Origin: Reyranella sp.
Lineage (GTDB): Bacteria > Pseudomonadota > Alphaproteobacteria > Reyranellales > Reyranellaceae
NCBI GenBank assembly: GCA_052386855.1
Contig: JBQTJT010000108.1
Location: 2,340 to 66,339, forward strand
Reading direction: 5' to 3'
DNA length: 64,000 nucleotides
The position numbers and the translations under genes were made by a program. The notes beneath the pieces are model-generated. The model was not told the origin of the DNA. It searched no databases and was given only the letters and a program-made list of their open reading frames with translations. Positions 1 through 64,000 of the stretch are shown piece by piece; position 1 is the first letter of the stretch; each line of letters starts with the position of its first letter.

Positions 1-1560
1 CGGCACCACGCGGGCGTTGGCGTTGACGAGGATGCCGCTCGGCGGATTGTAGGCGCGGGGGAGCGCGTCGAACGGCACGAAGCCCGCCCAGTCGTACTCT
101 CCCGTCCAGCCCGGCACCGGCATCGAGCCGTCGCCCTTGCGCCGCATCGGCACGCGCGCGGGCGAGAGCAGCCCGGTGTTCCCGGCGGTGTCGGCATAGA
201 CCATGTTCTGCATCGGCGAGACGATCTTTCGCGCCGCCGTCTGGAATTCCTCCCAGTTCTGCGCCAGGCCGAGGCGGGCGAAGCCTTCGCCGGAGGTGTC
301 GGCGCCGTCGAGTGCCGTGGCCTGCAACGCCAGCACATGGCCGGCCGGCGTCAGGTTGCCCGGGTCGTCGCGCCGGGTCAGGAAGTCGTCGATCACAACG
401 CCGTGCCGGGTCTGGCGCACCCGGAGCGGCACGGGATCGCCCCAGAGGACGTTGATCGTCTCGTCGCGCACCGCAAAGGGCCGCGCGCCGTCGGGGGTGA
501 TGTAGCGGTTGGGATCGGTCGGATCGACGCGCTCGACGAAGAGATCCTGGCTGTCGAGGTTGGTGGTGGTGAATCCCCAGCCGATGGTGCCGTTGTGGCC
601 GAGCACGATGGCGGGCGAGCCGGGTGCGGAGGCGCCACGGATGTCGAAGCCCGGCCCGACCAGACGCGCGAGATACCAGATGCCGGGGAAGGTGAGCGCC
701 AGATGCGGATCGTTGGCGAGCAGCGGCTTGCCCGACACCGCGTGCGCACCCGACAGCACCCATTCGTTCGACGCCTCGCGCTTGCGCGTCGCGATATTGT
801 CGGTGGCGCGATAGAGCCGCTCGAGGTCGATGCCCTGGGTTGCGGCGCGCACCAGCGACAGCGTGGCGTCGCCATTGTCGCCCGACGGCTCGATCAGGAA
901 CTTCACGCCGTCGTCGCCGATCTTGCGGGCGAGGCGCAGCCGCAGCAGTTCGGCGCGCCAATTGCCGTCGAGGCCCAGCGCCATCAGCTTGCCCCACACC
1001 AGCGAATCGGCGGGCCGCCACGGTTCGGGCCGATAACGCCCGCCTGACAGCAGCTTGAGAAGCGTGAGCTCGAGTCCGTACTGCTGGTCGTCGTCCTTCA
1101 GCCAGGCGTTGACGCCGGCGGCGTAGGATTCGAGTTGGGTCCGCGTGCCGGGTGACAGGGCGTTCACGCTTTCGCTGGCCTGCCGGTAGAGGCCGAGACC
1201 GCGCATGGTGCGGTCGGTGTCGATCAGGCCGCTGCCGACCACCGCCGGCGGCACAATCTCCGAGAGGCGACCCTGGCCCAGCCGGCGCGTCATTTCCATT
1301 TGCCAAAAACGGTCCTGAGCATGGACGTAGCCCAGGCCAAAGGCGGCATCTTCGATGGAGCCCGCGATGATGTGCGGCACCGCATTCTTGTCGCGCTGGA
1401 TTTCGACCGGGGCTTTCAGGCCGACCGCATCGACATGGCCGCTGTAGGGCGGCAGCGCACCGCGCACCTGGAAATAGGTGCCGATGAGGAAGATCAGGAC
1501 CGCAAGCCCCGCACCGGCCACGAACTTCGCGACACCGGCAGCGATACGGACCAAGGTCAT
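1..1560 (-). CDS. penicillin acylase (Ntn-hydrolase) family protein, N-terminal part only; gene continues past the left edge
   Basis: Own translation of the minus strand from ATG 1560..1558. It reads MTLVRIAAGVAKFVAGAGLAVLIFLIG (membrane anchor or signal), then NAVPHIIAGSIEDAAFGLGYVHAQDRFWQMEM, REASNEWVLSG (Ser-Asn nucleophile context) and NDPHL. The frame stays open to base 1. The ORF track omits it because no stop lies in the window. Confidence 0.8.
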   Translation of the reverse strand, partial: MTLVRIAAGVAKFVAGAGLAVLIFLIGTYFQVRGALPPYSGHVDAVGLKAPVEIQRDKNAVPHIIAGSIEDAAFGLGYVHAQDRFWQMEMTRRLGQGRLSEIVPPAVVGSGLIDTDRTMRGLGLYRQASESVNALSPGTRTQLESYAAGVNAWLKDDDQQYGLELTLLKLLSGGRYRPEPWRPADSLVWGKLMALGLDGNWRAELLRLRLARKIGDDGVKFLIEPSGDNGDATLSLVRAATQGIDLERLYRATDNIATRKREASNEWVLSGAHAVSGKPLLANDPHLALTFPGIWYLARLVGPGFDIRGASAPGSPAIVLGHNGTIGWGFTTTNLDSQDLFVERVDPTDPNRYITPDGARPFAVRDETINVLWGDPVPLRVRQTRHGVVIDDFLTRRDDPGNLTPAGHVLALQATALDGADTSGEGFARLGLAQNWEEFQTAARKIVSPMQNMVYADTAGNTGLLSPARVPMRRKGDGSMPVPGWTGEYDWAGFVPFDALPRAYNPPSGILVNANARVVP

Positions 1561-1581
1561 CGCGCGGGGTGCCCGCACGGT

Positions 1582-2739
1582 CTAGCCACCGAGGTAGGAC
1601 AGGATGGTCTGGCGGTCGCCGTCGAGGTCGGGCGCGGCGGGCCGAGTCTTCGGGTCCTCGAAGGCGGACATCTTGAGCGGATTGCCCGCGAGCGTCAGCG
1701 TGCCGCCGCTGCCGTCCGGTACCTCGACCAGCATGTTGCGCGCGGCGACCTGCGGATGGGCGATCGCCTGCTTGACGTTGTTGATCGGCCCGCACGGCAC
1801 GCCGCCCTTGGACACGACGGCAATCCAGTGATCGGTCGTGTTGGTTTTCAGGACCGACTCGATCTCGTGCTTCAGCTTCTTCTGGCTCTTTTGGCGGAGC
1901 GCGTTCGACTTGTACGCGGGGTCGGTCGTCATGTCGGACCGGCCGAGCGCCTCGCACATCTTGACGAACAGGCTGTCGTTGCCGGCGGCGATGATCATTG
2001 AGCCGTCGGACGTGGCGAAAGCCTCGAAGGGCGTGATGGTCGGATGGCGCGCGCCGAGCGGGCCAGGAATTTCCTTCTCGACCGTGTAGCGCATGATCGC
2101 GTTCTCGAGCAGCGCGAGCTGGCAGTCGAACATCGCGATATCGACCTTGGTCGACTCGCCGGTCTTGAGGCGATGGACGATCGCCGCATTCACCGCGACG
2201 GCGGTGTAGAGGCCTGCGCCGATGTCGCCGATCGACATGCCGACGCGGGAGGGCGGCTGACCTTCATTGCCGGTGATGCTCATGATGCCGCCCTGACCCT
2301 GCATGACCATGTCATAGGCCGGGTCCTTGGAGTTCGGGCCCGTGTGACCGAAGCCCGACGCGGCGGCATAGATCAGCTTCGGGTACTTGGTGTGCAGCGT
2401 CTCCCAGCCGTAGCCCAGTTTCTCCATCGTGCCGGGGCGGAAATTCTCGACCACCACGTCGGCCTTCTCCAGCAGCTTCTCGAAGATCTTGCGGTCGGCG
2501 TCGCTCTTGAGGTCGAGCGCGATGCTTTCCTTGCCTCGGTTGACCGAGGCGAAGTAGGTCGACTTGCCGTTGACGAAGGGACCGTAGGCGCGGGCGTCGT
2601 CACCACCCTTGGGCGGCTCTACCTTGATCACCCGCGCGCCCATCTCGGCCATCAGCAGGGTGCAGTAGGGCCCGGCCAGGATGCGGGAGAGATCGACGAC
2701 GACGATGCCGGAGAGGGGGCCTTTGGTGGTCTGGGTCAT
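1582..2739 (-). CDS. CoA transferase, family III (CaiB/BaiF type)
   Basis: 385-aa ORF. N-terminus GPLSGIVVVDLSRILAGPYCTLLMAEMGARVIKVEPP and later ENFRPGTMEKLGYGW are typical of family III CoA transferases. It ends 21 nt upstream of the acylase start. Confidence 0.9.
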   Translation of the reverse strand: MTQTTKGPLSGIVVVDLSRILAGPYCTLLMAEMGARVIKVEPPKGGDDARAYGPFVNGKSTYFASVNRGKESIALDLKSDADRKIFEKLLEKADVVVENFRPGTMEKLGYGWETLHTKYPKLIYAAASGFGHTGPNSKDPAYDMVMQGQGGIMSITGNEGQPPSRVGMSIGDIGAGLYTAVAVNAAIVHRLKTGESTKVDIAMFDCQLALLENAIMRYTVEKEIPGPLGARHPTITPFEAFATSDGSMIIAAGNDSLFVKMCEALGRSDMTTDPAYKSNALRQKSQKKLKHEIESVLKTNTTDHWIAVVSKGGVPCGPINNVKQAIAHPQVAARNMLVEVPDGSGGTLTLAGNPLKMSAFEDPKTRPAAPDLDGDRQTILSYLGG

Positions 2740-2793
2740 CCTCGTTTCTTAGCCAGTGGGCCGCCGCGAATCCAGCCGCACGTTGAAGGCGGT

Positions 2794-3804
2794 TCAGCGC
2801 GGCGGCAGGTTGAAGGCGCCCCGCAGAAACGCCGCGACATCGCGCTCGGCACGGGCAAGAGCTGCCGGATCGCCCCCGATGGTCGCGCCGCGCTGCATGC
2901 AGGCGCGAAAGTAGGCAGAAATCGCCGTCTGATCGCGAAGCCCTTCGCCAGTGTCTAGTCGTCGCATGGTGCCGCTGTCGACCTCGACTTCAGCCTTGCA
3001 GCTACGGGCGCTTTGCAGCGCAGGCAGGAAGCGCGGCGGATCGGGAATGTCGAAATCGTGATAGGCGCCGTTGTAGGCGATCACCTCGACGGGGACGCCC
3101 TTGGTGGCGAACCAGGCTGCGTAGTCGCGACAGGCCGCGGCTGGCGTGTAGTCGTCGGCGCCGCCGAGCAGCATGAGGATCGGCGCGGCGCTGACCTCCT
3201 CGGCACGATAGGGAATGCTGCAGGAAGGATACAGCGCGACGTGGGCGGCAAAGCTCAGGTTGCCGTCGATCATGCCGCGCCGGAGCGGCTCCAGTGCGCT
3301 GTAGAGGGCGGCCTGACCGCCGCGTGAGAAGCCCATCACGCCGATGCGCGCCGGATCGATGCGTGGATGGGTGGCAAGCAGGCGCAGCGCGGCCAGCGCG
3401 TCGGCGAGATTGGCCATCGTCGAGAGCCGGCTCTGGTCGCGCGACGTCGATTGCAGGCCGCGCGACGTGAAGCTGTCGACCACGAAGGTGGCGATGCCGA
3501 TCGCATTGAGGCGCACCGCCCAGGCATCCTCGCGGCCCGGCAGGATGCCGCCGCTGCCGTGGGCGATCACCATGGCGGGCGCCCTGCCGTCAGCGGCCGG
3601 CGGCAGGACGAGCGTGCCGGTGATGGTCATTCCGGTGGTGGGATAACTCCGGCGGACGAGTTCGGTCGGCCCGCTGGGCGTCACCGACGAAAACGCGATG
3701 CGCCCCGTGTGGCCGTCCGCCAGCGAGACGACCGGGTCGGCGAGTGCCAGCTGCGGCAACAGCAGAAGAAGCGCGGCAGCGGCGGACAACGCGGCGACTT
3801 TCAT
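2794..3804 (-). CDS. secreted dienelactone hydrolase family protein
   Basis: Signal peptide MKVAALSAAAALLLLLPQLALADP. Contains GFSRGG nucleophile elbow, GGADDYTP and YHDFD, consistent with an alpha/beta hydrolase of the DLH type. Confidence 0.75.
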   Translation of the reverse strand: MKVAALSAAAALLLLLPQLALADPVVSLADGHTGRIAFSSVTPSGPTELVRRSYPTTGMTITGTLVLPPAADGRAPAMVIAHGSGGILPGREDAWAVRLNAIGIATFVVDSFTSRGLQSTSRDQSRLSTMANLADALAALRLLATHPRIDPARIGVMGFSRGGQAALYSALEPLRRGMIDGNLSFAAHVALYPSCSIPYRAEEVSAAPILMLLGGADDYTPAAACRDYAAWFATKGVPVEVIAYNGAYHDFDIPDPPRFLPALQSARSCKAEVEVDSGTMRRLDTGEGLRDQTAISAYFRACMQRGATIGGDPAALARAERDVAAFLRGAFNLPPR

Positions 3805-3813
3805 GTCGAAGTC

Positions 3814-4689
3814 CTAGCCAGCGGGCCGCCGCGAATCCAGCAACACATTGGCTCCGGCGGCGGCGATGACAATGGCGCCGCCGATCAGGGTGAGGTCGTC
3901 CGGCTTTTCGCCATCGAACAGCCACACCCAGATCGGGCCCAGGACCAGTTCAAGCAGGCCGAGCAAGGCGGCCCGGCCGGCGGGAATGCGCTTGAGGCTT
4001 GCCATGTAGAGAAGGAGCCCACCCACGAGCTGGCCGGGGCTGAGCGCAAAGAGCCAGGGCACCTGCGACCAGGCGACATTCTCCGGATGGGCAAAGGGAA
4101 GCGCGACCAGGCCCGAGATCACCCCGGCCAGCCAGATCGCCGGCGCCATGCCGACGTCGCGGCGATGACGGACGACGATATAGTTGCCGCTCATGCAGAG
4201 CACGACGATGAAGGCCACGGCCATGCCGGCCAGCGCGCCGGCCTGCAGGGAGCCCGCAACGCTGATGCCAAGCCCCACCACCGCCGCTGCCATGGCAAGC
4301 ACGGTATGGGTGTGCAGTTGCTCGCCGAGGAAAAGGCGGGCGGCGATGGCGGTGATGAACGGTGTCGCCCCGAACATGATCAGGACGTTGGCGACGGGCG
4401 CCAGGCCAAGCGCCAGGATGAAGGCCACGAAGCTGCCGGCCAGCAGCACCGCGCTCAGCAGCAGGGCGGGGCCCGCGTTGCGAACGTCGATCCAGATGCG
4501 GCGGTACTGCCACAGCAGCAGGGGCAACATCGTGACCACGAGGAAGGCCGAGCGCCAGAACGACACGTCCCATGCAGGAAGCTCGATATGGCGCACGATG
4601 ACGCCGGCGGTGCTGAAGATCACAGCCGCAGCAATGGCGTAGGCCGCGCCCAGCGCTGCGGAACCCTGCGAAGAAGCCTGCGTTTTCAT
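3814..4689 (-). CDS. DMT (EamA-like) family transporter
   Basis: 291 aa and about 10 hydrophobic helices. It has the two-EamA-repeat appearance. Confidence 0.8.
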   Translation of the reverse strand: MKTQASSQGSAALGAAYAIAAAVIFSTAGVIVRHIELPAWDVSFWRSAFLVVTMLPLLLWQYRRIWIDVRNAGPALLLSAVLLAGSFVAFILALGLAPVANVLIMFGATPFITAIAARLFLGEQLHTHTVLAMAAAVVGLGISVAGSLQAGALAGMAVAFIVVLCMSGNYIVVRHRRDVGMAPAIWLAGVISGLVALPFAHPENVAWSQVPWLFALSPGQLVGGLLLYMASLKRIPAGRAALLGLLELVLGPIWVWLFDGEKPDDLTLIGGAIVIAAAGANVLLDSRRPAG

Positions 4690-4718
4690 GTCGAGAAAAC
4701 TGTGAATAAGGATTCGAC

Positions 4719-5726
4719 GTGCCCCCGTCCATCGATTCCCTCGATCTGCCGCCCTTTAAGCCGCGGTTTCCCTGGTGGGGAGCTGATTTGCAGACGATCT
4801 ACAATCGGTGGACCGCGCCCGAGGCGGATTTGTCGCCGCACTGCAGCGAGCGCCTCTGCTTTCCCATGGCCGATCGCACCGGCGACATTCTGTTGGGCAT
4901 GCTCGACCACCCCGCGGAACCGGTCGCGGACCGGCCGCTGGTGGTTCTGCTTCATGGCCTGACTGGCAGCGAGGACAGCCCCTACATTCTGAGTTCGGCC
5001 CGCCACCTGCTGGACTGCGGCTATCGCGTGCTGCGCCTCAACGTGCGCGGTGCAGGACCCTCGCGGCCCTATTGCAGCGAGCACTATCACGTCGGTCGCA
5101 CCGCGGATTTCCGCCGCGTGCTCTGGCAAATTCCCGAGGAGCTGACGGACAACGGCATCGTCGCGGTCGGCTATTCGCTGGGCGGCGCCATGCTGCTGAA
5201 ATACCTCGGTGAGGAGGGCTCTTTCGCGCCGCTGCGTGGCGCTGCCACGATCTGCGCGCCGATCGACCTCGCACGCACCGGTCAACACATGCAGAAGCCG
5301 CGCAACTGGCTCTATCACACCTATATCCTGAACGGCATGAAGGCCGAGGCTTTGGCGGACGGCGCGCGGATCTCGGCGGAGGAGCGCGCCGTCGTGCGTG
5401 CCGCGCGCAGCGTCTGGGAGCACGACGAACACTTCATCGCACCACGCTACGGTTTCCGCGGCGCCGAGGACTACTACGACCTCTGCACGCCATCGCAGTT
5501 CATGCCCGAGATCCGCGTGCCGACCATGGTGGTGGCAGCCTGCGACGACCCCTGGATTCCGGTCGAGCACTATCGCGAGTTCAAATGGGACGATAATCCG
5601 TGGCTTCTGCCCGTGATGCCGCCGACCGGTGGCCATGTCGGGTTCCACGGCGACGCCAGCCGCAAGCCCTGGTGCGATCTTGCGGTAGAGAAATTCGTCG
5701 AGCGGATTGCTACTATGGAGGCGTGA
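4719..5726 (+). CDS. alpha/beta hydrolase, YheT/ABHD1-3-like (copy 1)
   Basis: GTG start. Contains PPFKPRFPWWGADLQT, LLHGLTGSEDSPYI and GYSLGGAMLLKYLGEEG (GxSxG). Confidence 0.8.
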   Translation: MPPSIDSLDLPPFKPRFPWWGADLQTIYNRWTAPEADLSPHCSERLCFPMADRTGDILLGMLDHPAEPVADRPLVVLLHGLTGSEDSPYILSSARHLLDCGYRVLRLNVRGAGPSRPYCSEHYHVGRTADFRRVLWQIPEELTDNGIVAVGYSLGGAMLLKYLGEEGSFAPLRGAATICAPIDLARTGQHMQKPRNWLYHTYILNGMKAEALADGARISAEERAVVRAARSVWEHDEHFIAPRYGFRGAEDYYDLCTPSQFMPEIRVPTMVVAACDDPWIPVEHYREFKWDDNPWLLPVMPPTGGHVGFHGDASRKPWCDLAVEKFVERIATMEA

Positions 5727-6706
5727 GCCTCGCATTCGATCTGCCGCCCTTCCGCCCGCGCTTTCCCTGGTGGGGAGGCGACCTCCAGACCGTCGCCAAC
5801 CGCCTGCGCCCGACCCGGGCCAGCCTGGCGCCGCATGCGAGCGAGCGGCTTTCGTTTGCCTTGAAGGACGGCACCGGCGACACCCTGCTCGCCACGCTCG
5901 ACCGGCCGACAGAGCCGCGGCTCGGCACACCGCTCGTCCTTCTGATTCATGGGCTGACCGGTGCCGAAGACAGCCATTACATCCGGAGCATGTCGTGGCT
6001 GATGCTCGAGCGCGGCCACCGCGTGCTGCGTCTCAACCTGCGCGGGGCGGGGCCGTCGCGGGCGCTGTGCAGCGAGCACTACTATGCCGGCCGCAGCCAG
6101 GATTTCCGCGCGCTGCTGGCGCTGCTGCCGGAGGACCTCACGCGGGACGGGCTGGTCGCCGTCGGCTATTCGCTGGGCGGGGCCATGCTGCTGAAATATC
6201 TCGGCGAGGAAGGCGCGGCGTCACCCCTCAAGGCAGCGGCCAGCGTCTGCGCGCCGATCGATCTCGCCATTACCTGCCGAAACATGATGCGTGCCCGCAA
6301 CAAGCTCTATCACCATCACATCCTGAGCCAGATGAAGGTCGAGGCGACGGGCGAGGGCGCCGTCCTCTCGGCCGTGGAGCGCGGCGCCATCCTGCGCTCA
6401 CGCACGGTGTGGGAATACGACGACGTCTTTATCGCACCGCACTACGGCTTCGGCAGCGCCGAGAACTACTACGAACGCTGCATGCCGCTCAGGTTCATGG
6501 CCGCCATCCGTGTGCCGACGCTGGCGCTGGCGGCGGGCGACGATCCCTGGATTCCGGAAGCGCTCTATCGCGGCTATGATTGGGCGGGCAACAAGGCGCT
6601 CGTGCCGCTGTTGCCGGGGGCAGGCGGCCATGTCGGCTTCCACGGCGCCGGCAGCGACCAGCCGTGGAGCGACGTCGCCATCGCGAGGTTCTTCGACCAT
6701 GGGTGA
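5723..6706 (+). CDS. alpha/beta hydrolase, YheT/ABHD1-3-like (copy 2, tandem paralog)
   Basis: Homology to copy 1 begins exactly at GTG 5723 (VSLAFDLPPFRPRFPWWGGDLQT), which overlaps the copy-1 stop as GTGA. The track start at 5600 is an upstream extension inside copy 1. Confidence 0.8.
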   Translation: MSLAFDLPPFRPRFPWWGGDLQTVANRLRPTRASLAPHASERLSFALKDGTGDTLLATLDRPTEPRLGTPLVLLIHGLTGAEDSHYIRSMSWLMLERGHRVLRLNLRGAGPSRALCSEHYYAGRSQDFRALLALLPEDLTRDGLVAVGYSLGGAMLLKYLGEEGAASPLKAAASVCAPIDLAITCRNMMRARNKLYHHHILSQMKVEATGEGAVLSAVERGAILRSRTVWEYDDVFIAPHYGFGSAENYYERCMPLRFMAAIRVPTLALAAGDDPWIPEALYRGYDWAGNKALVPLLPGAGGHVGFHGAGSDQPWSDVAIARFFDHG

Positions 6707-6842
6707 GACAGAGCCGATGACAGTGATCGTGGGCGTTGCCTGTTCTCTCGTCGCTCTCGTGTTGGCGTGGCGAGCCTATCGCAGCGCGTCGGCCGAGCAG
6801 GAGGAGCGCAAGCGGGAGAAAGAGGAGCGCGACCGGCACTAG
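6699..6842 (+). CDS. small single-pass membrane protein (47 aa), hypothetical
   Basis: ATG 6699 overlaps the end of the preceding gene. The product is MGETEPMTVIVGVACSLVALVLAWRAY plus a highly charged tail EQEERKREKEERDRH. There is no homology support. Confidence 0.35.
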   Translation: MGETEPMTVIVGVACSLVALVLAWRAYRSASAEQEERKREKEERDRH

Positions 6843-7729
6843 GCGCGGGTCAGAAGCGCCAGCAGTGCCTTGGCCGCCGGGCTGAGATAGCCGGCGCGTC
6901 GATGGATGGCGGTGATCGGGATGGTGGTCCGCATGGCCGCGATATCCAACGCCACCAGGGCGCCCTGGCGCAGCTCGTCGCGCACACTGCTTTCCGGCAC
7001 CAGCGCCAGACCGAAGCCCGCCTGGGCCAGGCGTTTCTGCGCTGTCAGACTGTCGATCAGGGTGATGTCGGCGGCGTCCAATCCGGCGCGAATCAATTGA
7101 TGGGCGAGTACGTGGCCGGAGGAATCGCGTTCGTCGGGCGCCGGCGGAAAGCCGATCCAGCGCTCGCCTTTCAGCAGATGCGCCTGCCGCACGCGGCGGC
7201 CGGCCAGGCGGTGACCGGGGGCGGCCACCACCAGCATCGCCTCGCCGCCCGCAGGCTGCGAGACCAGCTCCGGTCGATCGCTGGCGAAGTAGCGCAAACC
7301 TAAAGTGGCCTCGCCGCGCCGGACCAGATTCGTCACCTCCGCGCTCGAGGCGGTACGGAGTTCGAGGCGGACATCCTTCGAGCGCCGCGCGAAGCGGCGC
7401 AGCACGTCGACGATGTGGGTGTCGGCGAGTGTGCCGACCAGCGCGAGCGAGATCGCACCCCGCATGCCGGTCCTGAGACCGTGCACCGCTTCGCGCCCGT
7501 CCTTGAGCGCCGCAAGTGCTGCCTCGGCGTGGGGGAGAAAGGCGCGCCCCGCCTCGGTCAGTCGGGCACGACCCCTGAGGCGCTCGAACATCGGCGCGCC
7601 GAGTTCTTCCTCGAGCAGGCCGAGGCGGCGGCTGATGGCGGGCTGCGACCGATGCAGCCGGCGGCCGGCCTGGGTGAAGTCGCCAAGTTCGGCGATGGCG
7701 ACGAAGGTCTGGATTTCATCGATGTTCAT
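6839..7729 (-). CDS. LysR family transcriptional regulator
   Basis: N-terminal wHTH IQTFVAIAELGDFTQAGRRLHRSQPAISRRLGLLEEELG, followed by a LysR substrate-binding domain. It is divergent from the PEP-mutase-family gene. Confidence 0.9.
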   Translation of the reverse strand: MNIDEIQTFVAIAELGDFTQAGRRLHRSQPAISRRLGLLEEELGAPMFERLRGRARLTEAGRAFLPHAEAALAALKDGREAVHGLRTGMRGAISLALVGTLADTHIVDVLRRFARRSKDVRLELRTASSAEVTNLVRRGEATLGLRYFASDRPELVSQPAGGEAMLVVAAPGHRLAGRRVRQAHLLKGERWIGFPPAPDERDSSGHVLAHQLIRAGLDAADITLIDSLTAQKRLAQAGFGLALVPESSVRDELRQGALVALDIAAMRTTIPITAIHRRAGYLSPAAKALLALLTRA

Positions 7730-7833
7730 GGATCAGGAATCCAGATGTTAACTCAAAGAACTATGCATTTTACAAAAGGTAGCGCAGCGCCGAGGTTCAG
7801 ACGACCGGATTCACGCGAACGAGGAGACAGACG

Positions 7834-8662
7834 ATGCGCAGCCAAGCGGAGAAAGCGGCGGCCTTCCGCGCCCTGCACGAACGGCCCGGCGCCTTCATCA
7901 TCCCCAACCCGTGGGACGCCGGCACGGCGAAGCTGCTGGGGGCGCTCGGCTTCGAGGCATTGGCCACCACCAGCCTCGGCCTTGCCAACATGCTCGGTCG
8001 CGCCGACAGCGCCGTCAGCCGGGCGGAGGTGATCGCCAACTGCCGGGCGATCGCCGAGGCGACGGACCTGCCGGTCAATGTCGACCTCGAGAATTGTTTC
8101 GCCGACGATCCCGAGGCCGCGGCCGAGGCGATCGGCCTTGCGGCCACGGCGGGTGCCGTCGGCGGCTCGATCGAGGACTCGACCGGCGATCCCAAGAACC
8201 GGATCTACGAATTCGACCTGGCGGTGGCACGGGTGCGGGCGGCCGCCGTCGTGGCCCACGCCCAGCCGGTGCCGTTCATGCTGACCGCACGGGCCGAGAA
8301 CCTGATCAATGGCCGCAGCGACATGGCCGACACCATCCGCCGCCTGCAGGCCTACGCCGACGCGGGCGCCGATGTGCTCTATGCACCCGGCCTGCGCACG
8401 CTCGCCGAAGTTCGGCACGTGGTCGGTGCGGTGAGCCGGCCGGTGAATGTCGTGACGGGCTGGCTCGATCCCGACATCACGGCCGGCGCGCTCGGAGAGG
8501 CCGGCGCCAAGCGGATCAGCGTCGGCGGTGCGCTCTCCCGGCTCGCCTTGGCGACGTTCGTCAATGCCGGACGGGCGATGAAGGAGCAGGGCTCGTTCGC
8601 CTGGATGCGCGACATGCTGGCTTTTGCCGACGTGCAGCGACTGCTGGGCGAGGGCGCAGGCG

Positions 8663-8676
<14 letters not shown>
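7834..8676 (+). CDS. isocitrate lyase/PEP mutase family protein (2-methylisocitrate lyase-like)
   Basis: FRALHERPGAFIIPNPWDAGTAKLLGALGFEALATTS is the family N-terminus. The D-x-E-N and GGSIED-type motifs are present. Confidence 0.85.
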
Positions 8677-11394
<2,718 letters not shown>

Positions 11395-11403
11395 AGTCTA
11401 GAA

Positions 11404-12471
11404 ATGTCCGACGCTGAAATTCTGTTCGAGATCAAGGACGGCCTGGGTCTGATGACCCTCAACCGGCCCAAGGCGCTGAACGCGCTCTCCTACGGCATGA
11501 TCCTGGAGATGGAAAAAATCATGCCGCAGTGGGAGAAGGACCCGGCGGTCAAGGCCGTGGTGCTGCGCGGCTCGGGCGACCGCGCCTTCTGTGCCGGCGG
11601 CGACGTGGCCGGCCTCTACCGCGAGATGCGCGACGATCCCAATGGCACGGTGCGGCGCGACTTCTTCCGCGACGAATACATCGTCAACCGGCGCATCTAC
11701 CGCTTTGCCAAGCCGTGGATCTCGCTGATCGACGGCATCGACATGGGCGGCGGCGTCGGCCTCTCGGTGCACGGCTCGCATTCGGTGGCGAGCGAGAAGT
11801 TCCTGTTCGCCATGCCCGAGACCACCATCGGGCTCTTCCCCGATGTCGGCGGCGGCTATTTCCTGACGCGCCTCCAGGGCGCGCTCGGTACCTTCCTGGC
11901 ACTGACCAGTCACCGCCTGAAAGCGGCGGACGCGCTGTGGGCCGGCATCGTCGATGCCTATGTCCCAAGTGCCGCCATGAACGAGCTGCAGGCGGCGCTG
12001 GGCGCGGCCGATCTGTCGGGGCCCGATGTCAACCGCAAGGTGGACGCAGTGATCGCCCGTTTCGCCGGCGATGCCGGCATGCCGACGCTGCCGGCGATGA
12101 TGGCCGACATCGATCGCTGCTTTTCGGCCGAGTCGCTGCAGGACATCGAGGCCAAGCTCCGGAAACATCCGGGGGAGTGGGCTGAGAAGCAGCTCGCGGC
12201 TCTCCTCAAGCTCTCGCCGCTTGCCATGGCGATCACGCTGGAGCAGCTCAAGCGCTGTGCCAACCGCTCGTTCGAGGATTCGATGACCATCGAATACCGC
12301 ATGTCGCAGCGCTGCATGCAGAAGGGCCACGACTTCTTCGAGGGCGTGCGCGCCCTGCTGATCGACAAGGACCAGAAGCCGCAGTGGAACCCGCCGACCA
12401 TCGACGGCGTGACGCGGGAAATGGTCGAGTCACATTTCAAGCCGGTGTCGAACGACCTGTTCTTCGACTGA
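11404..12471 (+). CDS. enoyl-CoA hydratase/isomerase family, 3-hydroxyisobutyryl-CoA hydrolase-like
   Basis: Contains FCAGGDV and DGIDMGGGVGLSVHGSHSVASEKFLFAMPETTIGLFPDVGGGYFL. The 355-aa length fits the HIBCH type. Confidence 0.85.
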   Translation: MSDAEILFEIKDGLGLMTLNRPKALNALSYGMILEMEKIMPQWEKDPAVKAVVLRGSGDRAFCAGGDVAGLYREMRDDPNGTVRRDFFRDEYIVNRRIYRFAKPWISLIDGIDMGGGVGLSVHGSHSVASEKFLFAMPETTIGLFPDVGGGYFLTRLQGALGTFLALTSHRLKAADALWAGIVDAYVPSAAMNELQAALGAADLSGPDVNRKVDAVIARFAGDAGMPTLPAMMADIDRCFSAESLQDIEAKLRKHPGEWAEKQLAALLKLSPLAMAITLEQLKRCANRSFEDSMTIEYRMSQRCMQKGHDFFEGVRALLIDKDQKPQWNPPTIDGVTREMVESHFKPVSNDLFFD

Positions 12472-12493
12472 CGGCGCAAGCAAGGAGGACACC

Positions 12494-13375
12494 ATGGCGA
12501 AAATCGCCTTCATCGGTCTCGGCAACATGGGTGGCCCGATGGCCGCCAACCTCGCCAAGGCGCAGCATCACGTGACGGCCTTCGACCTGTCGGAGGCGGC
12601 GGTGAAGACGGCGGTGGAGAAGGGCGCGCACAAGGCGGCGTCGGCCGCCGAGGCGGTCAAGGGCGCCGAGATCGTCGTCACCATGCTGCCAGCCGGCAAG
12701 CATGTGCGCGAGGTCTACGAGAAGGATGTGCTGCCCAACGTCGCCAGGGGCACCTTGCTGATCGATTGCTCGACCATCGACGTCGACAGTGCCCGCCACG
12801 TTGCGGCGCTCGCCGCGAAGGCGGGGATGGAGATGATCGACGCGCCGGTGTCGGGCGGTGTCGGCGGCGCCACGGCAGGGACGCTCACCTTCATGGTCGG
12901 CGGCGGCGATGGCGCGTTCGGCAAGGCGAGGCCGATCCTGGAGAAGATGGGCAAGAACATCGTCCATGCCGGTGCCAGCGGCAACGGACAGGCGGCCAAG
13001 ATCTGCAACAACATGATCCTGGGTGTCTCGATGATTGCCGTCAGCGAAGGTTTCATGCTGGCCAAGCGATTGGGCCTCGATGCGCAGAAGCTGTTCGATG
13101 TCGCCTCGACCTCGTCGGGCTCGTGCTGGTCGCTGGTCAATTACTGCCCGGTGCCGGGCCCGGTGCCGACGTCGCCGGCCAATCGCGACTACCAGGCGGG
13201 TTTCACCGCGGCGATGATGCTGAAGGACCTGATGCTGGCCCAGCAGGCGGCGAACGCGGCCGGCGCCAGCACGCCGCTGGGCGCCGAGGCGGCGCAGCTT
13301 TTCAATATGTTCGTCAACAGCGGCAATGCGGCCAAGGATTTCTCGGGCATCGTCAAGATGCTGGACGGCAAGTGA
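12494..13375 (+). CDS. mmsB: 3-hydroxyisobutyrate dehydrogenase
   Basis: Rossmann N-terminus MAKIAFIGLGNMGGPMAANL. GASGNGQAAKICNNM is typical of the family. Confidence 0.9.
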   Translation: MAKIAFIGLGNMGGPMAANLAKAQHHVTAFDLSEAAVKTAVEKGAHKAASAAEAVKGAEIVVTMLPAGKHVREVYEKDVLPNVARGTLLIDCSTIDVDSARHVAALAAKAGMEMIDAPVSGGVGGATAGTLTFMVGGGDGAFGKARPILEKMGKNIVHAGASGNGQAAKICNNMILGVSMIAVSEGFMLAKRLGLDAQKLFDVASTSSGSCWSLVNYCPVPGPVPTSPANRDYQAGFTAAMMLKDLMLAQQAANAAGASTPLGAEAAQLFNMFVNSGNAAKDFSGIVKMLDGK

Positions 13376-13382
13376 GGGCCCG

Positions 13383-14069
13383 ATGATCACGCTCTACGAT
13401 CTCGCTTTCGAAGACGACCGCCGCCCCAGCCCGTTCTGCTGGCGCGCCAAGTTCGCCCTAGCGCACAAGGGCCTCGACTACACCAACGTGCCGATGGGGT
13501 TCACGGAGAAGGAGAAGATCGCCTTCGCCGACTCCAAGACCGTGCCCGTGATCAAGGACGGCGACAAGCCGGTCAAGGACAGCTGGGCCATCGCCGTCTA
13601 CCTGGACGAAATGTATCCGGAAAAGTTGCTGCTCAAGAGCGAGATGGGCCGTTCCTACGCACGCTTCATCAACGGCTGGGCCGACGTCGTGGTGAACGGC
13701 GCGATCTTCCCCATGGTGGTGGGCGACCTCTATGACCGCGTGCGGCCGCAGGACAGGGAATATATCGCCGAGTCGCGCGGTGCGCGGCTGGGCACCAAGG
13801 ACTTCGCCCCGTTCCAGGCCCAGGCAAGGGAGAAGGGTCTGGCGGCGTTCCGGGCGGCACTCGAACCCGCGCGCCGGGCGTTGCGCGAGCAGAAGTTCCT
13901 GTCCGGCGCCGAGGCCGCCTATCCCGACTACATCCTCGCCGGCACCTTCATGTGGCCGCGCACGATCAGCCCGCTCGAGCTGCTGGAAGCCGACGACCCG
14001 GTCTACACCTGGCGCGAGCGCATGCTCGACCTGTTCGATGGGATGGCCCGCAAGGCGAAGGCGGCGTAG
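13383..14069 (+). CDS. glutathione S-transferase-like protein
   Basis: Start is ATG 13383 (MITLYDLAFEDDRRPSPFCWRAKFALAHKGLDY), giving a thioredoxin-like N-domain with VPVIKDG. The track start at 13326 overlaps mmsB. Confidence 0.7.
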   Translation: MITLYDLAFEDDRRPSPFCWRAKFALAHKGLDYTNVPMGFTEKEKIAFADSKTVPVIKDGDKPVKDSWAIAVYLDEMYPEKLLLKSEMGRSYARFINGWADVVVNGAIFPMVVGDLYDRVRPQDREYIAESRGARLGTKDFAPFQAQAREKGLAAFRAALEPARRALREQKFLSGAEAAYPDYILAGTFMWPRTISPLELLEADDPVYTWRERMLDLFDGMARKAKAA

Positions 14070-14095
14070 AAGTCGAGACACCCAGGGAGATCGCC

Positions 14096-14587
14096 GTGCC
14101 GGATACAGACGTAAAGCCCTTCGATCCGGCCGAGCACCGCTTCGGACCGACGCACTGGTTCGAGGACCTCAAGATCGGCCAGAAGTTCTACATCAACTCG
14201 CGTACCCAGACCGAGGCGCTGTTCTCCGCCTTCCAGCTCGCGAGCGGCGACAATCACCCGATCCACTACGATCGCGAATACTGCAAGGCGCTCGGACACC
14301 GGGACATGCTGGCGCACGGGCTGCAGGTGGCGATCCAGGGCGCGGCCGGCGGCGGGATCTTCCCCCATGTCGTGGGCGAGTCGCTGGTGGGGTTCCTGGA
14401 ACAGTCGTCGCGGTTCCTGAAGCCGGTCTATGTCGGCGACACGCTCTATCCGATGCTGACGGTGAGCGAGCTGAAGCCCGGCCGCACCACCGGTGTTGCC
14501 GTCCTGAAACTCACCATCCACAACCAGAAGGGCGAGCTGGTGAGCGACGGCGAGCACAAGTACCTGATAAAGAAGCGGCCACAATAG
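14096..14587 (+). CDS. MaoC-like (hot-dog fold) dehydratase
   Basis: GTG 14096 lies 5 nt after GGGAGA. SGDNHPIHYDREYCKALGHRDMLAHG is the MaoC hydratase motif. Confidence 0.75.
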   Translation: MPDTDVKPFDPAEHRFGPTHWFEDLKIGQKFYINSRTQTEALFSAFQLASGDNHPIHYDREYCKALGHRDMLAHGLQVAIQGAAGGGIFPHVVGESLVGFLEQSSRFLKPVYVGDTLYPMLTVSELKPGRTTGVAVLKLTIHNQKGELVSDGEHKYLIKKRPQ

Positions 14588-14600
14588 AAGGAACGGGACC

Positions 14601-14885
14601 ATGATCGGCGTCATCGCGAAACTGACCATCAAGCCCGGGACCAACGCCGATTTCGAGGCGACAATGAAGGCGTTGCAGGCCAAGGTGCGGGCCGACGAGC
14701 CGGGCAACAAGCTCTACGCCTTGCACAAGACGGCCGATGTTAATGTTTACGTCATGTTGGAACGCTACGACGACCAGGCGGCGCTGGACGCGCATCGCGC
14801 CGCGCCGCACTTCAAGGAACTCGGCCGCAAGCTCGGCGACTATCTCGCCGGCCGCCCCGACGTCCAGGTGATGCAGGAAGTCTGA
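14601..14885 (+). CDS. antibiotic-biosynthesis-monooxygenase (ABM) domain protein / putative quinol monooxygenase
   Basis: 94 aa with a ferredoxin-like ABM pattern: IAKLTIKPG, then YVMLERYDDQAALDAHRAAPHFKE. Confidence 0.7.
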   Translation: MIGVIAKLTIKPGTNADFEATMKALQAKVRADEPGNKLYALHKTADVNVYVMLERYDDQAALDAHRAAPHFKELGRKLGDYLAGRPDVQVMQEV

Positions 14886-14925
14886 GGTCCGGACCGGGCG
14901 TCAGGACGGATCGGCGAGAGGCACA

Positions 14926-15993
14926 ATGGACGGCTTTTTTCACCGCCACACCAAGCCTGGCACTGCCCCGGGGACGCTCGCGGGCCGCGCGCCAGTCACC
15001 GACGAGGCGCTCGACTTCACCTTGGTCGAGTACACGCCGGAAGATGTCGAGGTGGTGCACGGCGTCGAGGTCGACCAGTGCCGCTTCCATCTCGGCACGC
15101 CCGGCCATACCTGGATCGATGTGGCGGGCCGGCCCAGTTCGGAGATGCTGCGTGACCTCGGCATGGCCTTCAACCTGCATCCCCTGGCACTCGAGGACGT
15201 GTTCCACGCCAACCAGAGGAGCAAGCTCGATCTCTACGAAGGGCAGGGGTTCATCGTCCTGAACGATCCGGCTTACGAGGATTGCGAGCTGAAGGGCCGT
15301 CAGGTCAGCATCTTCTTCGGCGAGAACTACGTGATCTCGTTCCACGATCACAAGGCCGACATCTTCAAGGCGGTACGCGACCGCATCCAGACCGCAGGTT
15401 CGAGATTGCGGACGTTCGGCGTCGACTACCTCGTCTATGCGCTGATCGATCTCGTCGTCGATCGCAAGTTCCCGCTGATCGAGGCACTGTCGAGCCACAT
15501 CGAGGAGCTGGAAGAGGAGGCGCTCGGCCGTCCGACGAAGGATACGCTGGCGCACATCCATCAGGCGCGGCGCGCGCTGGTGGCGTTCCATCGCATCCAG
15601 TGGGCGGAGCGCGAAACGGTGTTGGCCGTGATGCGGCCCGATGTCCCCTACATCATGCCGGAGACGCGGACCTACCTGCGCGACTGCTTCGACCATGCGG
15701 TGGCGGTACTGGATCTCGTCGAGAGCTACCGGGAAATGACCAACGGCCTGATGGAAGTCTATCTCATGGACTCGTCCAACCGCATGGCCGAGGTCATGAA
15801 GACGATGGCGATCATCACCGTGTTCTTCATGCCGCTGAGTTTCCTCGCCGGCATCTACGGCATGAACTTCGACACTCAACTCGGCAACATGCCGGAGCTC
15901 GGCTGGCAGTACGGCTATTACTTCTTCTGGGTCATGGCGGCGGCGATCGTCGGCACCATCTTCTTCTGGCTGAAACGCAAACGCTGGATCTGA
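14926..15993 (+). CDS. corA: magnesium/cobalt transporter CorA
   Basis: Has the YGMNF signature (AGIYGMNFDTQLGNMPEL) and two C-terminal TM helices. Confidence 0.9.
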   Translation: MDGFFHRHTKPGTAPGTLAGRAPVTDEALDFTLVEYTPEDVEVVHGVEVDQCRFHLGTPGHTWIDVAGRPSSEMLRDLGMAFNLHPLALEDVFHANQRSKLDLYEGQGFIVLNDPAYEDCELKGRQVSIFFGENYVISFHDHKADIFKAVRDRIQTAGSRLRTFGVDYLVYALIDLVVDRKFPLIEALSSHIEELEEEALGRPTKDTLAHIHQARRALVAFHRIQWAERETVLAVMRPDVPYIMPETRTYLRDCFDHAVAVLDLVESYREMTNGLMEVYLMDSSNRMAEVMKTMAIITVFFMPLSFLAGIYGMNFDTQLGNMPELGWQYGYYFFWVMAAAIVGTIFFWLKRKRWI

Positions 15994-16988
15994 TGACATA
16001 CAGGATCTTCGGCTCCGAACTGTCGCCGTACTCGGTGAAGGTCCGCTCCTTCTTCCGCTACAAGAACCTGCCGCACGAATGGATCCTGCGCTCGCCCGCG
16101 GTTCAGGCTGAGTTCCAGAAATACGCCAAACTGCCGCTGGTGCCGCTGGTGGTCACGCCGGAAGGCGAGGGTGTGCAGGATTCGACGCCGATCCTGGAAC
16201 GATTCGAGGCATCGACGCCGGAGCCGTCGATCGTTCCCGCCGACCCCGCGCTCGCCTTCCTCTCGGCGCTGCTGGAGGAGTATGGCGACGAGTGGGGCAA
16301 CAAGTGGATGTTCCACTATCGTTGGCGCTACGAGCCTGACGTCTGGTCGACCGCCGAACGCATCGCCGTCCAGATGATGGGAGCTCATGGCACACTGGCC
16401 GTGGCGCAGGCGCGCGCGGCCGTGGCCGAGCGCATGATGGGCCGGCTGGGCTTCGTGGGCTCCAACGACAAGACCCAGCCCTTGATCGAAGCCTCGTTCA
16501 TGCACGCGCTCAGCCTGCTCGACGCGCATCTCGCCGCTCGGCCCTATCTGCTGGGTGGCCGGCCGGCGATGGCGGATTTTGGCCTGTGGGCCCAGCTTTA
16601 CGAGGCCGCCACCGACCCGACACCGGGGACCATCATGCGGGCCTCGGCGCCGCATGTGCTGGCCTGGGTGCAGAGAATGGTCACGCCCAAGGCGGAGGGC
16701 GCGTTCGAGGCCTGGCCGGCACTGGCACCGACGCTCATGCCATTGCTCAAGAAGGAAGTTGCAGCGCTCTTTCTGCCTTGGTCCGTCGCCAATGCCGCGG
16801 CGATCGCGGCCGGCGACAAGATGTTCGAGCTGTCTCTCGGCGGCACGGTGTGGTCGCAGGAGCCGCAGAAATACCACGCGCGCTCGCTGGCCGAGATCCG
16901 GCACAAGTACGCCGCCGCGAAGGGTGCGCCCGGCCTGGAGGCAATTCTCCGCGAGAGCGGCTGCCTCGGTGCGCTAACGCAGGCTTGA
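15993..16988 (+). CDS. glutathione S-transferase family protein
   Basis: ATG 15993 shares one base with the corA TGA. The product starts MTYRIFGSELSPYSVKVRSFFRYKNLPHEW and contains VQDSTPILERFE. The track start at 15282 lies inside corA in another frame. Confidence 0.7.
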   Translation: MTYRIFGSELSPYSVKVRSFFRYKNLPHEWILRSPAVQAEFQKYAKLPLVPLVVTPEGEGVQDSTPILERFEASTPEPSIVPADPALAFLSALLEEYGDEWGNKWMFHYRWRYEPDVWSTAERIAVQMMGAHGTLAVAQARAAVAERMMGRLGFVGSNDKTQPLIEASFMHALSLLDAHLAARPYLLGGRPAMADFGLWAQLYEAATDPTPGTIMRASAPHVLAWVQRMVTPKAEGAFEAWPALAPTLMPLLKKEVAALFLPWSVANAAAIAAGDKMFELSLGGTVWSQEPQKYHARSLAEIRHKYAAAKGAPGLEAILRESGCLGALTQA

Positions 16989-17720
16989 GACGATCAGCGT
17001 TGCCCCCGAGAGGGTGAGCAAGCCCAGGATGATGCGCCGGAATCCAGTGTCGTCGACCCGGCCGTACAGCATCAGGCCGAGCCGGGCGCCGATCAGGGTG
17101 ACGGGCACCGTGATCGCGGCCCAGATGAAGAAGGTGCGATCGAGGAAGCCCGCGATGCCGGCCGAAACCAGGGCGAGCAGCAGGATGCTCATGTTGAAGG
17201 GCTGATTGACGCCGCGCTGCTCGTTCTTGCCGTAGCCGCGCAGCTGCGCCCAGATCGCCGGCGCCGGGCCGCTGAGGCTCGCCATGCCGCCCAAGACACC
17301 GCCGGTGAAGCCCACGGCAGCGTCAGCGGCGCGGCCGCCGCCGGTGATGATGGGCGGCCGGCGCACGAAGGCCATCCAGGCGCTGTAGAGGATCAGGAGC
17401 GTGCCGACGCCGATCTTGAGCGGGCTCGGCCGCACATGCTCCAGCAGCATGGTGCCGATCGGCACGCCGATGATGCCGGCGGCCAGCATCGGCCACAGAC
17501 GCGGCCAGCGAACGCCCTTCCAGATGGTCGGCAGGGATTGCACGTGGCCCATGACGCCGCAGAGCGCGGTAAGGGGCGCGGCGGTGAGCGGCGACATGGC
17601 CTGCAGCCAGAAGCCCAGCGCCACCAGCGCATAGCCGGTGCCGCTCAGCCCGTTGACGAAGCCCGCGGCGAGCGCCCCGGCGGCGACGATCGCGATGTCG
17701 CCGAGGGGCGGCAGGTCCAC
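16974..17720 (-). CDS. TauE/SafE family sulfite/anion exporter
   Basis: 248 aa and about 8 TM helices. It has the glycine-rich TauE-like pattern. Confidence 0.8.
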   Translation of the reverse strand: MDLPPLGDIAIVAAGALAAGFVNGLSGTGYALVALGFWLQAMSPLTAAPLTALCGVMGHVQSLPTIWKGVRWPRLWPMLAAGIIGVPIGTMLLEHVRPSPLKIGVGTLLILYSAWMAFVRRPPIITGGGRAADAAVGFTGGVLGGMASLSGPAPAIWAQLRGYGKNEQRGVNQPFNMSILLLALVSAGIAGFLDRTFFIWAAITVPVTLIGARLGLMLYGRVDDTGFRRIILGLLTLSGATLIVSSLR

Positions 17721-17725
17721 GCCGG

Positions 17726-18961
17726 TTACGACCCGGACGAGAAGGCCTGGATGCCGGTCATGGCGCGGCCGAGGATCAGCGCATGGACGTCGTGCGTGCC
17801 CTCATAGGTGTTCACCGCCTCGAGATTCATGACGTGGCGGATCACGTGATACTCGTCCGACACGCCGTTGCCGCCGTGCATGTCGCGGGCGACGCGGGCG
17901 ATGTCGAGCGCCTTGCCGCAGTTGTTGCGCTTGATCAGCGAGATCATCTCCGGCTGGGCGTGGCCCGCATCCTTCAGGCGACCGACGCGCACGCAGGCCT
18001 GGAGGCCCAGCGCAATCTCGGTCTGCATGTCGGCCAGCTTCTTCTGGATGAGCTGGTTGGCGGCCAGCGGCCGGCCGAACTGCTTGCGGTCGAGCGTGTA
18101 GTTGCGCGCCTGCTTCCAGCAGAACTCGGCGGCGCCCATGGCGCCCCAGGCGATGCCGTAGCGGGCGTTGTTGAGGCAACCGAACGGGCCGCCGAGGCCG
18201 GCGACGTTGGGCAGCATGTTCTCCACCGGGACCATGACCTCGTCCATCATGATGCCGCCGGTCACCGAGGCGCGCAGGCTGAACTTGCCTTCGATCTTGG
18301 GGGTCTCGAGGCCTTTCATGCCGCGCTCGAGGATGAAGCCGCGGATCGCGCCGCCGTCGAGCTTGGCCCAGATCACCAGCACGTCGGCGATCGGCGAATT
18401 GGTGATCCACATCTTGGAGCCGGAGACCTTGTAGCCGCCGGGCACCGTCACGGCGCGGGTCTTCATGCCGCCGGGATCGGAGCCGTGGTCGGGCTCGGTG
18501 AGGCCGAAGCAGCCGACCCATTCGCCTGTCGCGAGCTTGGGCAGGTACTTCATGCGCTGCTCTTCGGTACCGTAGGCATAGATCGGATGCATGACGAGGG
18601 AGGACTGCACGCTCATGGCCGAGCGGTAGCCGGAATCGACGCGCTCGACCTCGCGGGCGACCAGGCCGTAGGAGGTGTAGTTGGCGCCGGCGCAGCCGTA
18701 CTTCTCGGGCAGGGTCGAGCCCAGGAGGCCGAGCGCGCCGAACTCGTTCATGATCTCGCGGTGGAACTTCTCGTGCCGATTGGCCTCCAGCACGCGCGAC
18801 ATGAGCTTTTCCTGGCAGTAGTCGCGGGCAACGTCGCGGATCGCGATCTCGTCCTCGGTGAGTTGGTCGTCGAGGAAGAACGGGTCCTCCCAATCGAACG
18901 GCTTGGCGTCTGAACTGATGCCCTTGGCGGCGCTCTTGATCGGTGTTGCGGCGGTGGCCAT
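17726..18961 (-). CDS. gcdH: glutaryl-CoA dehydrogenase
   Basis: Start is ATG 18961 after GGAGAA ([10 protein letters not shown]...). Contains [34 protein letters not shown] and [13 protein letters not shown]. Confidence 0.9.
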
Positions 18962-19093
18962 GATTTCTCCTCGAAGTGTCCGTGGCGTCTTATCAGGGAC
19001 CGTCCCGCAGGCCAACCTTTGCAGCGGGGAGGTCCGGCGCTACAAACTCGCCTCGTCGGAACGCGCATTTGTCCGTAAAGGCGAGGATCATCG

Positions 19094-19918
19094 GTGAAAC
19101 TGTCCCTGTGCAACGAGGTGATCCGCGAACTCTCCTTCGAGCGCCAATGCGTGTTGGCGGCAGGGCTCGGCTATCGCGGCCTCGAGGTCGCACCCTTCAC
19201 CCTGGGCGACGACGCATGGCGTATGCCGGCGTCGCGGCGGGCGGAGATCCGCGGCGCCTGCGCCGACGCCGGGATCGCGGTTAGCGGCCTGCATTGGCTG
19301 CTGGCCGCGCCGGCGGGCCTCTCGATCACCACCGTCGACCGCGCTGTCTGGCAGAGGAGTGTCGATGTCCTGCGGAGTTCGGTCGAGCTCTGTGCCGACC
19401 TCGGCGGCGACTACCTGGTGCATGGCTCGCCCGCGCAGCGGCGCGTGGCCGGCCCCGACGACGCCAAGCGGGCCGAGGAAGCCTGGCGCATCGCGGCGTC
19501 GGAGGCGGGCCAGGCCGGCGTCACGTACTGCCTGGAGCCGCTGGCCCGGCCCGACTGCAATTTCGTCAATACACTCGCAGAGGCCGCCGACGTCGTGAAG
19601 CGTAACGGCAATCCGGCCTTCAGCATCATGATCGATACGCTGGCGGCTGGCCTGGAGGAGAAGGAGCCGGTGGCGGAGGCCATCCGGCGCTGGATGCCGA
19701 CCGGTCTGGTCGCGCATGTGCAGTTCAACGACCGCAGCAGGCGTGGGCCGGGGCAGGGCGACGACAGGTTCGCGCCCGTGGTGCAGGCGCTCAAGGAAGC
19801 CGGCTATGCGGGCTGGATTGCCATGGAACCCTTCGTCTATGAGCCGGACGGTCCGACCTGTGCCGCGCGCATGATCGGCTACGTCGCGGGACTTCTGGAG
19901 CGGGACGCGCGAGAGTGA
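19094..19918 (+). CDS. sugar phosphate isomerase/epimerase (xylose isomerase-like TIM barrel)
   Basis: GTG start. Contains MKLSLCNEVIREL, then GYRGLEV and WIAMEPF. Confidence 0.8.
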   Translation: MKLSLCNEVIRELSFERQCVLAAGLGYRGLEVAPFTLGDDAWRMPASRRAEIRGACADAGIAVSGLHWLLAAPAGLSITTVDRAVWQRSVDVLRSSVELCADLGGDYLVHGSPAQRRVAGPDDAKRAEEAWRIAASEAGQAGVTYCLEPLARPDCNFVNTLAEAADVVKRNGNPAFSIMIDTLAAGLEEKEPVAEAIRRWMPTGLVAHVQFNDRSRRGPGQGDDRFAPVVQALKEAGYAGWIAMEPFVYEPDGPTCAARMIGYVAGLLERDARE

Positions 19919-20047
19919 ACGAGCCTGCACGTCCATTTCGTCAGGCGCTTTGGAACCAAAGTGATGTTATTGTCCCTCGCGGGACGGCTTGAGCAGGCTC
20001 TGTTTGATGCCAGCAGCGGCCGACTTGGAGTTATCGAGGGGGAGAAT

Positions 20048-20488
20048 ATGCGCACCATCATCGCGGGATTTATCGCGGGCTTCGTGAGCGTGTTGGTTTT
20101 CCATCAGCTTGGCTTTCTGATTTCCAACGAACTCGGCCTGACAAAGGCGCAACTCTACAGCCTGCGTCCCTTGCCGCCCCTCGGGGTCCCGGCGATTCTG
20201 TCGGCGGCCTTCTGGGGAGGTCTCTGGGGGATCGCGGGTGCCTATGTCGTGCCACGCCTGCCGATAGTGATGGATGGCCCCGTCGGTTGGATTCTGTTTG
20301 CCGGCATCATCGTCACACTCGTCAACTGGTTCGTCGTGCTGCCGATCAAGGGCTCGCCGGTCGGCGGTGGTTTCCGTATGCCTGGCGTCGTGGTCGTGCC
20401 GCTGGTCTATGCCCTCTGGGGCTTCGGCATGTGGCTCATCTTCGGACTGGTGCGGCGTGCGCTGGGCGGCAACAAGTGGAATGGCTAG
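20048..20488 (+). CDS. small integral membrane protein, hypothetical
   Basis: ATG 20048 follows GGGGGAGAA. The product starts MRTIIAGFIAGFVSVLVFHQ and has about 4 TM helices. Confidence 0.5.
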   Translation: MRTIIAGFIAGFVSVLVFHQLGFLISNELGLTKAQLYSLRPLPPLGVPAILSAAFWGGLWGIAGAYVVPRLPIVMDGPVGWILFAGIIVTLVNWFVVLPIKGSPVGGGFRMPGVVVVPLVYALWGFGMWLIFGLVRRALGGNKWNG

Positions 20489-20494
20489 GGGCCA

Positions 20495-21334
20495 TTGATG
20501 CTGATCGCCGACGCCCAGATCCACATCTGGGCCGCCAATACGCCGGAGCGGCCATGGCCGGCCCGCGCCGAGCCGCACCGTTCGCCGCTCGGTAAGGACG
20601 AGCTGCTGGCCGAGATGGACAAGGCCGGTGTCGACCGCGCGATCCTGGTGCCGCCGTCATGGGAGGGCGACCGCAACGATCTCGCCCTTGAGGCAGCCGC
20701 GGCGCATCCGGGCCGCCTTGCCATCATGGGCCGCTTCGACCCCGATGCGCCCGGCGCCCGAGATCTGGTCGCGGGCTGGAAGAAGCAGAAGGGCATGCTC
20801 GGCATGCGCTTCACCTTCCACACCGACATTCTGCGCCAGCCGCTGCTCGACGGTCGCTTCGACTGGGTATGGGGCGAGATGGAGAAGGCCGGCATCCCGG
20901 CGATGGTGCTGTTTCATCACGAATACATGCATCTCGCCGACAAGGTCGCGGAGCGCTATCCCGGCGTGCGACTGGTGCTCGATCATCTTGGCCTGAAGAG
21001 CGGCAAGGACGTCACGGAAGCCACCAACTTCGCCACCCTCGACAAGGTGCTGGCGCTGGCCAAGCGGCCGAACGTGGCCGCAAAAGTCTCGGCCATGCCA
21101 TGCTACGCCGACGACAAGACCTATCCCTTCAAGTCGGTTCATCCCCACATCCGTCGCGTCTTCGACGCCTTCGGACCCAAGCGCACCTTCTGGGGGACGG
21201 ATCTGTCGCGGCTGCCCGGCAGCTATCGCCAGGGCGTCACGATGTTCACCGAGGAAATGCCCTGGCTGAAGGGGACCGATCTCGAGGGTGTGATGGGCCG
21301 CGGCGTCTGCGACTGGCTCGGCTGGAAGGGCTAA
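20495..21334 (+). CDS. amidohydrolase family protein (amidohydrolase-2 / TIM-barrel metal hydrolase)
   Basis: Contains IADAQIHIW, then LVLDHLG and WGTDLSR. Confidence 0.8.
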   Translation: MMLIADAQIHIWAANTPERPWPARAEPHRSPLGKDELLAEMDKAGVDRAILVPPSWEGDRNDLALEAAAAHPGRLAIMGRFDPDAPGARDLVAGWKKQKGMLGMRFTFHTDILRQPLLDGRFDWVWGEMEKAGIPAMVLFHHEYMHLADKVAERYPGVRLVLDHLGLKSGKDVTEATNFATLDKVLALAKRPNVAAKVSAMPCYADDKTYPFKSVHPHIRRVFDAFGPKRTFWGTDLSRLPGSYRQGVTMFTEEMPWLKGTDLEGVMGRGVCDWLGWKG

Positions 21335-21338
21335 ACCC

Positions 21339-22310
21339 CTAAAGCGCGCGTGTCACCGTCTGCGAGCCACCGCCCCAGATCGGCAGGTAGCTCATCTTGT
21401 ATCCCGCACCGCCGGTTACGATGGGGTGGATGGCAGCCGGTGCGCTTGCCACGTCCTGGCCTTCGTCGAACAGATACTGCTGCACGCGCGCCAGATCCCA
21501 ACCGTCGTGGCGGACGATCTTCTCGGCCATTTCGAGCGGCAGCAGGAACACCTGTTCGCCGCGCTGGTTCTTGCGGCCCATGCCGGACATGACGATGGCG
21601 GCCCGCATCGCTGTCGCAATGGGGGAGAGGATGGCCTCGGGCGTGGCGCCTTCGCCGTCGCCCGGCAGCACCTCGGCGGTGCCCGAAATGCCCATCACCG
21701 TGATGGCGCTGGCGTCGCCGCCGAGGCCGCGCCGCGCAGTCAGGGTCGGGAAGGGACCATCGTTCCGTTCGGCAAAGCAGAAAGTGTACTTGCCGGGTTG
21801 CCCCATGGTCGCCATGTCGCCCACGTCGGAGCGCGCGCCGCCGATGTTGCGGATCACGAGCTGCAGCGCGCGGCCGATGCTGGCGTTGGCGCGATTGCCG
21901 GGACCGAGGCAGTTGGTGCCGGCATTGATGCCGAGCGATCGCGCCAGCGGGCCGTGCACGCAGAGCGCCACGCAGGCCGTGCCTGTCGTCGTGGCGATGC
22001 CGAGGATGTTGAAGTCGGGCTCCAGGATCGCCTCGGATGCGGCCAGCACGACCGGCAGCTCGTCGGGCAGCGCGCCCGCGATCACGCACTGGTAGGCCAC
22101 GGCCTCGGGCGTGAGCTCGCCGAACATCGGCGGCAGCATGCCGCGCGACTCGGCGCGATTGACGACGCCGGCGACCATGGCATCGAGCCGCCGTTGCGTC
22201 GGCGGTACAAGCGGCAGGCCGTCGCTGAGCTCTGCGTCAGTTAGGATCTGCTGGGCAACTTCCCAGCCCGCCGACTCCTCGACGACGGGCCAGCCGCACC
22301 ACTCGGTCAT
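21339..22310 (-). CDS. conserved protein of unknown function, paralog B of the selenoprotein operon
   Basis: 323 aa. Shares DGLPLVPPT, EPDFNILG, NAGTNCLGPG, ANASIGRAL and PGKYTFCF blocks with the upstream gene. Its start ATG 22310 overlaps the upstream stop (ATGA). Confidence 0.7.
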   Translation of the reverse strand: MTEWCGWPVVEESAGWEVAQQILTDAELSDGLPLVPPTQRRLDAMVAGVVNRAESRGMLPPMFGELTPEAVAYQCVIAGALPDELPVVLAASEAILEPDFNILGIATTTGTACVALCVHGPLARSLGINAGTNCLGPGNRANASIGRALQLVIRNIGGARSDVGDMATMGQPGKYTFCFAERNDGPFPTLTARRGLGGDASAITVMGISGTAEVLPGDGEGATPEAILSPIATAMRAAIVMSGMGRKNQRGEQVFLLPLEMAEKIVRHDGWDLARVQQYLFDEGQDVASAPAAIHPIVTGGAGYKMSYLPIWGGGSQTVTRAL

Positions 22311-23341
22311 TGGATGCGCGTGCAGGCGACCATGGTGCCGCCGAACGACGGGATGAACGCCGAGTGCTTGCCCGGGCCGCCCGCCACGGTGATGTGTATG
22401 TCGTTCGAGGAACGGCCAATGCGCAGCCAGTCACCGTCGCGCTTGTGGCCGGTGGCCTCGTAGGTCTCCATGTTCTCCTTGGAGACGCGGCTGATATGGA
22501 CACGCGAGCGGGTCCACAGCTCCTCGCGGATGGTCTCGATGGTGAAGCCGTCGCGCTTCAAGGTCGCGGCGTGCTCCGGGCCGATGATGATGAACATCGG
22601 GCCTTTGCCGTAGATCGTGTTGGCGCCAGGATTGGCCATGCCGCCGGCGAAGGTCGTCAGCAGGCCATCACCCGTGGTCGAGCCGTGGTCGTTGAGGTTG
22701 TGCGGACCTTCACCGGACATCACCGTCACCACATTGTCGGTCGGCTTGAAGCCGCGCTGCACATGGTAGGGCGCCCAAGGGTTCTCTTCCTCGTTTTCGC
22801 CAAAACAGAAAGTGAACTTGGCGGGATTGCCCTGGGTCGAGCGATCCATCTCGCCGGGCTTGGCGCCGGCGATGTTGAGCAGCATCAGGCCGAGCGCGCG
22901 GCCGATCGTGGCGTTGGCCTGCCAGCCCTGGCCGAAGCAGTTGGAGCCGCAGTTGACGTTGAGCTCCTTGCGGATCGGTCCGCTGATCATGACCATCGGC
23001 GCGCAGGAATGCGTCGTGGCGAGCGTGCCGTGCAGGTTGAAGTCGGGTTCCAGCACGCTGCGCAGCGCGGCCGTTACCACCGGGAAGTATTCCGGCTTGC
23101 AGCCGGCCATGACGGCGTTGGCGGCCATCGCCTGGATGGTTGGCACGATCTGGCGCGGCGGCACGGGCGAGTAGGGCCGATTGTCGCCGCGCACCGTGTC
23201 GACGAACTTCGCCACCTTCGCCTCGGTCGGCACGAAGAGCGGCATGCCGTCGCTCCAGCCCTGTTGGGTGGCGAACTCGTTGAACGTCTCGACGTCCATG
23301 TCGCCGATGTCGATGACTTCCTGTTCGGCGATATCCGTCAT
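22307..23341 (-). CDS. conserved protein of unknown function, paralog A of the selenoprotein operon
   Basis: 344 aa. Blocks are DGMPLFVPT, EPDFNLHG, NCGSNCFGQG, ANATIGRAL and PAKFTFCF. Its start ATG 23341 overlaps the selenoprotein stop (ATGA). Confidence 0.7.
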   Translation of the reverse strand: MTDIAEQEVIDIGDMDVETFNEFATQQGWSDGMPLFVPTEAKVAKFVDTVRGDNRPYSPVPPRQIVPTIQAMAANAVMAGCKPEYFPVVTAALRSVLEPDFNLHGTLATTHSCAPMVMISGPIRKELNVNCGSNCFGQGWQANATIGRALGLMLLNIAGAKPGEMDRSTQGNPAKFTFCFGENEEENPWAPYHVQRGFKPTDNVVTVMSGEGPHNLNDHGSTTGDGLLTTFAGGMANPGANTIYGKGPMFIIIGPEHAATLKRDGFTIETIREELWTRSRVHISRVSKENMETYEATGHKRDGDWLRIGRSSNDIHITVAGGPGKHSAFIPSFGGTMVACTRIQ

Positions 23342-23856
23342 TGCTTCGTCGCCTCGAGAAGGCCCTTGGTCGCGGTTTCGATGCGCTCGCGCAGCTCCTC
23401 GGCGTTGAGACCGCCCACCGGGTGCTTCACGACGATAAGCTTGGGCTCGATCTTGCGGGCTTTCGCCTGGGCAAGCACGAGCGGCTTGAAGGTCTCAGTG
23501 GCGATCACGTAGGCCGTGATGCCGAGTTTCTCGAGTTCGATGCTGTCGTGGAAACTCCACGATGAGCAGGACCCTCAATCCCCTAGTGCAAGGAGCGCCG
23601 CGCGATACTTGGTGGCGACAGCCTGGATCAGTTCCTTGGGGGCGGCCTGGCTGGCGCTGTTCTTGGCGTGGAACTCGATGTTGTCGACGTTGCGGAAGGC
23701 GCTGAGCTTGGCCTTCATGCCCTCGAGCAGCTCGCGCGCATTCGGCTTGGAGTTCGACATGAGCGCGATCGCGTCGGTTGCCCAGTTGATCGGCTTCAGC
23801 GCGATCGTGGGGCCCGCGGCGGCCGCGAGACCAAAAGTCGGATTGATGATACGCAT
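23338..23856 (-). CDS. UGSC-motif selenoprotein, 172 aa, with in-frame UGA (23577..23575) read as selenocysteine
   Basis: The track ORF stops at TGA after ...KYRAALLALGD. The same frame continues GSCSSWSFHDSIELEKLGITAYVIATETFKPLVLAQAKARKIEPKLIVVKHPVGGLNAEELRERIETATKGLLEATKQ to TGA 23340..23338, which overlaps the next gene's ATG. The 237-nt tail has no start codon of its own. A hairpin follows the UGA. RBS GAGGAG lies before ATG 23856. Confidence 0.75.
23541..23568 (-). promoter_or_regulatory. candidate bacterial SECIS hairpin
   Basis: The mRNA reads UGA GGGUCC UGCU-CA-UCGUGGA-GUU-UCCACGA-C-AGCA. It has a perfect 7-bp upper stem with a G-U-containing apical loop starting 12 nt after the UGA, plus a 4-bp lower stem. 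Confidence 0.5.
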
Positions 23857-23868
23857 GATCGCTCCTCT

Positions 23869-24744
23869 TCAACTCGCTTTGGCCAGCGCCGCCACGACGG
23901 CCTTGGCGGCACGCTGGCCGTCGGCGATGGCGTCCGAGAGATAGGGACGTCCACCGGCCCGTACGTCGCCCGCGGCAAGGACCGAGGGCGCCGAGGTGCG
24001 GCCATCTTCATCGACCACGATATGCCCTGAGGCGTCGCGTGCAAGCGTTTCCGGCAGGAATTCCGCAGCGGGAGACTGGCCGACATAGACGAACACTGCG
24101 CTGGCCGGAACCGTGTTCCGCGCTGCTCCGGATTCAACCACGATGGACTGCAGGCCGTCGTTGCCCTCCAGGCCGACGATGCGGCCGTCGAGGAAGGTGA
24201 CGCCCTCGGGCTTCTCGTCCGGCGGCGATCCGATCACGGTGACCGATCCGGCAAGCGCGATCAGCTCCTGGGCTTCGAGGGCGGCCCAGCCTTCCGCGCC
24301 GGCGACCACGACCGGCAAGCCCGTGTAGAGAGGACCGTCGCAGGCAGCGCAGTGAGAGATGCCGCGGCCTTCGTATTCGTCTTCGTTGGCGAGACCAAGC
24401 CGGCCCTTGTTGAGGCCGGTCGCGACCACGACGGCGCGGGCGGTGTGGCGCTCGCCGTCGGCTGTCTCGATCGTCCACGGACCATTGCCGGAGAGCTTGG
24501 TCACTTCGCCGAAGCCGATTTCCACGCCAGCGACCACGGCGTCGTCGGTCAGGAGCGAGGCCATCTGTGTGCCAGTGAAGATCTCGTCGAAGTCGTGCAG
24601 TTCGCCAAGGTTGATCAGCACGCCGCCTGGGGCGAGCTTGTCGAGGCACAGGCACTTCAGGCCGGTGCGGGCGGCTTCGGTGGCGGCGGTGAGGCCGGCG
24701 GGGCCGGCACCGATGACGATGACGTCGTGGGAGGGCGTGTCCAT
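23869..24744 (-). CDS. thioredoxin-reductase-like FAD-dependent disulfide oxidoreductase lacking canonical NADPH-binding motifs
   Basis: Start is ATG 24744 (MDTPSHDVIVIGAGPAGLTAA). The redox motif is CAACDG (TrxB has CATCDG). GDV(R) lies near the C-terminus. The second dinucleotide motif reads VVVAGAEGWA where TrxB has VIGGGNTA, and HRRxxxR is absent. Confidence 0.85.
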   Translation of the reverse strand: MDTPSHDVIVIGAGPAGLTAATEAARTGLKCLCLDKLAPGGVLINLGELHDFDEIFTGTQMASLLTDDAVVAGVEIGFGEVTKLSGNGPWTIETADGERHTARAVVVATGLNKGRLGLANEDEYEGRGISHCAACDGPLYTGLPVVVAGAEGWAALEAQELIALAGSVTVIGSPPDEKPEGVTFLDGRIVGLEGNDGLQSIVVESGAARNTVPASAVFVYVGQSPAAEFLPETLARDASGHIVVDEDGRTSAPSVLAAGDVRAGGRPYLSDAIADGQRAAKAVVAALAKAS

Positions 24745-24800
24745 GGCGGCCACTAATCCGGATTCGCGATGCGAAGTGCAAGCGACTTGACTCGGCAGGC

Positions 24801-24829
24801 TTCCATACCTAGTTATGCTAGGTATGGAA
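24801..24829. promoter_or_regulatory. perfect 12-bp inverted repeat, candidate PadR operator
   Basis: TTCCATACCTAG-ttatg-CTAGGTATGGAA lies in the divergent intergenic region between the TrxR-like gene and padR. It abuts the padR RBS and start. Confidence 0.5.
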
Positions 24830-24835
24830 GCCGAA

Positions 24836-25162
24836 ATGCTCAAAGGGCACCTCGATGCCATCGTCCTCGCCGCGCTGGAAGTCGGGCCGGCACACGGCTA
24901 CGCCATTATAGAAACCATTAAACGCTGCAGCACTGACACTTTCGACCTGCCGGAGGGCACCATCTATCCGGCGCTTCATCGCCTGGAAGAGGCTGGCCTG
25001 CTCTCGAGCGCGTGGACGGTCCCGCCTGGCGGCCGTCGCCGCCGCATGTATTCGCTGACCAAGGCGGGCTCGGCAGCCCTTGCGGATCGCCGCAAGGCGT
25101 GGGGCCGGTTCTCGCAAGCCATCAATGCGCTGCTTGGGGGAGGCCGCGCATGGCCGGCATGA
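24836..25162 (+). CDS. PadR family transcriptional regulator
   Basis: Contains MLKGHLDAIVLAALEVGPAHGYAIIETI and EGTIYPALHRLEEAGLLSS. I prefer ATG 24836, which lies 5 nt after GGAAG. In-frame alternatives are 24815 and 24824. Confidence 0.85.
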   Translation: MLKGHLDAIVLAALEVGPAHGYAIIETIKRCSTDTFDLPEGTIYPALHRLEEAGLLSSAWTVPPGGRRRRMYSLTKAGSAALADRRKAWGRFSQAINALLGGGRAWPA

Positions 25163-25767
25163 TCGAACAATATGTCGCCGCCTTGCGGCGCGACCTCGAC
25201 TTTGATCCGGACCTCGCCGAGCGCCTCGCAGAGGAGGTCGAAGCGCATTTGCGCGATGCGGCCGAGGCCGACCCGGCGTGGCCGTCGCCCGAAGCCGAGC
25301 GGCGCGCCATCGCCCGCTTCGGTCTTGCCCGCGAGATAGTCGCCCAGTCGGCGTCCGATGCCATCGCCCGTCAAGCGAGGCGGAGCTGGATCATGCTGGC
25401 CGCCACGGTCGCGGTGACCTTCATCGCGATGCGGCTCCGAGTGATGTGGCTCGACGATCTCGGCGGTTCGGTATCGGCGCTGGCGCCGCTGATCGACCGC
25501 TACGCCTTCATCGCGGCACTCCTGGTCGGCATGGTCGGCTGGTTTGCCTTCCGGCACTCGGTGCTGCCCTTGGCAGTCTGCCTTGCGGGTCTGGCGGCGT
25601 CGATTGCCGCCGGCATCGCGCGTGCCGGCCTGTTTGTCGACGGCGCACCGCTGCATGTGCTGTTGCCCGCCGCTGGCGAGATCGCGTTGATCGGTCTGCT
25701 GTCATGGCAGGTCTTCGGCCTGTACCGGCGCCAGCGACGCACTGTAACTCTGAGGAGGGCAGGATGA
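25150..25767 (+). CDS. PadR-associated membrane protein, hypothetical
   Basis: Soluble N-terminus (MAGMIEQYVAALRRDLDFDPDLAERLAEEVEAHLRD) followed by about 4 TM helices. The alternative start ATG 25159 overlaps the padR stop as ATGA. Confidence 0.6.
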   Translation: MAGMIEQYVAALRRDLDFDPDLAERLAEEVEAHLRDAAEADPAWPSPEAERRAIARFGLAREIVAQSASDAIARQARRSWIMLAATVAVTFIAMRLRVMWLDDLGGSVSALAPLIDRYAFIAALLVGMVGWFAFRHSVLPLAVCLAGLAASIAAGIARAGLFVDGAPLHVLLPAAGEIALIGLLSWQVFGLYRRQRRTVTLRRAG

Positions 25768-26369
25768 TGGCCGGATGGCGATTGGTCGGAATCCTCTCGT
25801 TCCTGGTGGCGGCAATGGCCGCCGGGCTGGTCATCAGCCACGGCGGTGACGTCGAGGGCATGCGCGTCGCCATCCGCGCCACGGCCCGGACCTCGCTGGT
25901 GCTCTTCGTCATGGCGTTCACCGCAAGCGCGCTGGTCGAGTTGTTGCCCAGCGAGGCAACACGCTGGCAACGCCGCAACCGCCGCTATCTCGGCGTCTCC
26001 TTCGCCGTCTCGCATTTCATCCATCTTGGCGTGATCCTGGCACTTGCGTCGGTCGATCAGGTGTTGTTCTGGCAACTCACCAATATCTCGACGATCGTGC
26101 TGGCCGGCTCGGCCTACCTGTTCATCGCCGCGATGGCGGTGACCTCGTTCGACCGCACGGCAGCCTGGCTCGGTCCGCGCAAGTGGCGGCTGCTGCACCT
26201 CATCGGTGGCTGGTACATCTGGATCAGCTTCGCCATCGCCGTCGGCAAGCGGGTGCCGCTCGACCGCTTCTACTGGCCCATGGCGGCGCTCGTGCTGGCT
26301 GCCGCCATCGTGCGGCTGCTCGCGATGTTCCGGCGTGGCCGCCGGCAGGCCGTCATCAGCGCCTCCTAA
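25764..26369 (+). CDS. ferric-reductase-like (YedZ/MsrQ-like) transmembrane domain protein
   Basis: ATG 25764 overlaps the upstream stop (ATGA) and follows GAGGAGGG. It has about 6 TM helices. RRYLGVSFAVSHFIHLGV and WRLLHLIGGWYIW resemble the heme-b histidine helices of this domain. Confidence 0.55.
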   Translation: MMAGWRLVGILSFLVAAMAAGLVISHGGDVEGMRVAIRATARTSLVLFVMAFTASALVELLPSEATRWQRRNRRYLGVSFAVSHFIHLGVILALASVDQVLFWQLTNISTIVLAGSAYLFIAAMAVTSFDRTAAWLGPRKWRLLHLIGGWYIWISFAIAVGKRVPLDRFYWPMAALVLAAAIVRLLAMFRRGRRQAVISAS

Positions 26370-26500
26370 GGCCCTCCTCCTGCAGTCCGTCGTGACGACG
26401 GCGATATGGTCCGCGATTTGCTCGTAGACCAAGAACGCCGGTACATTGGCGGCCAAGACCCGGAACCGTCGTCGGTCACAGGGCAGGGGAAAGCAGGGGC

Positions 26501-27415
<915 letters not shown>

Positions 27416-27419
27416 ACGC

Positions 27420-28831
<1,412 letters not shown>

Positions 28832-28835
<4 letters not shown>

Positions 28836-29645
28836 ACGCGCCGCAAAGCCCGCCTCTCATCGATGTCGAGCATCTCACAATGCGCTTCGGCGGCCTGCTG
28901 GCGGTCGACGATGTCTCCTTTGCGGCCCGTCCGCGCGAGATCACCGCCATCATCGGCCCCAATGGCGCCGGCAAGACCACGGTCTTCAACTGCATCACCG
29001 GCTTCTACAAGCCGACCGTCGGGCGCCTGACGCTGCGCGGTGGCGATCGCGACTACCTGCTGGAGCGCATGCTGGGTCACGAAGTCGGTCAGCGGGCGAA
29101 GGTTGCGCGCACCTTCCAGAACATCCGCCTGTTCCCGGGCATGACGGTGCTGGAGAACCTGATGGTGGCGCAGCACAACAAGCTGATGCGCGCCTCCGGC
29201 TGGAGCGTGTTCGGTCTGTTGGGGCTGAGGAGCTATCGCCAGGCCGAGGAAGCCGGCGTCGAACTGGCGCGCGGTTGGCTCGAACGGATCGAGTTGCTCG
29301 ACGACGCCGACCGTCCGGCCGGCGAACTGCCCTATGGCGCCCAGCGCCGGCTCGAGATCGCCCGCGCCATGTGCACCGAGCCCCGGCTGCTCTGTCTCGA
29401 CGAGCCGGCCGCGGGTCTCAATCCCCGCGAGTCGGCACAGCTCAACCAGCTCCTGGTCTCGATCCGCGACCGCGACGGCGTCGGCATGCTGCTGATCGAG
29501 CACGACATGAGCGTGGTCATGAACATCTCCAACCACGTCGTCGTGCTCGACTACGGCCGCAAGATCGCCGAAGGCAGCCCAGGCGAGGTACAGGACGATC
29601 CCGCCGTGATCCGCGCCTATCTCGGCACCGACGACGAGGCGATCG

Positions 29646-29653
<8 letters not shown>
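28832..29653 (+). CDS. livG: branched-chain amino acid ABC transporter ATP-binding protein
   Basis: Walker [10 protein letters not shown], signature [10 protein letters not shown] and Walker [11 protein letters not shown]. It overlaps livM. Confidence 0.9.
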
Positions 29654-30370
<717 letters not shown>

Positions 30371-30374
<4 letters not shown>

Positions 30375-30733
30375 GCCCACTCGACACCTTCATGTTCGAC
30401 TGGTTCGGCGACACGCTGTTCAACGTGCTGCTGTTCAACCTGGTGGTGATCGGGCCGGCGTCGTTCGCCGCCGGTCATGCCGTCGCCACGACCTGGCGCC
30501 ATTGGGCCCAGATGGTGTTTTACACCGGGCTTCTTTCGGCGACGCTGCGCTTTCTCGACTATGCCCTGGCGGGTGGGGAATTGTGGTCGGTGGCCGGTTT
30601 TTTGCTGGGCTGGGGCGTCCAGATGGCGATCGGCGCCTTCGCCTACCGCCTGACGCAGACACGGCAGATGGTCCGGCAGTATCCCTGGCTCTACCAGCGC
30701 AAAGGCTTGCTGGGCTGGGAGGAGCGGCACTAA
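30371..30733 (+). CDS. small integral membrane protein embedded in the liv operon
   Basis: 120 aa and 3-4 TM helices. Its start overlaps the livF stop, and it is followed by the binding-protein gene. Confidence 0.6.
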
Positions 30734-30785
30734 TCTAGCGGCAATGCTCCACATCCGTGGAGGGGCCCAAACAGGGGAGACAAGC

Positions 30786-31898
30786 ATGAAGAAAACCTAC
30801 GGTATGCTCGCCGTCGCAGCGATCGCCCTGATGGCGACGCCGGCGCTGGCGCAAATCAAGATCGGAACCGCCGGCCCGATGACCGGCTCGAACGCCGCGT
30901 TCGGCGAACAGCTCAAGCGTGGCGCCGAGATGGCCGTCCAGGACATCAACGCCGCCGGCGGCGTGAACGGCCAGAAGCTCCAGCTCATCATCGGCGACGA
31001 CGCCTGCGATCCCAAGCAGGCGACGGCCGTTGCCAACAAGATGGTGTCGGACAAGGTCGCGTTCGTCGCCGGGCACTTCTGCTCGGGCTCGTCGATCCCG
31101 GCGTCGGACATCTACAAGGAAGGCAAGATCCTGCAGATCACGCCGGCTTCGACCAATCCCAGGCTCACCGACGATGCCGCGACCAAGGGCAACACCACGG
31201 TGTTCCGCACCTGCGGCCGTGACGACGTCCAGGGCGCCACGGTCGGCGCCTACATCAACAAGTTCCACAAGGGCGCCAAGGTCGCGATCCTTCAAGACAA
31301 GTCGCCCTACGGCAAAGGCGTGGCCGACGAGACCAAGAAGGCCCTGAACAAGTTCGGCATCCGCGAGACGATGTACGAGGCCTACAACGACACCGACAAG
31401 GACTTCTCCGCGCTGATCAACAAGATGAAGCAGGCGAAGATCGACATCATCGTTCTCGGTGGTTACCACACCGCGGGCGCGCTGATCATCAAGCAGGCGC
31501 GCGAGCAGGGCCTGGCGGCGCAGATGATGGGCTTCGACTCGCTCGAGACCGCCGAGTTCGCCCAGCTGGGCGGCGCGGCGACCAACGGCGTGCTGATGTC
31601 GTTCCCGCCCAAGGCCGAGGACGACCCGAAGAATGCCGCGTTGGTGAAGAAGTTCCTCGACGCCAAGTACACTCCCGAGGGCTACACGCTGTTCAGCTAC
31701 GCCGCCGTCAAGGTGTGGGCCGATGCCGCCAACAAGGCGAAGTCGATCGATGCCGCCGCTGTTGCCGCCGCGTTGCGCGGGGGCAAGTACGACTCGGCTG
31801 TCGGCGCCCTCGAGTTCGACGCCAAGGGTGACATCAAGAACGCGGTCTACGACATCTACGTCTGGAAGGACGGCAAGTCGTTCCCGACCGTCAAGTAG
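30786..31898 (+). CDS. branched-chain amino acid ABC transporter substrate-binding protein
   Basis: ATG 30786 gives a signal peptide, MKKTYGMLAVAAIALMATPALAQ. The rest has a LivJ/K-type fold (IKIGTAGPMTGSNAAFG). Confidence 0.9.
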   Translation: MKKTYGMLAVAAIALMATPALAQIKIGTAGPMTGSNAAFGEQLKRGAEMAVQDINAAGGVNGQKLQLIIGDDACDPKQATAVANKMVSDKVAFVAGHFCSGSSIPASDIYKEGKILQITPASTNPRLTDDAATKGNTTVFRTCGRDDVQGATVGAYINKFHKGAKVAILQDKSPYGKGVADETKKALNKFGIRETMYEAYNDTDKDFSALINKMKQAKIDIIVLGGYHTAGALIIKQAREQGLAAQMMGFDSLETAEFAQLGGAATNGVLMSFPPKAEDDPKNAALVKKFLDAKYTPEGYTLFSYAAVKVWADAANKAKSIDAAAVAAALRGGKYDSAVGALEFDAKGDIKNAVYDIYVWKDGKSFPTVK

Positions 31899-31915
31899 GC
31901 CTCGCGACCTGACAG

Positions 31916-31948
31916 GAAAGGCCCGGCGTATGCCGGGCCTTTCTCTTT
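31916..31948 (+). terminator. intrinsic terminator after the liv operon
   Basis: GAAAGGCCCGGC-gtat-GCCGGGCCTTTC forms a 12-bp stem, followed by TCTTT. Confidence 0.7.
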
Positions 31949-32057
31949 AGGATTCAGTGTCTTGTGGCTCGCTTTCCACGATTTTGGGGGCTGGTAGCGC
32001 GGCCACCCCGGATATGGTATCCGGGGTCTCAACAGCTAGAGGGGATCGATCGTCGAG

Positions 32058-32498
32058 ATGGCGGGGGCCACCATCGCGGTCGCGTCGGATCATGCCGGCT
32101 TCGACCTGAAGGAACTGCTCAAGCGTGACCTGCAGCAAGCGGGCCACGACGTGCTCGACCTCGGCACAAATTCCACCGAATCCGTCGACTATCCCGACTT
32201 CGGCAAGGCCATGGCCGAGGCGATCGGCTCGGGCAAGGTGGCGCGCGGCGTCCTGGTCTGCGGCACCGGCATCGGCATTTCGATCGCCGCCAACCGCCAT
32301 CCCAAGGTGCGGGCCGCCCTCGTGCACGATGTTACCTCGGCCAAGCTGTCGCGGGAGCACAACGACGCCAACGTCGTGGCCTTTGGTGCGCGTCTGATCG
32401 GGACGGAGACTGCGCGCGAGGCGTTGAAGGTTTTTCTGGATACTGAGTGGGCCGGCGGCCGGCATGCCGGTCGCGTCGCCAAGCTTTCGAAGGACTGA
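32058..32498 (+). CDS. rpiB: ribose 5-phosphate isomerase B
   Basis: Contains [14 protein letters not shown] and [22 protein letters not shown]. Confidence 0.9.
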
Positions 32499-32503
32499 AC
32501 GAG

Positions 32504-33811
<1,308 letters not shown>

Positions 33812-33846
33812 CAACGCGCAAAGACAGAAAATAACAGGGGGACTAA

Positions 33847-34314
33847 ATGCGCTGTCCATTCTGCGGTCACGAGGACACTCAGGTTAAGGACTCGAGACCG
33901 ACCGACGACAATTCAGCGATCCGCCGCCGGCGCTACTGCCCGTCGTGCGGCTCGCGTTTCACCACCTTCGAGCGCGTGCAGCTGCGCGAGCTCACGGTCG
34001 TGAAGAAGAACGGCCAGCGCGTGCAGTTCGACCGCGACAAGCTTGCGCGTTCGATCTCGGTGGCCTGCCGCAAGCGGCCGGTCGACCCCGAGCGCGTCGA
34101 GCGCGTGGTCAACGGCATCGTGCGGCGCCTCGAAAGCTCCGGCGAGAGCGAGATTCCCTCGACCCAGATCGGCGAGCTGGTGATGGACGCGCTGCGCGCG
34201 CTCGATCCGGTGGCCTATGTGCGGTTCGCCTCGGTCTATCGCAATTTCCGCGAGGCCCGGGACTTCGAGGAGTTCATCTCCGATCTCGCCGAGACGGCCA
34301 GCCTCAAGGACTGA
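33847..34314 (+). CDS. nrdR: transcriptional repressor NrdR
   Basis: Zinc ribbon [17 protein letters not shown]...[16 protein letters not shown] plus an ATP-cone domain. Confidence 0.95.
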
Positions 34315-34318
34315 CGCG

Positions 34319-35398
34319 ATGATGCGCGCGGCGCTCGCGCTGGCGCGCCGTTCGCTCGGGCGCACCTGGCCCAATCCGGCCGTGGGCTGTGTGATCGTGC
34401 GCGACGGACGCGTGATCGCGCGCGGGCGCACGCGGGATGGCGGCCGCCCGCATGCCGAAGCCGATGCGATCGCCAACGCGCACGAGCCCCTGAAAGGCGC
34501 GACGGTCTATGTGACGCTCGAGCCGTGCGCGCATCACGGCAAGACGCCGCCGTGTGCCGATGCCTTGATCGCAGCCGGCGTCGGCCGTGTCGTCTCGGCG
34601 CTGGAAGATCCCGATCCGCGTGTCAAAGGGCAGGGGCATGCGCGCCTGGCGGCGGCGGGCATAGAGGTCGAGGTCGGCGAGGGTGCAGCGGCAGCGGCCG
34701 AAATCAACGCCGGCTTCCTCCTGCGCGTGAAGGAGGGCAGGCCGCTCTTTCACCTCAAGATCGCGAGTTCGCTCGACGGCCGGATTGCCACGGCCTCGGG
34801 CGAGAGCCGTTGGATCACCGGCGAGGCAGCGCGGGGCGACGGTCATCAACTGCGCAGCCTCCACGACGCGATCCTGGTCGGATCCGGCACCGTCGCGGCA
34901 GACGATCCCGACCTCACCTGCCGCCTGCCCGGCCTAGAGGCCTACTCGCCAGACCGTATCGTGCTCGATTCAAAGGCGGGATTGTCCGCCACGTCGAAAC
35001 TGGCGGCGACCGCGCTCGCAACGCCGGTGCTGCTCTTTCATTCCGGCGCTCCGGCGGCACGCGTCGAGCTGTTGCGTCACAAGGGAATCACCGTCATTGA
35101 GATGCCGGCGCGCGGCGAGGGGCGGGTCGACGTCACGGCGGTCGCAAAGAGGCTGGCGGAGCTCGGCTATTCGAGCGTGCTGATCGAGGGTGGCGGACAG
35201 GTCGCGGCCGCGTTCCTGCGGGCGGGGCTGGTCGACCGGATCAGCAGCTACCGCGCAGGGATCGTGCTGGGCGAGGACAGCCGCTCTGCGGTCGGACCCC
35301 TGGCACTCGACCGCCTCGATTTCGCGCCCCGGTTCAGGCTGGTTTCCAGCCGGACCGTGGGCACCGACACACTGGAAACCTGGTACAGGCGGACCTAA
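34319..35398 (+). CDS. ribD: bifunctional riboflavin biosynthesis deaminase/reductase RibD
   Basis: Start is ATG 34319. Contains NPAVGCVIV, HAEADAI and TLEPCAHHGKTPPCADAL. Confidence 0.9.
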   Translation: MMRAALALARRSLGRTWPNPAVGCVIVRDGRVIARGRTRDGGRPHAEADAIANAHEPLKGATVYVTLEPCAHHGKTPPCADALIAAGVGRVVSALEDPDPRVKGQGHARLAAAGIEVEVGEGAAAAAEINAGFLLRVKEGRPLFHLKIASSLDGRIATASGESRWITGEAARGDGHQLRSLHDAILVGSGTVAADDPDLTCRLPGLEAYSPDRIVLDSKAGLSATSKLAATALATPVLLFHSGAPAARVELLRHKGITVIEMPARGEGRVDVTAVAKRLAELGYSSVLIEGGGQVAAAFLRAGLVDRISSYRAGIVLGEDSRSAVGPLALDRLDFAPRFRLVSSRTVGTDTLETWYRRT

Positions 35399-35406
35399 GT
35401 ACAACC

Positions 35407-36033
35407 ATGTTCACGGGCATCGTCACGGATATCGGCGAGATCGGCACAGTGGCGCCGGGCGGACAGGCGGGCGCCAAGGCCGGCGATCGCCGCTTCGTGG
35501 TGCGGACCAAACACGACATGAAGCCGATCGCCATCGGCGCGTCGATCGCCTGCTCCGGCTGCTGCCTTACGGTGATCGACAAGGGGATCGAAAACGGCGG
35601 CGGCTGGTTTGCCGTCGAAGTCTCCGGCGAGAGCCTGGCCAAGACCCATCTCGGCGACTGGGCGGTCGGCAGCCGGATCAACCTGGAACTGTCCCTGAAG
35701 CTCGGCGACGAGTTGGGCGGACATCTGGTCTATGGCCATGTCGACGGCGTCGGCAAGGTGGTTTCCATGACGCCCGAAGGCGGCAGCGTGCGCTTCGTCT
35801 TCGAGGCGCCCGCCGACGTCGCCCGCTTCATTGCCGCCAAGGGCTCGGTGGCCATCGACGGCATTTCCCTCACGGTCAATGAAGTCGCGGGTAATCGCTT
35901 CGGCGTGAACGTGATTTCCCACACCCAGGCTGTTACGACCCTGGGACAGGCCAAAGTCGGCCAGCGGGTCAACCTTGAGGTCGATATGCTCGCGCGTTAC
36001 GTTGCGCGATTGTTGGAGCACGGAAAATCATGA
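35407..36033 (+). CDS. ribE: riboflavin synthase
   Basis: Contains [12 protein letters not shown], then the duplicated lumazine-binding repeat [13 protein letters not shown]. Confidence 0.9.
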
Positions 36034-37202
36034 GCGCGCTCGAAAAGGACGCCTGGCGGATCACCTTCGGCGAAGTGAAGGCCGCCGCCGAGGACATCAT
36101 CGAGGAAGCCCGCAAGGGCCGGATGTTCATCCTTGTCGACGACGAGGACCGTGAGAACGAGGGCGACCTCGTGATCCCTGCCCAATGGGCGACGCCCGAG
36201 GCCATCAACTTCATGGCCAAGCATGCCCGTGGCCTGATCTGCCTCGCCATGACCCGCGAGCGCGTCGAGCAGCTCGGCCTGCCGCTGATGGCCCAGAACA
36301 ACGGCACCCGGCACCAGACCGCCTTCACCGTCTCGATCGAGGCGCGCGAGGGCGTGACGACCGGCATCTCCGCCGCCGACCGCGCCCGCACCGTGCAGGT
36401 CGCGATCGATCCGTCGTGCGGGCCGCAGGATATCGTGACGCCGGGCCACGTCTTCCCGCTGGTCGCCCGCGATGGCGGCGTGCTCGAGCGCACCGGCCAC
36501 ACCGAATCGGCCGTCGACCTCGCGCGGCTGGCCGGCCTCACGCCGGCCGGCGTGATCTGCGAGATCATGAACGACGACGGCACGATGGCGCGCCGCAACG
36601 ATCTCATCACCTTCGCCCAGCGCCACGGCCTCAAGATCGGCACCATCGCCGACCTGATCGCCTACCGCCGCCGCTACGACTCGATCGTGAAGCGCATCAG
36701 CGAGACCGCGCTCGACAGCACCTACGGCGGCGACTTCCGCTGCGTGGTGTACGTGAACAAGGTGACGATGGCACAGCACGTGGCGCTGGTGAAGGGCGAC
36801 CCGGCGACGGGTGGCCCGATCATGGTGCGCATGCATGCCGTCAACCTCTTCACCGACACGCTGGGCCAGCGCTCCGGTGGCCGGGGCGGCGAGATCGAGG
36901 CTTCCATGCGCGAGATCTCCAAGGAAGGCCGCGGCATCATCGTGCTGATCCGCGAGCCGCTCACCGTCGTGCTGGCCGAACAGCGTCGCCGCGCCGGCGA
37001 GCCGATCGCTCCGGCCGGCCAGGAACTGCGTGACTACGGCGTCGGTGCCCAGATCCTGATCGATCTCGGCGTCAAGGAAATGGTCCTGCTGACCAACAGC
37101 AAGAAGAGCGTGGTCGGCCTCGAAGGCTTTGGCCTCAAGATCACCGGCCAGAGGCCCGTCCCCGGCCGCCCGTCGCAGAAATCCCCGTCGCAGAACTCAT
37201 AG
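36030..37202 (+). CDS. ribB: 3,4-dihydroxy-2-butanone-4-phosphate synthase fused to a degenerate GTP cyclohydrolase II-like domain
   Basis: The DHBPS motif [17 protein letters not shown] is intact. The C-terminal domain reads [10 protein letters not shown] and SGGRGGE where RibA has the zinc-binding cysteines. Confidence 0.9.
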
Positions 37203-37212
37203 TGCGCTGAAC

Positions 37213-37689
37213 ATGTCGACACGGACGGAAACCCCGACGGCCCGACCGGCGGTCGACGGCGTCAAGGGCGCGCGCATCCTGATCGTCGAGTCGCGCTACT
37301 ACACCGACATCGCCGATGCGCTGATCGCCGGAGCCGAACGCGAGATCAAGAAGAATGGCGCCACTTCCGAGCGCGTCGTGGTGCCCGGTGCCTTTGAAAT
37401 TCCGGGCGCCATCGCGCTGGCGGCAGGTCACTACGATGGCTTCGTGGCTCTGGGCTGCGTCATTCGCGGCGAGACCACGCATTACGATTACGTCTGCGGC
37501 GAGAGTGCCCGCGGCCTGATGGATCTGGCCGTGCGCAACCGGCTGGCGATCGGCTACGGCATCGTCACGGTCAACAATGGCGACCAGGCCTGGGCGCGCG
37601 CCGCCATCGACCGCGGCGACAAGGGCGGCGACGCTGCCCACGCCTGCCTCGCCATGGTGGCGCTCGGCCGCCGCTGGCGGAAAACGTGA
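37213..37689 (+). CDS. ribH: 6,7-dimethyl-8-ribityllumazine synthase
   Basis: Start is ATG 37213. Contains ILIVESRYYTDI, VPGAFEIP and LGCVIRGETTHYDYV. Confidence 0.9.
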   Translation: MSTRTETPTARPAVDGVKGARILIVESRYYTDIADALIAGAEREIKKNGATSERVVVPGAFEIPGAIALAAGHYDGFVALGCVIRGETTHYDYVCGESARGLMDLAVRNRLAIGYGIVTVNNGDQAWARAAIDRGDKGGDAAHACLAMVALGRRWRKT

Positions 37690-38165
37690 GCGACCATTCG
37701 ACACCCGCTCCGAATCCGAGCCGTCGCCAGGCGGCGCGACTGGCCGCCGTGCAGGCGCTCTATCAGTGGCAGGAAGGCCAGCACGGACCGGCGGAGATCA
37801 TCGAGCAGTTTCTCGGCGTGCGGACCGGCGAAGCGGGTGAGGGCGGCATGCGCCGCGACGCCGATCGGCCGCTGTTCAAGGACGTGGTCGAAGGCGCCGC
37901 ACAGCACAAGGAAGAGCTCGAACAGATCGTGTCGGCGGCGCTGGCGCAGGACTGGACCTGGGCACGCATCGACCGTCTGGTGCGGGCGATCCTGTTGGCC
38001 GGCGCCTATGAGCTGGTTCACCGCGGCGACGTGCCGCCGCGCGTGGTCATCAACGAGTATGTCGAGATCGCGCATGCGTTCTACGACCAGGGCGAGCCGA
38101 GCTTCATCAATTCCGTTCTCGACCGCGTGGCGCGCCAGGTGCGACCGGCCGAACTCGTGAAGTGA
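37686..38165 (+). CDS. nusB: transcription antitermination factor NusB
   Basis: Contains RRQAARLAAVQALYQW, and INEYVEIAHAFY near the C-terminus. Confidence 0.9.
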   Translation: MSDHSTPAPNPSRRQAARLAAVQALYQWQEGQHGPAEIIEQFLGVRTGEAGEGGMRRDADRPLFKDVVEGAAQHKEELEQIVSAALAQDWTWARIDRLVRAILLAGAYELVHRGDVPPRVVINEYVEIAHAFYDQGEPSFINSVLDRVARQVRPAELVK

Positions 38166-38172
38166 CCGGACG

Positions 38173-39159
38173 ATGGCGTCACGCCGGCGAGTGGGTGAGT
38201 TCGAGCTGATTGCCCGCCATTTCGCGCCGCTGGCCCGGAGCTTTGCCGGTGCCCGCGGTCTCGAAAGCGACAATGCCTTCCTGCCTTCAGACCCACGGCA
38301 CGACACCGCGGTGAAAACCGACACGGTGGTGTCAGGTGTCCATTTCCTCGACGATGAAGCGCCGGAGCGCGTGGCGGCAAAGGCGCTCCGGGTGTGTCTG
38401 TCGGATCTCGCGGCCGGTGGTGCCGTGCCGCTGGCCTATCAATTGTCCTTGGCGCTGCCGAAGGGCTGGCAGAAGCGGTGGGTCCAGGGCTTTGCGCGCG
38501 GGTTGGCCGCGGATCAACGCCGCTACGGCATCGTGCTCTGCGGCGGCGACACCGTCGTGACGCCGGGCCCGCTCACCGTCACCATCACGGCCTTCGGCAC
38601 GGTGCCGCGCGGCAAGGGATTGGGACGCACCGGCGCCCGCCTGGGCGACGAACTCTGGGCGAGCGGCACGATCGGTGACGGGGCGCTGGGCCTGCTGGTC
38701 GCGCGGGGCGGACTGAAGTGGCTGGGCGCGCGCGACCGCAAGATGCTGGAGGACCGCTACCGCGTGCCGCGGCCGCGTACCGCGCTGGGACGGCGCCTGA
38801 TTGGCATTGCGCGCGCGGCCGCCGATGTTTCCGACGGCTTGCTGGCCGATGCCGGCCATGTCGCCGCGGCGTCCGGGCTCGCCGCGCACATCGAACGTGA
38901 ACGGATACCGCTGTCCGGTGCCGCCCGGCGGGCGCTGGCTCTTGCCCCGACCTTGTGGGCGAACGTGCTGGGCGGGGGCGACGACTACGAACTCGTGATC
39001 GCCGTGCCGCCGCGCAAGCGGGCGGCGTTGCTGGCGGCAGCGAGTCTTGCCAGCGTGCAGGTGACGCCGATCGGGCGCTTCGAGCAGGGCAGCGGTGCGC
39101 GGCTGACGGTCGGCGGCAAGAACATGAAGATGCCGCGCGCGGGCTACGTTCACTTCTAA
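38173..39159 (+). CDS. thiL: thiamine-monophosphate kinase
   Basis: Contains GEFELIARHF, DTVVSGVHF, LCGGDTV and GGGDDYEL. Confidence 0.9.
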   Translation: MASRRRVGEFELIARHFAPLARSFAGARGLESDNAFLPSDPRHDTAVKTDTVVSGVHFLDDEAPERVAAKALRVCLSDLAAGGAVPLAYQLSLALPKGWQKRWVQGFARGLAADQRRYGIVLCGGDTVVTPGPLTVTITAFGTVPRGKGLGRTGARLGDELWASGTIGDGALGLLVARGGLKWLGARDRKMLEDRYRVPRPRTALGRRLIGIARAAADVSDGLLADAGHVAAASGLAAHIERERIPLSGAARRALALAPTLWANVLGGGDDYELVIAVPPRKRAALLAAASLASVQVTPIGRFEQGSGARLTVGGKNMKMPRAGYVHF

Positions 39160-39256
39160 TACGGTCGCGCATTTCATAGCTGGACTGCGCCCGGCGCGCA
39201 GCGCTCATGGCAATTTGCTTGGGACGCCGAGAGCGCAGGACTAGAGTGCGCGCCCA

Positions 39257-40486
39257 ATGGACGGTTCGACCAAGCTTCAGGAAACGCCCGCTGCTCCCGC
39301 GCGGATACCACCGCGATCGTTGCGCAACATCGCGTTGCTGGCGATGTGTCAGGCCCTGACCCAGAGCAGCAACACGTTGATGTTCGCCTCGTCGGCGCTG
39401 GCGGTGCTCACCATCGTCTCGCCCGAGATGCGTATGTGGGCGAACCTGCCGATCACCATGCAGCACCTCGGCGTCATGTTGACGGTGTTTCCTGCCTCGA
39501 TGCTGATGATGCGGCGCGGCCGCAAGTTCGGTTTCCGCACCGGCTCGGTCATGGGCATGGTGGGCGCGTCCCTGGCAGCACTGGGCCTCGGCCTCGGCAG
39601 TTTCCCGGTGATGTGCCTGGGCGGCATTTTCCTCGGCAATGCCATCGCCAACATGCAGCTCTACCGCTTCGCCGCCGTCGAGCTGGCGCCCGGTGCGTTT
39701 CGCGCCCAGGCCATCTCCTACGTCACGGCGGGCGGCGTGATCGCCGGCATCGTCGGGCCCGGCCTGGCACGCTTCACGCCGGATCTCTGGATGCCGCTCT
39801 TCCAGGCGAGCTTCGTGGCCGTCATCTTCGTCCACATCCTCGTCTTCATCATTCTGGGCTTCATCGAATTTCCCGCCGTGAAGCCCGAGGATACCGCCGG
39901 GCCACAACGGCCGCTGTTCGAGATCGTGAAGCAGCCGGCCTATCTGGTGGCCTGCGGCGGCGCCATCATCGCCTTTGGCGTGATGTCGTTCGTCATGGCG
40001 GCCTCACCGCTGGCCATCGTCCAGTGCGGCTTGAGCCGGACCGAGGCGCCGATCACCATCTTCGTGCACGTCATGGGCATGTTCGTGCCGTCGTTCTTCA
40101 CCGGCCACCTGATCGCCCGATTCGGTATCTTCAACGTCATGACCGCCGGCGTGGCGATCCTGGTCGCCGGCGTGGCGGTCGCCCTGATGGGAGTGACCGA
40201 ATGGCACTTCCGGATCACCATGACCCTCAATGGGCTGGGCTGGAATTTCCTGTTCGTCGGCGCCACCACGCTGCTCACCACGACCTACCGGCCGTCCGAG
40301 CGCGGCAAGGCCCAGGCTTTCAACGATTTCATGGTTTTCGGCGTCACCACCGTGGCCAGCCTGATGGCCAGCGTGGTCCTCGAACTCGAGGGCTGGGCCG
40401 TCCTCAACTATGTGGCGCTGACCCTGGTTCTCATTGCCCTGGCCTTCATCACCGTCTTCCGGCTGCGGCATCCTTCCCGCGTCTGA
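39257..40486 (+). CDS. MFS transporter
   Basis: 409 aa and about 12 TM helices. Has an MMRRGRKFGF-type loop between TM2 and TM3. Confidence 0.8.
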   Translation: MDGSTKLQETPAAPARIPPRSLRNIALLAMCQALTQSSNTLMFASSALAVLTIVSPEMRMWANLPITMQHLGVMLTVFPASMLMMRRGRKFGFRTGSVMGMVGASLAALGLGLGSFPVMCLGGIFLGNAIANMQLYRFAAVELAPGAFRAQAISYVTAGGVIAGIVGPGLARFTPDLWMPLFQASFVAVIFVHILVFIILGFIEFPAVKPEDTAGPQRPLFEIVKQPAYLVACGGAIIAFGVMSFVMAASPLAIVQCGLSRTEAPITIFVHVMGMFVPSFFTGHLIARFGIFNVMTAGVAILVAGVAVALMGVTEWHFRITMTLNGLGWNFLFVGATTLLTTTYRPSERGKAQAFNDFMVFGVTTVASLMASVVLELEGWAVLNYVALTLVLIALAFITVFRLRHPSRV

Positions 40487-40654
40487 CGCCCCACGTCTAA
40501 CGCCCAAGCCTTTGAGGCAATGGGATTATTCCCACTGCGTCAGTTGCGCGGACGGGGCCGTTCTGTCATTTTCCGCCCGCCTCGCGCCGGGGGGAGTTTA
40601 TGACTTCGGCGAGCGCAGGGCTGAAAATGCCGAAAAAACAATAGGTTAGAAACG

Positions 40655-42760
<2,106 letters not shown>

Positions 42761-42783
42761 ACCGGCGACACCGAACGATACGG

Positions 42784-42815
42784 AAAAGCCCCGGTCCATT
42801 GGACCGGGGCTTTTT
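42784..42815 (+). terminator. intrinsic terminator after hppA
   Basis: AAAAGCCCCGGTCC-att-GGACCGGGGCTTTTT. The symmetry means it could also act for the convergent bamE. Confidence 0.7.
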
Positions 42816-42880
42816 CTATGTCTCCGCATAGAGGCGGGGCGAGGGGCGAGGTCGGTGGGTCGAGACCTCTGCGCGGGGCG

Positions 42881-43375
42881 TCAGATCCCGCCGCCGCTGG
42901 TCGGCGCACCCTGGCCGGCGGGGTTCTTGCCGGCCGGATTGAACTTGCCGACGTTGCCCAGGATCTGCTCGAGCACCGTGAGTTCCTTGCCCGAGGTCGG
43001 CGTGATGCGCTGGACCATGGCGATATTCTCGGCATCCTTCAGATCGTAGTTCTTGATGCCTGCGATGCGTCCGGAATCGTTGAACGTGACCTGGATTACC
43101 TTCTGCTCGCTGATCACGGGCTTCAGGAAGGCGAACGATTCCTGGGTTTCGCTGATGTAGTACCAGATGTTCGGATTGAAGGTGGAGACCGCCGACGGTG
43201 AGCCCACGAGGCGAATGACGTCCTCGCGGCTCTGGGTGCCGACTTCGAGCTTCTCGACGGAACCGGGCGTCGGGGCGAAACCGCGCTGGTTGAAGTTGGG
43301 GTCGCAGCCGGGCAGCGCCACCAGGAGGGGGGCGAGCAGGGCGCCGGCGAGGGCGAAGGAGGCAATGCGGCGCAT
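42881..43375 (-). CDS. bamE: outer membrane protein assembly factor BamE (SmpA/OmlA lipoprotein)
   Basis: ATG 43375 gives the lipobox MRRIASFALAGALLAPLLVALPGC. Also contains GTQSREDVIRLVGSPS. Confidence 0.8.
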   Translation of the reverse strand: MRRIASFALAGALLAPLLVALPGCDPNFNQRGFAPTPGSVEKLEVGTQSREDVIRLVGSPSAVSTFNPNIWYYISETQESFAFLKPVISEQKVIQVTFNDSGRIAGIKNYDLKDAENIAMVQRITPTSGKELTVLEQILGNVGKFNPAGKNPAGQGAPTSGGGI

Positions 43376-43424
43376 GGTCAGGTCTTGCGTAGGACTTGGG
43401 TTCCGGGAGAAGACGGTGCACAAC

Positions 43425-43973
43425 ATGTCGCGATGGTCGGCCCGGGTCAATTGGACCCGCGATCGCAGGGAGTGGATCGTGTTCCGCCGCAAGAGTGCTG
43501 AAGACAAGTTTGCCGCTGCTTTCTACACGCGGACCGCGGAGCACGCGCGCCGGCCGGAATTGTTCGACGCCTGCGGCATTCCCGACACGCTCGACGGCCG
43601 GTTCGATGCGCTGGCCCTGCATGCAGCGCTCGCCATCGACCGGCTGCGTCGCGAGCCGGACGGCGAACGGCTGGCGCAGGCCTTTTTCGATGCCATGTTT
43701 CGCCACCTCGACATCACCTTGCGTGAACTCGGCGTCCAGGACCTGGGCGTTGGCCGCCGGATCAAAATCATGGCCGAGGGGCTGCACGGCCGGGCGCTCG
43801 CCTACCGTGAAGCGCTGGCCGGCGGCCCGACACCGCTGGCCGAGGTCTTGCGGCGGAATGCCTATGGCGGTAGGCCGCCTGCCGATGACGCCATGGTGAG
43901 CCGCCTCGAAGCCTATGTCGGCGTCTATGCCGGAAAGCTCGCCGATACGCCTCGCAATGAACTGATAAAGTAG
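43425..43973 (+). CDS. ubiquinol-cytochrome c chaperone family protein
   Basis: Contains FDACGIPDTLDGRFDALALHAALAIDRL and FRHLDITLRELGVQDLGVGRRIK. The start is uncertain: ATG 43425 or a downstream in-frame GTG. Confidence 0.75.
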   Translation: MSRWSARVNWTRDRREWIVFRRKSAEDKFAAAFYTRTAEHARRPELFDACGIPDTLDGRFDALALHAALAIDRLRREPDGERLAQAFFDAMFRHLDITLRELGVQDLGVGRRIKIMAEGLHGRALAYREALAGGPTPLAEVLRRNAYGGRPPADDAMVSRLEAYVGVYAGKLADTPRNELIK

Positions 43974-43982
43974 ATTAATAAA

Positions 43983-44567
43983 ATGTCAGAACCAGTTGAT
44001 ATAAATTATAAATCAGAAATTGAACGGATCATTGACCTGGACCGTCTGGGCCGGTCCGGCTCGGCGGTGGAAATCATTGCCACCGAGAGCGAATGCGCGG
44101 CCCTGGCCAAACGGTTCGGCTTTCTCGCCCTTCAGGGCTTTGCGGCCCGGGTGACGGTCGACCTGCAACCGGGCGATCAGGTCGTCGTCGAGGGGCGGCT
44201 ACGGGGAAAGATCGTGCAGGCCTGCGTCTTGAGCCTGGAGCCGGTGACGCAGGAACTCGATGATGCCTTCCGCATCGTCTTCCAGAAGGATCTGGCAGAA
44301 GATCGCGATCCTGAGAGCGGCGAGGCCGTGCTGAACGCCCAGGCCGACGCGCCGGAGCCGCTCCAGGGAAATATGCTCGATGTCGGCGAAATCGTTGCCG
44401 AACAGCTCTCGCTGGCGGCAGAACCTTATCCTCGCCGCCCTGGCGTGAAACTGGCGGATGTCCTGCCCAAGCCCAGGGGCGGCCTCCGGCGCGGTGCGCC
44501 CGGCCAGCAGCGTCATCCCTTTGCCGGGCTGGCGGCCCTCAGAGACAAGCCCCGCCGCGACCGCTAA
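43983..44567 (+). CDS. yceD: YceD/DUF177 family protein
   Basis: It sits directly upstream of rpmF-plsX. Contains LRGKIVQACVLSLEPV. The first roughly 20 codons are unusually AT-rich. Confidence 0.8.
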   Translation: MSEPVDINYKSEIERIIDLDRLGRSGSAVEIIATESECAALAKRFGFLALQGFAARVTVDLQPGDQVVVEGRLRGKIVQACVLSLEPVTQELDDAFRIVFQKDLAEDRDPESGEAVLNAQADAPEPLQGNMLDVGEIVAEQLSLAAEPYPRRPGVKLADVLPKPRGGLRRGAPGQQRHPFAGLAALRDKPRRDR

Positions 44568-44678
44568 ACTGTTGCAGTGGTGGAACGATTTAGCTAGAGA
44601 AGGCCGCCCGCCGCGCCGTCAGAGCGCGGCTCAGCTTTTTGGGGCCTGCGTTGGCGCGGCCCCGTCGTGGAGATCGTT

Positions 44679-44873
44679 ATGGCTGTTCCCAAGAAAAAGA
44701 TTTCGAAATCCCGCCGCAACATGCGCCGGTCCCATCATGCGCTGCCGACCATGGCGTTCATCGAGTGCAAGAATTGCGGTGAGCTGAAGCGGCCGCACAT
44801 GGTCTGCTCGCACTGCGGATACTACCGCGAAGACATGCCGGTCCTGGCCGACGCGACGTCGGCCGAGAAGTAG
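44679..44873 (+). CDS. rpmF: 50S ribosomal protein L32
   Basis: Contains [19 protein letters not shown]. The zinc ribbon is CKNCG...CSHCG. Confidence 0.95.
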
Positions 44874-44925
44874 GCCTCAGCGCGCCGCCGGCAATGCGCT
44901 GGCAATCGATAGGCAGAGCATCCCC

Positions 44926-45996
44926 GTGAGCGTGGGCAAGGTCGTTCTGGCACTTGACGGAATGGGCGGTGACAATGCGCCCGAGGTTATCGTGAACGGA
45001 GCCGACATCGCCCGTGAACGCTACCCCGGCGCGTCGTTCCTGCTGTTCGGTGATCTGGCCCGACTGAAGCCGCTGGTCGATCGGCGCAAAGGCCTGGCGC
45101 AGGCCCTCGAGATCGTTCCCGCCGAGGATGCGGTCAGCCCCGACGACAAGCCGTCCTTCGCGTTGCGCCGCCGCCGCCAGTCGAGCATGTGGCTGGCCGT
45201 CGACGCCGCCGCCCAGGGGCGCGCCGACACGGTGGTGTCGGCCGGCAACACCGGCGCGCTGCTGGCCATCTCCATGGTTGCCATGCGCATGCTCGAAGGC
45301 GCGCACCGGCCGGCACTGGCCTCGTTCATGCCGACCAACCGTGGCGAGACGGTCATGCTGGACCTCGGCGCCAATCTCGAGTGCGATGCCGACAATCTCG
45401 CGCAGTTCGCCGTCATGGGCAGTGTGTTCGCCCAGGTCCTGCTGGGCCTCAGCGAACCCACCGTAGGCCTGCTGAATGTCGGCTCCGAGGAGCTCAAGGG
45501 ACATGAGGAGCTGCGGCAGGCGGCCATGATGCTGCGCCGTGAAGGCTCGCCGGTCTCCTTCCATGGATTTGTCGAGGGCAACGACATCGGTGCCGGCAAG
45601 GTCGACGTCGTCGTCACCGACGGCTTTACCGGCAACGTGGCGCTCAAGACCATCGAGGGCACGGCCAAGCTCTATACGAGCTATGTGCGCGAAGCGTTCC
45701 GGACCTCGACTTTCGCCAAGATCGGCGCTCTCTTCGCTGCTGGCGCCTTGGTTAAAATGCGCAAGCGCGTTGATCCACGACGCTACAATGGTGGCGTGTT
45801 CGTGGGCCTCGACGGGGTTTGCGTGAAGAGCCACGGCGGGACCGATGCCCTGGGTTTCGCCTATGCCATCGGGATGGCGATCGACATGGTGCGCTACGAC
45901 TACAAGAGCAAGCTGGTCGAAGGGCTGGCCAAGTTGCACGCATTGCCGGCGATGGCTGAAGCGCCAGTGCTGCAGGCAGGCGGAGGAAGCGCGTGA
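44926..45996 (+). CDS. plsX: phosphate acyltransferase PlsX
   Basis: GTG start. Contains [20 protein letters not shown] and [14 protein letters not shown]. Confidence 0.95.
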
Positions 45997-46964
45997 TCCG
46001 GTCCGTCGTTCAAGGGTGCGGCTCCTACCTGCCGGAGCGGGTGGTTACCAACGCCGATCTGGCCAAGACGATGGATACCTCCGACGAGTGGATCCAGCAG
46101 CGCACCGGCATTCGCCAGCGCCACATCGCGGCCGATGGCGAGATGACGTCGCATCTGGCGCTCAAGGCCTCGGAGCGGGCGCTCGAGCACGCCGGCCTGA
46201 AGGCGTCCGACCTCGATCTCATCGTGCTGGCGACGGCGACGCCGGATGAAACGTTTCCCGCCACCGCGACGCGCGTGCAGGCGGGCCTCGGCATGACCAA
46301 GGGGGCTGCGTTCGATGTCCAGGCGGTCTGTGCCGGCTTCGTCTACGGCCTTTCGGTGGCCGACAGCCTGATCAAGAACGGCCTCGCGTCGACGGCGCTG
46401 GTAATCGGCGCCGAGACCTTCTCCCGCATCCTCGATTGGGACGATCGCGGCACCTGCGTGCTGTTCGGCGACGGCGCCGGCGCGGTCGTGCTGCGGGCCG
46501 AGGAGGGGACGGGAACGTCGGCCGATCGTGGCGTGCTCGCCAATGCGCTTCATTCCGATGGCCGCCAGCACGACATCCTCTATGTCGATGGCGGCCCTTC
46601 GTCGACGCGGACCACCGGCTTCCTGCGCATGGAAGGCAAGGAAGTCTTCAAGCACGCCGTCGTCAACATGGCGGCGGTCGTGGGCGAGGTGCTGGCCAAG
46701 GCCGGCTTCGAGACCAAGGACATCGACTGGCTGGTGCCGCACCAGGCGAACAAGCGCATCATTGACGGCACCGGGCGCAAGCTCGGCCTGCCGCCGGAGC
46801 GGGTGGTCGTCACCGTCGACCGCCATGCCAACACGTCGGCCGCCTCAATTCCGCTCGCCCTCGATGCGGCGGTGAAGGACGGGCGCATCAAGAGGGGCGA
46901 TCTGCTGCTCCTGGAAGGCATCGGCGGCGGCCTGGCCTGGGGCGCCTCACTGGTCCGCTGGTAG
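45993..46964 (+). CDS. fabH: beta-ketoacyl-ACP synthase III
   Basis: Contains [34 protein letters not shown] and [11 protein letters not shown]. Confidence 0.95.
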
Positions 46965-47113
46965 ATTTTTCACCGCCCGCGCAGCGTTTGAAACAAAATC
47001 GTCCGCAACGGAACGTGAACAGACGGCGATTCAAGTCCAGCCTCTATCCTACTGATATTGACCGCTTTCCCACCTTAGAGTAAGGATTAAGTGGGGGAAG
47101 GAAGGGTACCGGA

Positions 47114-47419
47114 GTGGAAGGCCGGACTATCACACGTGCAGATCTGAGCGAGTCCGTGTTCCAGGAAGTGGGACTGTCTCGCAATGAATCCAGCGATCTC
47201 GTAGAGACGATTCTCTCCGAAGTCGTGGAAGCCTTGGCGCGTGGCGAGTCGGTGAAGATCTCGTCTTTCGGGAGTTTCACGGTTCGCGACAAAGGGCAGC
47301 GCGTGGGCCGCAATCCGAAGACGGGGCAGGAAGTACCGATCCTGCCGCGACGTGTACTCGTCTTTCGAGCGTCGAATGTCCTTAAATCTCTGATCAATGG
47401 GGCACCCGGCGAGAGCTAG
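47114..47419 (+). CDS. ihfA: integration host factor subunit alpha
   Basis: Contains [21 protein letters not shown] and [29 protein letters not shown] start. Confidence 0.9.
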
Positions 47420-47455
47420 AGCTAAGGGGTAGTTGGGGAAACGTGGGGGTTTGTC

Positions 47456-47989
47456 ATGGCCGTTTCGGCTCAGACCGTCGAAAGGCGGGTTGAAAAGTCG
47501 GCGCAGGCGTTTCGCACGATCAGCGAAGTCGCGACCGAACTGGATGTGCCGCAGCACGTGCTGCGGTTCTGGGAAAGCAAGTTCAGCCAGGTCCGTCCGC
47601 TCAAGCGGGGCGGCGGCCGGCGGTACTATCGGCCGGAGGACATCGACCTCCTTCGCCGCATTCGCACGCTGCTCTACGACGACGGCTACACCATCAAGGG
47701 CGTGCAGCGCCTTCTGAAGGAGAGCCGGGGCCGTCTGCCGCAGCCGCAGCGCCTCGATCTGGCGGCGGAAAGCGCGCTCGAAAGCCTGCGCATCGTGTCG
47801 GCGCGTGCCGAAGCGATGACCGGCGGTGCTGCGCGTCAGCCGCTGCCGCGGACCGGCCCGCAACCGTCGACCACGACGCCGCGGGCCGCCATGCTGGACT
47901 TGCACAAGCGCCGGGAAATCGAAACGGTGCTGGAAGATCTCGAACAGGCGCTGACGCAGCTGCGCAGCACGCTGAAGGCTCAGAACTAG
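47456..47989 (+). CDS. MerR family transcriptional regulator
   Basis: Contains [44 protein letters not shown]. The position after ihfA is conserved. Confidence 0.85.
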
Positions 47990-48124
47990 GTCGGGACCTG
48001 GGATCGCTGCCGGGGGGCAGAGGCTCGAGGGCTTGAACCGCCAAGTCGGGTAGGCGTCTCCGGAAACGGTGGCATCCACCTGATTTGTTTCGCTTTTTCG
48101 GCATCGTCAGAGGGGGGCGTCGCC

Positions 48125-48430
48125 GTGTTATCCAGCCATGCTCTCGCGCATCAACCGGCGCGGTCACTCGATTCTTTATCATTTAACGACAATGAGTTGG
48201 AAGGCGATCTTCCAGCACTTGCCGAGATGCTTTACCTGCGCCGGGGCCTTGGCCAGGCGGGCGGCAAGCTGCCGCTGTTCGACCTCGACGGCCAGGATGT
48301 CGATGCCACGGTTGTCCGCCGCTGCGTCGAGCGCGGCTGGGCCGAGCCCTGGTTCAACAATCCGCTGAAGCCGGACTGGCTGGTCTGCAAGCTCACCGAT
48401 TCGGGTCGCCGGGTGGCGACGGCGCCGTAG
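48125..48430 (+). CDS. hypothetical protein
   Basis: 101-aa ORF with genome-like codon usage. I recognise no motif. Its 3' end overlaps the convergent MFS gene by 38 nt. Confidence 0.4.
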   Translation: MLSSHALAHQPARSLDSLSFNDNELEGDLPALAEMLYLRRGLGQAGGKLPLFDLDGQDVDATVVRRCVERGWAEPWFNNPLKPDWLVCKLTDSGRRVATAP

Positions 48431-49601
48431 CGATCCAGCTCACGGCGGCCGCGACGACCATCAAGGCAGCGGCCAGCAGGAACGGCGCGCCGGGCACGGA
48501 CACCAGCAGCCAGGCAAACGTCACGGTGAACAATCCCGGTGCCAAAAGTCCGGCCAGGCTCCTGACAGAGCTGTTGGCGCCCTGCAACTGGCCCTGCTCG
48601 GATTCACTCACCCGCCGGCTCATCATGTCCATGGCGGCGGGCCCCGCGATGCCCCACAGCGCCATGATCGGAACCCCGACCAGGAACCACGCGCCCGTGG
48701 GCGCCAACCCGTAAACCGCCATGCCGACGCCGCCGATCAGGAGGCCAACGAAAAGGGCGCGCCGCGGGCCAAACCGGGCGACGACCGGCCCGACCAACAG
48801 ACCCTGTACGAGGGCGCTGCAGATCCCGACGAACGCCAGGGTGAGGCCGACGGTCGTCTCGCCCCAGCCGTAGCGGTAGGCGGCGTAGAGCACGAACACC
48901 GACGGCAGGACGTAGTGGGCGACGTTGGCGAGGAAATCCACCACCGCCAGCCCGATCAGTTGCCGGTGCCGGCCCAGCAGCCTGAGCGAACCCAGCGGAT
49001 TGGCGCGCTTCCAGGCGAATGCCATGCGCTTTTCCGGCGGCAGCGATTCCGGCAGCACGAACCAGCCGAAGGCGGCGTTGATCAGGCAGGCCGCCGCCGA
49101 CACCCAGAACGGCAGGCGGGGATCGAGGCCGCCCAGCAGGCCGCCGATGGCCGGCCCGAGAATGAAGCCCGCGCCGAAGCCCATGCCGATGATGCCGAAG
49201 GCCTTGGCGCGGTTTTCGGCCGTCGTCACGTCGGCGATGTAGGCGAAGGAGGTGCTGATGGTGGCCGCGGTGATGCCCGAGATCACGCGGCCGATGAACA
49301 GCAGCAGGAGCGACGGGGCCAGCGCCATGAAGATGTAGTCGAGGCCGAGGCCCAGGCAGGAAATCAGGATCACCGGCCGGCGGCCGAAGCGATCCGAGAG
49401 GGCGCCGAGCAGGGGCGAGAACAGGACCTGCATCAGGCCCCAGACGGTAGCGAACAGGCCGAACATCTCGGCCGCCCCGGCCGTGTCGCCGTCCATGAAG
49501 GCCAGCACGATGCCGGGCAGCACCGGCAGCATCACGCCCAGCGCCAGCATGTCGAGCGTCACGGTGCAGAAAATGAAGGCAAGGGCGCGCCGGGTATTCA
49601 T
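48393..49601 (-). CDS. MFS transporter (tetracycline-efflux-like, 12-TM)
   Basis: Start is ATG 49601 (MNTRRALAFIFCTVTLDMLALGVMLPVLP). Has the motif GALSDRFGRRPVIL. Confidence 0.85.
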   Translation of the reverse strand: MNTRRALAFIFCTVTLDMLALGVMLPVLPGIVLAFMDGDTAGAAEMFGLFATVWGLMQVLFSPLLGALSDRFGRRPVILISCLGLGLDYIFMALAPSLLLLFIGRVISGITAATISTSFAYIADVTTAENRAKAFGIIGMGFGAGFILGPAIGGLLGGLDPRLPFWVSAAACLINAAFGWFVLPESLPPEKRMAFAWKRANPLGSLRLLGRHRQLIGLAVVDFLANVAHYVLPSVFVLYAAYRYGWGETTVGLTLAFVGICSALVQGLLVGPVVARFGPRRALFVGLLIGGVGMAVYGLAPTGAWFLVGVPIMALWGIAGPAAMDMMSRRVSESEQGQLQGANSSVRSLAGLLAPGLFTVTFAWLLVSVPGAPFLLAAALMVVAAAVSWIATAPSPPGDPNR

Positions 49602-49682
49602 GGGAACCGAAGACGGACGAGGGCGGGGCACTAGAGACCACCGTCGTGGTACAGTGCAAGCGACAGGGGAGGACCCGCCACC

Positions 49683-50138
49683 ATGCCGGTATCCATTCGT
49701 CTCATTGCCTTTGCTCTTCTGGCGGGCTTCTCGTCAGCAAGTGGTGTGTCCGCTCAGACCGTCGCCGGGACCGCGACCACATGGGGCCTTGTCGGCGTGT
49801 GGCAGCTCGACTGCAAAGCGCCAGTCAGCCAGAGCAATGGCGCGTTGAAGTACGCAGTGAGGGGGGGGAAGCTCTTCCACGATCGGGACTTCGGCGGCGG
49901 CAATACCGATTCCAACGCGGTCACAGCGATAAGGACAATGCCGGATGGGTCGCTCGAGCTGACCATCTCCTTCGCTTCGCGTTCGCAAACCCGCCAGATC
50001 GCATTCGCCAAGGCAGCCGATGGTCGAATTCGCGCCTTCTACAGCAGGAACATCGACACCGATGAATATTCCATAAAGGATGGAAAATTCGTGGCCAACG
50101 GCAATGCCGTGCCATGGCAGAGCCGGTGCGCAAAATAG
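49683..50138 (+). CDS. secreted hypothetical protein
   Basis: Signal peptide MPVSIRLIAFALLAGFSSASGVSAQ. Has two Cys (CKAP and a C-terminal SRCAK). No family recognised. Confidence 0.55.
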   Translation: MPVSIRLIAFALLAGFSSASGVSAQTVAGTATTWGLVGVWQLDCKAPVSQSNGALKYAVRGGKLFHDRDFGGGNTDSNAVTAIRTMPDGSLELTISFASRSQTRQIAFAKAADGRIRAFYSRNIDTDEYSIKDGKFVANGNAVPWQSRCAK

Positions 50139-50153
50139 ACGAATTGAAGTAAT

Positions 50154-50230
50154 TGGTCGGGACGACAGGATTTGAACCTGCGACCCCCTGTCCCCCAGAC
50201 AGGTGCGCTACCAGGCTGCGCTACGCCCCG
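50154..50230 (-). tRNA. tRNA-Pro, anticodon GGG
   Basis: The minus strand reads CGGGGCGTAGCGCAGCCTGGTAGCGCACCTGTCTGGGGGACAGGGGGTCGCAGGTTCAAATCCTGTCGTCCCGACCA. The acceptor stem is 7 bp with one G-U pair, the anticodon loop is CUGGGGG, the T-loop is GGTTCAAATCC, and CCA is encoded. Confidence 0.9.
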
Positions 50231-50313
50231 ACCGAGCAGGGCGTGTAGCGCGAATGGCAGCGATGCCGCAAGCCGGCTTGCGTCGCAGGGGAGCCGGGCC
50301 GATACAGGAGGCC

Positions 50314-51582
50314 ATGAATTCCCCCGACCCCGGCCGGCGCGTCCTGCTGTTTTCCTCGATCGGCCATGCGCTGATGCACCTGATGACGGCGTTTTATGCC
50401 GTGATCGTGCTGACACTCGCCATCGCCTGGAAGCTGCCGGCCGAGGACCTGCTCCGCCTCTATGCCCCCGCGACCGTTCTGCTGGGCGTCATGTCGCTGC
50501 CGGCAGGCTGGGCCTCGGACCGTTTTGGGGCACCGGCCATGATGGTGGTGATGTTCGCGGGCCTCGGCCTGTCGTCGATCGCCTGCGGCCTGGTGCCCAC
50601 CGGCGACACCTTCGCCCTGTCAGCCGCGCTCTGCGGCATCGGCGCGTTCGGCGCCATCTATCATTCCGTCGGCATCGGCTGGGTGATCCGCACGGCCAGG
50701 GAGCAGGGCCACGCCATGGGCGTGAACGGATTGTGGGGCAGCGCGGGCCTGGCACTCTACGGCATCGTGCCCGGCGTGTTGATCACGCTCTACTCCTGGC
50801 GAGCGGCCTTCATCGTGCCGGGCATCGTCTGCCTCGTCGTGGGCGCGGTGCTCCTGTTCGAGATCCGGCGCGGCCGCGTCGGCGACCGGCCGATGCCCGC
50901 GACACCCGGCGTCGAGGTCGGCCGCGGCAGCTTCTGGCGGGTCTTCTCCGTGCTCTCGGTGACCATGGCGCTCGAGGGCATCACCTGGGCCGCGGTGATG
51001 TTTGGCGCGGCACTCGTGTTCCAGCAGCGCCTCGGCGATCAGATCGCCTGGCTGCGCGACAGTCTTACCTCCTGGGGGTTCGTCACCCAGGCGGTCCTGT
51101 GGGTCGGGCTCGCGACCTCGATGATCTACATCGTCTCCGGCGTGGCGCAGTACGCCATGGGCCGGCGTGTCATCGATCGCTATCCGCTGAAGACGACCTA
51201 TGTCGTGGCCTCGGCGCTGCAGGTCGGCGCCATGCTGGCGCTGGCCATGGGCAATGGCTACGTGGCGCTGGCCGGTGCGATCGCCTCGGCGATCCTGAGT
51301 TCGGCGGCGGGCCCGGTCGAGAACATCCTGATCGCGCGCTACACGCCCAGCCGCTATCACGGCCTCGGATTCGGCGCGAAGTTCGTGGTGGCGCTGGGCG
51401 CCAGCCCGTTCGCCATCCTGGCGATCGCCTGGGTGCAAGAGAGCACCGGCAACCTGGAACTGTTGTTCCTGGGCCTCGCCGGCACCTCCGTGGTGATCAC
51501 GCTGGTGGCGCTGCTGCTGCCGGGCAACGACCGCGGCCAGGAGGCTCGCGCACCGGTGCCGCAGGCGGCACCGGCGGAATAG
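50314..51582 (+). CDS. MFS transporter
   Basis: ATG 50314 follows CAGGAGG. About 12 TM helices. The track start at 50203 overlaps the tRNA. Confidence 0.8.
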   Translation: MNSPDPGRRVLLFSSIGHALMHLMTAFYAVIVLTLAIAWKLPAEDLLRLYAPATVLLGVMSLPAGWASDRFGAPAMMVVMFAGLGLSSIACGLVPTGDTFALSAALCGIGAFGAIYHSVGIGWVIRTAREQGHAMGVNGLWGSAGLALYGIVPGVLITLYSWRAAFIVPGIVCLVVGAVLLFEIRRGRVGDRPMPATPGVEVGRGSFWRVFSVLSVTMALEGITWAAVMFGAALVFQQRLGDQIAWLRDSLTSWGFVTQAVLWVGLATSMIYIVSGVAQYAMGRRVIDRYPLKTTYVVASALQVGAMLALAMGNGYVALAGAIASAILSSAAGPVENILIARYTPSRYHGLGFGAKFVVALGASPFAILAIAWVQESTGNLELLFLGLAGTSVVITLVALLLPGNDRGQEARAPVPQAAPAE

Positions 51583-51585
51583 CCG

Positions 51586-52194
51586 CTACTTCGTCGAGCG
51601 CGCCGCCTTGTAGGCCGGCCGCGCCAGGCAGCGATCGAGCCACGCACCGACATTGGGGAAGGGCGCAAAGTCGAACTTGATCGGCTTGGCCCAGCTCATG
51701 ATCGAGGCGAGGTTGAGATCGGCCACGGTGAAGGTCGAGCCGAGCAGATAGTCGCGGCCCTGCAGTGCGCTGTTGAGGACGCCGAACGGCTTGGGCAGCG
51801 CCTTCTGCGCCTCGGCCACGGCGTCGGGCTTGCGCTTGTCGGGGGCGGTCATGAACATGTCGATCAGGACCGTGAGAAGGGGCTTCTCGACTTCGGTCAT
51901 GCCCCAGAAGCTCCACTGGTGGCAGACCGCCTGGTCTTCCAGGCTGGCCGGCATGAAGCCGTTCTTGTTGTGCTTGGTGGCGAGATAGATGTTGATCGCC
52001 ATCGACTCGAACAGCTTGAAGTCGCCATCGACCAGCGTCGGCACCTTGCCGTTGGGATTGACCTTGAGATAGTCGGCGGTCTTGAGGTCCTTCATCTCGA
52101 GCGCGACATGCTCGAACGGAATGTCGAGCTCGTGCACGATCCACAAGGCGCGTGCGGCGCGCGAAGCGGTGGGACCGTAAATCTTGATCGTCAC
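51586..52194 (-). CDS. glutathione S-transferase
   Basis: Contains MTIKIYGPTASRAARALWIVHEL and NPNGKVPTLVDGDFKLFESMAINIYL. Confidence 0.85.
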   Translation of the reverse strand: MTIKIYGPTASRAARALWIVHELDIPFEHVALEMKDLKTADYLKVNPNGKVPTLVDGDFKLFESMAINIYLATKHNKNGFMPASLEDQAVCHQWSFWGMTEVEKPLLTVLIDMFMTAPDKRKPDAVAEAQKALPKPFGVLNSALQGRDYLLGSTFTVADLNLASIMSWAKPIKFDFAPFPNVGAWLDRCLARPAYKAARSTK

Positions 52195-52268
52195 TGTGCT
52201 TTCTCCCCAGAAGGCGTTGGGCGGACGATAATGCAGCCCGCCGGTCCGGTCTAACTATTCCCCCGCAT

Positions 52269-53606
52269 CTATTCCACGAGCCCGTGCTCGTGGCCGACAT
52301 AGCCGTGCGGGTGGCCGAAGCGTTCCATCATCACCGCGGTGAGATCCTTCTCTGGGCCTGCGATCCAGCCGCCGGCCCGCACCGCGTAGCTTTGCGCCCG
52401 TGCGGCGGCCAGTGGCGCGTCGCCCTTCCGCAGAGCGCGGGCGGCGGCCATCACCAGTTTGCGGAACTCGACGATGCCGACGTCGGTCGGGCCGAGATGC
52501 TCCTTCGTGCGGTCCTGGATCGGGCCCTGGCTGTCCTGGATCGCGGCGTCCTGATCCGAGACGCCGCTGATGCCGGTGAAGCTCAGGGTCTTCTGCAGTT
52601 CGCGGTCGATCAGGTAGTCGTTGCCGATGTTGCGCTTGGGCACATAGTCCTCGCCGATCTCGGCATGCAGGCTGAGCCCTGTCGCGTACTTGGCGCGCTC
52701 GGCGTTGGTCAGTGGACGGTCGGGTGTCCAGCTGTAGGTGTAGACCCAGCACGACGTGTCATCGATCGGGACCCAGGTCTGGCCATGATAGACCTCGCCG
52801 GGGAAGGCCACCGGTACGAGTGCGTGATTGGGCGCGAGATACTGCGCGATGCGCCAGTAGAGATCGGTCGAGTCGGTCTTGCGGCCGGCGGCGATCACGA
52901 GGCCCGCGTCGTGGCTCTGGATCCTGAACTTCGGCCGTGGATCGTCGGTCACCCAGCGCATGCGGTCGGCCAGGCCGCTCTCCTGGCCGATCGCCGACGT
53001 CTTGCGCAGGATGTCGAGCTTGATTGCTTCGTCCTTGGTCGGGATGGCATGCAGGAACGAGAAGTGGGCGGTGTCGATGGCGCCCTCGAGGCTCTGCGCC
53101 CAATTGCAGTCCTGGCGCTTCTTGGAGACGTAGCGATGCCCTGCCGGCACGAGGCCGAGTTCGAGTTGCGACAGCTCCGGCATCGTCTCGCGCGGACCCA
53201 TGTAGACCCAGATCATGTCGGCCCATTCACGCGTCGGGTAGGCCAGCAGCTTGATCGTATCCTTGTACGAGGACTCCGGCGGCGAGGTCGGCAGGTCGAC
53301 ACAGTTGCCGTCGATGTCGAACTTCCAGCCGTGGAAGGCGCAGCGGATGCCGCACTCCTCGTTGCGCCCGAAATAGAGGTTGGCGCCGCGATGCGGGCAA
53401 TGCTGTTCGACGATACCGACGCGGCCGTCGGTCTGCCGGAAGGCCAGCAACTCCTCGCCCAGGATCTTGATCTTCTTCGGCGGCCCGTCGCGCTCCGCCA
53501 ATTCCTCGGAGAGGAGCGCGGGCATCCAGAAGCGGCGCAGCAGGTCGCCCATCGGCGTGCCGGGACCGCTCAGCGTGAGGAGGGCGTTGTCGGCTTGGCT
53601 CAGCAT
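52269..53606 (-). CDS. Rieske [2Fe-2S] non-heme-iron oxygenase alpha subunit (copy 2)
   Basis: Rieske motif CPHRGANLYFGRNEECGIRCAFHGW and mononuclear iron motif DTAHFSFLH. Its ATG 53606 shares a base with the upstream TGA. Confidence 0.9.
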   Translation of the reverse strand: MLSQADNALLTLSGPGTPMGDLLRRFWMPALLSEELAERDGPPKKIKILGEELLAFRQTDGRVGIVEQHCPHRGANLYFGRNEECGIRCAFHGWKFDIDGNCVDLPTSPPESSYKDTIKLLAYPTREWADMIWVYMGPRETMPELSQLELGLVPAGHRYVSKKRQDCNWAQSLEGAIDTAHFSFLHAIPTKDEAIKLDILRKTSAIGQESGLADRMRWVTDDPRPKFRIQSHDAGLVIAAGRKTDSTDLYWRIAQYLAPNHALVPVAFPGEVYHGQTWVPIDDTSCWVYTYSWTPDRPLTNAERAKYATGLSLHAEIGEDYVPKRNIGNDYLIDRELQKTLSFTGISGVSDQDAAIQDSQGPIQDRTKEHLGPTDVGIVEFRKLVMAAARALRKGDAPLAAARAQSYAVRAGGWIAGPEKDLTAVMMERFGHPHGYVGHEHGLVE

Positions 53607-54940
53607 CAGTCACCTAATCCGTATTGGTTGCCGATGTAGCCGCAGTCATGACCGAAGCGCTCGGCCATCACCGTGGCGAGGTCCTTCTCGGGAGCCGCGA
53701 CCCAACCGCCAGATCGCACCGCATAGCGTGACGCGAGCACCGGCTGCTTCGGCGCCTCGCCGGCGGCAAGCTTGCGGGCGGCGCCCATCACCAGCTTGCG
53801 GAACTCCACGATGCCGATGTCGGTGGGCCCGAGGTGTTCCCGGGTGCGATCCTGGATCGGGCCCTGGCTGTCCTGGATGGCGGCGTCCTGCTCGCTCACC
53901 CCGGTGATGCCGGTGAAGTTCTCCTTCAGCTGCACGTTGCGGTCGCGCAGGTAGTCGTTGTCCCGGTTGCGCAGCGGCCTGTAGTCGGCATCGACCTCGG
54001 AATGGACGTTGAAGCCGGAGCGATATTTGGCGCGCTCGGAGTTGCTGAACGGCCGCTCCGGTTGCCAGCAGTAGCTGTAGATCCAGCAGTTCACGTCGTC
54101 GACCGGCACCCACGACTGCCCGTAATAGATCTCGCCGGGGAAGGCGGCGGGCGTATAGGCGTGATTGGGCATCAGGAACTGGGCGATGCGCCAGTAGAGG
54201 TCGCGGCTGTCGGTCTTGCGGCCGCCGCCGATCACCAGTCCGGTCTCATGGCCCAACACCTGGAAGCGAGGACGAGGATCGTTCTGCACCCAGCGCACGC
54301 GGTCATCTGGCTTGGCCTGGTCGCCGAGTGCGGCGTTGGCCATCGCCTTGCGCGCACTCTCCTCGTCGGTTGCCAGCACTTTATGAAGGAACGAGAAATG
54401 TGACGTGTCGATCGCACCTTCCAGGCTCTGCACCCAGTTGCAGTCCTGCCACTTCTTGGTCACGAAGCGCGAGGCCGCGGGGACCAGCGCCATCTCGAGC
54501 TGCGGCAGTTCCGGCATCAGCTCGCGCGGGCCCATGTAGACCCAGATCATCTCGCCCCATTCGCGGGTCGGATAGGCCAGCAGCTTGATCGTGTCCTTGT
54601 AAGCCGACTCCGGCGGCGAGGTCGGAAGATCGACGCAGTTGCCGTCGATGTCGAACTTCCAGCCATGGAACGAACATCTGAGGCCGCACTCCTCGTTGCG
54701 TCCGTAATAGAGATTGGCGCCGCGGTGCGGGCAATGCGGCCCGACAATGCCGATCTTTCCATCGGTCTGGCGGAAGGCCAGCAGGTCCTCGCCCATGATT
54801 CGGATCTTCTTCTGCGGACCGTCGCGTTCCGGCAACTCGTCCGACAGCAGCGCCGGCATCCAGAAGCGGCGCAGCAGCTCGCCCATCGGCGTGCCCTTGC
54901 CGGCCTGGGTCAGGAACGTGTTGTCGGCGTGGCTCAGCAT
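53606..54940 (-). CDS. Rieske [2Fe-2S] non-heme-iron oxygenase alpha subunit (copy 1)
   Basis: Contains CPHRGANLYYGRNEECGLRCSFHGW and DTSHFSFLH. Its ATG 54940 shares a base with the metY TGA. Confidence 0.9.
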   Translation of the reverse strand: MLSHADNTFLTQAGKGTPMGELLRRFWMPALLSDELPERDGPQKKIRIMGEDLLAFRQTDGKIGIVGPHCPHRGANLYYGRNEECGLRCSFHGWKFDIDGNCVDLPTSPPESAYKDTIKLLAYPTREWGEMIWVYMGPRELMPELPQLEMALVPAASRFVTKKWQDCNWVQSLEGAIDTSHFSFLHKVLATDEESARKAMANAALGDQAKPDDRVRWVQNDPRPRFQVLGHETGLVIGGGRKTDSRDLYWRIAQFLMPNHAYTPAAFPGEIYYGQSWVPVDDVNCWIYSYCWQPERPFSNSERAKYRSGFNVHSEVDADYRPLRNRDNDYLRDRNVQLKENFTGITGVSEQDAAIQDSQGPIQDRTREHLGPTDIGIVEFRKLVMGAARKLAAGEAPKQPVLASRYAVRSGGWVAAPEKDLATVMAERFGHDCGYIGNQYGLGD

Positions 54941-56229
54941 CAGGCGGTTGCCTTGGCCAGCGCCTGGTCGAGATCGGCGATGATGTCGTCCACCGTCTCG
55001 ATGCCGATCGAGAGCCTGAGCACGTCGGGCCCGGCGCCAGCCGAGACACGCTGCTCCTCGGAGAGCTGGCGGTGCGTGGTCGAGGCGGGATGGATGATCA
55101 GGCTCTTGGCGTCGCCGATGTTGGCCAGGTGCGAGAAGAGCTCGACGCTATCCACCACTTTCACGCCGACCTCGTAGCCGCCCTTGACGCCGAAGGTGAA
55201 GATCGAGCCCGCGCCTTTGGGCAGGTATTTCTTCGCGAGCTTGTTGTACTTGTTTGACGCGAGGCCGGCGTAGTTCACCCAGGCCACGGCCGGATGCTTC
55301 TCGAGGTGCGCCGCTACCTTGGCCGCGTTGGCGCAGTGCCGTTCCATGCGCAGCCCCAGCGTTTCCATGCCAAGCATGGTGAGCCAGGCATTGAACGGGG
55401 CTTGTGAGGGGCCGAGGTCGCGCAGGCCGACGGCATGGCTGTGGAAGGTGTAGGCCATGTCACCGAACGTCTCGTAGAAATTGAGGCCGTGATAGGCGGG
55501 CTCGGGACCGGCGAGGCTGGGGAATTTGCCACCGCGCGACCAGTCGAACTTGCCCGAGTCCACGACCGCACCGCCCATCGACGTGCCGGTGCCGCACAGG
55601 AACTTGGTGGTCGAATGCACGATCAGGGTGGCGCCGTAGTCGATCGGCTTGCAGAGGTAGGGCGTGGCCAGCGTGTTGTCGACCAGCAGCGGCACGCCCG
55701 CGGCCTCGGCGATGCGGGCGATCGCCTCGATGTCGCTCACCACGCCGCCGGGATTGGCCAGGCTCTCGATGAAGAAGGCCTTGGTGTTTTCCGTGACGGC
55801 GCGCTTGAAGTTCTCCGGCGCGTCGGCGTCGACGATCGCAGCCTTCCAGCCGAACTTGGGATAGGTGTTCTTCATCTGCTGCAGCGAGCCGCCGTAGAGG
55901 CGGGAGGAGGCGACGATCTCGGCGCCCGGGCTCATCAGCGGAAACAGGCCGAGGACCTGGGCGGCATGGCCGGAGGAGGTCACGGTGCAGCCGCGGCCGC
56001 CTTCGAGCGTGGCAAGGCGGGCTTCGAGGGCCGCATTGGTCGGATTGGTGAGGCGCGAATAGATGAAGCCCACGGTCTGCAGGTTGAACAGCGCCGCGGC
56101 GTGGTCGGCATCCTCGAAGACGTAGGCCGTGGTCTGGTGGATCGGCAGCGCCCGCGAGCCGGTGGTGGGATCGGGCGCGGCGCCGGCATGGATCGACAGG
56201 GTTTCGAAACCGTATGTCTTGTCACTCAT
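54940..56229 (-). CDS. metY: O-acetylhomoserine aminocarboxypropyltransferase (sulfhydrylase)
   Basis: Start is ATG 56229, 5 nt after GGAGAG. Contains FETLSIHAGAAPDPTTGSRALPIHQTTAYVF, and a PLP lysine context STTKFLCG. Confidence 0.9.
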   Translation of the reverse strand: MSDKTYGFETLSIHAGAAPDPTTGSRALPIHQTTAYVFEDADHAAALFNLQTVGFIYSRLTNPTNAALEARLATLEGGRGCTVTSSGHAAQVLGLFPLMSPGAEIVASSRLYGGSLQQMKNTYPKFGWKAAIVDADAPENFKRAVTENTKAFFIESLANPGGVVSDIEAIARIAEAAGVPLLVDNTLATPYLCKPIDYGATLIVHSTTKFLCGTGTSMGGAVVDSGKFDWSRGGKFPSLAGPEPAYHGLNFYETFGDMAYTFHSHAVGLRDLGPSQAPFNAWLTMLGMETLGLRMERHCANAAKVAAHLEKHPAVAWVNYAGLASNKYNKLAKKYLPKGAGSIFTFGVKGGYEVGVKVVDSVELFSHLANIGDAKSLIIHPASTTHRQLSEEQRVSAGAGPDVLRLSIGIETVDDIIADLDQALAKATA

Positions 56230-56265
56230 GGAACTCTCCAAAATGTCCGGCGCCGTGCGGAAAAC

Positions 56266-56281
56266 TTGGAAACCGACTTTG
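56266..56281 (-). repeat. 16-nt direct repeat, proximal copy, in the metY leader
   Basis: The minus strand reads CAAAGTCGGTTTCCAA, identical to the copy at 56381..56396. It is followed by an imperfect hairpin whose 3' arm runs into the metY RBS. Confidence 0.6.
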
Positions 56282-56380
56282 CCGATCTCAGGATGGCATC
56301 AAATTGCGGCCAAGTCGTTGAACCCGCGGGTGATTTCGCAGGTAGGAAGGCGTGTCCCATGTCCGCCAAAAGCGGACATT

Positions 56381-56396
56381 TTGGAAACCGACTTTG
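56381..56396 (-). repeat. 16-nt direct repeat, distal copy, in the metY leader
   Basis: The minus strand reads CAAAGTCGGTTTCCAA, followed by a perfect 8-bp hairpin ATGTCCGC-uuuug-GCGGACAT (56359..56379). Confidence 0.6.
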
Positions 56397-56515
56397 TCAT
56401 TCAGCGACGGTGTCGTCGCGTGTGGAGAACGGGCACAGGCAGGGTCGGCAGGAAGTCATAGGTATTTTCCTACCTCAGGCAGCGGCGGGCGTCAATGCCG
56501 CCGTCGTTCGCGCGG

Positions 56516-57580
56516 CTATCGCGAGAACACGATACAGGCCGGGCTGCCGACCTTCACCCTGACCGGGCTCGGCGTCAACCGGCCGTCGCGGCCGACGCGA
56601 TAGGTGACGATCGAGTGTCCGTCCTGGTTGGCGACATAGAGATGCTTCTCGGCCGGGTCGAAGGCGAAGAAGCGCGGAGTCTTGCCGTGGGTCGGCACCC
56701 ACTGCTTCGGTGCCAGCGTGCCCTTGGCGGCATCCACGGCAAACACACCGATACTGTCGTGACCCCGGTTCGAGACATAGACGTGACGGCCGCGGCGATC
56801 GAGCCAGATCTCCGCGCCGGTGCTGTAGCCGGTGAAATCGGAGGGCGTGGAGGGAACAGTCTGCATCGGCGTGAGCTTGCCGCTGCGGCGATCCTGGCGG
56901 TAGCTCGTGATCGTCGAATCGAGTTCGTTGAGGACGTAGGCCAGTGCCTTGGTCGGATGGAAGTCGATATGGCGCGGCGCGGCCCCAGGCCGGGCGGTCA
57001 CGCGTGCGGCCTCGATCAACACGCGGCGCTTTTCGTCGAGCCGGTAGGCCACGACGCAGTCCGATCCCTTGCACGGAACATAGAAGAAGCGGCCCTGGCG
57101 ATCGAGCGGGATGTGATGCGGCGCCATGTTGCGCTGCTGTCCGCGGTGCGGCCCCAGCGTGCCGGTGACCGGCGTGAGCGTGGTGTAGGGGCCGAGGCCG
57201 CCATTCTTCTGCACCTGAAGCACGGCCAGGGAATCGGAGCCGTAGTTCACCACCGAGAGGAACTTGCCCGTGGCATCGAACGCGAGATGGACCGGATTGT
57301 AGCCGCCGGTCGACTGGCGGTTGATTAGGCTCAAGTGACCGGTGCTCTGGTCGATGGCGAAGGCCGTCGCTTCGCTGCGATCGCCATGCACCGAGTAGAG
57401 GAAACGCCCCGCCCGATCGATGGCCAGGAACGAGGGATTCTCCAGGCCGGCCAGATGCTGGACGTGGCTGAAGGCGCCGGTGCGGCGGTTGACGCGATAG
57501 ACGTTGATGCCGTTGCCACGGCCGTTGCGTCCGGGCGTGGTATAGCTGCCAACGTAGGCGAAAAGCGGATGTGTGTTCAT
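56516..57580 (-). CDS. lactonase family protein (6-phosphogluconolactonase-like beta-propeller)
   Basis: Contains FAYVGSYTTPGRNGRGNGINVYRV, NPSFLAIDRAGRFLYSV and repeated propeller blades. Confidence 0.85.
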   Translation of the reverse strand: MNTHPLFAYVGSYTTPGRNGRGNGINVYRVNRRTGAFSHVQHLAGLENPSFLAIDRAGRFLYSVHGDRSEATAFAIDQSTGHLSLINRQSTGGYNPVHLAFDATGKFLSVVNYGSDSLAVLQVQKNGGLGPYTTLTPVTGTLGPHRGQQRNMAPHHIPLDRQGRFFYVPCKGSDCVVAYRLDEKRRVLIEAARVTARPGAAPRHIDFHPTKALAYVLNELDSTITSYRQDRRSGKLTPMQTVPSTPSDFTGYSTGAEIWLDRRGRHVYVSNRGHDSIGVFAVDAAKGTLAPKQWVPTHGKTPRFFAFDPAEKHLYVANQDGHSIVTYRVGRDGRLTPSPVRVKVGSPACIVFSR

Positions 57581-57616
57581 TACGCCATTGTCGGCGTGTA
57601 ACGGCGGAGGTCAACG

Positions 57617-58462
57617 ATGGCCATGGGACAAAACCGGAAGGTTGCTCTGGTCACCGGCGCCAACCAGGGCCTCGGCCTGGCGCTTGCGCGCGGCCTTTGT
57701 CATGCGCTGGGTGGCGAGGGCGTGGTCTATCTCACGGCGCGCAGCGAGGCGCGCGGGCAGGCGGCATGCGAGCTTCTGCGGCGCGAGGGATTGCAGCCGG
57801 AGTTCCTCGCGATGGACGTTGCCGATGACGGCAGTGTGCAGGCGGCAGCCAAAGCGATCCTGGAGCGCCACGGCGGCATCGACATCGTCGTGTCGAATGC
57901 AGCCCAGCGCATTGCCAAGGACGTGCCGGCGGCCGAGCAGGTGGTCGGGTTCATCAACACCAACAATCACGGCACCTATCGGATGATCGACGCCTTCGTG
58001 CCCCTGCTGCGCGACAACGCGCGTTTCATCGTGGTGGCAAGTTCGTTCGGCTCTCTGCGCAATCTCGACGCAAGACTGCACCGGAAGTTCGACCATGAAA
58101 GCCTGACACTCGCTGGCATCGAGCAGGCCATGGACGACTACGCGGCCGCCGTGCGCTCGGGCGCTGCCAGCATGGAGGGCTGGCCGGACTGGATCAACGT
58201 GCCGTCGAAGATCGGCCAGGTGGCGTCCGCCCGGCTGCTCGCGCGCGAGGCCGAGTTCCGCCGGCGCGGCATCCTGGTCAACGCCGTGTGCCCCGGTCTC
58301 GTCGATACCGAAGCCTCGCGGCCCTGGTTCGACGACATGTCGAGTGCCGTCAGTCCGGACGAGGCAGCCAAGGATATCGTCTGGCTGGCGACACTGCCGC
58401 CGGGCTCGGCCGAGCCCCATGGCGAACTCGTGCGCCATCGCCAACCCCGCGCCTGGGTGTGA
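57617..58462 (+). CDS. SDR family oxidoreductase (carbonyl-reductase-like)
   Basis: Contains KVALVTGANQGLGLALARGL, NAA and a YxxxK-type core. Confidence 0.9.
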   Translation: MAMGQNRKVALVTGANQGLGLALARGLCHALGGEGVVYLTARSEARGQAACELLRREGLQPEFLAMDVADDGSVQAAAKAILERHGGIDIVVSNAAQRIAKDVPAAEQVVGFINTNNHGTYRMIDAFVPLLRDNARFIVVASSFGSLRNLDARLHRKFDHESLTLAGIEQAMDDYAAAVRSGAASMEGWPDWINVPSKIGQVASARLLAREAEFRRRGILVNAVCPGLVDTEASRPWFDDMSSAVSPDEAAKDIVWLATLPPGSAEPHGELVRHRQPRAWV

Positions 58463-58472
58463 TCGTCGCCGC

Positions 58473-59384
58473 CTAGCCTGCGGACGAGACGATGATCCCG
58501 ACGCCCAGTACCACCAGGGCGATGCCGGCGAGTTCGCGCCGGCTGATCGTCTCGCGGAAGATGCGCAGCGACACGAAATAGGTGAACAGCACTTCGATCA
58601 GGATCAGGGTCCGCACATTGGAAGCGGATTCCAGGGCCAGCGCGGTCACGTTGGCCGCCGAGGCCGAGGCGCCGGCGAGGCCCGCGAACAGCGACAGCCG
58701 CCATTCGCGCAGCACGCCCAGCACGACCTGGGGCGTGCGGACAAGGAGCCAGGCGCCGAGCAGCAGGGTCTGCGTGAGTTGACTCCAGAACAGGGTTCCG
58801 GCGGCGCCGAGGAAGGGCGAGCCGGCATCGAGCACGAGCGTGGCGCCGCGATAGCCGACCACCGAGATGGCGAAGGCCGAGCCCGAGGCCAGGCCGAACA
58901 GGGCGGCGGGGTCGGCCCAACTCCGCGCCAGCACCGTCCCCTGGGGGCGTGGCGACAGCAGCACGACGCCGAATGTCGCCAGCACGATCGCGAGCGCCGT
59001 CGCCAGCGACAGGCGCTCGCCCAGGAAGATCACCGAGAAGAGGGCGACCTGGATGACCTCGCTCTTGGAATAGACGAGGCCGATGGCGAAGCTGCGTTCG
59101 GCCATGGCGCGCAGCAACAGCGCCGTGCCCGCCATCTGGCTGAGCGCAGCCACCAGGACCCAGACGGCGAAGCCCGTCGTGAGAGGCGGCATCGGATGGC
59201 CGCCCAGCGCGATCACGAGGCCGAGCCATAGCGCGAGGAGCGGCATGCCGTAGAGGAAGCGGACCAGGGTGGCGCCCAGAGTCCCGAGGTCGTCGGTCAG
59301 ACGCCGCTGCGCCGTGTTGCGCACGGTCTGGGCCAGGGCAGCGAAGATCGTGAGCGGAATCCAGAGCCAGGGCAGGGTGGTCAT
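58473..59384 (-). CDS. DMT (EamA-like) family transporter
   Basis: About 10 TM helices. I prefer ATG 59384 (MTTLPWLWIPLTIFAALAQ). The track start at 59426 is a TTG inside a palindrome. Confidence 0.8.
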   Translation of the reverse strand: MTTLPWLWIPLTIFAALAQTVRNTAQRRLTDDLGTLGATLVRFLYGMPLLALWLGLVIALGGHPMPPLTTGFAVWVLVAALSQMAGTALLLRAMAERSFAIGLVYSKSEVIQVALFSVIFLGERLSLATALAIVLATFGVVLLSPRPQGTVLARSWADPAALFGLASGSAFAISVVGYRGATLVLDAGSPFLGAAGTLFWSQLTQTLLLGAWLLVRTPQVVLGVLREWRLSLFAGLAGASASAANVTALALESASNVRTLILIEVLFTYFVSLRIFRETISRRELAGIALVVLGVGIIVSSAG

Positions 59385-59420
59385 TCTCTGTTTCAGGCCG
59401 TCGTTTCGGCTGGCGCTTTG

Positions 59421-59450
59421 GGTCAATTGACCGTGGTGAACAATTGTTCA
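59421..59450. promoter_or_regulatory. two adjacent perfect palindromes, candidate operators
   Basis: GGTCAATTGACC (59421..59432) and TGAACAATTGTTCA (59437..59450) are both centred on CAATTG. They lie in the divergent promoter region between the DMT gene and the ABC operon. Confidence 0.4.
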
Positions 59451-59506
59451 TAAGATCGGCACAATCGGTCGTCGACCACAAAACAAATCGCTACGGGAGA
59501 AACGCC

Positions 59507-60778
59507 ATGAGCTTGATCAAGTCGCGTGCGGCTGGCCGTCGCCAGATCCTCAAAGGTGCGGGTGCCTTGGCCACTGCCGGTGTGATCGGCATGCCGGCCA
59601 TCGTCAAAGGCCAGAGCGGGGCTATCAAGATCGGCGTGCCGACCATCCTGTCCGGTCGCGTCGCCGTGCTCGGGCAGACCAGTGTCGGTGGCCTGAAAGT
59701 CGTGTTCGACAAGGTTAACGAGGCGGGCGGCATCAACGGCCGCAAGATCGAACTGGTGGTGCGCGACTCCAAGGGGGCGCCGCAGGAAGCCGCCAAGGTT
59801 ACGCGCGATCTGATCAACAACGACGGCTGCCAGATCATCGTCGATGCCGAAGCTTCGAGCGGCGCCTTCGCCGTGCAGGAGGTGATCCGCGAGGTGGGCG
59901 TTCTTTGCATCCACTCGAATTCCGAGACGTCGTCGCTGACGGCCGATCCCAAGCTGCATGTACCTACGGCCTTCCGCTCGGCGCGCCAAGGTATTCACGA
60001 CGCGATCGGTGGCGGCGACTATGCGGCCAAGATCGCCAAGGCGAAGGGTCTGAAGAAATGGGCGACCTGCTCGCCGGATTACGCATATGGACGCTCCAAC
60101 ACGGCCGAGTTCATGGAATACGCCAAGCACTTTGACGGCACGATCACCGTGACCGAGGAGGCGTGGCCCAAGCTGTTCCAGCCCGATTACACCGAGGTCG
60201 TGACCAAGCTCCTGAATGCCAAGGCCGATGCGATGTATTCGGCGCTGTGGGGGGGCGATCTGGTGGCCTTCATCGACCAGGCCAATCTCTACGGCCTGTT
60301 CGACAAGCAGGCGTCCTTCATGGTGAATCTGGGCGACTACGGCATCGTCGATGAAGTGAAGCAGTTCCCGCAGGGCGTCTACTCGGGCGGCCGCTACAAT
60401 CGGACCGTGCCGCCGACACCGGAAAATGAGGCCTGGTACCAGAATTACGTGAAGACCCAGAAGCATAAGCCGACCAACTGGTCGTGGGAGAATGCCGTCG
60501 CCGCCGAATTCCTGGTCGATGCGCTGAAGAAGACCAACGGCGACACCAATGGCAAGAAGCTGGCCGAGGCGATCAAGGGTGCCACGATCAAGTCGCCGTT
60601 CGGCGTCGATGGCACGGTGACGATGCGCGCCGAGGACAACACGCTGATCAACTACATCATCGGTTACGGTCTCTCGCAGTCCAAGGATCCGTACATCAAG
60701 GACTTCCAGGCCTCGTCCTGGGGCCCGATCATCGAGCTCGAGAAGGCATGGAAGAAGAAGCAGGGCTACGCCACCTGA
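59507..60778 (+). CDS. ABC transporter substrate-binding protein (Leu/Ile/Val/amide-binding family) with Tat-like signal
   Basis: ATG 59507 follows GGGAGA. The product starts MSLIKSRAAGRRQILKGAGALATAGVIGMPAIVKGQ. Confidence 0.85.
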   Translation: MSLIKSRAAGRRQILKGAGALATAGVIGMPAIVKGQSGAIKIGVPTILSGRVAVLGQTSVGGLKVVFDKVNEAGGINGRKIELVVRDSKGAPQEAAKVTRDLINNDGCQIIVDAEASSGAFAVQEVIREVGVLCIHSNSETSSLTADPKLHVPTAFRSARQGIHDAIGGGDYAAKIAKAKGLKKWATCSPDYAYGRSNTAEFMEYAKHFDGTITVTEEAWPKLFQPDYTEVVTKLLNAKADAMYSALWGGDLVAFIDQANLYGLFDKQASFMVNLGDYGIVDEVKQFPQGVYSGGRYNRTVPPTPENEAWYQNYVKTQKHKPTNWSWENAVAAEFLVDALKKTNGDTNGKKLAEAIKGATIKSPFGVDGTVTMRAEDNTLINYIIGYGLSQSKDPYIKDFQASSWGPIIELEKAWKKKQGYAT

Positions 60779-60820
60779 TCCGCGGAGGGGCCTGCGTACC
60801 TGGCCTGAAGGAAACAGTTC

Positions 60821-61723
60821 GTGGATCTTGAAGCGTTGTTGCGGTGTTTCGGGACTGGGTCATGCGTCGTGACCCAGCTCACCAGTGGCATGATCATCGG
60901 CATGCTGCTGTTCCTGATCGCGTCGGGCGTGACGCTGATCTTCGGCGTGCTCAATGTCACCAACTTCGCGCACGGTTCGCTCTACATGGCGGGCGCCTAT
61001 ATCGCTCTCACACTGTACCAGGCGAGCGGTAGCTATTTCGCCTCGGCGATCGGTGCGGCGATAGCGGTTGGCGTGCTCGGAATCCTGTTCGAACGGCTGT
61101 TGATGAGCAAGGTCTACGGCTCGAACGTGCTGATGCAACTCCTGGTCTGCTACGCCGTAATTCTCATTTCCGACGATCTGGTCAAGATCATCTGGGGCCC
61201 GCGCGTGCTGTCGATGGGCATGCCGGCCGAATTCCGCCTGCCGCCGATCCGCTTCCTGGGCGGCGTCATTCCGCCGTTCTACCTGTTCATGATCGGCGCG
61301 GCGATGGTGTTGGGCCTGCTGCTGTGGCTGGTCATCGCGCGCACACGCTTTGGCAAGGTCGTGCGGGCCGCCGCCGTGAACGGGCCTATGGTTTCGGCGC
61401 TCGGCATCCGCGTTAATCTCTACTACGCCGCCGTGTTCGGCCTCGGCAGTGCCCTGGCAGGTGCGGCCGGTGCGCTGGCCGCCCCGGTGCGCTCGCTGAC
61501 CCCGGGCATGGGCTTTTCGATCCTGATCGAGTCCTTCATCGTCACCGTGATCGGCGGCATGGGCTCGATCTTCGGCGCCTTCGTTGCCGCCCTCCTGATC
61601 GGCTTCACGCGGTCTTTCGGCAGCATCGGCTTTCCCCTGTTCGTCGACGGCGTGATGTTCCTGATCATGGCGCTGGTCCTGATCTTCAAGCCGAGCGGCC
61701 TGTTCGGCCGCGAGCACCGGTAG
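60821..61723 (+). CDS. branched-chain amino acid-type ABC transporter permease (LivH-like)
   Basis: GTG start. Contains LIFGVLNVTNFAHGSLYMAGAY. Confidence 0.9.
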   Translation: MDLEALLRCFGTGSCVVTQLTSGMIIGMLLFLIASGVTLIFGVLNVTNFAHGSLYMAGAYIALTLYQASGSYFASAIGAAIAVGVLGILFERLLMSKVYGSNVLMQLLVCYAVILISDDLVKIIWGPRVLSMGMPAEFRLPPIRFLGGVIPPFYLFMIGAAMVLGLLLWLVIARTRFGKVVRAAAVNGPMVSALGIRVNLYYAAVFGLGSALAGAAGALAAPVRSLTPGMGFSILIESFIVTVIGGMGSIFGAFVAALLIGFTRSFGSIGFPLFVDGVMFLIMALVLIFKPSGLFGREHR

Positions 61724-61728
61724 CCACC

Positions 61729-62727
61729 ATGACGCGACGCTGGCGCGATCTCGCCTGGGCAGGTGTTGGGCTCCTGGCGCTTCTCCTGGTCCCGGCGTTG
61801 GGCGCGCCGCCCGCGATCCGCGACTTCGTCATGTTCGCGATGGCCTACGGCCTGCTCGCCATGTCGCTCAACCTGCTGATCGGCTACACCGGCCTGGTCT
61901 CGTTCGGTCATGCCATGTTCTTCGCGTCGGGCGCCTACGCGTTCGGCCTCGCCATGCAGTCGGGCAAGTTCTCGATCCCGGCAGCCTTCGCTTTGGCGAT
62001 CGTCTTTACCGCCGTGCTGGCGCTTGTCATCGGAGCGATCTGCGTCCGACTGAACGAGATCTACTTCGCCTTCTTGACGCTCGCCTTCCAGATGCTGATC
62101 TACAACGTGATCCTGGGCTGGGTGTCGTTTACCGGTGGGGACCAGGGGTTGATGGGTGGCATCCCGCGGCCGAAGTTCCTCGGCATCGACCTGGCCGACC
62201 GCACGCAGCTCTATGTCTTCTGCGCCGTGATGTTCGTGATCTGCCTCGCCATCATGCGCCAGATCGTGACCTCGCCCTTCGGCTACACGCTGCGCCTGAT
62301 CCGGGACAACCAGGAGCGGGCGGCGTTCCTCGGCATCGATGTGGTTCGAACCAAGCTGGTCTGCTTCGTGATCTCGGCCTGCATCGCAGCCGTTGGCGGC
62401 ATCCTGCTCTGCCTGTTCGTGTCCGGCGCCTATCCGAACTTCGCCTTCTGGACGACCTCGGGCGAGGCCATCTTCATGATCCTGCTGGGCGGCTCCAACG
62501 TCTTCCTGGGCCCCGTCGTGGGCACGATCATCCTGCGCATCCTGAACGACGTCACCATCGCCTACACCAGTCACACCGATCTGGTGCTCGGCATTGTCAT
62601 CCTCGTCCTGGTGCTGGGCCTGCGCAAAGGCCCGCTCGACGTGATCGCGGAGCGCCTGGAGAACCGGCGGCAGGAGGCGGCGCGCAAGCTGCGCGACGCC
62701 GCCGATGCGGCGAGCGAGAAGAAGTAG
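61729..62727 (+). CDS. branched-chain amino acid-type ABC transporter permease (LivM-like)
   Basis: Contains NLLIGYTGLVSFGHAMFFASGAYAF. Confidence 0.9.
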   Translation: MTRRWRDLAWAGVGLLALLLVPALGAPPAIRDFVMFAMAYGLLAMSLNLLIGYTGLVSFGHAMFFASGAYAFGLAMQSGKFSIPAAFALAIVFTAVLALVIGAICVRLNEIYFAFLTLAFQMLIYNVILGWVSFTGGDQGLMGGIPRPKFLGIDLADRTQLYVFCAVMFVICLAIMRQIVTSPFGYTLRLIRDNQERAAFLGIDVVRTKLVCFVISACIAAVGGILLCLFVSGAYPNFAFWTTSGEAIFMILLGGSNVFLGPVVGTIILRILNDVTIAYTSHTDLVLGIVILVLVLGLRKGPLDVIAERLENRRQEAARKLRDAADAASEKK

Positions 62728-62731
62728 CGCC

Positions 62732-63490
62732 ATGCTGAAGCTGGAAGGTGTGCGCAAGTCATTTGGCGGCGTCGCGGCGACCCGCGACGTGACGCTCGAC
62801 TTCGCCGACGGATCTTTCAGCGCCGTCATCGGGCCCAACGGGGCCGGCAAGACGACGCTGTTCAACCTGATCACCGGCCGGTTCGCGCCGGATGCCGGCC
62901 GTATCCTGCTGGCGGGCCAGGACATCGCCGGTCTCGGGCGGCGCGAGATCGTGCGTCGCGGCATCGGCCGCGCCTTCCAGGTCGCGAGCCTGTTTCCGAC
63001 CCTCACCGTGGCGGAGGCGCTGGCCGCCGCCGTGCAGGCGCATCACCGCAGCGAAGGCGTCAAGCTGCAGTCTTTTCCGCTTCGCGCTGCCGCGGAGCGC
63101 GCCGGCGAGATCATGGAAATGCTGAAGCTCACCCGGGTGGCCGGCATTCTCAGCCGCAACCTCAGTCATGGCGATCAGAAGCTGCTCGATGTCGGGCTCG
63201 CCCTGGCGCTTGATCCCAAGGTGCTGCTGCTCGATGAGCCGACAGCCGGCATGGGACCGGAAGAGCGCTGGCAGATGATCGAGACGGTCCAGGGTCTGTG
63301 GCGTGCCGTCGGCATGACCCTGATCTTCATCGAGCACGACATGGATATCGTCTTCAAGGTGGCCGAGACGGTGCGCGTGCTGTCCTACGGCACGGTGCTG
63401 GCTGAAGGAACGCCCGATGAGATCCGGCGCGATCCCAAGGTGATCGAGGCCTATCTCGGCAAGTCGGCAAAGGGCGCGGCCGCGGCATGA
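62732..63490 (+). CDS. ABC transporter ATP-binding protein (LivG-like)
   Basis: Start is ATG 62732 (MLKLEGVRKSFGG). Contains [23 protein letters not shown] and LLLLDEPTAG. Confidence 0.9.
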   Translation: MLKLEGVRKSFGGVAATRDVTLDFADGSFSAVIGPNGAGKTTLFNLITGRFAPDAGRILLAGQDIAGLGRREIVRRGIGRAFQVASLFPTLTVAEALAAAVQAHHRSEGVKLQSFPLRAAAERAGEIMEMLKLTRVAGILSRNLSHGDQKLLDVGLALALDPKVLLLDEPTAGMGPEERWQMIETVQGLWRAVGMTLIFIEHDMDIVFKVAETVRVLSYGTVLAEGTPDEIRRDPKVIEAYLGKSAKGAAAA

Positions 63491-64000
63491 GCGGCCAACC
63501 GATCCTGAAGGTCGATGCCATCGACGTCTTCTATGGCGCCAGCCAGATCCTGTTCGGTGTGTCGTTCGACGTGGAGCGCGGCCAGTCCCTGGCGCTGCTC
63601 GGCCGCAATGGTGCGGGCAAGAGCACGACAATGAAGGCGATCATCGGCCTCGCGCCACCGCGGCGGGGAACGGTCGAGGTGCGCGGGGTGGCGGTGCACA
63701 AGCGTACGGCCGACCGCATTGCGCGTGCGGGAGTAGGCTTCGTGCCGGAGGATCGCCAGATCTTCCCCGAGCATTCGGTGGAAGACAATCTCATGATCGG
63801 CGTCAAGACCGGGCCCAGCGGTCGAGCCGACTGGACGCTGGAGAAGATCTACGACGTGTTTCCCATCCTGGCCTCGATGCGCGGACGCATGGGTGGACGC
63901 CTGTCCGGCGGCGAGCAGCAGATGCTCACCATCGCCCGCACCCTGATGGGCAATCCCGACGTGCTGCTGCTCGACGAGCCCAGCGAGGGGCTGGCCCCGA
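63487..64000 (+). CDS. ABC transporter ATP-binding protein (LivF-like), 5' part; continues past the right edge
   Basis: Own translation from ATG 63487 (ATGA overlap with the upstream stop): MSGQPILKVDAIDVFYG, then GRNGAGKSTTM, LSGGEQQML and LLLDEPSEGLAP. It is absent from the ORF track because no stop lies in the window. Confidence 0.85.
   Translation, partial: MSGQPILKVDAIDVFYGASQILFGVSFDVERGQSLALLGRNGAGKSTTMKAIIGLAPPRRGTVEVRGVAVHKRTADRIARAGVGFVPEDRQIFPEHSVEDNLMIGVKTGPSGRADWTLEKIYDVFPILASMRGRMGGRLSGGEQQMLTIARTLMGNPDVLLLDEPSEGLAP

Follow-up and report, generated by a model that had tools for sequence, protein, structure and literature searches.

A conserved gene neighbourhood links the UGSC selenoprotein to a large uncharacterised protein family and a thioredoxin reductase-like flavoprotein

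Overview

In a 64-kb stretch of Reyranella sp. DNA (hereafter, the window), four consecutive genes on the minus strand (24744-21339) encode a thioredoxin reductase (TrxR)-like flavoprotein, a UGSC-family selenoprotein and two paralogous proteins, A and B. Other species carry these genes in the same order at 84 loci, so that the arrangement is far beyond what chance would produce. We interpret the four genes as one module, a dedicated thiol/selenol redox relay serving an enzyme of an uncharacterised family, and hold this interpretation with slightly better than even confidence.

Organization of the operon

The four-gene operon had been described in an earlier, sequence-only reading, and all of its ORFs and junctions agree with our analysis. 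The gene for the TrxR-like FAD flavoprotein (23869..24744, minus strand; 291 aa) ends with a TGA stop at 23871-23869, and the reported 12-nt spacer, AGAGGAGCGATC, which includes GAGGAG, precedes the start of the UGSC gene (23338..23856, minus strand; 172 aa including Sec94; motif LGD-U-G-S-C-SSW). The stop codon of UGSC overlaps the start of paralog A (22307..23341, minus strand; 344 aa; part of a large family that is still uncharacterised) in an ATGA, and the stop of paralog A overlaps the start of paralog B (21339..22310, minus strand; 323 aa) in the same manner, both as previously noted. In the 84-locus comparison, exact ATGA overlaps are kept solely in the closest relative (L005); the genes of Reyranella-type loci are mostly separated by gaps of 0-20 nt, and those of distant lineages by ~10 to 300 nt. 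What is conserved across loci is tight linkage and not the ATGA overlap itself, and stoichiometric co-expression of the four genes remains an inference.

Downstream, a gene for an Amidohydro_2 protein (20495..21334, plus strand; PF04909, 90.8 bits) converges on the operon end, as had been claimed, with its stop 4 nt from that of B. Such a gene lies near the module at variable distance in about 22 Reyranella-type loci; the association is weak, and an accessory role is possible. Unrelated Amidohydro_2-type genes, co-directional with the module and overlapping it, were also seen in Desertibaculum and Natrinema (DUF6282).

Upstream, a PadR-family regulator gene (24815..25162, plus strand; PF03551, 76.8 bits; TIGR03433, 99.7 bits) diverges from the TrxR-like gene, an arrangement found in about 20 Reyranella-type loci, and its product is probably the local operon regulator. 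A perfect 15-nt inverted repeat, GGCTTCCATACCTAG / CTAGGTATGGAAGCC with a 5-nt spacer (24798..24832), spans the padR start within the 70-bp divergent intergenic region and is a candidate operator, a role that is inferred.

Conservation of the gene neighbourhood

UGSC lies directly upstream of A in 83 of the 84 comparison loci, all of which come from other genomes or species. B follows A in 76 of the 84, and a TrxR-type gene adjoins the module in 63-65 (about three quarters), being absent within 8 kb in about one quarter of the loci. The conserved core is therefore UGSC plus A; B and the TrxR-like gene are frequent, not universal. A lack of such co-occurrence in other genomes, which would have refuted the proposal of a four-gene system, was not observed. 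Clustering of all flanking ORFs revealed no further gene conserved outside the Reyranella group, no conserved substrate-specific neighbour, and no ferredoxin or flavodoxin gene conserved beside the module.

Gene fusions join UGSC, A and TrxR pairwise, in the orders UGSC-A, A-UGSC and A-TrxR. Fusions of UGSC with A account for 50 of the top 150 family clusters. Individual cases of the three orders are three fusions of a Cys-type UGSC to A (P0247, P0250 and P0254), an A-UGSC fusion cut at the UGA (P0275), and an A-TrxR fusion with canonical NADPH motifs, GGGDSA and HRR being intact (P0252). As to whether Sec and Cys forms alternate, the 83 close relatives carry Sec without exception, and Cys forms do exist, but in distant lineages only (haloarchaea, Actinobacteria and other Proteobacteria). 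The triad persists in independent Cys-form lineages: the operon of Arthrobacter reads trxB-trxA-A-UGSC, that of Roseovarius A-UGSC-trxB, and that of Variovorax trxB...A-UGSC; in Natrinema, the gene after UGSC-A encodes an NAD(P)-binding oxidoreductase that is not a TrxR. The canonical trxB of other lineages is a PGAP equivalog. The reductase-plus-carrier logic proposed earlier is supported by the pairwise fusions and fits the Arthrobacter operon. In addition, modules are surrounded by regulators (LysR/IclR/PadR), transporters (TRAP/TTT/MFS) and CoA-linked genes (CaiB-type CoA-transferases, MaoC-like hydratase and acyl-CoA dehydrogenases), which amounts to a catabolic setting.

The UGSC selenoprotein

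UGSC is an already-named family of unknown function dating from 2007/2008 and not a new selenoprotein (PMC1976440, PMC2398784); it is represented by the models NF041046 and PF24696, and is still without a function in a 2026 review (PMC13188914). Since 2007-2008 it has been listed with the most abundant selenoprotein families of prokaryotes in metagenomes from oceans and fresh water (PMC1976440, PMC2398784). Both family models align with the window protein over their full length: PF24696 gives 124.5 bits (cutoff 25; residues 3-168), which places the protein in the family, and NF041046 gives 117.4 bits, marginally below its equivalog cutoff of 125, for a query in which U had been replaced by C. 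The family's defining features, a U/C-G-S-C motif, an in-frame UGA and a downstream SECIS hairpin, are all present.

The single in-frame TGA (23575..23577, minus strand; residue 94; motif GD-U-GSC) is found at the homologous codon in 83 of 83 adjacent UGSC genes, and Cys homologues align at this position. Further examination of the downstream region revealed a SECIS-like hairpin, UCGUGGA-GUU-UCCACGA (23546..23562, minus strand), in the predicted MFE structure (-15.1 kcal/mol, z = -1.9), which starts 12 nt past the UGA and has a G/U-containing apical loop 18 nt past it. The 17 nt of the hairpin are invariant in 42 distinct sequences, save for one C/U change that keeps G-C or G-U pairing, and its synonymous sites (TCG, AGT, TTC) are frozen while flanking codons vary. 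Because the TGA is universal among the adjacent genes, Cys stands in its place in distant homologues and the hairpin has frozen synonymous sites, we take Sec to be real here at the level of sequence; its actual insertion has not been shown.

The fold of UGSC was assigned from an AF2 model of a 73%-identical homologue and not from a solved structure. This model (mean pLDDT 87.8) predicts a flavodoxin-like (βα)5 protein of five sequential β-α units, and in fold comparison with the PDB it comes closest to lumazine synthase and flavodoxin-like domains (E 2.5e-4, TM 0.45-0.5). In the 2008 paper, nothing is said of partner or structure beyond a 'UGSC/Unknown_1' fusion, whose Unknown_1 may be the A family, and a 'likely Trx-like fold' (PMC2398784). 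The thioredoxin fold (a mixed β-sheet, βαβ-α-ββα, with CxxC at the N-terminus of helix 1) is disfavoured by the model, in which five β-α units are seen and no thioredoxin-fold protein is among the top fold matches.

The TrxR-like flavoprotein

The TrxR-like protein matches PF07992 with 86 bits but does not meet the TrxB equivalog TIGR01292, scoring 176.8 bits against a cutoff of 343.45, about half. Both an FAD fingerprint and a CxxC centre, VIGAGPAG and SHCAACDG (GAGPAG; C-A-A-C), were identified. The NADPH motifs are missing: AGAEGW occupies the place of the GGGDSA fingerprint, and an 11-residue deletion removes HRRxxxR, the 2'-phosphate motif. Its best PDB matches are TrxRs (e.g. 5mh4, E 4.7e-40), whose alignment shows the HRRxxxR deletion; 6gna, 6gnc and 6gnd are also among the matches, with scores below those of canonical TrxRs. 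In the 63-locus alignment, the CxxC is retained in 63 of 63 TrxR-type partners, and upstream-type partners share the same changes, having AGAxGW with a conserved Trp and lacking HRRxxxR. With a TrxR fold, a CxxC and no NADPH motifs, the protein fits the description of NADPH-independent TrxR-like enzymes of the FFTR/DDOR type, for which an alternative electron donor (ferredoxin, or a second flavin or aromatic tail) is a further criterion. Since the NADPH site is degenerate, the electron donor of this protein is unknown, and NADPH-driven reduction is not assured in the window.

Paralogs A and B

Comparison of A with B (29% identity, E 5e-42) shows that they are true paralogs. The sequence-only reading could not recognise them, and neither can be placed in a characterised family; a confident placement in one with a known, unrelated partner set would have refuted the proposed system. 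No Pfam, NCBIfam or PDB sequence match was obtained, with Pfam giving none even at E values up to 10. An AF2 model of A (mean pLDDT 83.5, pTM 0.85) has no significant fold match either, the best Foldseek hit in the PDB having an E value of 0.067 and a TM score of 0.25. More than 7,300 homologues of A and more than 5,000 of B were found, every one of the latter unnamed, and the A/B family comprises at least 5,814 clusters at 50% identity. Conservation analysis of A revealed a family-wide core (D31, T109, T110, N143, R148, D166, K175, C179 and E182) and an A-type His cluster (H111, H214, D218, H219 and H326). In the alignment, B keeps the family-wide core and lacks the His cluster together with a segment of ~27 residues.

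A proposed redox relay and its alternatives

In the relay that we propose, the FAD and C-A-A-C disulfide of the TrxR-like protein would reduce a Sec94-Cys97 selenenylsulfide of UGSC, whose Sec is predicted to lie at the N-terminus of helix 3 of the small flavodoxin-like protein. Reduced UGSC would then dock on paralog A, probably within an A-B heterodimer, and could act as reductant or attacking nucleophile toward a small organic substrate, which is probably a carboxylate or a catabolite related to CoA esters, held in the conserved polar pocket of A that the core residues and the His cluster are presumed to line. In favour of the relay stand the linkage, the three kinds of fusion, the triad in Cys-form lineages, the evidence for Sec (with selA-selB upstream in about 10 genomes), the CxxC kept by all 63 TrxR-type partners and the catabolic setting; the missing NADPH motifs in the window, the loci without a TrxR-type gene and the lack of a conserved substrate-specific neighbour weigh against it. 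Observed are the genes and their conserved linkage, the signals for Sec recoding, the fusions, and that A and B have no known relatives; which way the electrons flow, that A and B pair as a heterodimer, the roles of conserved residues, the substrate class and the chemistry are inferred.

Several observations on A itself allow for another role. Seven of 20 fused UGSC-like domains lack the two-Cys (CxxC) redox motif (e.g. MGTS in Vibrio and Sporomusa), so the chemistry of A cannot always depend on the redox dyad. UGSC-like domains without any Cys or Sec remain fused to intact A domains, and these variants adjoin aconitase X with DUF126 and an enolase-like gene; most of the motif-less fusions retain C179 in the attached A domain, and some retain the His cluster. 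No residue of A co-varies with the redox motif of the UGSC-like domain, neither the His cluster nor C179 tracking it. Moreover, one A-family member (L082) has no UGSC nearby, and none was seen for a two-domain member (L085) in a sequence that ends ~0.5 kb past the gene. These points favour the view that A (with B) does no redox chemistry and acts on an organic acid, for example as a hydratase/dehydratase, isomerase or lyase. UGSC would then be an integral structural or lid subunit, and its Sec/Cys-x-x-Cys, which the TrxR-like protein would keep reduced, would be a protective site or a redox switch outside the catalytic cycle. We consider this unlikely: Sec, which is costly and normally catalytic, is fixed in all close relatives, and the dedicated TrxR genes, TrxA and A-TrxR fusions suggest electron supply at the level of turnover and not occasional repair.

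Electrons could also run in the oxidative direction, with A/B oxidising a substrate (or a thiol/selenol compound) and passing electrons through the Se-S pair of UGSC and the FAD of the TrxR-like protein to O2, quinone or another acceptor. The upstream-type partners of aerobic Alphaproteobacteria, which lost the NADPH motifs and kept the CxxC and FAD motifs, would suit such a route; we nevertheless judge it improbable, as canonical trxB, trxA and the A-TrxR fusion with intact GGGDSA/HRR elsewhere point to NADPH-driven reduction, and the known NADPH-independent TrxR-like enzymes still work as reductases with other donors. A module for selenium handling (trafficking, detoxification or Sec recycling) and not catabolism is suggested by selA-selB directly upstream in about 10 Acetobacteraceae-type genomes, an adjacency for which a simpler account is that UGSC is the principal selenoprotein there. 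Haloarchaea, which are not known to use Sec, and Actinobacteria have Cys-type modules, and the neighbours are transporters, regulators and CoA-ester enzymes, all of which makes this explanation very improbable. Finally, gene callers break UGSC in two, giving a 93-aa ORF with a fragment downstream of it, and no tRNA-Sec or sel gene (selA and selB included) is present within the 64-kb window (the rest of the genome lay outside the search), as expected if TGA were a true stop between two unrelated small ORFs. That reading is effectively refuted by conservation of the frame across the TGA in 83 loci, by full-length Cys homologues and fusions that align across it, by the SECIS-like hairpin, and by the Pfam and NCBIfam models, which span both halves.

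Beyond the redox relay serving A, which we continue to prefer, a bolder view is offered tentatively, with less than even confidence: A/B may be the first representative of a new enzyme fold and class, a widespread reductase or reductive lyase, assisted by Sec or Cys, that aerobic bacteria and haloarchaea would use on an environmentally important small molecule, for instance an organosulfur or organic-acid/CoA-ester catabolite. UGSC, which ranks with the commonest aquatic selenoproteins, would then have the catalytic partner long sought for it, and in Alphaproteobacteria the enzyme would be driven by a TrxR-like flavoprotein of a new, NADPH-independent kind.

Significance

Three results give this orphan selenoprotein defined partners and make the system testable. 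UGSC is almost always beside, or fused to, one large unnamed family that is not in Pfam and has no recognisable fold relative, and a dedicated TrxR-type flavoprotein is usually encoded with the two. Among the TrxR-like proteins, a subgroup that has no NADPH motifs stands out, its electron donor being unknown. Cys-type versions in the cultivable, genetically tractable Arthrobacter, Roseovarius, Variovorax and haloarchaea sidestep the difficulty of selenoprotein expression. For annotation, an ORF of 93-94 aa that ends in ...GD followed by TGA, upstream of an A-family gene, is the N-terminal half of a selenoprotein.

Comparison with known systems

The window protein is a member of the UGSC family without any difference from it, and the literature gives that family no function or defined partners. 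Sec forms are far commoner than Cys forms here, as in the GOS data, for which 255 Sec and 21 Cys UGSC forms are reported (PMC2398784). The TrxR-like protein shares the fold family, FAD motif and CxxC redox centre of low-Mr TrxB; unlike TrxB, its presumed substrate is UGSC and not thioredoxin. At ~290 aa and without NADPH motifs, it resembles FFTR/DDOR-type enzymes.

With glycine/sarcosine/betaine and D-proline reductases (GrdA/B/E, PrdA/B with TrxB-TrxA), the kinship is one of functional analogy only, resting on thioredoxin-system genes in the operon. No homology to GrdA, GrdB/PrdB or GrdE/PrdA emerged: A, B and UGSC have no PF07355 (GRDB) or Gly_reductase match at E values up to 10; at that threshold UGSC matches only its own Pfam family and A and B none, and no PDB sequence or profile match was found. 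Unlike in Grd systems, no GrdC/D-like genes are present with the UGSC module, and its hosts are aerobic heterotrophs and haloarchaea, unlike the Stickland fermenters that carry Grd/Prd. The operon logic is nonetheless shared: a TrxR-type flavoprotein, which in Arthrobacter is joined by a thioredoxin, a small selenoprotein whose Sec and Cys have two residues between them, and substrate-specific subunits that occur as paralogues.

Organization of the operon and its flanks

The window's minus strand carries four ORFs, and the 12-nt spacer and the two ATGA overlaps were found exactly as the sequence-only reading had claimed. A TrxR-like flavoprotein (24744..23869, 291 aa) is followed, after the spacer with GAGGAG inside it, by the UGSC-family gene (23856..23338, 172 codons), which has one in-frame TGA at 23577-23575 (…LALGD-U-GSCSSW…). 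The ATG of paralog A (23341..22307, 344 aa) is shared with the UGSC stop, and that of paralog B (22310..21339, 323 aa) with the stop of A; A and B are 29% identical (E 5e-42). Homologues with 92-95% identity were found in Reyranella (Alphaproteobacteria). No tRNA-Sec, selA or selB was found in the 64 kb searched.

A PadR regulator gene (24815..25162) is divergent from the operon. The 70-bp padR/TrxR-like intergenic region holds a perfect 15-nt inverted repeat (GGCTTCCATACCTAG / CTAGGTATGGAAGCC, 5-nt spacer; 24798-24832), which spans the padR start codon and is a candidate PadR operator for both divergent promoters. At the other end, an Amidohydro_2 gene (20495..21334, plus strand) is convergent with B. 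The two stops are only 4 nt apart (21334-21339), too close for terminators to fit between them, and the junction showed no terminator-like site.

The UGSC gene product as a selenoprotein

The read-through protein gave full-length matches to PF24696 in Pfam (124.5 bits) and to NF041046, 'UGSC family (seleno)protein', in NCBIfam (117.4 bits; cutoff 125). The Sec/Cys alternation that had been proposed as a check is also seen: TGA occupies the aligned Sec codon in all 83 UGSC homologues adjoining an A gene in other genomes, and Cys replaces Sec in distant homologues, as GD-C-GSC in haloarchaea, Arthrobacter and Roseovarius and as AM-C-GSC in Variovorax. Judged from sequence, the gene product is a real selenoprotein belonging to the known UGSC family.

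Further examination of the region downstream of the UGA revealed a SECIS-like hairpin (UCGUGGA-GUU-UCCACGA, 23562-23546) that begins 12 nt 3' of it. Its 17 nt are constant in 42 distinct sequences apart from a single C/U difference, with which the pair remains G-C or G-U. Within the hairpin, synonymous sites are frozen (TCG, AGT, TTC), including an AGT codon for Ser, rare where the genome is GC-rich, and the flanking codons vary freely. Since the fold energy is only modestly better than that of shuffled sequences (z = -1.9) and no double compensatory changes occur among the 42 sequences, the RNA evidence consists of frozen synonymous sites and correct spacing, not of covariation.

At the UGA, gene callers cut UGSC into pieces of ~94 aa and ~67 aa (P0402 and P0404; genes 5385-5666 and 5706-5909 in loci L002-L004), and the names given to such fragments include the misannotations 'ribosomal protein L16 Arg81 hydroxylase' and 'UspA family protein'. 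A selenoprotein named 'UGSC-containing protein', with no known function, appeared in a 2007 report (PMC1976440). A 2008 paper placed it among the most abundant GOS selenoprotein families, with 255 Sec and 21 Cys sequences, gave it a 'likely Trx-like fold' and described a fusion with a domain named Unknown_1 (PMC2398784). It still counts as an uncharacterised selenoprotein in a 2026 review (PMC13188914), and none of the literature found mentioning UGSC gives its function or partners.

The structure was modeled for a 73%-identical homologue rather than for the window sequence (pLDDT 87.8). Five β-α units follow one another in the predicted fold, Sec lies between β3 and α3, and lumazine synthase and flavodoxin-like domains are the top-ranking PDB structures (E 2.5e-4, TM ~0.45-0.5). 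A thioredoxin fold is not supported, as the model is flavodoxin-like and none of its top matches is a thioredoxin-fold protein. A relationship to GrdB/PrdB was also rejected, there being no sub-threshold Pfam matches. In Arthrobacter sp. ERGS1:01 (L090:8015-8830), the Cys-type UGSC is extended at its C terminus by a stretch that gave a borderline match to a NifU-like domain (PF01106, 27.2 bits vs cutoff 27).

Conservation of the module across genomes

Using the six window proteins as tblastn queries, we searched 84 loci, of which 80 came from a scan of species-representative genomes and four from contig look-ups. In 83 of them A is immediately preceded by UGSC, and B follows A in 76, with contig ends cutting two more; the order A-A'-B is seen in six. 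Next to these genes, 63-65 loci have a TrxR-type gene, mostly upstream and in five downstream. Thus, the gene neighbourhood whose conservation the sequence-only reading had left to be checked is indeed conserved. All-against-all clustering of 4,541 flanking ORFs identified only UGSC, A/B and TrxR-like as conserved outside the Reyranella group, and no other gene family. The ATGA overlaps are present in the window, but elsewhere they were found only in the nearest relative, gaps otherwise ranging from a few nt to ~300 nt.

In about ten Acetobacteraceae-type genomes, selA and selB are immediately upstream of the module TrxR-like-UGSC-A-B (~1-4 kb; L044-L048, L054-L056, L069 and L077), and UGSC may be the principal selenoprotein of these organisms.

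An exhaustive profile search yielded 5,814 A/B clusters at 50% identity. Among the best 150 of these, 18 have a complete N-terminal UGSC domain, 28 start with the post-UGA part of UGSC, which indicates Sec-containing fusions truncated by gene callers, and four carry the pre-UGA part at the C-terminal end (order A-UGSC). Two A/B domains are present in five proteins. P0252 is an A-TrxR fusion whose reductase has intact GGGDSA and HRR motifs.

The UGSC-A partnership was also seen on annotated plasmids of other phyla and Archaea. Gene orders with Cys-type UGSC are UGSC-A-DUF6282-NAD(P) oxidoreductase-MFS in Natrinema; paralog-UGSC-A, adjoining a CoA-transferase and a TRAP transporter, in Halalkalicoccus; LysR, A-UGSC-trxB, adjoining a CaiB-type CoA-transferase and a TRAP transporter, in Roseovarius; trxB-trxA-A-UGSC in Arthrobacter; and trxB…SDR-A-UGSC in Variovorax. 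RefSeq names UGSC, and A is a 'hypothetical protein' everywhere.

The A/B family may not be wholly dependent on UGSC. A 717-aa protein with two A/B domains lies downstream of an SBP_bac_5 solute-binding protein (L085:5001-7154), with no UGSC seen nearby, but the sequence ends ~0.5 kb downstream, so a downstream UGSC is not excluded. Another A homologue follows aldehyde dehydrogenase and TauD-family dioxygenase genes, again with no UGSC seen nearby (L082:7980-9041). The IncP plasmid p2-T1 of Acidovorax sp. T1 (L095:6404-7936) bears an N-terminal piece of UGSC together with an A homologue that lacks annotation; upstream of them are IS1071- and IS91-family transposase genes, and they adjoin an ICL/PEP-mutase-family gene. 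Possibly the module moves along with mobile catabolic DNA.

Features of the A/B and TrxR-like proteins

The paralogs, which the sequence-only reading could not recognise, belong to no known family by any search used here. A and B have no matches in Pfam (E up to 10), in NCBIfam or among PDB sequences (phmmer with single sequences and a 37-sequence profile). AlphaFold modeled A with confidence (pLDDT 83.5, pTM 0.85), and Foldseek found no significant fold match for this model in the PDB (best E 0.067, TM 0.25); class I fumarate hydratase, cyanuric acid hydrolase and CyuA were dismissed as noise (TM 0.25 or less). Across 162 domains, D31, G32, P34, P38, G80, T109, T110, G121, N143, G147, R148, D166, K175, C179 and E182 are invariant family-wide, C179 being kept in 142. 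A-type domains add H111, H214, D218, H219 and H326; B keeps the core residues without the A-type His residues.

The TrxR-like protein best matches bacterial TrxRs (E 4.7e-40); against the TrxB model it scores 176.8 bits, only half the cutoff of 343. GAGPAG and SHCAACDG are retained; AGAEGW stands at the GGGDSA position, and the HRRxxxR segment is absent. A 63-locus alignment showed the same NADPH-motif changes in upstream-type TrxR partners and canonical motifs in downstream-type ones.

A putative relay and its alternatives

The best-supported reading is a dedicated relay in which electrons would pass from the FAD/CxxC flavoprotein to Sec94/Cys97 of UGSC and then to the enzyme A/B. It rests on the synteny being conserved, on fusions of three kinds and on Cys-type operons that include trxB/trxA. 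The donor of the W-type TrxR-like protein (lacking the NADPH motifs) is unknown. The CxxC motif is lost in seven of 20 fused UGSC-like domains; in most of these the attached A keeps C179, and some keep the His cluster. No A residue, including C179 and the His cluster, co-varies with the redox motif of the fused UGSC, and a simple UGSC-to-C179 dithiol relay is therefore unsupported.

Two plasmid-borne UGSC-like/A fusions that exemplify the CxxC loss, from Sporomusa termitida pSPTER (L089:6323-8047) and Vibrio europaeus pVEu (L092:6374-8059), have M-G-T-S in place of U/C-G-S-C and thus no redox residue. Both adjoin aconitase X and DUF126; neither has an adjacent TrxR-type (TIGR01292-like) gene, and in Sporomusa another FAD-dependent oxidoreductase (PF12831) is directly downstream.

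Because of the CxxC loss, the missing co-variation and the unknown donor, rival explanations stay open. A/B may catalyse a non-redox reaction, UGSC being a structural or regulatory subunit, electron flow may run in the oxidative direction, or, much less likely, the module may serve selenium handling.

As for the substrate of the putative relay, clustering of the 4,541 flanking ORFs gave no conserved indicative neighbour. The neighbours include LysR/IclR/PadR regulators and TRAP/TTT/MFS/ABC transporters, typical of catabolic islands. CaiB-type transferases occur near the module in three lineages. CaiB/BaiF CoA-transferases adjoin it in Roseovarius and Halalkalicoccus as well as in six MAG loci; L088 and L093 are among the loci with CoA-ester genes beside it. 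Two Hyphomicrobiaceae loci (L070:5620-6480, L074:5522-6388) have a MaoC-like hotdog gene that overlaps the start of the TrxR-like gene, and acyl-CoA dehydrogenases are near the module in several loci, including the window (17726-19015). Amidohydro_2/DUF6282, ICL/PEP-mutase-family and aconitase X genes are also found nearby. These enzyme genes recur without being universal and are only leads; from the catabolic and CoA-ester neighbours, a small organic acid or CoA-ester-related substrate is inferred, as a lead and not a result.

Comparison with known systems

This study identified the A/B family as the near-obligate partner of UGSC. Also new are an A/B fold that, as modeled, is apparently unrepresented, a UGSC fold predicted to be flavodoxin-like rather than thioredoxin-like, a TrxR subgroup without NADPH motifs and the adjacency of selAB to the module. 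We rate the operon as a TrxR-coupled selenoprotein enzyme system, and there is a substantial chance that the A/B catalytic family is a new enzyme class. Compared with known families, the window selenoprotein is a member of UGSC. The TrxR-like reductase is of the TrxR fold family, but neither its score nor either of its NADPH-motif positions satisfies the TrxB definition. Although there is no detectable homology to the glycine and proline reductase systems, the operon logic is alike, with a thioredoxin system, a small selenoprotein and paralogous substrate subunits.

Follow-up and report, generated by a model that had tools for sequence, protein, structure and literature searches.

An in-frame TGA that almost certainly encodes selenocysteine in a UGSC-family gene of Reyranella sp., and the linkage of this gene to paralogous partner proteins

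In the glycine and D-proline reductases, a selenocysteine (Sec) of the UxxC type is carried on a small subunit or domain, which is accompanied by larger non-seleno subunits and by a thioredoxin-reductase-type gene in the same operon. The locus described here resembles these systems (GrdA, GrdB and PrdB, with trxB/trxA in the operon) by an analogy of logic only, since the GRDB (PF07355) and Gly_reductase models match neither the small protein nor its partners at E <= 10, and no structural match was found. A second point of reference is the SECIS element of Escherichia coli fdhF, a hairpin located within the coding sequence immediately 3' of the UGA, in which the apical G and U are the 23rd and 24th nucleotides when counting starts at the U of the UGA, a loop geometry that is recognised by SelB. 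The closest described system is the UGSC family, which has been present in the literature since 2007-2008 and is represented by ABI76733.1 of Hyphomonas neptunium. Its members share with the protein reported here a length of about 170 aa, a U-G-S-C motif at the same column and the existence of a Sec as well as a Cys form. In aquatic metagenomes these proteins are abundant, the GOS data containing 255 Sec against 21 Cys forms, and PrdB is entered as 'UxxC' in Table 2 of the same paper (PMC2398784). Until now the function of the family has remained unassigned (PMC13188914), in agreement with a preliminary description of the present locus.

The window, that is, the whole stretch of 64,000 nucleotides of Reyranella sp. 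DNA that was analysed, harbours a UGSC-family gene on the minus strand (23338..23856), which comprises 172 codons and a stop. Its ATG (23856-23854) is preceded at a distance of 5 nt by a Shine-Dalgarno sequence, AGGAG (23862..23866), as read directly from the DNA. Codon 94 is an in-frame TGA (23577-23575), the proposed Sec codon and the U of U-G-S-C, after which the frame continues as GSCSSWSFHDSIELEK... through 78 sense codons to a second TGA (23340-23338), which overlaps the ATG of the next gene (23341) as ATGA. Open reading frame callers split the gene into ORFs of 93 and 56 aa. The coordinates, the 93-aa ORF, the 78 sense codons and the overlap of TGA and ATG had all been given correctly in the preliminary description, and its statement that the tail has no start of its own holds for the GSCSSWSFHDSIELEK stretch, because the earliest candidate start in the tail, a GTG at 23508, lies 22 codons past the TGA. 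Only four in-frame TGA sites with coding signal on both sides are present in the whole window, and that of the UGSC gene alone looks like neither a spurious short ORF nor the junction of two genes.

The reading frame is further supported by family membership, which had been suspected for the 172-aa read-through product. When U is replaced by C, this product matches the Pfam model PF24696 ("UGSC family") at 124.5 bits (cutoff 25) over residues 3-168 of 172, so that one model spans both halves. The family name given beforehand was likewise accurate: NCBIfam NF041046 is entitled 'UGSC family (seleno)protein', and it gives 117.4 bits over residues 29-168 (E = 5.2e-34, C for U), below its cutoff of 125. 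This shortfall is read as a marginal miss, the Pfam match and the motif both supporting membership, and nothing essential separates the clade of Reyranella and its relatives from the rest of the family. The sub-cutoff score may explain why the gene is still annotated as a 93-aa fragment, and automatic pipelines may keep missing the clade for the same reason. Dozens of database entries of about 94-98 aa are homologs truncated at the same TGA; together with the UGSC gene of the window, they would represent truncated selenoproteins.

Comparison with relatives bears directly on the possibility that the TGA is a real stop, leaving a 93-aa protein and a downstream frame that is not translated or that forms a small ORF of its own from GTG 23508. 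Such a reading agrees with the output of the ORF callers and with the dozens of short database entries, and no sel machinery is seen in the window; moreover, a 78-codon open frame is not significant by itself, since it would arise by chance with a probability that we estimate at about 15% in a genome of 66% G+C. However, TGA occupies the Sec column in 85/85 related loci (80 reference species), each followed by 76-84 open codons, while Cys stands at this column in distant full-length homologs (DCGSCSSW in P0046-P0054) and in fusion proteins, all of which run continuously through the TGA position. The family core, D-[U/C]-G-S-C-S-S-W...LEK-G, is invariant and is located at and 3' of the TGA; the residues invariant in the alignment are D93, G95, S96, C97, S98, S99, W100, D104, L108, E109, K110 and G112. 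The GSCSSWSFHDSIELEK stretch of this core is encoded by the 22 codons that separate the TGA from the first possible start, and neither a ribosome-binding site after the TGA nor a start ahead of the invariant stretch is present. The tail is the best-conserved portion of the family, its amino acids remaining unchanged while synonymous changes are frequent, and this pattern, together with the TGA and open tail in all 85 loci, places the comparative evidence above chance. It had been asked beforehand whether full-length homologs with Cys at this column exist, which they do, and whether homologs consistently end at about 93 aa or lack conservation in the tail, neither of which is the case. A genuine stop at codon 94 is hence extremely improbable in our judgement. 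The ortholog of Reyranella massiliensis 521 (L024) is 83% identical.

It might alternatively be supposed that the UGA is read through without Sec, either as Trp or Cys by a near-cognate tRNA or by a genome-wide reassignment of TGA. No report of selenium incorporation into any UGSC protein was found in the literature searched, and the translations of some pipelines place W or G at this position in relatives. The W of one relative, P0002, is a translation artefact of genetic code 4, because in its DNA the Sec position and the true stop are both TGA. Within the operon of the window, TGA acts as a normal stop codon at each of the two ATGA junctions, which argues against reassignment. Within a U/CxxC motif, the position is matched by Cys, a classic Sec/Cys exchange, the genus Reyranella uses Sec, and a constrained hairpin with the G23-U24 geometry of fdhF follows the codon. 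We regard read-through of this kind as very improbable, and the internal TGA almost certainly encodes selenocysteine, the insertion itself being what we infer from these sequence comparisons.

The SECIS-like hairpin (23541..23568, minus strand) was obtained by folding and consists of a lower stem (23568-23565 with 23544-23541), an upper stem (23562-23556 with 23552-23546) and an apical loop, GUU (23555-23553). The distance of the apical G23-U24 from the UGA is identical to that in E. coli fdhF, whereas the loop reads GUU in place of GGUC, and the bulged U17 of fdhF has no clear counterpart, its place being taken by a small internal loop (C and A facing C), which is closed by a G-C pair in certain species. 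Constraint on the hairpin nucleotides is demonstrated by several measures. Across the related loci, 93.4% of the stem cells are paired, against 30-54% in controls with a slid register, and all stem variation is wobble-compatible; no compensatory double changes were found among the loci from 80 species, which are too similar for covariation. Synonymous entropy amounts to 0.28 bits over the hairpin and 1.00 elsewhere (p = 1.2e-4), and codons +3 to +14 contain the three lowest of 79 sliding windows for synonymous variation. The loop codon +7 is the rare AGT in 82/82 sequences, compared with 2/76 Ser codons in neighbouring genes, and the Asp codon before the TGA is GAT in 82/82 distinct sequences, GAC being the usual Asp codon. 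Both Cys-form genes examined differ precisely at the G23-U24 nucleotides. The folding energy is unremarkable (z = -1.17, no better than that of 29 of 200 shuffled sequences), and an Rfam search of the UGSC gene returned no family match even at E <= 10.

The machinery for Sec insertion was sought in the same sequences. Searches by tblastn with E. coli SelA, SelB and SelD detected none of the three genes either in the 64-kb window or in the loci of Reyranella, and a tRNA-Sec scan gave no hit in the window or in 50 loci. Over the window and all loci compared, the only match was the C-terminus of SelB, in L002 and L004, where selB lies within 10 kb of the UGSC gene; these loci include a more distant relative. 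Among the Sec-using organisms listed in Table S2 of PMC5029168, R. massiliensis 521 appears with 10 selenoproteins, and the supplements of a tRNA-Sec survey paper do not mention Reyranella. Since neither sel genes nor tRNA-Sec occur in the window or the Reyranella loci, the support for the machinery comes from the literature and stands at the genus level only.

Downstream of the UGSC gene, two further genes on the minus strand follow with overlapping ATGA junctions: partner A (22307..23341, 344 aa), which belongs to an uncharacterised family and whose start overlaps the UGSC stop, and its paralog partner B (21339..22310, 323 aa), whose start overlaps the stop of A. The two proteins are 29% identical (E = 5e-42), B shares 56% identity with the third partner gene of L002, and the order A then B is kept in most loci. 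Neither has a match in Pfam (run to E <= 10) or NCBIfam, and every named one of the more than 7,300 homologs of partner A is termed 'hypothetical'. The linkage is near-universal: the partner family lies downstream of UGSC in 82/86 loci, and a partner homolog adjoins UGSC in one betaproteobacterial and one archaeal-looking locus, the family being present in very distant Cys-form loci too. Natural UGSC-partner fusions were found in 14 protein clusters, fusion occurring in Cys forms. The GOS paper shows a fusion of UGSC with a protein termed Unknown_1 (Figure S1; PMC2398784), and given the fusions found here, Unknown_1 is very probably the partner family. The UGSC-partner linkage, the paralogous partners of about 345 aa, the fusions, the TrxR-like flavoprotein that usually precedes UGSC and a predicted fold that is flavodoxin-like and not thioredoxin-like are what the present analysis adds to a family that was already known. 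The conserved partner cysteines C135 and C179 are absent from some fusion proteins, e.g., P0183, so that a straightforward dithiol relay to the partner is not a general feature.

The first gene of the operon, located directly upstream, encodes a thioredoxin reductase (TrxR)-like flavoprotein disulfide reductase of 291 aa (23869..24744, minus strand; Pyr_redox_2, 86 bits), which would be lengthened to 330 aa if an alternative start further upstream, at 24861, were used. A TrxR-like gene occupies this position on the same strand in 69/86 loci by clustering and in about 68/92 by tblastn, and it is absent from distant loci. The protein shares with E. coli TrxB a two-domain flavoprotein architecture, 29% identity, the GxGxxG FAD motif and a CAAC that aligns with the redox-active CATC, whereas the NADPH motifs are degenerate, GGGNTA being replaced by GAEGWA and HRRDGFR by GSPPDEK. 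Assignment as the TrxB equivalog was rejected, the score against TIGR01292 being 176 bits, well below the cutoff of 343, with CxxC kept and GGGNxA and HRRxxxR not kept. The degenerate NADPH-site motifs suggest that its electron donor may not be NADPH. A PadR-family regulator (24815..25162, plus strand; PF03551, 76.8 bits) is encoded divergently, an arrangement also seen in L001; regulation of the operon by this protein is possible, as suggested by association only.

The combination of a UxxC motif with an upstream TrxR-like gene would also be expected if UGSC acted on its own as a thioredoxin-like antioxidant or general redox carrier, and not as a dedicated enzyme subunit; such a role was proposed in 2008, with a 'likely Trx-like fold' (PMC2398784). 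The fold was approached through an AF2 model of P0001, which is 73% identical to the UGSC protein of the window. The model (pLDDT 88.5) consists of five beta-alpha units, and the predicted Sec site lies between beta3 (86-90) and the helix 96-110. The UGSC matches listed by Foldseek against the PDB were generic folds of the flavodoxin-like kind, with flavodoxin-like, lumazine-synthase, CheY-like and GTPase domains represented (query TM-score <= 0.57) and no thioredoxin-fold protein among them. A thioredoxin fold was rejected on this basis, and the predicted fold of UGSC is flavodoxin-like. The near-obligate linkage and fusion to the partners, in bacteria and in the archaeal-looking locus, argues for a dedicated role, and distant lineages lack the TrxR-like gene. 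A free-standing carrier is therefore unlikely, and UGSC most likely acts within an uncharacterised reductase as its selenol/thiol redox subunit.

Searches for more remote relatives covered both families. The UGSC profile gave nothing significant against PDB chains (best E = 0.27), nor did the partner profile (best E = 0.3). The AF2 model of partner A is confident (pLDDT 83.7, pTM 0.85) and obtained no usable Foldseek match in the PDB (best E = 5.8e-3, query TM-score <= 0.24). Class-I fumarase and Toblerone-fold hydrolases were considered as partner relatives and rejected, the matches being too weak (E >= 5.8e-3, TM <= 0.24), and the idea that UGSC is a distant relative of GrdB/PrdB was abandoned at the sequence level, as PF07355 matched neither the window protein nor the Cys forms P0047 and P0053 at E <= 10. 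By sequence or structure, no significant relative of known function was found for UGSC or partner.

The following mechanism is considered highly probable as a whole, namely that UGA-94 is read as Sec by means of the hairpin and that the product acts as a redox subunit with partners A and B and is recycled by the flavoprotein. SelB and Sec-tRNA(Sec) would decode codon 94 as selenocysteine under the direction of the hairpin, which starts 7 nt past the UGA and presents G23-U24 in its apical loop, while the second UGA of the gene, lacking such a hairpin, would act as the stop. The product would fold as a small, flavodoxin-like domain of five beta-alpha units, with Sec94 in the loop following strand 3 and Cys97 in the first turn of the next helix, a placement that would suit a reversible selenenylsulfide. 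UGSC may then serve as the redox-active subunit of a multi-subunit enzyme, of which the downstream A/B pair would form the substrate-binding part; the U/C-x-x-C pair would donate two electrons to the partner-bound substrate or attack it, and the TrxR-like flavoprotein of the adjacent upstream gene might re-reduce the Se-S bond so formed.

More tentatively, with the balance leaning slightly against it, UGSC and the A/B proteins may constitute an undescribed and widespread enzyme class, distributed over bacteria and an archaeal-looking lineage as separate subunits or fused, in which the partner fold has no PDB relative, U/C-x-x-C is the sole universal redox centre and the TrxR-like recycling of the Reyranella lineage is perhaps independent of NADPH. 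If this were true, the catalytic selenol of a new reductase, with a small organic molecule as substrate, would come from a family that ranks among the most abundant aquatic selenoproteins. The contexts hint at catabolism of organic acids, acyl-CoA or amino acids. The operon of TrxR-like protein, UGSC, partner A and partner B, along with the near-universal linkage and the fusions, offers a concrete testable unit, for which cultured hosts exist in R. massiliensis 521, R. soli NBRC 108950, Enhydrobacter aerosaccus ATCC 27094 and Desertibaculum subflavum.

The UGSC gene occupies positions 23338-23856 of the minus strand, where a Shine-Dalgarno sequence AGGAG (23866-23862) is located 5 bases before its ATG (23856). 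After 93 codons (...AALLALGD), the ORF reaches an in-frame TGA (23577-23575), past which the same frame runs on as GSCSSWSFHDSIELEK... for 78 further sense codons and ends at the TGA 23340-23338, which overlaps the ATG of the next gene (23341) as ATGA. Every one of these details in the preliminary description was correct on the minus-strand sequence, and the invariant stretch directly after the internal TGA lacks a start of its own, since the earliest candidate in the tail is a GTG at 23508, 22 codons downstream of the internal TGA. The chance of a 78-codon open frame in DNA of 66% G+C was estimated by us as ~15%, which is unremarkable alone, and the case for recoding therefore rests on sequence comparison. 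Taken together, it is very probable that the gene encodes a selenocysteine-containing member of the UGSC family.

When U was replaced by C, the read-through product of 172 aa matched the Pfam family PF24696 "UGSC family" with 124.5 bits over residues 3-168 (gathering score 25), while its match to NCBIfam NF041046 "UGSC family (seleno)protein", the family name given in the preliminary description, reached 117.4 bits (E = 5e-34), just below the curated cutoff of 125 bits. Rule-based annotation may thus systematically miss the Reyranella clade and leave fragments of 93 aa. Among 5.8 billion proteins searched, 54 relatives were found, the majority of which are 94-98 aa in length and cover no more than the N-terminal 54% of the query, the typical trace of ORF calling that halts at a Sec codon. 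The search for full-length homologs with Cys at the Sec column, which had been proposed as a check, yielded P0046-P0050, P0053 and P0054, all carrying D-C-G-S-C-S-S-W. Two other full-length relatives from public collections, P0001 and P0002, bear G or W at this column. In the DNA of P0002, the W form (L097:352-1005), both W positions, one at the Sec codon and one at the genuine stop, are TGA, which makes the W an artefact of translation with genetic code 4; as translated, P0002 runs 45 residues beyond its real end. Alignment of nine full-length sequences revealed an invariant core composed of D93, G95, S96, C97, S98, S99, W100, D104, L108, E109, K110 and G112, which is the stretch at the TGA and directly after it.

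A scan of one genome per species disclosed 308 genomes with a relative. The best 80 of these belong chiefly to Reyranella, Reyranellaceae and Hyphomicrobiaceae, with protein identity to the window of up to 97%. TGA occupies the Sec column in 80 of these 80 genomes and in all five further metagenomic loci, and is followed by 76-84 open codons in each of the 85 loci, so that termination of the homologs near residue 93 is rejected. In a set of 82 distinct gene sequences, numerous codons of the tail are fixed in amino acid and free at synonymous sites (T+28, L+32, V+33 and L+34, for example, with an entropy of 1.4-1.8 bits); this shows purifying selection on the protein and rejects the idea of a non-conserved tail.

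The window contains no tRNA-Sec, its sole tRNA being a tRNA-Pro (GGG) on the minus strand at 50154-50230. When the window and all retrieved loci were searched by tblastn with the E. coli proteins SelA, SelB and SelD, the match obtained was limited to the C-terminus of SelB, in two loci of a more distant relative (L002:1-333 and L004:1-364), where the selB end lies ~10 kb upstream of the UGSC operon. These contigs measure 2.6 Mb and 7.5 Mb, and their UGSC operon comprises three partner genes (A, A, B) without the TrxR-like gene, with a proline-racemase-family gene nearby. Indirect support for the machinery comes from Reyranella massiliensis 521, which is listed with 10 selenoprotein genes in Supplementary Table S2 of Sec-utilising organisms (Peng et al. 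2016, PMC5029168), and its ortholog is 83% identical with the same TGA. TGA is not reassigned in this genome, where it serves as the stop codon of UGSC, partner A and the TrxR-like gene. Three further in-frame TGAs of the window show coding-like third-position G+C on both sides (+ 11392, + 1829 and - 42633); that at + 11392 lies between stretches of 390 and 358 open codons, is followed by an ATG 4 codons downstream, and probably marks two adjacent genes sharing a frame.

Folding prediction placed a candidate SECIS-like hairpin at 23568-23541 on the minus strand, beginning 7 nt after the UGA, with a lower stem UGCU:AGCA, a small internal loop, an upper stem UCGUGGA:UCCACGA and an apical loop GUU. 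Its energy of -15.1 kcal/mol is not unusual, as indicated by z = -1.17 and by 29 of 200 shuffles folding equally well or better, and no Rfam family matched it. The comparative evidence is stronger than that of energy. Codons -1 (GAT), +5 (TCG), +7 (AGT), +8 (TTC) and +10 (GAC) exhibit zero synonymous variation in the 82 distinct sequences, in which Ser and Asp codons vary elsewhere in the gene. Synonymous entropy averages 0.28 bits over the hairpin vs 1.00 in the remainder (Mann-Whitney p = 1.2e-4), and codons +3 to +14 hold the three lowest of 79 sliding windows. The AGT at +7, the source of the apical-loop G and U, is rare among the Ser codons of five neighbouring genes (2 of 76). In 32 distinct sequences, 93.4% of cells are paired vs 30-54% with a slid register; the stem variation is entirely one-sided and wobble-compatible (U-A/U-G, C-G/U-G, G-C/G-U), and since compensatory double changes are absent, the structure is unproven by covariation. 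Numbering from the U of UGA places the loop G and U at positions 23 and 24, the same positions at which E. coli fdhF bears G and U in its sequence; G23 and U24 of fdhF are the loop bases recognised by SelB. The two Cys-form genes examined depart from the Sec forms at precisely these loop nucleotides.

A UGSC-containing protein was described in 2007 from Hyphomonas neptunium and metagenomes as "a selenoprotein of unknown function" (PMC1976440), was counted in sequenced bacteria in 2016 (PMC5029168 Table S3), and is kept as uncharacterised in a 2026 review (PMC13188914); no experimental study was found in the literature searched. The window gene thus represents a known selenoprotein family that was correctly recognised anew, in a genome whose annotation shows the gene as a fragment, and is not a new kind of element; the preliminary description was upheld in its observation and supported in its interpretation. 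The selenoprotein as such would come as no surprise to a specialist; the operon offers a practical route to the function of this abundant orphan family. The present analysis adds to the literature searched the quantified, near-universal UGSC-partner pairing, the paralogy of A and B, a dedicated TrxR-like gene that is degenerate at its NADPH site, the predicted non-thioredoxin fold and the fdhF-like hairpin geometry.

The minus-strand operon starts with the TrxR-like flavoprotein gene (23869-24744), which is separated from UGSC by a 12-nt spacer with a Shine-Dalgarno sequence, and continues with partner A (344 aa) and partner B (323 aa) at 21339-23341, joined by ATGA overlaps at UGSC/A and A/B; a PadR regulator is divergent upstream and an Amidohydro_2 gene convergent downstream. 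Of 86 loci, 82 carry a member of the partner family after UGSC on the same strand, and 69 carry the TrxR-like gene before UGSC. A recount over 92 loci gave 55 complete loci in the order TrxR-like-UGSC-A-B, and 11 others with AB or AAB in the absence of TrxR-like. The UGSC-partner pair is kept in very distant Cys-form members, namely a betaproteobacterial MAG and a contig with archaeal markers (PolD, class-I LysRS), whose partners match partner A of the window with E = 4.5e-77 and 7e-78. In the MAG (L088:5480-12775), the pair is situated in an apparent operon, flanked by two family-III CoA-transferases and a MaoC-like dehydratase, a context that hints at an acyl-CoA or organic-acid substrate; this operon also encodes a 556-aa protein with a second partner domain. 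An exhaustive profile search returned 1,819 representative UGSC clusters; among the top 150, 15 have lengths of 485-570 aa, and in 14 of these 15 a Cys-form UGSC domain at the N-terminus is naturally fused to a partner domain at the C-terminus (E = 2e-43 to 3e-97 vs partner A), an arrangement that is very probably the "UGSC/Unknown_1 fusion" of 2008 (PMC2398784).

Partners A and B are paralogous (29% identity, E = 5e-42) and have no match in Pfam (up to E <= 10) or NCBIfam. Partner A possesses >7,300 homologs, every named one a "hypothetical protein", and the family retains 62-66% identity across Alpha- and Gammaproteobacteria. Its AF2 model is confident (pLDDT 83.7, pTM 0.85); a PDB search with this model gave no significant neighbour (best E = 5.8e-3, query TM-score <= 0.24), nor did a sequence search of the PDB find anything. 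The partners appear to represent an enzyme family or fold not previously described. The TrxR-like protein is 29% identical to E. coli TrxB, with CAAC aligned to the redox-active CATC. At the NADPH site, both motifs have degenerated, with GAEGWA in place of GGGNTA and GSPPDEK in place of HRRDGFR, and the protein may use an electron donor other than NADPH.

The UGSC fold was modelled by AF2 on P0001, which is 73% identical to the window product (pLDDT 88.5, pTM 0.84). Five beta-alpha units were predicted; Sec94 follows strand 86-90 and precedes helix 96-110, whose first turn contains Cys97. The Foldseek matches listed are generic flavodoxin-like, lumazine-synthase, CheY-like and GTPase-type folds (query TM-score <= 0.57), with no thioredoxin-fold protein among them, and the Trx-like fold suggested in 2008 is not supported by this model.

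With moderate confidence, UGSC is considered as the redox subunit of an enzyme. It would act as the selenol/thiol subunit, with partners A and B as the substrate-binding part; the U94-C97 pair would reduce or attack a partner-held substrate and end as a selenenylsulfide, which could be re-reduced by the TrxR-like flavoprotein, or by a general thiol system where the latter is absent. The logic is similar to that of the glycine/proline reductase systems, to which homology is not detectable. Alternatively, a simple disulfide relay into the partner might be envisaged through its conserved cysteines C135 and C179. Both are missing in some fusions, such as P0183, which leaves U/CxxC as the only universal redox centre and argues against such a relay. 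The fusion protein P0242 (556 aa) reads H-C-G-A-S-S-S-W, so the second Cys of CxxC is missing; to judge from P0242 and P0183, the same dithiol chemistry would be impossible for some family members. As for the substrate of the proposed enzyme, neighbour genes, including CoA-transferases, a MaoC-like dehydratase, Amidohydro_2, a proline-racemase-family gene and a Liv-type transporter, hint at small organic acid, acyl-CoA or amino-acid catabolism.
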